Below, one piece after another: positions 1 through 22,599 of a DNA stretch of 22,599 nucleotides. The number at the start of each line of letters is the position of its first letter. Within the stretch, counting starts at the first letter, position 1. A model generated the notes under the pieces. It was not told where the DNA came from, searched no databases, and saw only the letters and a list, made by a program, of their open reading frames with translations. The translations under genes were made by a program, and so were the position numbers. Origin of the DNA: an uncultured virus (IMG/VR IMGVR_UViG_3300010429_001900) (lineage: Duplodnaviria; Heunggongvirae; Uroviricota; Caudoviricetes); the IMG/VR virus record IMGVR_UViG_3300010429_001900. The stretch is one strand, 5' to 3'.

Positions 1-1116
1 GCCGAAGAGTCGGCCACCGCCACCTGGGATGTCGAGACCGCCGCCGGCGAGGCCGCCGCGCGCGAGTTCCGCGCCCGCTGCGTCAAGGTGCGCACCTCGG
101 CGAAGGCCGCGTACGAGCTGGGCAACAAGCCTCTGCTCGATGCGCAGCGCCAGGCGCGCGAGCTGGTCGGCCTCATCAACGCCGCGGTCGATCCGGTCGA
201 GTCGCTGTGGGACGGGCGCATCAAGGCCAAGGAGGAGCGCAAGGCTCGCGAGAAGGCCGAGCGCGAGCAGGCCGAGCGCGAGCGCGTGGCGGCGATCCGC
301 CGCGCGATCGACGCCATCTCGGCCGCGCCGGCGGCGGCCATCGGCTGCACCACTGCGGCGCAGGTCGACGCCATGCTGGCCAGCCTGGAGCAGACGCCGA
401 TCACCGAGGGTGAGTTCGGGGAGTTCCTGCCCGAGGCCGAGGCGGCCCGGCTGCGCTCGTACGACGCCATGCTGGCGATGCGGCGAGCCGCCGAGGCGCG
501 TGAAGCCGCGGCCGCAGCAGCCGAGGCTGAGGCTGCGCGCCTTCGGGCCGAGCGCGAAGAGCTGGAGCGCCAGCAGGCCGAGCTGGCGGCCCAGCACGAG
601 GCGATGCGCGCAGAGCAGGTGCGCCAGCAGCAGATCGCTGAAGCGCAACGCCTGGCCGCCGAGCGCGCGCAGGCCGAGCGCATCGCCGCCGAGCGCGCCG
701 AGCAGGCCCGTCTGGACGCCGAGGCCCGCGCCCGCCGCGAGGCCGAGGCTGCCGAGCTGAAGAGGCAGCAGGACGCCTTCGAGGAGGAGCGCCGCATCGC
801 CCGCGAGCAGATCGCCGCCGAGCAGCGCAAGCAGCGCGAGATCGAGGCGGCGCGCAAGGCCGAGGGCGAGCGCATCCTGGCCGAGCGCGCGGCCGCGGAG
901 AAGGCCGAGGCCGAGCGGCTGGAGGCCGAGCGCCAGGCGGCCGAGGCCATCGCCAAGGCGCAGGCGCCGGCAGCCCAGCGCCCCGACGACGAGGAGATCC
1001 TGCACGCACTGTGCGCAGCCTTCGGCGTGCCGGCGCAGACCGCGCTCGAGTGGGTCGCCGGCTTCGACGTGGTCAAGCAGCACGCCCGCATCGTCAGCGC
1101 CCAGGAGGCCGCATGA
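1..1116 (+). CDS. Phage coiled-coil protein (DUF1351-like, typical neighbour of RecT/Exo); 5' end lies outside the window
   Basis: Frame is open from base 1 (AEESATATWDVETAAG...). Long E/A/R-rich heptad region. Stop overlaps the next start (ATGA at 1113-1116). Confidence 0.7.
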   Translation, partial: AEESATATWDVETAAGEAAAREFRARCVKVRTSAKAAYELGNKPLLDAQRQARELVGLINAAVDPVESLWDGRIKAKEERKAREKAEREQAERERVAAIRRAIDAISAAPAAAIGCTTAAQVDAMLASLEQTPITEGEFGEFLPEAEAARLRSYDAMLAMRRAAEAREAAAAAAEAEAARLRAEREELERQQAELAAQHEAMRAEQVRQQQIAEAQRLAAERAQAERIAAERAEQARLDAEARARREAEAAELKRQQDAFEEERRIAREQIAAEQRKQREIEAARKAEGERILAERAAAEKAEAERLEAERQAAEAIAKAQAPAAQRPDDEEILHALCAAFGVPAQTALEWVAGFDVVKQHARIVSAQEAA

Positions 1117-1733
1117 GCGTGGCGGCAAAGCTCGGTCCGATTCGTCGCGCCGGGGGCTTCATCGGGCGCATACCCGGCGATGCCAGCTACACCTACCTGC
1201 ACCGCAAGGCCGACAGCGGCGAGCCGTTCTATGTCGGGAAGGGGCGCGGAGATCGGGCGTGGCTGCGCGCCAGGCGGTCGGCGCACTGGCAAAGCATCGT
1301 CGCCAAGCACGGCCTCGTCGTCGAGATCGTCACCATGTTCGATAGCGACGCCGACGCCATGCTGCATGAGCGCGCACTGATCTCCGCCGCGCACGCGGCC
1401 GGAGTCCGGCTCGCCAACCACACCAGCGGCGGCGAAGGCGCGCCAGGCATGCGACACACGGACGCCACCAAGGCTCGCATATCGGCCATGAAGAAGGGGC
1501 TGCCCGCGCACCCGGCGACGGCGGCGGCGCTGCTGGCTGCCGCCCGGCAGCCGAAAAGCGCAGAGCACCGCGCCAAGATCAAGGCCGCCAACCTGGGCAA
1601 GAAGAGATCCCAGGCTCAGATCGACGCGTACCTGCCGGCGCTTCGAGCGGCCATGGCGGACCCGGCGGTGCGCGCCAAGATTTCAGCGGCCGCAGCAGGC
1701 CGCAAGCGCGCAACCAACGGAGAGTCAAAATGA
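1113..1733 (+). CDS. GIY-YIG homing endonuclease with NUMOD3-type repeats
   Basis: YTYLH...FYVGKG...R, E..LI, LANHTSGGEG, then HTDATKARIS / SAEHRAKI repeats. ATG at 1113 after GGAGG, coupled to the upstream stop. Confidence 0.85.
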   Translation: MSVAAKLGPIRRAGGFIGRIPGDASYTYLHRKADSGEPFYVGKGRGDRAWLRARRSAHWQSIVAKHGLVVEIVTMFDSDADAMLHERALISAAHAAGVRLANHTSGGEGAPGMRHTDATKARISAMKKGLPAHPATAAALLAAARQPKSAEHRAKIKAANLGKKRSQAQIDAYLPALRAAMADPAVRAKISAAAAGRKRATNGESK

Positions 1734-2665
1734 GCAACGCACTGACCATCATCGCCGGGGACATCGACGGAGCGCGCGACGCCTTCAACGCGGCGCTCGT
1801 CGACAGGTCCATCCGATTCGAGGCCGAGGCCGGCTTCGCGCTGCAGGCCCTGCAGGCCAGCGAGTACACACTGAAGGTGGCGCTCGACAACCGGCAATCG
1901 GTCGTCGACGCCGTCACCAATGTCGCCGCCATCGGGCTGTCGCTGAATCCGGCAAAGAAGCAGGCCTACCTGCTGCCGCGCAAGTCGGGCGGCGCGACCA
2001 AGATCGTGCTGGCGATCAGCTATCCCGGCCTGATCGAGCTGGCCACGGCGTCCGGCTCGATCCGCTGGGCCCAGGCGGCCGTAGTGCGCGAAAAGGACGC
2101 CTTCGCCTACAACGGCATGGGCAAGGAGCCGACGCACAGCTTCAACGCATTCGCTAAGGATCGCGGCGCGATCGTCGGCGTGTACTGCGTCGCCAAGACC
2201 GTGGACGGCGACCACCTCACCGAGATGATGTCGACCGACGAAGTCAACGCCATCCGCGACCGCAGCGAGGCGTGGAAGTCGTTCAAGGCCGGCAAGGCGA
2301 AGTCGTGCCCGTGGGAGACCGACTGGTCGGAGATGGCCAAGAAGACGATCGTGATCCGCGCCAGCAAGTACTGGCCGAAGACCGATCGCCTGGACCAGGC
2401 GACGCACTACCTCAACACCGAGGGCGGCGAGGGCCTGGCCGAGCTGGCGCCAGGCGTGCGCGCGCCGAAGGTCTCGGGCTTCGACCCGCAGGCGTGGATC
2501 ACCAAGGCCACGGCGACCAAGACCGAGCCGGAGCTGACCAAGGTCTACGGCGAGGCCATGGCCGCTGCCGCCGCCGCGCAGGACCGCGAGGGCGCGGCCA
2601 AGTTCAAGGAAGTCGCGCTGGCGCACCGCGCCAAGCTGCGCGAAGCCAACACCGTCGACGCCTAA
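1730..2665 (+). CDS. recT: RecT-family single-strand annealing protein
   Basis: IGLSLNPAKKQAYLLPR, ISYPGLIELA and PWETDWSEMAKKTIVIRASKYWP motifs; near a YqaJ exonuclease. Confidence 0.92.
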   Translation: MSNALTIIAGDIDGARDAFNAALVDRSIRFEAEAGFALQALQASEYTLKVALDNRQSVVDAVTNVAAIGLSLNPAKKQAYLLPRKSGGATKIVLAISYPGLIELATASGSIRWAQAAVVREKDAFAYNGMGKEPTHSFNAFAKDRGAIVGVYCVAKTVDGDHLTEMMSTDEVNAIRDRSEAWKSFKAGKAKSCPWETDWSEMAKKTIVIRASKYWPKTDRLDQATHYLNTEGGEGLAELAPGVRAPKVSGFDPQAWITKATATKTEPELTKVYGEAMAAAAAAQDREGAAKFKEVALAHRAKLREANTVDA

Positions 2666-2667
2666 AC

Positions 2668-3297
2668 ATGCGCGGCATCGACATGACCGGCCTCAGATAC
2701 GGAAGCCTCGTCGGCGTCTGCGTCGAAGGGCGCAGCCTGCGCAACGGCAACCTGATGTGGCGGTTCAAGTGCGACTGCGGGCAAGATCATGTAGCCGACG
2801 GCCACGCCGTGCGCTCCGGCAATACGTCCAGCTGCAGCGGGTGCGGCAGGGGCAGGTCTGCGGCGGCCGCAACGCGCCACGGCATGAGTCGATCCCCTGA
2901 GTGGATGGCCTGGAGAAACATGAAGTCGCGCTGCTACTACTCCGGCAACACCGAGTACCACAACTATGGCGGTCGCGGCATTCAGGTGTGCGCCGAGTGG
3001 GTCGACTCGTTCGCCGCGTTCGTGGCGAGCGTAGGCCTACGGCCGTCCGCGGACCACTCCCTGGAGCGCGACGACGTGAACGGCAACTATGAGCCCGGGA
3101 ACTGTCGATGGGCAACGCCTGTTGAGCAGGCCAACAACAGGCGCTCGTCAAGGCGGGTCACGTTTGGCGGCGTGACCGACACGCTGGCTGGGTGGTCACG
3201 ACGTACAGGCCTTCGTTTCCACGTTCTGCAGCAACGAATAGTCAGGCTCAACTGGCCCGTAGAGCGGGCCTTAACAGAAGGGGTAAGGGGATCATGA
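2668..3297 (+). CDS. HNH-type phage homing endonuclease
   Basis: WRFKCDCG...SCSGC...HGMS...WRNMKSRC...YGGRGIQVC...SLERDDVNGNYEPGNCRWAT..EQANN. Start taken as ATG 2668, just after the recT stop. Confidence 0.85.
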   Translation: MRGIDMTGLRYGSLVGVCVEGRSLRNGNLMWRFKCDCGQDHVADGHAVRSGNTSSCSGCGRGRSAAAATRHGMSRSPEWMAWRNMKSRCYYSGNTEYHNYGGRGIQVCAEWVDSFAAFVASVGLRPSADHSLERDDVNGNYEPGNCRWATPVEQANNRRSSRRVTFGGVTDTLAGWSRRTGLRFHVLQQRIVRLNWPVERALTEGVRGS

Positions 3298-4109
3298 TTC
3301 AGTGCACCGCACAACAAGGGAGTGACGAGTGGCTGGCCGACAGGGCTGGCTGCACAACCGCCAGCGTGGCGGCAGATGCGCTCAGCATCGTCGGCGGCCT
3401 GACCGAGCAGCAGGCAACCTACGTCGCGGCGCTGAAGGCCGGCAAGACCGAGGCCCAAGCCATGGCTGAGGCCAACTACAAGGCCAAGCCCAAGGCGTCC
3501 GGCATCGAGCTGGCGCTGCAGGGCCTGCCGGTAGGCGAGCCGAGTGATGCTGCGCTGGGGCTGGCTGCGCGCCTGGCCATCGAGCGCATCGCCGGCAAGC
3601 CCTACGGAAACAGCGGCGGCGGATTCTACGCCACCGAGCGTGGCCACGAGCAGGAGGCCTATGCGCGCATGCGCTATGAGGCGCGCTTCGGCGTCATCGT
3701 CGACGAGATCGGGCTCTGCAAGACCGACGACGGGCTGTTTGGGGCCAGCTTCGACGGCACGGTCGGGGACGACGGCGCCATCGAGGTTAAGACCCCTCTG
3801 AACCCGCTGAAGGCCATCAGGATTATCCAAACCGGTGACGTCAGCGAGTACATGACGCAGGTGCTGGCGGGCTTCTTCGTGCGCGGGCACCGATGGACCG
3901 ACATACTGATCGCCATCCCCGACCTGGCGCACCTCAACAACGGCAACGAACTGTGGATCAAGCGCGTGCATCGCGACGAGAAGGCCATCGAGGAAGTGGT
4001 CGCCGGCCTGTGGCTGCACGAGGCGCGCGTGCGCAAGTTCGAGGCGCTGCTGCGCGAGCCCTACGGCGCGGCCGCGAACGACGTGATCAAGCTGGCGGAG
4101 GCGGCATGA
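3294..4109 (+). CDS. YqaJ / lambda-exonuclease-family 5'-3' exonuclease
   Basis: QGSDEWLADRAGCTTAS, RGHEQE, GASFDG and IEVKTP (PD-(D/E)xK) motifs; ATGA overlap at 3294-3297. Confidence 0.92.
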   Translation: MIQCTAQQGSDEWLADRAGCTTASVAADALSIVGGLTEQQATYVAALKAGKTEAQAMAEANYKAKPKASGIELALQGLPVGEPSDAALGLAARLAIERIAGKPYGNSGGGFYATERGHEQEAYARMRYEARFGVIVDEIGLCKTDDGLFGASFDGTVGDDGAIEVKTPLNPLKAIRIIQTGDVSEYMTQVLAGFFVRGHRWTDILIAIPDLAHLNNGNELWIKRVHRDEKAIEEVVAGLWLHEARVRKFEALLREPYGAAANDVIKLAEAA

Positions 4110-4333
4110 AGAAGTGGTTCCCATTCATCTCGCTGGCTCTCTTCATCGCGGTGCCGATGGCTGTCGTTCTGTCGCTCATGGCCGGCGTCTCCGCGGTGCT
4201 GTGCCACGCCCGATGGGGCGACAGCGGCATGCCGTCCTCGTGGGGCCCGCTCAAGGGCTGCCATGTCCAGCTGCCGTCGGGCCGATGGGTGCCTGACGAC
4301 CGCGTGCGCGAGACCGACCTCAACCCGAAGTGA
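4106..4333 (+). CDS. Small membrane-anchored hypothetical protein (75 aa)
   Basis: ATGA overlap after a GGAGG RBS; N-terminal hydrophobic helix FISLALFIAVPMAVVLSLMAGV. Confidence 0.65.
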   Translation: MKKWFPFISLALFIAVPMAVVLSLMAGVSAVLCHARWGDSGMPSSWGPLKGCHVQLPSGRWVPDDRVRETDLNPK

Positions 4334-5244
4334 ACAACACCATGCTGAAAAACCTGATCCTGTTTCGCGTCGACCCAAGCCAGATGGGCGACAGCTACGA
4401 GCTGGAGGCCGACCTGCAGGCCAACCCCTTCGTGCCGACCGGGCCGACGCAGCAGCTGGCCTTCGGCTGGGTGCCGCCGCGAGGCGCAGAGCACGGCGAG
4501 ATGCTCGTGCGCAGCGGCCGGCGGCACTGGCTGGTCAAGCTGGCCATCGAGCAGCGCAGCGTGCCCGGCAAGACGGTCGAGAAGCGGGTCGACGAGCTGG
4601 CCAAGCTCATCGAAGAGCAGACCGGCCGCAAGCCCGGAAAGAAGCAGCGCAAGGAGCTGAAGGAGAAGGCGCTAATCGAGCTGCTGCCGCGCGCCTTCCC
4701 GCGCCGCACCGACGTGCTGGCATGGATCGACACGGACAGCGGCATCCTGGCGGTCGACGCCGGCAGCGCAGCCCGCGCCAACCTGGTGGCGGAGGGTCTC
4801 ACGCACTGCGCCAGCCTGAAGACCAGCTACCTGCAGACCGCGACTGCGCCGGCACAGGCGATGGCGAACTGGCTGGTCCACGGCGAGGCTGACGAAGGCT
4901 TCGCGATCGACAACGAGTGCGAGCTGAAGGGCAGCGAGGGCGCCAGCCCTGCCGTGCGCTATCAGAACCACGAGCTGGACCCCGAGGTGATGGCGGCCCA
5001 CATCGGCGAAGGCAAGCTGCCCACGAAGCTGGCCCTGACCTACAACGGCCGCGTGTCCTTCGTGCTCACCGACCAGGCGCAGCTGAAGAAAATCAAGATC
5101 CTCGACGGCGCGCTGGTCGGCTCCGTCCAGGAAGGCGCCGATGCCTTCGACGGCAGCCTGGCGCTGGCCACGGGCGAGCTGTCTCTGCTGATCGGCTCGC
5201 TGGTCGGCGCGCTGGGCGGCCTGGCGACGACGGAGGCCGCATGA
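4330..5244 (+). CDS. rdgC: Recombination-associated protein RdgC (start GTG 4330 or ATG 4342)
   Basis: MLKNLILFR, GWVPPRG, GRKPGKKQRKELKE..LIELLPRAF and KLALTYNGRVSFVLTD motifs. Confidence 0.93.
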   Translation: MNNTMLKNLILFRVDPSQMGDSYELEADLQANPFVPTGPTQQLAFGWVPPRGAEHGEMLVRSGRRHWLVKLAIEQRSVPGKTVEKRVDELAKLIEEQTGRKPGKKQRKELKEKALIELLPRAFPRRTDVLAWIDTDSGILAVDAGSAARANLVAEGLTHCASLKTSYLQTATAPAQAMANWLVHGEADEGFAIDNECELKGSEGASPAVRYQNHELDPEVMAAHIGEGKLPTKLALTYNGRVSFVLTDQAQLKKIKILDGALVGSVQEGADAFDGSLALATGELSLLIGSLVGALGGLATTEAA

Positions 5245-5417
5245 ACGCAAAGAAGGCCAAGCAGATGCGCAGGATGGCGCGCGAAGAGATGGTCGGCGAC
5301 CCGCAGGTCGACTACGTCGCCGGCCCGCGCCGGCGCACCACCATGGTCAACAGCCCGAACAGCGTGCGCGGCATGTACCTGCAGCTGAAGAAGGCCTACA
5401 AGGCGTTGCGCCCATGA
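5241..5417 (+). CDS. Small basic hypothetical protein (58 aa)
   Basis: ATGA overlaps at both ends; MNAKKAKQMRRMAR...RGMYLQLKKAY. Confidence 0.7.
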   Translation: MNAKKAKQMRRMAREEMVGDPQVDYVAGPRRRTTMVNSPNSVRGMYLQLKKAYKALRP

Positions 5418-5845
5418 GTGCGGCACGCACCCCCGCCCTGCGCCGCGGCGACCCGCGCAGCCTGCCGCAGATGATCGTCGACTACCTGGCGGCGCATGGC
5501 GCCACCATGGCGCGCGACCTGGCGCGCGACCTGGGCACCAGCCACGAGCTGATGCGCGTGAGGCTGGCGCGCCTGAAGCACCAGAAGCGCGTGCGCATCG
5601 GCGGCTGGATCCGCACCGAAGAGCGCGGCCGGCTGTACCCGCGCGCGCTCTGGGCCGCCGGCTCCGGCCAGGACGCGAGCAGACCGCCGGCGCTGGAGGA
5701 CAGCGAATACAACGCGCGCCGCCACCGGCGCCTGCACTCGGCTGTGAGCAGCGTGTTCGCGCTGGCCGACCAGGTCGCGCGGCGGACGCAGTGCAACGAC
5801 TGGAGGCTGCTGGGTGCCACCAGGCCGCAAAAAACTTCGCAGTAA
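5414..5845 (+). CDS. Putative winged-HTH DNA-binding protein
   Basis: IVDYLAAHGATMARDLARDLGTSHELMRVRLARLK resembles a wHTH; coupled start. Confidence 0.6.
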   Translation: MSAARTPALRRGDPRSLPQMIVDYLAAHGATMARDLARDLGTSHELMRVRLARLKHQKRVRIGGWIRTEERGRLYPRALWAAGSGQDASRPPALEDSEYNARRHRRLHSAVSSVFALADQVARRTQCNDWRLLGATRPQKTSQ

Positions 5846-5858
5846 CTCTAACTTCCTG

Positions 5859-5887
5859 TTGACAGACCAACGGTTGGTCTGCATAAT
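5859..5887 (+). promoter_or_regulatory. Sigma70-type promoter with a palindromic operator in the spacer, upstream of ssb
   Basis: TTGACA (5859-5864), 17-bp spacer, CATAAT (5882-5887). Perfect inverted repeat CAGACCAAC-G-GTTGGTCTG (5863-5881). Confidence 0.85.
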
Positions 5888-5929
5888 CCACCCCGTCAAC
5901 TACTCGATCACGCAACGGAGCAGTGCCTC

Positions 5930-6412
5930 ATGGCCTCAGTCAACAAAGTCATCGTCCTCGGCAACCTCGGCCGCGACCCCGAAGTGCGCAGCATGCCCAA
6001 CGGCATGTCCGTCGCCAACCTCGCCATCGCCACCTCGCGCAAGTGGAAGGACAAGCAGTCCGGCGACATGAACGAGGAAACCGAATGGCACCGCGTGGTC
6101 TTCTACGACCGCCTGGCCGACATCGCCGGCGAGTACCTGAAGAAGGGCAAGCCGGTCTACGTCGAGGGCCGCCTGAAGACCCGCAAGTGGACCGACAAGG
6201 ACGGCGTCGAGAAGTACACCACCGAGATCGTCGGCGAGTCGATGCAGCTGCTCGGCGGCCGAGACGACGCGGGTGGCGGCCAGGCCGCGGCCCCGTCCCA
6301 GGCGCCGCGCCAGCGCCCCGCAACCGCGCCGGCGCAGGCCCCGGCGCGAAGCAAGGCCGCGGCAGCGCCGGGCGGGGACTGGGACTCGATGGACTCCGAC
6401 ATCCCGTTCTGA
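5930..6412 (+). CDS. ssb: Single-stranded DNA-binding protein
   Basis: [20 protein letters not shown]...TEWHRVVF...[12 protein letters not shown]; acidic C-terminal tail DSDIPF. Confidence 0.97.
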
Positions 6413-6414
6413 GC

Positions 6415-6801
6415 GTGAGGAACAGAGCCAACCCGGAGAACTGTAGGCGGCTGAACCGCGAGTACCTGGCCACGGAAAAAGGCAAGGCCGCCAGGGCTCG
6501 CGCTACGGCTGCGTATAGGGCGAGGAACAAGGAAAAGCTGGACGCACACAACGCTGTGGCCTATGCGCTGAGGACCGGAAGGCTGCAGCGCTGGCCGTGC
6601 GAGACGTGCGGGGACGCGCAATCGCAAGCGCACCACCCGCACTACAGCTCCCCGCTGCTTGTCACATGGCTCTGCGACGCACACCACAAGGAGGCGCACA
6701 TGGTCGCGAGACCGGCACGCCAGGAAAGAGCAGCGGTTCATACGTCATCGAACCAGCGTGAGCCGAGTCCTTCGATGGGCAGGCAGGCAACAGCGCAATA
6801 A
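6415..6801 (+). CDS. HNH-like zinc-binding phage protein
   Basis: GTG at 6415; CETCG...AHHPHYSSPLLVTWLCDAHHKEAH pattern of small phage HNH-like proteins. Confidence 0.7.
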   Translation: MRNRANPENCRRLNREYLATEKGKAARARATAAYRARNKEKLDAHNAVAYALRTGRLQRWPCETCGDAQSQAHHPHYSSPLLVTWLCDAHHKEAHMVARPARQERAAVHTSSNQREPSPSMGRQATAQ

Positions 6802-6912
6802 CTGGTTGGCGTGACGCCCGGAGAGACGGGATGGCATCTCGGGATAGACGGGACTGCTGATACGCAAGGCAGAACAACAGAACCGCGTGACCACCCCGGG
6901 AGAGCAGCGGGG
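6733..6912 (+). ncRNA. Candidate structured cis-regulatory RNA with repeated purine-loop hairpins
   Basis: Hairpins CCCG-GAGAGA-CGGG (6817-6830), TCTCG-GGATAGA-CGGGA (6837-6853) and CCCCG-GGAGAGCAG-CGGGG (6894-6912). Long-range pairs GCGGTTC/GAACCGC and AACCAG/CTGGTT. Confidence 0.35.
6736..6753. repeat. 18-bp dyad motif, copy 1 (GTTCATACGTCATCGAAC)
   Basis: 17/18 identical to 11276-11293; GTTC-N10-GAAC symmetry. Confidence 0.6.
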
Positions 6913-6942
6913 ACTTTCCACCATCAACACGAGGTGTTCGAC

Positions 6943-7143
6943 ATGATCGCAAGGAAGCCGGTGACGAAGACGGTGCAGAAGAAGCTGCCGAAGGAAGGCG
7001 CGACGGTCGGCTACAGCACGCGCTGGGGCCACGGCAAGGGCAAGATCATCGAGATCTACCGCCGCGTCAACGGCGCCTGGCTGGTGCTGCACGACAAGCA
7101 CCGCAACGTGTCGCTGACGCTGCGCCCGTCGAGCGTGTACTGA
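6943..7143 (+). CDS. Small basic hypothetical protein (66 aa, possibly SH3/KOW-like beta barrel)
   Basis: GAGGTG RBS before ATG 6943; beta-strand-like pattern EGATVGY...GKGKIIEIY...WLVL. Confidence 0.7.
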   Translation: MIARKPVTKTVQKKLPKEGATVGYSTRWGHGKGKIIEIYRRVNGAWLVLHDKHRNVSLTLRPSSVY

Positions 7144-7144
7144 C

Positions 7145-7381
7145 GTGATCGCCACGGACCGCATCGTCGACAGCCCGGCGTTCGCGCTGGACGCGCACTA
7201 CATCCACAGGCCGGATGGCACGACCGTCGCGCTGCTGACGACGCACAAGGGCGCGCAGCGCACCGGCGCGGTCCGATCTTTCTCCGTGACGCTGAGTCCC
7301 GTCGAGCTGCGCGCGCTGCGGGATTCGCTGCACGAGGCGCTCTTGCGCACCACGAAAATCGACACGAAAGGCAACGAGTGA
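7145..7381 (+). CDS. Hypothetical protein (78 aa)
   Basis: Fills the operon gap; GTGA overlap with the next gene. Confidence 0.6.
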   Translation: MIATDRIVDSPAFALDAHYIHRPDGTTVALLTTHKGAQRTGAVRSFSVTLSPVELRALRDSLHEALLRTTKIDTKGNE

Positions 7382-8019
7382 GCAACCTCTCCTTCAATGC
7401 GCTGCGCCAGGCCAACGCCCTGCGCCTGCCGCAGTTCAAGAACAAGCGCGGCGAGTTCGCGCACAGCAAGCCGGACGGCAGCGACTGGACGCCGGCGCAG
7501 TGGTTCCAGGCGCTGATCGGCGAGGTCGGCGAGCTGGCCGAGGCGCGACTGGCTGTCGAAGCCGGCATCGGCGACGAAGCCGAGATCGGCAAGGAAGCCG
7601 CGGACGTCCAGGCCTACCTCGACATCTTCTGCATGCGCGCCCTCGACGAGTCCGGCCCGGACTTCTGGCAGACGAGCCAGCAGAGCCCGCAGCGCGCGCT
7701 GATGCACGTCATCGCGCACATCGGCAACTACGCCAACCTGCGCAAGAAGTTCGAGCGCGGCGACATCGACGAGGTCGAGTTCGAGACCGGAGCGCGTCCA
7801 CACCTGATGGAGGCGGCGATGCGGCTGAGCGGCATCGCGAGCCGGCTCGGCATGGAGTACGCCGACGGGCCCACGGTGCGCATGGCTCACGCGACCGGCA
7901 TCGACCTGGCCAAGGCCACCGAGTCGAAGTTCAACGAGGTGAGCGAGCGCGTCGGGTCGAGCGTGGCGCTGCGCGACGGCGTCGTCGTGAACGACAGCAC
8001 GGCGGAGGTCGCCAAGTGA
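7378..8019 (+). CDS. MazG-like all-alpha nucleotide pyrophosphohydrolase with an internal degenerate duplication
   Basis: ALIGEVGELAE...IGKEAADVQAYLD (ExxE...ExxD); C-terminal GIDLAKATESKFNEVS. Confidence 0.75.
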   Translation: MSNLSFNALRQANALRLPQFKNKRGEFAHSKPDGSDWTPAQWFQALIGEVGELAEARLAVEAGIGDEAEIGKEAADVQAYLDIFCMRALDESGPDFWQTSQQSPQRALMHVIAHIGNYANLRKKFERGDIDEVEFETGARPHLMEAAMRLSGIASRLGMEYADGPTVRMAHATGIDLAKATESKFNEVSERVGSSVALRDGVVVNDSTAEVAK

Positions 8020-8483
8020 CCGAGAAGGCGACCAACCCGAAAGACGCGCTCGGCGCCGCCAAGCTGCCGTTGCACCTGGTGTCTCCGATCGTCAAGGCCT
8101 ACCAGGCCATCGCGCATTACCTGGGCAACGTGAAGTACGGCGCCTGGAACTATCGAGGCGCCGGCATCCGCAACTCGGTGTATTACGCCGCCGCGATGCG
8201 CCACCTCGATGCCTGGTGGGAAGGCCAGGAAGACGACCCGGTCGATGGCACGCCGCACCTTGCCAACGCACTGGCCTGCATCAACATCCTGATCGAGGGC
8301 AAGCACGCCGGCAACGCGACCGACGACCGGCCTCCGAGCCAGCACGCTGCGCTCGACGGGATCCGCGCCAGGTTCGAGCGGCTCATGGTCTCAATCCGTG
8401 AGCGCTACAAGGACAAGGCTCCGTACCACTACACCATCGCCGACACCGAGCTTGCCGGCACGCCTGGGAGCAAGGCGAAATGA
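8016..8483 (+). CDS. dATP/dGTP diphosphohydrolase-domain protein (DUF5664 family)
   Basis: TNPKDALGAAKLPLHLV...GNVKYGAWNYR...AAAMRHLDAWWEGQEDDPVDGTPHLANALAC; GTG 8016 overlaps the upstream stop. Confidence 0.88.
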   Translation: MTEKATNPKDALGAAKLPLHLVSPIVKAYQAIAHYLGNVKYGAWNYRGAGIRNSVYYAAAMRHLDAWWEGQEDDPVDGTPHLANALACINILIEGKHAGNATDDRPPSQHAALDGIRARFERLMVSIRERYKDKAPYHYTIADTELAGTPGSKAK

Positions 8484-8626
8484 TCACCGCCAATATCCTG
8501 GAGCTGCTGGGCGCGTTCTTCCTGGGCGCTTGCGTCATGCTCGCGCTCGTCTGGACCTGCCTCATCGAGTCCGACGACGACGAGGACGACGACAGCGGCG
8601 ACCGGCCGGCGAGGGCATCGACATGA
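8480..8626 (+). CDS. Small single-pass membrane protein with acidic tail (48 aa)
   Basis: Translated by hand: MITANILELLGAFFLGACVMLALVWTCLIESDDDEDDDSGDRPARAST; ATGA overlaps at both ends. Confidence 0.6.
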   Translation: MITANILELLGAFFLGACVMLALVWTCLIESDDDEDDDSGDRPARAST

Positions 8627-8811
8627 ACCGCGCCAGACCGCACGCGGGCCCGTACCGCATCTGCATCGTGGACCCGCTGATTCGCGGGCACATGATTCTG
8701 CGGGGTACGCTGGACGAGATCGCCAAGATCGCGCGCCTGTACAAGGTCGCGTCGCACCGACTGAACCCGCCCGGCTACCCGGGCCACGCGCCCTACGCAT
8801 CGCAGGAGTGA
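8623..8811 (+). CDS. Hypothetical protein (62 aa)
   Basis: ATGA overlap at 8623-8626; GTGA overlap with the next gene. Confidence 0.55.
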   Translation: MNRARPHAGPYRICIVDPLIRGHMILRGTLDEIAKIARLYKVASHRLNPPGYPGHAPYASQE

Positions 8812-9122
8812 TCGTGCATATCCTACCTCTCCTCGGCATCGCGTCGATGATCTTCGTCGCCGCCTTCACCTTCCGCAGCTATCGGGCAGGCGCCAACCCG
8901 CGTGCCGCGATCATCGAGGCCTGGGTCAACCTGGCGATCGGCTTCAGCATCAACTTCGTCGCCAACATGCTGCTGTTTCCGCTGGTCGACGCACAGATCA
9001 GCGCCGGGCAGAACTGGTGGTTGGGGTGGATCTACACCTCCATTTCGATTCTGCGCCAGTACGCCATCCGCCGCTTTTTCCAAGACCGCATCCACCGGGC
9101 AGTGCAGCGCCTGGCAACCTGA
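8808..9122 (+). CDS. Phage membrane protein (DUF7220-like)
   Basis: IIEAWVNLAIGFSINFVANMLLFPL...IYTSISILRQYAIRRFF pattern; three hydrophobic segments. Confidence 0.75.
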   Translation: MIVHILPLLGIASMIFVAAFTFRSYRAGANPRAAIIEAWVNLAIGFSINFVANMLLFPLVDAQISAGQNWWLGWIYTSISILRQYAIRRFFQDRIHRAVQRLAT

Positions 9123-9134
9123 GAAAGGCCGACC

Positions 9135-9968
9135 ATGAAGACAATCCAGATGACCCCGTCCCAGTGGGCGGCGGTCGCAAACAACCCGATCCAGCGCGAC
9201 ACCGAGGCGCACGCCGCGAAGGCCGCGCGCGACCACCTTGCCCGGCCGGCGAAGACGCACCAGAAGGTCGCCGCCGCACGGCTCCCCGACGGCAGCCTGG
9301 TGAAGCTCGACGGCCACACGCGCTCGCTGATGTGGGGCGACGGCCGCCTTGTCGCGCCGCCTTTCGTGTACGTGGACGTCTACGACGCCGACTCGATGGG
9401 CGAGGTCATGGAGCTGTACAAGCAGTACGACTACAGGGGGTCGGTCGAGGGCGCCGTCGACAAGCTGTCCGGAGCCTACCGACTGCACGGCATTTCGCCC
9501 TCCACAGCGTTGCTGACCAAGGGCGCGGTCACGACCGCGCTGCGGGTCATCAGGTGGCAGGAGAACATCTACGAAATGGTCGGCGAGTGGAAGCCCGAGC
9601 TGCTCGCGCTTGACGAGATCGGCGCGACCTACCGGATCATGCCCACACCCATCATCGTCGCCGCCCTCGCGACGCTGCGCGTCCGCGGAGAGAAGGCCTC
9701 CTCCTTCTGGCGCGTGTATGTGGCCGGCGCTGGATCGCGCACGAACGGCGCGAGCTGCGGCGCCGATGCGCTCTCGCGGCTGGTGACCGACCTGCGCCTG
9801 CGCGGCGTGCTGGCCTCGTCCAAGCTCAACAAGGACCAGGCCGGCAAGGCGATCTCGTGCTGCGAGGCCTGGATCAACAACCGCCTCATGACCGGCGGCG
9901 TGAAAGCCACCGACCTGGCCAGCTACATCGAGCGCGGCAATGCCGTGCGCATGAAGCTGGCAGCCTGA
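9135..9968 (+). CDS. Protein with N-terminal ParB/Srx-like domain
   Basis: NPIQRD...KLDGHTR motif resembling the ParB/Srx DGxxR signature; GAAAGG RBS. Confidence 0.55.
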   Translation: MKTIQMTPSQWAAVANNPIQRDTEAHAAKAARDHLARPAKTHQKVAAARLPDGSLVKLDGHTRSLMWGDGRLVAPPFVYVDVYDADSMGEVMELYKQYDYRGSVEGAVDKLSGAYRLHGISPSTALLTKGAVTTALRVIRWQENIYEMVGEWKPELLALDEIGATYRIMPTPIIVAALATLRVRGEKASSFWRVYVAGAGSRTNGASCGADALSRLVTDLRLRGVLASSKLNKDQAGKAISCCEAWINNRLMTGGVKATDLASYIERGNAVRMKLAA

Positions 9969-10002
9969 CTCGCCCACCCTCTCACCACCAGGACACATCC
10001 CC

Positions 10003-10455
10003 ATGCACTCCAACCACTTCCGCACCGCCAGCTGGCTCCACGCTTGCGGCAAAGAGCCCGGCAACGAGCAGCACCTCAGCACCCAGATCGGCTGCCACCT
10101 CGAGGAGTTCTGCGAGTTCCTTCGCACCATCAACATCGAGAGCCCGACCGGCGCCAGCTCCAACGCCACCCAGGAAGTCGCCGCGATCCTCGACGCCATC
10201 GCCACCAACCTCAAGCAGGGCACCGTCCTCGCCCGCATCTACGACCGCGAGATGGCGCTGGATGCGCTGTGCGACTGCGAGGTCACCGGCAACGGCGTGG
10301 CCTACCTGGCCGGCATGAGCAAGGAAGAGGCCGACCGCCGCGTGCTGGACAGCAATGACGCCAAGCTCGTGGATGGTCGGCCGGTGCTCTCGGATGGCGG
10401 CAAGATCATGAAGCCGGCCGGCTGGGCCCCGCCGTCGCTCGACGGGCTGTTCTAA
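10003..10455 (+). CDS. MazG-like / DR2231-type NTP pyrophosphatase (putative dUTPase-like)
   Basis: LEEFCEF...LDALCDCEVTGNG...VLDSNDAKLVDGRPVLSDGGKIMKPAGWAPPSL, the typical SN.SK...GKI.KP.GW..P tail. Confidence 0.82.
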   Translation: MHSNHFRTASWLHACGKEPGNEQHLSTQIGCHLEEFCEFLRTINIESPTGASSNATQEVAAILDAIATNLKQGTVLARIYDREMALDALCDCEVTGNGVAYLAGMSKEEADRRVLDSNDAKLVDGRPVLSDGGKIMKPAGWAPPSLDGLF

Positions 10456-10459
10456 GGCC

Positions 10460-11044
10460 ATGCGCAAGCCGGCGCCAGGCTACGAAGGCAGATACGAGGT
10501 CGACGCGGCTGGGCGCGTGTTCGCGGTCGTGCGGAGCACGGTCGCGAACATGCCAGACGGCTCAACCCACACAAGAACATATGCCGCACAAGAAATGGCC
10601 CAACGGCGGAGGAATGGATACATGACGGTCAAGCTGTCAGGCCCTGGCGGTAGCCGCCATCACTCAGTGCACAGGCTTGTGGCCGAGGCGTTCCTTGGCC
10701 CGGCCTTGCCAGGTCAGACGGATGTCAACCACAAGAACGGCGCCAGGGGCGACAACAGGCTAGAGAACCTGGAGTGGGTCACGCGCTCCGAGAACCACAA
10801 GCACAAGTTCCGCGTCCTTCAGAGCAAGCACTCGATGTCCGGCAAGGTTGGCGCACTACACCATCGAGCAATGGCTGTGATTTGCTCTGACCCTCATACA
10901 GGCCTCGTGGTCGGGCGATTCGATTCGCTCATGTCGGCGCAAAGGTCGGGGCACCAGGCGGCGAAGATCTGCCTCTGCCTTCAGGGCAAGAGGCAGACTC
11001 ACTCCGGCCTGAAGTGGTCGGCCGTTCGCGAAGGGGGCGCCTGA
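10460..11044 (+). CDS. NUMOD4-HNH homing endonuclease
   Basis: PGYEGRYEV..GRV (NUMOD4); VHRLVAEAF...VNHKNGARGDNRLENLEWVTRSEN (HNH). Confidence 0.92.
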   Translation: MRKPAPGYEGRYEVDAAGRVFAVVRSTVANMPDGSTHTRTYAAQEMAQRRRNGYMTVKLSGPGGSRHHSVHRLVAEAFLGPALPGQTDVNHKNGARGDNRLENLEWVTRSENHKHKFRVLQSKHSMSGKVGALHHRAMAVICSDPHTGLVVGRFDSLMSAQRSGHQAAKICLCLQGKRQTHSGLKWSAVREGGA

Positions 11045-11250
11045 TGTCCGCACCCCCGCCGCAGGCCTCGCCGACGTTCCTGCCGGGCTCGCTGCGGCGC
11101 GGCGCGCAGCTCGACTGCAGCCAGTGTGGCGGCCGCTCCGACGCGCACAGCGGCGTGCAGGTGTCGGCGACGCGCTGGCGCTGCGGCGCATGCTGGCGAC
11201 GCCCGCTGCTGGCCACCCAGAAGAAGTCGCCCCCCTCATCCAGGGGGTGA
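11044..11250 (+). CDS. Small zinc-ribbon protein (68 aa)
   Basis: TGATG overlap; CSQC...CGAC. Confidence 0.55.
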   Translation: MSAPPPQASPTFLPGSLRRGAQLDCSQCGGRSDAHSGVQVSATRWRCGACWRRPLLATQKKSPPSSRG

Positions 11251-11275
11251 ATGCCGGCGGAGCGCGCAATTAAGC

Positions 11276-11303
11276 GTTCATACGTCAACGAACTGTATAG
11301 AAT
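11276..11303 (+). promoter_or_regulatory. 18-bp dyad motif copy 2 overlapping a probable promoter (-10 TAGAAT at 11298-11303)
   Basis: GTTCATACGTCAACGAAC (11276-11293) in an AT-rich intergenic gap; -35 not clearly canonical. Confidence 0.5.
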
Positions 11304-11330
11304 CACATCACCAAACCAACGGAGCCCCGT

Positions 11331-11672
11331 GTGAGCGCAGAGACTTCATTGAAAGAGTTTGCCGAGTCGATCTCGGACATGGTCGAGACGGCGCGCCAGG
11401 CCAAGGGAGAGCGCTTCATCACTGCTGCGACGGCGATCTTCGAGTGCATGCAGGCCGCCAAACTCATCGACGCGGTCGCCAGCCAGGCCGCCACGTCGAC
11501 AGGCGCCACGTATGCCGAAGGGGCGCGCATCTCGGTGTTGTCGGCGTCGGCCCGCATCGCCACGCTGCTCGACGGCGACGATGCCAAGCAGGCCGTGCAG
11601 CTGGCCTGGCGCATGCTGGAGCGGCGCGATCGGGTCGAACGCGCCATCGCCGCCTCTCGCCAGGAGGGCTGA
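11331..11672 (+). CDS. Hypothetical protein (113 aa)
   Basis: GGAG RBS; helical, phage-like codon usage. Confidence 0.65.
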   Translation: MSAETSLKEFAESISDMVETARQAKGERFITAATAIFECMQAAKLIDAVASQAATSTGATYAEGARISVLSASARIATLLDGDDAKQAVQLAWRMLERRDRVERAIAASRQEG

Positions 11673-11675
11673 GCC

Positions 11676-11867
11676 ATGGGGATCATCACCAAGGACGAAT
11701 GGGTGCGGCGCTACTCGACCAGGCTGGTCGAGTCTGGCAGCTGCGCCATGGCGGCCGCCTACGCGGCGGCCTGTGTCGCTGTCGAGCATGCCGACGACTG
11801 GGTCTCGCCCGAGGCCGCCGCGGACGAAGAGATCACCCGCAGCGCAGCGCAGGAGCCGACGGCGTGA
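11676..11867 (+). CDS. Hypothetical protein (63 aa)
   Basis: GGAGG RBS; GTGA overlap with the next gene. Confidence 0.6.
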   Translation: MGIITKDEWVRRYSTRLVESGSCAMAAAYAAACVAVEHADDWVSPEAAADEEITRSAAQEPTA

Positions 11868-12073
11868 GCTGGGTCGTCAATGTCTTCTGCTCGCGCCGGT
11901 CGATCGATCAGCTGATCGCGTCCAGGCCGGCGCAGAAGCAGGTCGACATCCGCATCGCGTCGCTGCGCAGGCTGATCGAGGACTGCGAGCGGTTCTTTCC
12001 GATGCCGGCCCTGGTATCGTCCTTGCAGGAAGACATCCAGCGCCTGCGCGCGCTGATCCCGGCGGAGCCATGA
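11864..12073 (+). CDS. Hypothetical protein (69 aa)
   Basis: GTG 11864 after AGGAG; ATGA overlap with the next gene. Confidence 0.55.
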   Translation: MSWVVNVFCSRRSIDQLIASRPAQKQVDIRIASLRRLIEDCERFFPMPALVSSLQEDIQRLRALIPAEP

Positions 12074-12345
12074 CGCACATCCTGTCCGCCAGCGATGCGG
12101 CCGCGCTGATGCGCTGCTCGGTCAAGACCATCGAGGACCGCGCGCGCACCGGCGACCTGCCGGGCCTGCTGTGGGGTGACGGGGGTTGGGTCTTCCCGAC
12201 CGAGGCCTTCTACGCCAGGATCAACGAGCTGGCGCTGGAGCAGGCGGCGCAGCGCCGCAAGCCAGTCGCGCCGACGGCGGTACTCGCGCAGCAGCGGGGG
12301 CTGGGTCGCAGGCGCCCTCCCCCGGCACTGCCGCGCGTGGCGTGA
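12070..12345 (+). CDS. Excisionase-like HTH (HTH_17/MerR-like) DNA-binding protein
   Basis: ILSASDAAALMRCSVKTIEDRARTGDLPG...GWVFP; convergent with the integrase. Confidence 0.8.
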   Translation: MTHILSASDAAALMRCSVKTIEDRARTGDLPGLLWGDGGWVFPTEAFYARINELALEQAAQRRKPVAPTAVLAQQRGLGRRRPPPALPRVA

Positions 12346-12393
12346 CGCCATGAGCGACAACCGACGTGCAACTCAACAATGAAGGGGTGACCC

Positions 12394-12576
12394 ATGGACA
12401 AGGAAATCATTGAACTGCTGAAGTCTCTGGCGGGCAACGCCGAAACGCTGGTGATCTGGTACATGGCGCTGGAGTTCGCCGGCAAAATCGTGTCGTGGGT
12501 CGGCGCCGTGGCCTGCCTCTACTGGTGCGGGCGCGGCGTGCGCTACGCGGCGGTGGCGGTGCGCGACAGCGCTTGA
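12394..12576 (+). CDS. Small membrane protein (60 aa)
   Basis: GGGGTG RBS; hydrophobic LVIWYMALEFAGKIVSWVGAVACLYW. Confidence 0.55.
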   Translation: MDKEIIELLKSLAGNAETLVIWYMALEFAGKIVSWVGAVACLYWCGRGVRYAAVAVRDSA

Positions 12577-12589
12577 TGCGGAGATTGCG

Positions 12590-12709
12590 ATGAAAGACAC
12601 GAACGCCATAGCCAGAGAGCAGCAGCGCCGCACTGCCGAGCTTGCCGCAGAGATGCGCGAGGCTCTGCCGTTGCGCGTCCGCTCGAATACTGGGTTAGGG
12701 CGCTGGTGA
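12590..12709 (+). CDS. Short ORF (39 aa) running through the truncated attC
   Basis: GGAG RBS; MKDTNAIAREQQRRTAELAAEMREALPLRVRSNTGLGRW, translated by hand. Confidence 0.35.
   Translation: MKDTNAIAREQQRRTAELAAEMREALPLRVRSNTGLGRW
12668..12700 (-). other. Truncated attC site (R''-L'' half only), end of cassette C
   Basis: Minus strand reads CCCTAAC-CCAGT-ATTCGAGC-GGACGCGCAACGG; no matching L'/R' arm found. Confidence 0.65.
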
Positions 12710-12724
12710 ACGAAGGAGGAAAAC

Positions 12725-12907
12725 GTGGACGGACTACCAAATTTCAACCCGCGCAGCGATGCGCTGAAGGCACGCGATGAGCCGGGCATGGGTGACGACG
12801 TTGCTTGCGAAAAGTGCGGCGCCGTGGCCCTGGACACCGGCCTAGAGTGCGACGAGTGCGGGCACGACAACTGGCAAGCCGTGACCGGCAAGCCGCGTGC
12901 GCCCTAA
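12725..12907 (+). CDS. Zinc-ribbon protein (60 aa), ORF of cassette C
   Basis: AAGGAGGA RBS; CEKC...CDEC; stop TAA lies inside the CCCTAAC core. Confidence 0.7.
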   Translation: MDGLPNFNPRSDALKARDEPGMGDDVACEKCGAVALDTGLECDECGHDNWQAVTGKPRAP

Positions 12908-13001
12908 CGCTGAGCTAACCGGACCACAAGGGCGCTGATGACCTACGAAGAAGCCACACTGCCGACCGCCCTTGTGGGTCCGGTTGAGCGACGTGTTATG
13001 C
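12902..13001 (-). other. attC site (100 bp) of cassette B
   Basis: Minus strand: GCATAAC-ACGTC-GCTCAACC-GGACCCACAAGGGCG-(32 nt loop)-CGCCCTTGTGGTCC-GGTTAGC-TCAGC-GTTAGGG, with two unpaired bases on the R''/L'' arm. Confidence 0.9.
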
Positions 13002-13654
13002 GCCCGGTGGAGTGCCGGACGGTGGCGGCCCTGTACGTGGAACCGAAGGGCTGCTATGTGGGCGTGCCAGGCGTTGACCCGTGGGACGAAGCGCGCGATG
13101 CGCGGACCTATCCAGGCCCGCACCCGGTAGTGGCGCACCCGCCATGCCAGCGCTGGGGTAGGTTCTGGCACGGCAGCACGCGCAAGCCGCACCAGTACAA
13201 GCTGGGCGACGATGGCGGATGCTTTGAGGCTGCGCTGCACGCGGTGCTGACCTGGGGCGGCGTGCTGGAACACCCGGCGCACAGCAAGGCGTGGGACGCA
13301 TTTGGACTGCGCAAGCCAGAGGCCGGCAAGGGCTGGCAGCGCAGCGACATGGGGCACCCGAGCAGCGGCTACTCCGTGTGCTACGTGGAGCAGGGGCACT
13401 ACGGGCACGCCAGCCGGAAGCCGACATGGCTACTGGCAAACGTGCGCCCGCTGACCTTGCCCGAACTGAACTGGACGAATGGCGAGCAACGCCTGCCCGC
13501 CTGGATGGTGGAGCGCTACGGCTACGAGAAGGCCAGGCGCATCGGCGTGGTGGCAATGGTGGGCGGGAAGAACAAGACCGCGATCCGCAACGCCACGCCA
13601 GAACCTTTCCGCGACCTGCTGCTTTCGATAGCGCGGCAGGCGCATAACGTTTGA
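12938..13654 (+). CDS. Divergent C5-cytosine DNA methyltransferase-like protein, ORF of cassette B
   Basis: AHPPCQ (motif IV-like), VLEHP (VI-like), RKPTWL (VIII-like), RNATPEPF (X-like); no FxGxG motif I seen. Confidence 0.6.
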   Translation: MTYEEATLPTALVGPVERRVMRPVECRTVAALYVEPKGCYVGVPGVDPWDEARDARTYPGPHPVVAHPPCQRWGRFWHGSTRKPHQYKLGDDGGCFEAALHAVLTWGGVLEHPAHSKAWDAFGLRKPEAGKGWQRSDMGHPSSGYSVCYVEQGHYGHASRKPTWLLANVRPLTLPELNWTNGEQRLPAWMVERYGYEKARRIGVVAMVGGKNKTAIRNATPEPFRDLLLSIARQAHNV

Positions 13655-13697
13655 GTTAAGCGGCGCCGAAGGCGTCCGCTTGAACGAAGGGTTGGGC
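13642..13697 (-). other. attC site (56 bp, canonical) of cassette A
   Basis: Minus strand: GCCCAAC-CCTTC-GTTCAAGC-GGACGCC-TTC-GGCGCC-GCTTAAC-TCAAAC-GTTATGC. The extra C and A give extrahelical G and T on the opposite strand. Confidence 0.95.
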
Positions 13698-13724
13698 GTC
13701 ACTGCCCGAAAACAGGAGAACGAA

Positions 13725-14015
13725 ATGCAAGTGACTGACGACATGGTTTCCCGCTTCCTGAGCTGGCAACTGCCAAAGACGTTTGCCCCGGACTGCGGGA
13801 TCAGCTTCGACGGCCGCAAGGACGACGAGTGGAACAAGAACAAGACATGGCCCGTTGGCACAAACCTGCTGACCGCGATCGAAGCGCGGGCGATGCTGGA
13901 GCATGTGCTTTCGGAGCCCGCCGTGGTGCCGCACGTCAAGACCGCTGCCGAGATGCGATACGACGCCGCGCACGATACGAGCTGTGTGGGCGCATTCGCT
14001 CGCGCTCGCCCGTGA
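13725..14015 (+). CDS. Phage-type hypothetical protein (96 aa), ORF of cassette A
   Basis: CAGGAG RBS; MVSRFLSWQLPKTFAPDCGISF...PVGTNLLTA motif, which I recognise from phage proteins of unknown function. Confidence 0.75.
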   Translation: MQVTDDMVSRFLSWQLPKTFAPDCGISFDGRKDDEWNKNKTWPVGTNLLTAIEARAMLEHVLSEPAVVPHVKTAAEMRYDAAHDTSCVGAFARARP

Positions 14016-14016
14016 T

Positions 14017-14053
14017 GCCCAACTTGTTCTAGGGCTCAGAATCGGCCTGTATC
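14017..14053 (-). other. attI-like site (resembles the class 1 attI1 simple site)
   Basis: Minus strand GCCCTAGAACAA-GTTGGGC versus attI1 GCCCTAAAACAAA-GTTRRRY. A GATACAG about 30 nt upstream sits near the DR1 position. It lies exactly at the start of cassette A. Confidence 0.65.
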
Positions 14054-14055
14054 CG

Positions 14056-14082
14056 GTTAGGGGCGCAAATTGCGCCCCTAAC
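14056..14082. repeat. Perfect 13-1-13 palindrome built from core-site-like GTTAGGG; possible terminator and/or recombinase binding site
   Basis: GTTAGGGGCGCAA-A-TTGCGCCCCTAAC, between convergent transcription units, 8 nt from the integrase stop. Confidence 0.7.
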
Positions 14083-14090
14083 ACTCGCGC

Positions 14091-15245
14091 TCACACCAGC
14101 CTGGCCGCCAGATCCTCGCCGCGCAGAGACGCGTAGCGCAGCGCCATCTGGGTGCTCGTCCAGCCCATGATGCGGCAGATCTCCAGGTCGCTGAAGACCC
14201 ACGCGCCGCGCTCGTCGCGCAGCGTGAACCAGCGGCAGGTCGCCTCGTGGCGCAGGTCGTGCTCGGTGAAGCCATCCACCCCGGCGTAGGCGAACAGCGT
14301 ATGGAAGCGCTGCGACAGCCGCCCGCTGGCTCGGCGCGCGTCCTCCTTGGAGCCATCCCAGTACGGGAACAGCAGCCCGATACGACCCTCGCAGTAGGCC
14401 TGCAGCTGCTCCGCCAGGCCGGGTCGCAGCGGCACCACGCGCGGCCTGGTCTGGCCGCGGGCGCCCTTGCTGCCTTCGATGCGGGCCACGCGGCGCGGCA
14501 GGTCGAGCTGGTCGACGCGCAGCTTGTAGGCCTCCGACAGCCGCATGCCGGTGCCCAGGATCAGGTCGAACAGCATCGCGAAGGGGGTGTCAGCAGGCCA
14601 CGGCCGCTCGCGATCAGGGCGCTTGACGCCTGCCAGCGCGTCGCGCACGCGCGCCTCCTCGTCCGGCAGCAGTCGGCGGTCGCGCGCGAGGTCGCGCCTC
14701 GCCTGCAGCCCGCGCTTGCCCAGCTCGATGACGTCGCGCTGGCTGTACTGGCTGTACCCGGCCGGCATCATGCGCAGCGCATTCGCTCGCGTCTCGGCGC
14801 GGCCCTCCAGGCGCTGGTGCCAGTCGATCACGCGGGCCAGCGCGCCCACGCGCTTGCGGATCGTGCCGGGCGCGAGCTGGCGCCGCTTCAGGCGCATGAC
14901 GTAGTCGTCGCACCACTTGGCGGTGACGCCGCTGACACGCAGGGCCTCGACTTCGCGCTGCTGCAGGATCGATGTCAGCAGCTCGTTGTCGCTGTCGGTC
15001 AGCCCTGGCGCGCCGTCGAGGTAGCCGCGCACCAGGGTTGCGACCAGCGCGTCGTCTGCGCTCTTGGCAGGCTGCGCCAGCAGCTCCGTTGGCACGATGC
15101 CCTGGTCGAGCAGCTCGCGCAGCTGCAGCCCGTAGGCGCGCGCGGCGGCCTCGTCGGCGAATGTGTGGAAGAACGGCCGCGGCAACAAGCGGTGCGTGAC
15201 CCGCAGCTGATGGCCGCCCGAGCGTTTCTGAACACTGATCGCCAT
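14091..15245 (-). CDS. int: Phage tyrosine integrase
   Basis: TGMRLSE (R), SKG (K), EHDLRHEAT (HxxR), IMGWTSTQMALRY (W, Y); GGAGG RBS before ATG 15245; adjacent to a tRNA fragment. Confidence 0.95.
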   Translation of the reverse strand: MAISVQKRSGGHQLRVTHRLLPRPFFHTFADEAAARAYGLQLRELLDQGIVPTELLAQPAKSADDALVATLVRGYLDGAPGLTDSDNELLTSILQQREVEALRVSGVTAKWCDDYVMRLKRRQLAPGTIRKRVGALARVIDWHQRLEGRAETRANALRMMPAGYSQYSQRDVIELGKRGLQARRDLARDRRLLPDEEARVRDALAGVKRPDRERPWPADTPFAMLFDLILGTGMRLSEAYKLRVDQLDLPRRVARIEGSKGARGQTRPRVVPLRPGLAEQLQAYCEGRIGLLFPYWDGSKEDARRASGRLSQRFHTLFAYAGVDGFTEHDLRHEATCRWFTLRDERGAWVFSDLEICRIMGWTSTQMALRYASLRGEDLAARLV

Positions 15246-15281
15246 GACCACCTCCACCCGACTTGACGGACAACCCCTGTC

Positions 15282-15530
15282 CGATTGGGTGGTAGCATGC
15301 TACCGATTTCTGGTAGCGGCGCAAGGATTTTTGCGGACTATTGGGTCAACCGTCCGGAAGTTCCGGAGAGTTGCCAAGCTCTATGTGGTTGATTTACAAG
15401 GAGTTTTCTGGAGGCGCGGAGCGGAGTCGAACCGCTCTGGACGGATTTGCAATCCGGTACGCATAGCTTATCGCCATATAAATCAACGACTTAATATATA
15501 CTCAGTTCATTGCTACTGATTGGGCTACTA
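15282..15530. other. attP region: arm-type repeats, IHF-type sites and tRNA-derived core
   Basis: Repeats TGCTACCGATT (15298-15308) and TGCTACTGATT (15511-15521). Palindromes GGTAGCATGCTACC (15291-15304) and TCCGGAA-G-TTCCGGA (15353-15367). IHF consensus WATCAANNNNTTR matched at 15481-15493, near-match at 15382-15394 (minus). AT-rich. Confidence 0.8.
15409..15456 (-). other. 3' portion of tRNA-Cys(GCA), attP common core (not a complete tRNA)
   Basis: Minus strand CGGA-TTGCAAA-TCCG-TCCAG-AGCGG-TTCGACT-CCGCT-CCGCGCC-T-CCA: anticodon arm, T arm and CCA present; D arm and 5' acceptor strand absent. Confidence 0.9.
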
Positions 15531-15531
15531 C

Positions 15532-16044
15532 ATGACCAACAATGAGCTACGGATGCAGGCCAAGGAGCGACGCTTGACCGCGGAGATGCTGCGTGCGGAG
15601 TTGTGCTTTGACTATGAGGCCGGCGTCTTCTACAGCTACAGGTCCGAGATGACAAGGACGGTGGGCTACAAGACGAGCGACGGCTACACCAACATCAGGC
15701 TGCTGGGTCACACGTACCGCGCCCATCGGCTCGCCTGGCTATACGACAAGGGGCGCTGGCCGCTGGGGCAGATCGACCATGCTGACAGGGACCGCTCGAA
15801 CAACCGGATCGAGAACCTGCGCGAGTGCGACCAGGCATTCAATATGGAGAACCAGGGCAAGGCCCACAAGGACTCGAAGTCCGGCCTGCTTGGCGCCTAC
15901 TTTCACAAGGCAAGGCGCGCCTGGTATTCGCAGATTCGGGTCAACAAGGAACTGCACCACCTGGGGACATTCCAGACGGCCGAGGAGGCGCATGAGGCCT
16001 ACCTCGCGGCAAAGCGCAAGGTGCACAAGGGGTGCGCGATATAG
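15532..16044 (+). CDS. HNH homing endonuclease with C-terminal AP2-like domain
   Basis: YRAHRLAWLY...IDHADRDRSNNRIENLR; SKSGLLGAYF...WYSQIRVN...HLGTFQTAEEAHEAY. Confidence 0.92.
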   Translation: MTNNELRMQAKERRLTAEMLRAELCFDYEAGVFYSYRSEMTRTVGYKTSDGYTNIRLLGHTYRAHRLAWLYDKGRWPLGQIDHADRDRSNNRIENLRECDQAFNMENQGKAHKDSKSGLLGAYFHKARRAWYSQIRVNKELHHLGTFQTAEEAHEAYLAAKRKVHKGCAI

Positions 16045-16106
16045 ATAGATTGATACGCCACCGTTTCCGCTTGCGCCCGCCAGCACCCGGCGCGCAGAAT
16101 CTGCGC

Positions 16107-16265
16107 ATGGCCCTATTCATCTGCCTGCTGTTGTTCGTGGCGTTCTGCGCAGCAGTCATTGTCGCCCCGCAGGCGGCCATCCAGGCGGGCCTGGCGATTG
16201 TCTGGGGCGCGATGGCCCTGGCCGCCATCTCCACCCCGGTGCTGGCCTACCTCCGCGTGATCTGA
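16107..16265 (+). CDS. Small two-helix membrane protein (52 aa)
   Basis: MALFICLLLFVAFCAAVIVAPQAAIQAGLAIVWGAMALAAISTPVLAYLRVI; start uncertain. Confidence 0.5.
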   Translation: MALFICLLLFVAFCAAVIVAPQAAIQAGLAIVWGAMALAAISTPVLAYLRVI

Positions 16266-16295
16266 CCTTCCCGCACCTGAAGCACGGGAAGGTCA
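16263..16295. terminator. Hairpin between convergent genes (possible bidirectional terminator)
   Basis: TGACCTTCCCG-11 nt-CGGGAAGGTCA, a perfect 11-bp stem; no clear U-tract. Confidence 0.55.
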
Positions 16296-16301
16296 AGATC
16301 C

Positions 16302-19300
16302 TCAGTCCGCCTTCAGCTTCTCCACGGCCCGGTTCAGCGCCGCCATCCGCTCGGTGATCTTCGCCTCGATGGCGACGATCTGCTCGCGCGGCGCGCCGGC
16401 CTTGACCAGCTCGCTCTTCTCCTTGCGCAGCTTCTGCACCTGGCGCTCGGCGTGGTTGGCCTGCGTGATCAGGTAGGCCTGCGGGTTCTGCATCTTCAGC
16501 GCCGCCACCTCGGCGGTCTTGCCCTCGCCCTTCAGGCCCTTGATCTCGGTCTCCAGCTCGTTCAGCCGCTCGACGTTGGCGTAGAAGGCGTTGCCCTCGC
16601 TGGCCTGGCTCTTGGCGTTGCCGACGAACCGGCCGACCAGCGGCACCTTGTACAGCGGCACCTCCTCGCCGCGCACCGCGCCCAGGCCGGTCTGCTCCAG
16701 CTTGGTCAGCTCGCGGCCCACGCCGCCCGTCACCTGCGACACCAGGTAGTCGATCTGGTCCGGCGTCGGGCTCAGCACGCCGGCGGTGTGCTTGGTGCCC
16801 CCGCTCAGGTAGTTGATGCCCTCGCTGATCAGCTTGCTCCAGCTCGACGCGGTGTCGCGCGCCAGGGCGTGCCCGGGGGTCGCCTTGTTGCTCGATTCGC
16901 GCGCGATCGGCCGGCCGCTCCAGTCGCGGTTCTCGGTCAGCGCCACCAGCGGGTCCAGCGCCGTCGGCGCCAGCGTCTGCATCGACAAGCCGGCGTTACC
17001 GATCGGGTTGAACGCGTCGGCCAGCGAGCCCAGCAGGCCGATGCCATGCTTGGCGGTGTCCTTGAACCCGCCCAGCGCCCAGGCCGTGGTCACGCGCCCG
17101 ATGTTCGGGATGACGTGCAGGCCCAGCGGCAGCGGGATCGTGACGTAGGTCTTGTTGCCCGTCGGGATGATCAGCGCCCGCTCGCGCGCCCACTCCGGCG
17201 GGTCGTCGTCGCTGAAGCCTGCGGCCGCCAGCGCCAGCGCCTGCATCGAGCCGAGCATCATGCCGCCGTAGACCACCTTCTTGCCCAGCGGCGACAGCCG
17301 CGCCGTCTTCGGCTTGCCAGGCTCCATCTCGAGCAGCACCGACCCCAGCCGGGCCGTGCCCTGCGCCGACGCGTTGAAGAACGCGTACAGCGCGCCGGCC
17401 TGCTGCGCCGCCTGGCCCTTGCGGTTGAAGTTGACCGTCAGGTTCTTCGCTAGGCTGGCCGCGCGCTCCTTGCTCAGGCCGGCATCGAGGGCGGTCTTGT
17501 AGGCCGCCAGGCGTACGCCGTTCTCCATCGCGGTGTTGTAGTCGCTCAGCCAGTCGAAGATCCACTTCGCTCCGCGCTGCGCGGCCGCCAGCGGCACCTT
17601 CAGTGTGCCGTTGGCGGTGAAGATCTTGCCCAGCTTCGAGTCCATCCAGGCGGTCGGGTCGAGCGCGCTCTTGATCGCCTCGGCGCGGTCGTTGCTGGTG
17701 GCGAACAGCTGGCGGAAGCCGGTCTGGCCGCCCACGCTCTGGAACTCCTCCCACAGCTGCGCCCAGGGCGAGCTGGCCGTGCCGCCCTTGCGGGTGGCGC
17801 GCAGGTCGCCGTAGATGCCGCGCAGCGCCGACATCGCTTGCTGCGCCACATCGGCCTTCTTGTCGGCGATCTCGGTCGTGCCCAGGTTGACCAGCGCGCC
17901 CTGCATGTCGCGCACCAGGTTGACCACACCGAACACCGGGTTGTACTGGGTGTTGATGCTGGCGAAGTAGCGCGTCAGCTTGGCGCTGGCGCCGAGCAGG
18001 CCCTCCAGCTGCGCCGCGTCCAGGTTCTTCAGCGACTCGGCCATGCGCATCGCGCGCTCGTTCTTCTCGTTGAAGACCACCGCGCGCTCGTGCACGTTGC
18101 CGTCGGCGTCCGTGATCTTGGTGACCAGCACGTTCGGCCGCTGCTTGTACAGGTTGTCCGGCCGGTCCTCCACCAAGCCGGTCTTCGGGTTGAAGACCTG
18201 CTCGCTGGGGACGTGCGTGTCCACCTGCCAGAACTCGGGGTTCGGGTTCGATGCGGCCAGGCCGAACAGCGCCTGCGACACGCGGTTCTTCTCGCCGCGC
18301 ACGATGGTGCGCTCGCGCTGCATGGCGATGTTGGCCAGGATGTCGACGACCTTGCGCGTCGAGCCGGTGCGGCTCTTGACTTCCTTGCCCTTGATGCTGA
18401 AGCCCTGACCGGTGCCGCCACCGCTGTGGCCACCCTCATCCTCGCGCATCAGCGGCACGTAGTGCTCGAACATGTCCGCCCAGCCCTGGACCTTGGCGCG
18501 CGACTCCAGCTGGTAGTCGACGAGTAGCTCGCGCGTCTTGGCCAGCATGCGGTCGACGTGCGCCGCGGCGGCCTCCAGCTTGCGCAGCTTGGTGGCGTCG
18601 GTCTCGGCGAAGTAGGCCTCGGCGTCCTGGTTCAGCATGCCGGAGCCGCCGTCCTGGATCTCCGGGTTGCGGCGCTTGATGACCTCGTTGGCCTCGCGCG
18701 CGTGGCGGGCGTGCAGGTACTCGTCCAGGTCCGAAATTTGTAGACCTTCTTCGGACATCTGGTCGATCAGCGGCTGCAGCTCGTGGTGCACGAAGTCCTC
18801 GGTGCGCTTGGCGGCGCGGCCGTGGAACAGCTCCTCCTGCAGGTACACGTCCAGGTCGTCGCGCAGCGTGCCGCCGGCGTCCTTCACGGCCTGGAGCACG
18901 CGCTTGGTGTCGACGTGCTTGTCCTGCAGCTTGTAGACGATGTCGTCGAACTTGCTGGCGCCAGGCGAGGCCCAGTGCTCCTGGGCGCTGTTGATCTCGT
19001 CGCGGTCGGCGCTCTTCGTGATGTCCTTGCTGCCCGGGTCGAAGCCGCCGTTGTTGCCGATGGCGGACTTGATCTGCTTGGCGTCAAAGGCAACGATGAT
19101 CTTGCTGCCGGCGATGTCGGCGATCACGCCGTCGTGACCTTGCGCGCGCAGCGTCTCCCACACCAGCCCCTGCGCCTTGCGATAGTTCGTCGCGCGCATG
19201 ATCGACTCAGGCCACTCGGTGTAGACCTTCGGATTCTTGATCGACAGGTAGGCCGGGATGACGCGCGAGGCGCTGTTCTTCGGATTGAACTTGTGCCCGT

Positions 19301-22300
19301 CGTACTCCAGCCCCATGCTGTCGTTCTCTACCGCGTACTGCGAGGCGCCCTCGGCCGAGTCCGTGAACCAGATGCCGTTCTTCGGTGCCCGGAACGACTT
19401 GAAGTCGACGTCGGAGCTGGTGCCGGTGTACACGCGCAGCGGCTCGCCCTGCTCATCAACGACCTTTGAGTCGCCGAACCAGGCTTTGAACTCCGGCGTC
19501 TCGGTCTGCGGGTCGCGCCCGGCGCTGAAGGCCACCCCTTCAGCCCGCCGAGTATCGGCCGGGATCGTGATGGAGTTGCCGCCCTGCTTCCACCCCTTGG
19601 TCGGGTAGTTCTGCGCTGCAGCATCGCCGGGTACAATGACCGTTGTCGCGGTCCGTGCGGGTTGGGCGCCGGGCTTCTGCCCGGTACGAGGCATCGTGCC
19701 TCTGCCTGTAAAGTCCCGTAGGGCCGCGGCTTCTTTGTCGGCCATCCAGACCACGTTGCCTTGGCGCAGCTGGTCCAGCACGTAGCGCATCGACTCGTTG
19801 CGGCCGAACATGCTGCGCACGTCATAGACGTCGCCGCCACCCTCCTTGCTCTGGCGCACCGCCACCAGCAGCGGACGGCCCTGTTCGTCGCGCGCATCCA
19901 GCAGCGCCTGGTGGCGGGTGATCCTCTGGCCGTTGCCGTCGACGTCCTCGTTGCGGATCATCACGCGCGGGTGGGCCATCAGGTCGGCCAGGCGCCCGAT
20001 CATGCCGGCCGTCACCTCCTCGTGGCCCGCGCGGCGCAGGTGCGACACCAGCCGGCGGTCGATGGTCACCGGCAGGCGGCTGTCCAGACCTGCCATCAGC
20101 CAGGCGGGGTGCGGCAGCGAGGGCGAGACCTTCTTGTAGGCGTCGCGCGTGTGCTGGCCGGCCAAGGCCGCCTCGGCCCAGGATTCGAGCGCCGGGTCGT
20201 TGCGGTAGACGCTGAACAGCGGCAGGCCGTCCGCGGCTTTCTCACGCATTGCCGGGGTCACGTCGAAGCCGGGTTGCTTCCCGTAGCTGCGCGTCAGCTC
20301 GCGCGCCGCCTCCATGGATTCCTGCCAGGCCGACTTCGTGCCGTCAGGGTAGACAACGCGCACGCCAGAAGGCCCTCTCTCGAAAGAGAAGCGGCCTTGC
20401 CCGGTCGTGTTCAGCGGCATCGGCGCAAGTGCCCCGCCGCCCACCTTCTTCAGCACGTCGCGCAGCACCTGCGGAACGATCTGGTCGTAGAAGGCGCGCA
20501 TGCCGTGCGCCTCGACCTTTAGCCCGTCGCCGACCAGCTCCCCCTCCGCCGCCGCAAGGATCTTTGCGGCGACCTCTTTCCCGACCACCTCGTCGAGATC
20601 TTTGCCGTGAAACTCGTTGTTGGCGATGATGGCGCCTGTTTCGCGGCTCACGGTCAGGCCGATCGCGTCGCCTTGATGCGGGTAGACGGCGACGGAGCTG
20701 AACCCATCGCCCTCCGGCTCCCACCTGATGCCCTTGAGCTGTTGGTCCAGCGAAAAGCGCTCGGCCGACTGCGCGCCGGTGACGAACGCCACCTTGTCGT
20801 AGCCGCCGTCGACGGCCATCTTGATCACGCGCTTCAGGGCTAGGGCCAGCCATTTGTCGGTCTTGTCCACGAATGGGGCGCGTGGCACGCCGTCGCCTTT
20901 GGCGCGCGCTGCCTGCATTTCGTTGTAGCTCTCGACGGCCTTGCGCATCATGTCGGCGTCGGTGTCCCAAGACTGCAGCGTTCGGCCGCCGGCCCATTCG
21001 CCGTTCTGGTCCCGCATCATCAGCTGGCCGTTCTTGCGTTCGACGGTCCAGCCATCAGGCAGCTTGTCTACCGGCGCGGGCGCGGGCTCCTGGAAACCCT
21101 TCTTCTTCGCGGCCTGACCCCAGTCGCTCTGGATCTCCTCAACGAACAGCACCTTCTTGCCGTCCGTGTCGACGCGATCATTCAGCCGGATGTGGGCGAG
21201 GATGTTGGGCTGGTCCCAGTGGTTGGATTTGTAGGTTGCCGGCTTGTCGGCCTCGTTCTTCTTCTTCGCGCCTACCACCAAACCGCGGAGCATGTCACGC
21301 ACCAGCGGTGTGCCCTTCTTGTAGACGCCACTGCCGACGCGCGCATCGGTCATGCGCAAGGCGTCTTCAACGGAGCCGGCTTCGTCAACATAGCCGATAG
21401 CAGCATCGACCGTCTCGGCAGCGAACCCCATGTCGTCAATGAACTGGCCGCGCTTCTCGCGCATGCGGTCGGCGGTCCACACGAGCGGCTCTGGGCCTGC
21501 CTTCGCCGGCAACGTCAACAACACCTCGCGGTAGTTGGTGCCGCCAGGCAGGGTGTAGTCGCCGTACTTGGTGGGCTTCGCGCTGTCCGGGTACATGTTG
21601 GCGAAGGCTTCGTTCGCGACCTGGATGTAGTCCCGCTCATCAGTGAACCCGTAGTCCTCCTTCAGCTCGGCCCGACTCTGGCTGTGCAGCTCCATCAGGA
21701 AGTCCTGCGCATCGCGCACGGTCTCGAATTCCTGGTGCAGATCTCTGTCGCCCAGCACCACCTCCTCGACCTTCACCCCGTTCTCGCCAACCCACGCGGC
21801 CAGCTCGTCGCGCGACAGCTTGTCCTTGCCGCGCAGCTGCAGGTAGTCCTCGATGCCGGACCAGGTGATCTCGTCCTGCTTCACGCCCATCTTCGCGGCG
21901 TTGGCCTTGAGCCACTGCGCCCACTGTGCGGCGGCCATGTCGCCCAGGCGTGCGGGGGCTTGCTCGATGGCGCTCTGCAGCTGGCTGTACCAGGCGCGCT
22001 CGGTGGACTTGGTGATGTCGGGGTTCGATGCGTCGAACGTGCCCGCGTTGCCCGTCGCCGACTTCAGTTGCCCGGGATCGAAGGCCATGTAGGTGACGGC
22101 GCGGCCGCCGTTGCGCCGGTCCTCGTTGAAGATGGCGCCGTCGTAGCCCAGCTCGCGCAGCGCGTCGACGAATTCGCTCTTGCCGTTGTCGTCCGCGTCG
22201 AAGAGTTCCCAGTGGTTCTGGATGTTGTGGATCATGCGCGTGCTGACGCCGCCCTTCTCCAGGGCCTCCTCATCGACTTCGCTCAAGCCCTCGCGCAGGT

Positions 22301-22598
22301 CCAGCGGCTGCTCGAGCTTCAGGTAGACCTGCATCACGTTCTGGCCGTCACCGCTGCGCAGGTACTCCTGCGAGAAGTCGGCGTCTGGGGTCACGAAGAT
22401 GCCCGCGCGCTTCACCTCAACGTCGCCCAGCAGGCCGTAGTTGTTGGTCGTGGCGCGGCCGCTCTCGAAGCGGCTGATGTCGCCGCGGGTGGAGTGGTAC
22501 ATCACAAGCGGACGGCCCTTGTCGTCGACCGCGTCGCTGTTGCCGAACCAGGCCCAGAAGTTCTTCAGGCCCTGCTTGGTGCCGGAGATCTTCTGGCC
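16302..22598 (-). CDS. Giant polyvalent phage protein (>2090 aa, 5' end outside window): two ART-PolyVal-like modules, EEIQSD-motif domain, MuF-C/PBECR-like module, LPD38-like C-terminus
   Basis: Frame is open to the window edge (KNFWAWFGNSDAVDDKGRPLVMYHST). Second module PEFKAWFGDSKVVDEQGEPLRVYTGT. Both end in QxKSAxGNxGxFD...DITKS. C-terminal KNLTVNFNRKG, LYAFFNASAQG, IPLPLG, ENRDWSGRPI. Confidence 0.88.
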   Translation of the reverse strand, partial: GQKISGTKQGLKNFWAWFGNSDAVDDKGRPLVMYHSTRGDISRFESGRATTNNYGLLGDVEVKRAGIFVTPDADFSQEYLRSGDGQNVMQVYLKLEQPLDLREGLSEVDEEALEKGGVSTRMIHNIQNHWELFDADDNGKSEFVDALRELGYDGAIFNEDRRNGGRAVTYMAFDPGQLKSATGNAGTFDASNPDITKSTERAWYSQLQSAIEQAPARLGDMAAAQWAQWLKANAAKMGVKQDEITWSGIEDYLQLRGKDKLSRDELAAWVGENGVKVEEVVLGDRDLHQEFETVRDAQDFLMELHSQSRAELKEDYGFTDERDYIQVANEAFANMYPDSAKPTKYGDYTLPGGTNYREVLLTLPAKAGPEPLVWTADRMREKRGQFIDDMGFAAETVDAAIGYVDEAGSVEDALRMTDARVGSGVYKKGTPLVRDMLRGLVVGAKKKNEADKPATYKSNHWDQPNILAHIRLNDRVDTDGKKVLFVEEIQSDWGQAAKKKGFQEPAPAPVDKLPDGWTVERKNGQLMMRDQNGEWAGGRTLQSWDTDADMMRKAVESYNEMQAARAKGDGVPRAPFVDKTDKWLALALKRVIKMAVDGGYDKVAFVTGAQSAERFSLDQQLKGIRWEPEGDGFSSVAVYPHQGDAIGLTVSRETGAIIANNEFHGKDLDEVVGKEVAAKILAAAEGELVGDGLKVEAHGMRAFYDQIVPQVLRDVLKKVGGGALAPMPLNTTGQGRFSFERGPSGVRVVYPDGTKSAWQESMEAARELTRSYGKQPGFDVTPAMREKAADGLPLFSVYRNDPALESWAEAALAGQHTRDAYKKVSPSLPHPAWLMAGLDSRLPVTIDRRLVSHLRRAGHEEVTAGMIGRLADLMAHPRVMIRNEDVDGNGQRITRHQALLDARDEQGRPLLVAVRQSKEGGGDVYDVRSMFGRNESMRYVLDQLRQGNVVWMADKEAAALRDFTGRGTMPRTGQKPGAQPARTATTVIVPGDAAAQNYPTKGWKQGGNSITIPADTRRAEGVAFSAGRDPQTETPEFKAWFGDSKVVDEQGEPLRVYTGTSSDVDFKSFRAPKNGIWFTDSAEGASQYAVENDSMGLEYDGHKFNPKNSASRVIPAYLSIKNPKVYTEWPESIMRATNYRKAQGLVWETLRAQGHDGVIADIAGSKIIVAFDAKQIKSAIGNNGGFDPGSKDITKSADRDEINSAQEHWASPGASKFDDIVYKLQDKHVDTKRVLQAVKDAGGTLRDDLDVYLQEELFHGRAAKRTEDFVHHELQPLIDQMSEEGLQISDLDEYLHARHAREANEVIKRRNPEIQDGGSGMLNQDAEAYFAETDATKLRKLEAAAAHVDRMLAKTRELLVDYQLESRAKVQGWADMFEHYVPLMREDEGGHSGGGTGQGFSIKGKEVKSRTGSTRKVVDILANIAMQRERTIVRGEKNRVSQALFGLAASNPNPEFWQVDTHVPSEQVFNPKTGLVEDRPDNLYKQRPNVLVTKITDADGNVHERAVVFNEKNERAMRMAESLKNLDAAQLEGLLGASAKLTRYFASINTQYNPVFGVVNLVRDMQGALVNLGTTEIADKKADVAQQAMSALRGIYGDLRATRKGGTASSPWAQLWEEFQSVGGQTGFRQLFATSNDRAEAIKSALDPTAWMDSKLGKIFTANGTLKVPLAAAQRGAKWIFDWLSDYNTAMENGVRLAAYKTALDAGLSKERAASLAKNLTVNFNRKGQAAQQAGALYAFFNASAQGTARLGSVLLEMEPGKPKTARLSPLGKKVVYGGMMLGSMQALALAAAGFSDDDPPEWARERALIIPTGNKTYVTIPLPLGLHVIPNIGRVTTAWALGGFKDTAKHGIGLLGSLADAFNPIGNAGLSMQTLAPTALDPLVALTENRDWSGRPIARESSNKATPGHALARDTASSWSKLISEGINYLSGGTKHTAGVLSPTPDQIDYLVSQVTGGVGRELTKLEQTGLGAVRGEEVPLYKVPLVGRFVGNAKSQASEGNAFYANVERLNELETEIKGLKGEGKTAEVAALKMQNPQAYLITQANHAERQVQKLRKEKSELVKAGAPREQIVAIEAKITERMAALNRAVEKLKAD

Positions 22599-22599
22599 G

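Follow-up and report, generated by a model that had tools for sequence, protein, structure and literature searches.

Can a short site directly behind a phage integrase gene act as the attI of an integron in a phage that carries no integron integrase? Integrons are viewed as bacterial gene-capture devices on chromosomes, plasmids and transposons. The question arose from a 22,599-nt stretch of DNA (the window) of an uncultured Caudoviricetes phage, which is part of a linear 45,099-nt IMG/VR virus record with an estimated completeness of 58% (CheckV). An initial annotation of the window had flagged a 37-mer on the minus strand as an attI1-like site, functional or mimic, at the head of a cassette array. 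The 37-mer is present as described: it is the exact reverse complement of 14017-14053 and sits 38-74 nt 3' of the integrase stop (14091-14093).

Genomic context of the site

The plus strand of the window carries early phage genes, encoding RecT, a YqaJ-type exonuclease, RdgC, SSB and an HNH endonuclease, and then an excisionase-like HTH_17 gene (xis; 12070-12345, plus strand). The product of the latter matched PF12728 (E = 2.4e-5, below the Pfam cut-off) and the excisionase family phrog_1840 (E = 8e-4). The xis gene is convergent with a gene for a 388-aa phage tyrosine integrase (14091-15257, minus strand; PF00589, E = 3e-13; phrog_1 integrase), and it forms the far-side border of the array region. 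A second HNH gene lies to the right of the integrase gene. The right part of the window is taken up by a gene (16302-22505, minus strand) for a 2067-aa polyvalent protein with ART-PolyVal, MuF_C and LPD38 domains. Rfam at the gathering threshold gave no matches in the window, and ARAGORN found no complete tRNAs there.

The phage integrase was considered as a candidate IntI and rejected, as it scored 30.5 bits against TIGR02249 (cut-off 265). No IntI gene was found across the 45,099 nt of the record, which is 58% complete, and any activity at the flagged site must therefore come in trans.

On the minus strand, we read 15409-15458 as the 3' portion of a tRNA-Cys gene that includes the acceptor stem, the T arm and the GCA anticodon loop. 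Contigs of all four metagenome runs described below pile up at 15404-15460, and their loose ends continue unlike the window. This 50-nt fragment is likely the attP core of the phage integrase and would mark its host target. The flagged site was rejected as the attP of the neighbouring integrase, because the tRNA-like core is on the other side of the gene.

When metagenome contigs were searched with the window integrase, two records of the same phage were found (L127 and L128), with complete or almost complete identity over 9164 nt, together with one further weak match. As a single query, the integrase gave no match among viral contigs and one weak, unrelated match among genome contigs.

A cassette array begins at the flagged site

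The slot between the convergent integrase and xis genes holds a cassette array. We searched it with a home-made attC covariance model, which was built from six short sites in loci of the same phage group and gives rough E-values. Long attCs were left out of the model because MAFFT misaligned them. The model recovered 133 sites in independent IntI-bearing loci. Behind the array head it detected two attC sites; together with a half site, they all lie on the integrase strand. The 56-nt attC A (13642-13697, minus strand), which was one of the six sites used for building the model, scored 68.6 bits on the minus strand and 6.9 bits on the plus strand. The 100-nt attC B (12902-13001, minus strand), which was independent of model building, scored 31.8-38.2 bits. 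Since the attCs of the window read on the minus strand, the array begins at 14023 and runs leftward. With two attC sites and no IntI within the record, the window is classed as a CALIN.

The half attC (12672-12700, minus strand) consists of an R'' core, CCCTAAC, and an L''-like arm; 19 of 27 positions are identical to the left arm of attC A. Its right arm was undetectable, and it gave no match to the attC model. Its R'' is complementary to the R' of attC B, and the array's decayed far end lies at this half attC.

Cassette 1 (13648-14022, minus strand), bounded by the cassette signature and the attC model, contains an ORF of 96 aa (13725-14015, plus strand) that is antisense to the attC top strand. 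Cassette 2 (12908-13647, minus strand) contains an ORF of 218 aa (12998-13654, plus strand) that matched phrog_12600 over residues 7-216 (E = 1.8e-59), and its DNA resembles genes of Pseudomonas and Caulobacter phages. A third, incomplete unit is represented by a 60-aa ORF with two CxxC pairs (12725-12907, plus strand; taken from the ORF list), for which no family match was found. The ATG of the cassette 2 ORF lies within the R'' core of its own attC B (12995-13001). The last two codons and the stop of this ORF fall in the attC of the neighbouring cassette (13642-13654), so that its C-terminus depends on the adjoining cassette. Two small ORFs of 60 and 39 aa occupy 12394-12709, between xis and the decayed array end; neither had a family match, and the 39-aa ORF overlaps the half attC.

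Each cassette opens with a 7-mer that is exactly complementary to the R'' core of the attC belonging to it. At the array head, GTTGGGC (14023-14017) pairs at seven of seven positions with GCCCAAC (13697-13691), the R'' of attC A. In eight arrays of the phage group, 17 of 21 junction/attC pairs showed the same 7/7 complementarity, and the other four missed one base. The recombination junction on the minus strand is G14023|TT14022-21; the first six bases of cassette 1, TTGGGC (14017-14022, minus strand), complete the GTTGGGC that starts with G14023. As expected of an attI in general, the array head meets the first cassette at G|TTRRRY. An attI also generally adjoins the 5' end of intI; here the neighbour is the phage integrase gene.

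The polarity of the array agrees with that of known integrons. Among 80 IntI-bearing viral loci (the best 80 of at least 490), attC hits at E ≤ 0.01 were opposite intI in 133 of 133 cases, and 132 of them were upstream of the intI start, the exception being in L149. A class 1 plasmid integron gave a single attC model match, which was opposite intI1 and shared its strand with the cassette genes. The attCs of the window phage's intI-bearing relatives likewise come after attI, on the strand opposite intI. The much higher scores of both window attCs on the integrase strand and the reference hits thus bear out the placement at the head of the array and the polarity that the initial annotation had proposed.

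The head of the array is not an attC site

The initial annotation had seen no canonical attC arm at the head, and the attC model agreed: at 14017-14062, with filters off, it gave 4.6 bits (E ~3). An attC at the head was therefore rejected, as the real attC sites scored 68.6 and 31.8 bits. The stretch 14017-14063 had a weak fold and no attC-like hairpin.

Between this stretch and the integrase gene, 8 nt after the integrase stop, lies a perfect palindrome (14057-14083) with 11-nt arms and a 5-nt centre, which begins with GTTAGGG and ends with CCCTAAC. Its predicted fold is -15 kcal/mol. The GTTAGGG, present as a single copy, is 59 nt upstream of the crossover. The palindrome is probably the upstream part of an attI-like region. 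A terminator at this position was rejected, because the palindrome has no T-run and a terminator scan reported nothing.

The junction carries a class 1-like core

The attI1 ending and the DR1 position quoted in the initial annotation were checked on the plasmid record NZ_OQ747075.1 (L130). In this record, attI1 ends with GTTACGC, then 25 nt ending GCCCTAAAACAAA, then G|TT. DR1 (GTTACGC) and DR2 (GTTATGG) of class 1 attI1 are located ~32 and ~51 nt upstream of the crossover.

The 15-mer GCCCTAGAACAAGTT had one occurrence in the window at up to three mismatches, with 0.22 expected, and at least one occurrence was seen in 22 of 100 shuffles. Taken alone and unanchored, the attI1-like motif is within chance. 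Among viral contigs, 44 exact matches to the 15-mer were found, and their flanks shared no sequence with the window. For an anchored comparison, the 15 nt ahead of every GTT were scored against the attI1 core from NZ_OQ747075.1. The 15 nt ending at G14023 scored 9 and ranked first among the 407 GTT sites of the window, with a runner-up of 4. A score of at least 9 was reached by two of 23,366 background GTT sites in 160 fetched phage loci, and one of the two is the genuine class 1 attI1 of L194. Anchored on the junction, the likeness to the attI1 core is exceptional and well beyond chance.

The attI1-like core of the window, GCCCTAGAACAAG (14023-14035, minus strand), ends with the crossover G. 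Compared with the simple-site core of class 1 attI1, GCCCTAAAACAAAG|TT, 12 of 13 window positions match, one is a mismatch and one further base is absent (a gap); the likeness covers ~13 nt, and a junction-anchored comparison over 20 nt was within noise. An anchored 20-nt search found no second site resembling the window head, and BLAST of the 74-nt head against ~160 fetched loci (~1.1 Mb) returned nothing below E = 1. End-to-end alignment of the window head with attI1 gave a score of 24 (p = 0.016). Neither DR1 nor DR2 was found at the class 1 distances in the window head: the 7-mer at the DR1 distance, 30 nt upstream, is GATACAG, which agrees with DR1 at four of seven positions. The proposed attI1 likeness is limited to the ~13-nt core and does not extend to DR1, DR2 or the wider 20 nt.

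The window head thus resembles attI1 in being a non-attC array head with the crossover G|TT, in its core (GCCCTA-A/G-AACAA(A)G) and in the inverted repeat formed by the bases flanking the crossover. It differs from attI1 in that it has no adjacent intI and no conserved DR1/DR2, lies behind a phage integrase gene and has a spacer that is one base shorter. The core also differs from ...GAATTTAAG|TT, the dominant core of phage-borne attIs. Many of these attIs (in L133-L210) have a GTTAKGCGACA repeat and an inverted TGTCG, followed by GAATTTAAG|TTRRRY.

Some related phages carry intI in the same slot

We aligned 40 integrase homologues, and the query made from them retrieved 80 viral loci. In most of these relatives, the excisionase-like gene directly abuts the integrase stop. 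In seven of the 80 (L049, L051, L055, L056, L057, L062 and L063), an IntI-like gene is convergent with the phage integrase gene. All six IntI proteins tested passed TIGR02249 with 378-460 bits (cut-off 265), and that of L055 is 55% identical to IntI1. The intI of L062 (1891-2866) matched as two overlapping pieces and may be frameshifted. L051, L055 and L056 have an intI that starts a few bases past the end of the phage integrase gene; in L049, L057, L062 and L063, the two are separated by the excisionase gene. The attIs of the relatives share a layout: the intI start, ~12 nt, a GTTAnGC-type repeat, 24-34 nt with an inverted repeat, and G|TTRRRY.

Arrays of attC sites without intI were found in the window, L047, L069 and L111. 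The head of L069, directly after the integrase stop, aligned with the attI of the intI-bearing L062 (score 37; 0 of 2000 shuffles), an arrangement that would be expected if nothing but the intI reading frame had been removed. The head of L047 (5160-5193) is a GGCCAAC...GTTGGCC hairpin followed by 8 nt and G|TTAGGC; a GTTACGC lies 24 nt beyond.

We compared the window head with these sites. It occupies the same integrase-xis slot with the same polarity as the attIs of L049, L051, L055, L056, L057, L062, L063 and L069, and it shares with them a GTTAnGC-type repeat, an inverted-repeat stem, a short spacer and G|TTRRRY. It differs in having 52 nt from the repeat to the crossover and a class 1-like core, whereas the related attIs have 24-34 nt and a ...GAATTnAAG core. 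Its sequence likeness is significant to L069 only: aligned over the palindrome/inverted repeat, the two heads gave a score of 24 (p = 0.006). The likeness to the L047 head was not significant (p = 0.19). Relative to L069, ~28 extra nt (14024-14052) separate the palindrome from the crossover in the window, and the class 1-like core falls inside this stretch, which has no counterpart in L069. The extra stretch may represent a further attI core, what remains of an older event, or a piece of a longer attI.

In a quick tree, with modest support near the window, the window integrase grouped with those of L069, L057, L062, L050, L051 and L055 (aLRT 84-87), and all 10 integron-bearing loci of this type fell in one 37-row clade (aLRT 98). 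Because the window groups with intI-bearing loci, loss of intI is the simplest history, and we infer that the window phage descends from an intI-bearing ancestor. The initial annotation had pointed to the unusual position of the site, 3' of a non-IntI integrase gene. The position is real; a new arrangement is improbable, since the relatives have intI between the phage integrase and attI. The hosts of the lineage are apparently of the Burkholderiales type, in wastewater and digesters.

Independent samples break at the junction

Assembled contigs from four public runs were compared with 11800-15700 of the window at ≥85% likeness. Run X4, a wastewater sample of a different study, contained a 19,202-nt contig (depth 30) that matched 14021-15700 with 17 differences in 1680 nt. 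To the left of this boundary, 1749 letters unlike the window replaced 12259-14020 (1762 nt), and the contig matched anew inside the excisionase gene, where there were 40 differences over 194 nt. Divergence was higher along the whole left arm of the contig, another 251 nt of which showed 24 differences. The boundary coincides with the TT of the G|TT junction and so lies no more than two bases from the predicted crossover. The initial annotation had anticipated relatives that are conserved rightward of the site and vary leftward, and run X4 shows this pattern, being ~99% identical from 14021 to the right and unlike the window to the left. The replaced segment is close to the window's in length and could hold the same genes, diverged beyond the 85% threshold; diverged arrays, and not different cassettes, would then have been swapped.

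In run X6, a 362-nt contig matched cassette 1 at 13718-14023 (38 differences) and continued with 56 nt unlike the window head. Run X3 yielded identical fragments of the same phage only, and run X5 yielded short fragments only. As judged from these assembled sequences, it is difficult to account for boundaries at the crossover in two independent samples unless site-specific exchange took place here.

An attI-type site that may be served in trans

Our best explanation, to which we assign a probability of about 0.6, is that the head is the attI-type site of a phage-borne integron that lost its intI and is served in trans. The temperate phage carries a small array of two complete cassettes and one decayed unit, and its integrase-xis slot looks like that of the intI-bearing relatives with intI missing; the loss would have left the attI 8-68 nt past the end of the phage integrase gene. 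An integron integrase acting in trans, encoded by a host integron or by one on a co-resident phage, would bind the double-stranded site, for which a left box GCCCTAG, an A-rich spacer and a right box GTTGGGC are predicted. At G14023|T14022, the enzyme would carry out a single-strand exchange with the bottom strand of an attC in its folded form, and this exchange would insert or remove cassettes. Present recombination activity at the head site is an inference, for which the breakpoints at 14021 and 14023 in contigs of runs X4 and X6 are indirect evidence.

The breakpoints also bear on a second account, in which the head is an attI by descent that has been dead since intI was lost, and the breakpoints either predate that loss or reflect homologous exchange between phages. 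The absence of intI in cis, the decay of the far array end and the missing DR1/DR2-like sites at the usual spacing would all be consistent with a dead site, and the left arm of the run X4 contig, more diverged over its whole length, fits a single exchange of a large segment. The integrase side of the same contig, in contrast, is 99% identical, which makes the exchange recent relative to the divergence of the integrases, and the contig likewise has its head directly behind the integrase gene, with no intI where one would canonically lie. Homologous exchange at random would also rarely put a breakpoint within 2 nt of the predicted crossover. We therefore regard a fossil attI as rather improbable.

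Alternatively, a host IntI could have placed the first cassette into an ordinary GTT of the integrase-xis spacer, the attI1 likeness then reflecting the preference of the enzyme. Integron integrases are reported to be able to insert cassettes outside att sites (10.1101/2022.09.11.507474). The window resembles the insertions described there in that the GTT to which a cassette is joined does not belong to a canonical intI-attI unit, and its head is unlike the usual attI of the lineage and has no relatives at BLAST level. It differs from them in having true-attI relatives in the same place and a sign of reuse. Such an insertion is difficult to reconcile with arrays in the same place in L047 and L069, with an L069 head that is clearly homologous to a true attI and with relatives that have intI here. 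In addition, the palindrome-plus-core layout parallels the attIs of the relatives, and the junction breakpoint in a near-identical phage requires repeated use. An insertion at a secondary site is accordingly an unlikely origin of the array head.

A decayed attC, of which the right end (L' arm, spacer and R') survived a deletion of the left arm, is a still poorer candidate, and we consider it very unlikely. The low score of the model (4.6 bits) included no partial right-arm match, the palindrome has GTT and AAC at its open end, the reverse of an attC, and nothing folds between palindrome and junction; these observations stand against the A-rich spacer that also precedes G|TT in attC right arms (e.g. 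TCAAACG|TT), the resemblance of the palindrome end CCCTAAC to an R'' core and the half attC at the other array end. A phage feature unrelated to integrons, be it an attP core, an arm site of the integrase or a terminator, is scarcely credible despite the strong hairpin directly behind the integrase gene, since the contigs of four runs pile up and then diverge at the tRNA-Cys fragment (15409-15458), the contigs of prophage-excised relatives end 200-400 nt upstream of the integrase gene, and the cassette signature would be left unexplained.

The preferred reading, an attI-type site served in trans, would bear on how phages acquire genes. Across a whole group of related phages, the integron platform sits at one constant place within the lysogeny module, in versions with and without intI, and an independent sample shows that the intI-less window still has a sharp exchange boundary at the attI-like site. 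Were the site active in trans, temperate phages could take up and carry cassettes without encoding the integrase. Owing to the class 1-like core, cross-talk with the most widespread integron integrase could be tested directly.

Comparison with published phage integrons

Phage-borne integrons have been reported as rare and mostly incidental (PMC9892861). Among the 10,705 phage genomes surveyed by Qi et al. (2023; PMC9892861), three complete integrons, one In0 and 17 CALINs are reported. The same study describes a Shewanella prophage that has a CALIN with its own attI, and shows that IntI1 can use attC sites of virulent phages (PMC9892861). Like the CALINs described there, the window has at least two attC sites and no nearby intI in a phage genome; unlike them, its array lies in a recurrent slot of a lineage, keeps an attI-like head and has all its cassette genes antisense. 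In a 2026 study of Burkholderia gladioli prophages, integrons were reportedly sought and none were found (PMC13366799). In the open-access literature, we found no account of a phage lineage with an integron in its integrase-xis module, or of uniformly inverted cassettes in phages.

IntI relatives were encoded by at least 490 stretches in IMG/VR, some of which may be host flanks of prophage calls. Among the best 80 of these loci (L131-L210), 48 also carry attC hits, which are the 133 hits opposite intI described above. One viral contig, L194, carries a true class 1 integron. Compared with the published count for isolated phages, integrons seem far more frequent in viral contigs.

Cassette genes of the phage group are inverted

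All cassette ORFs with GC3 support were opposite the attC top strand, in the window (12725-14015) as well as in L047, L049, L055, L057, L062 and L069. They run the same way as xis and intI, which is the reverse of ordinary cassettes. The exception is L111, which has just two weak short ORFs, one per strand. From their orientation, the inverted cassette genes would be expressed from the phage operon and not from an integron promoter. The uniform inversion raises a separate question, that of the origin and expression of the cassettes.

A broader reading is possible, and we put it forward tentatively. The temperate-phage lineage might use the integron in its integrase-xis module as a swap-shop for accessory genes, with the inverted cassettes served by the early operon and the class 1-like attI of the window active in trans, for example with the class 1 enzyme that is common in wastewater and digesters. 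If so, phage genomes would be linked with the general cassette pool. Homologues of the cassette 1 protein adjoin attI in three IntI-bearing loci (L142, L150 and L177).
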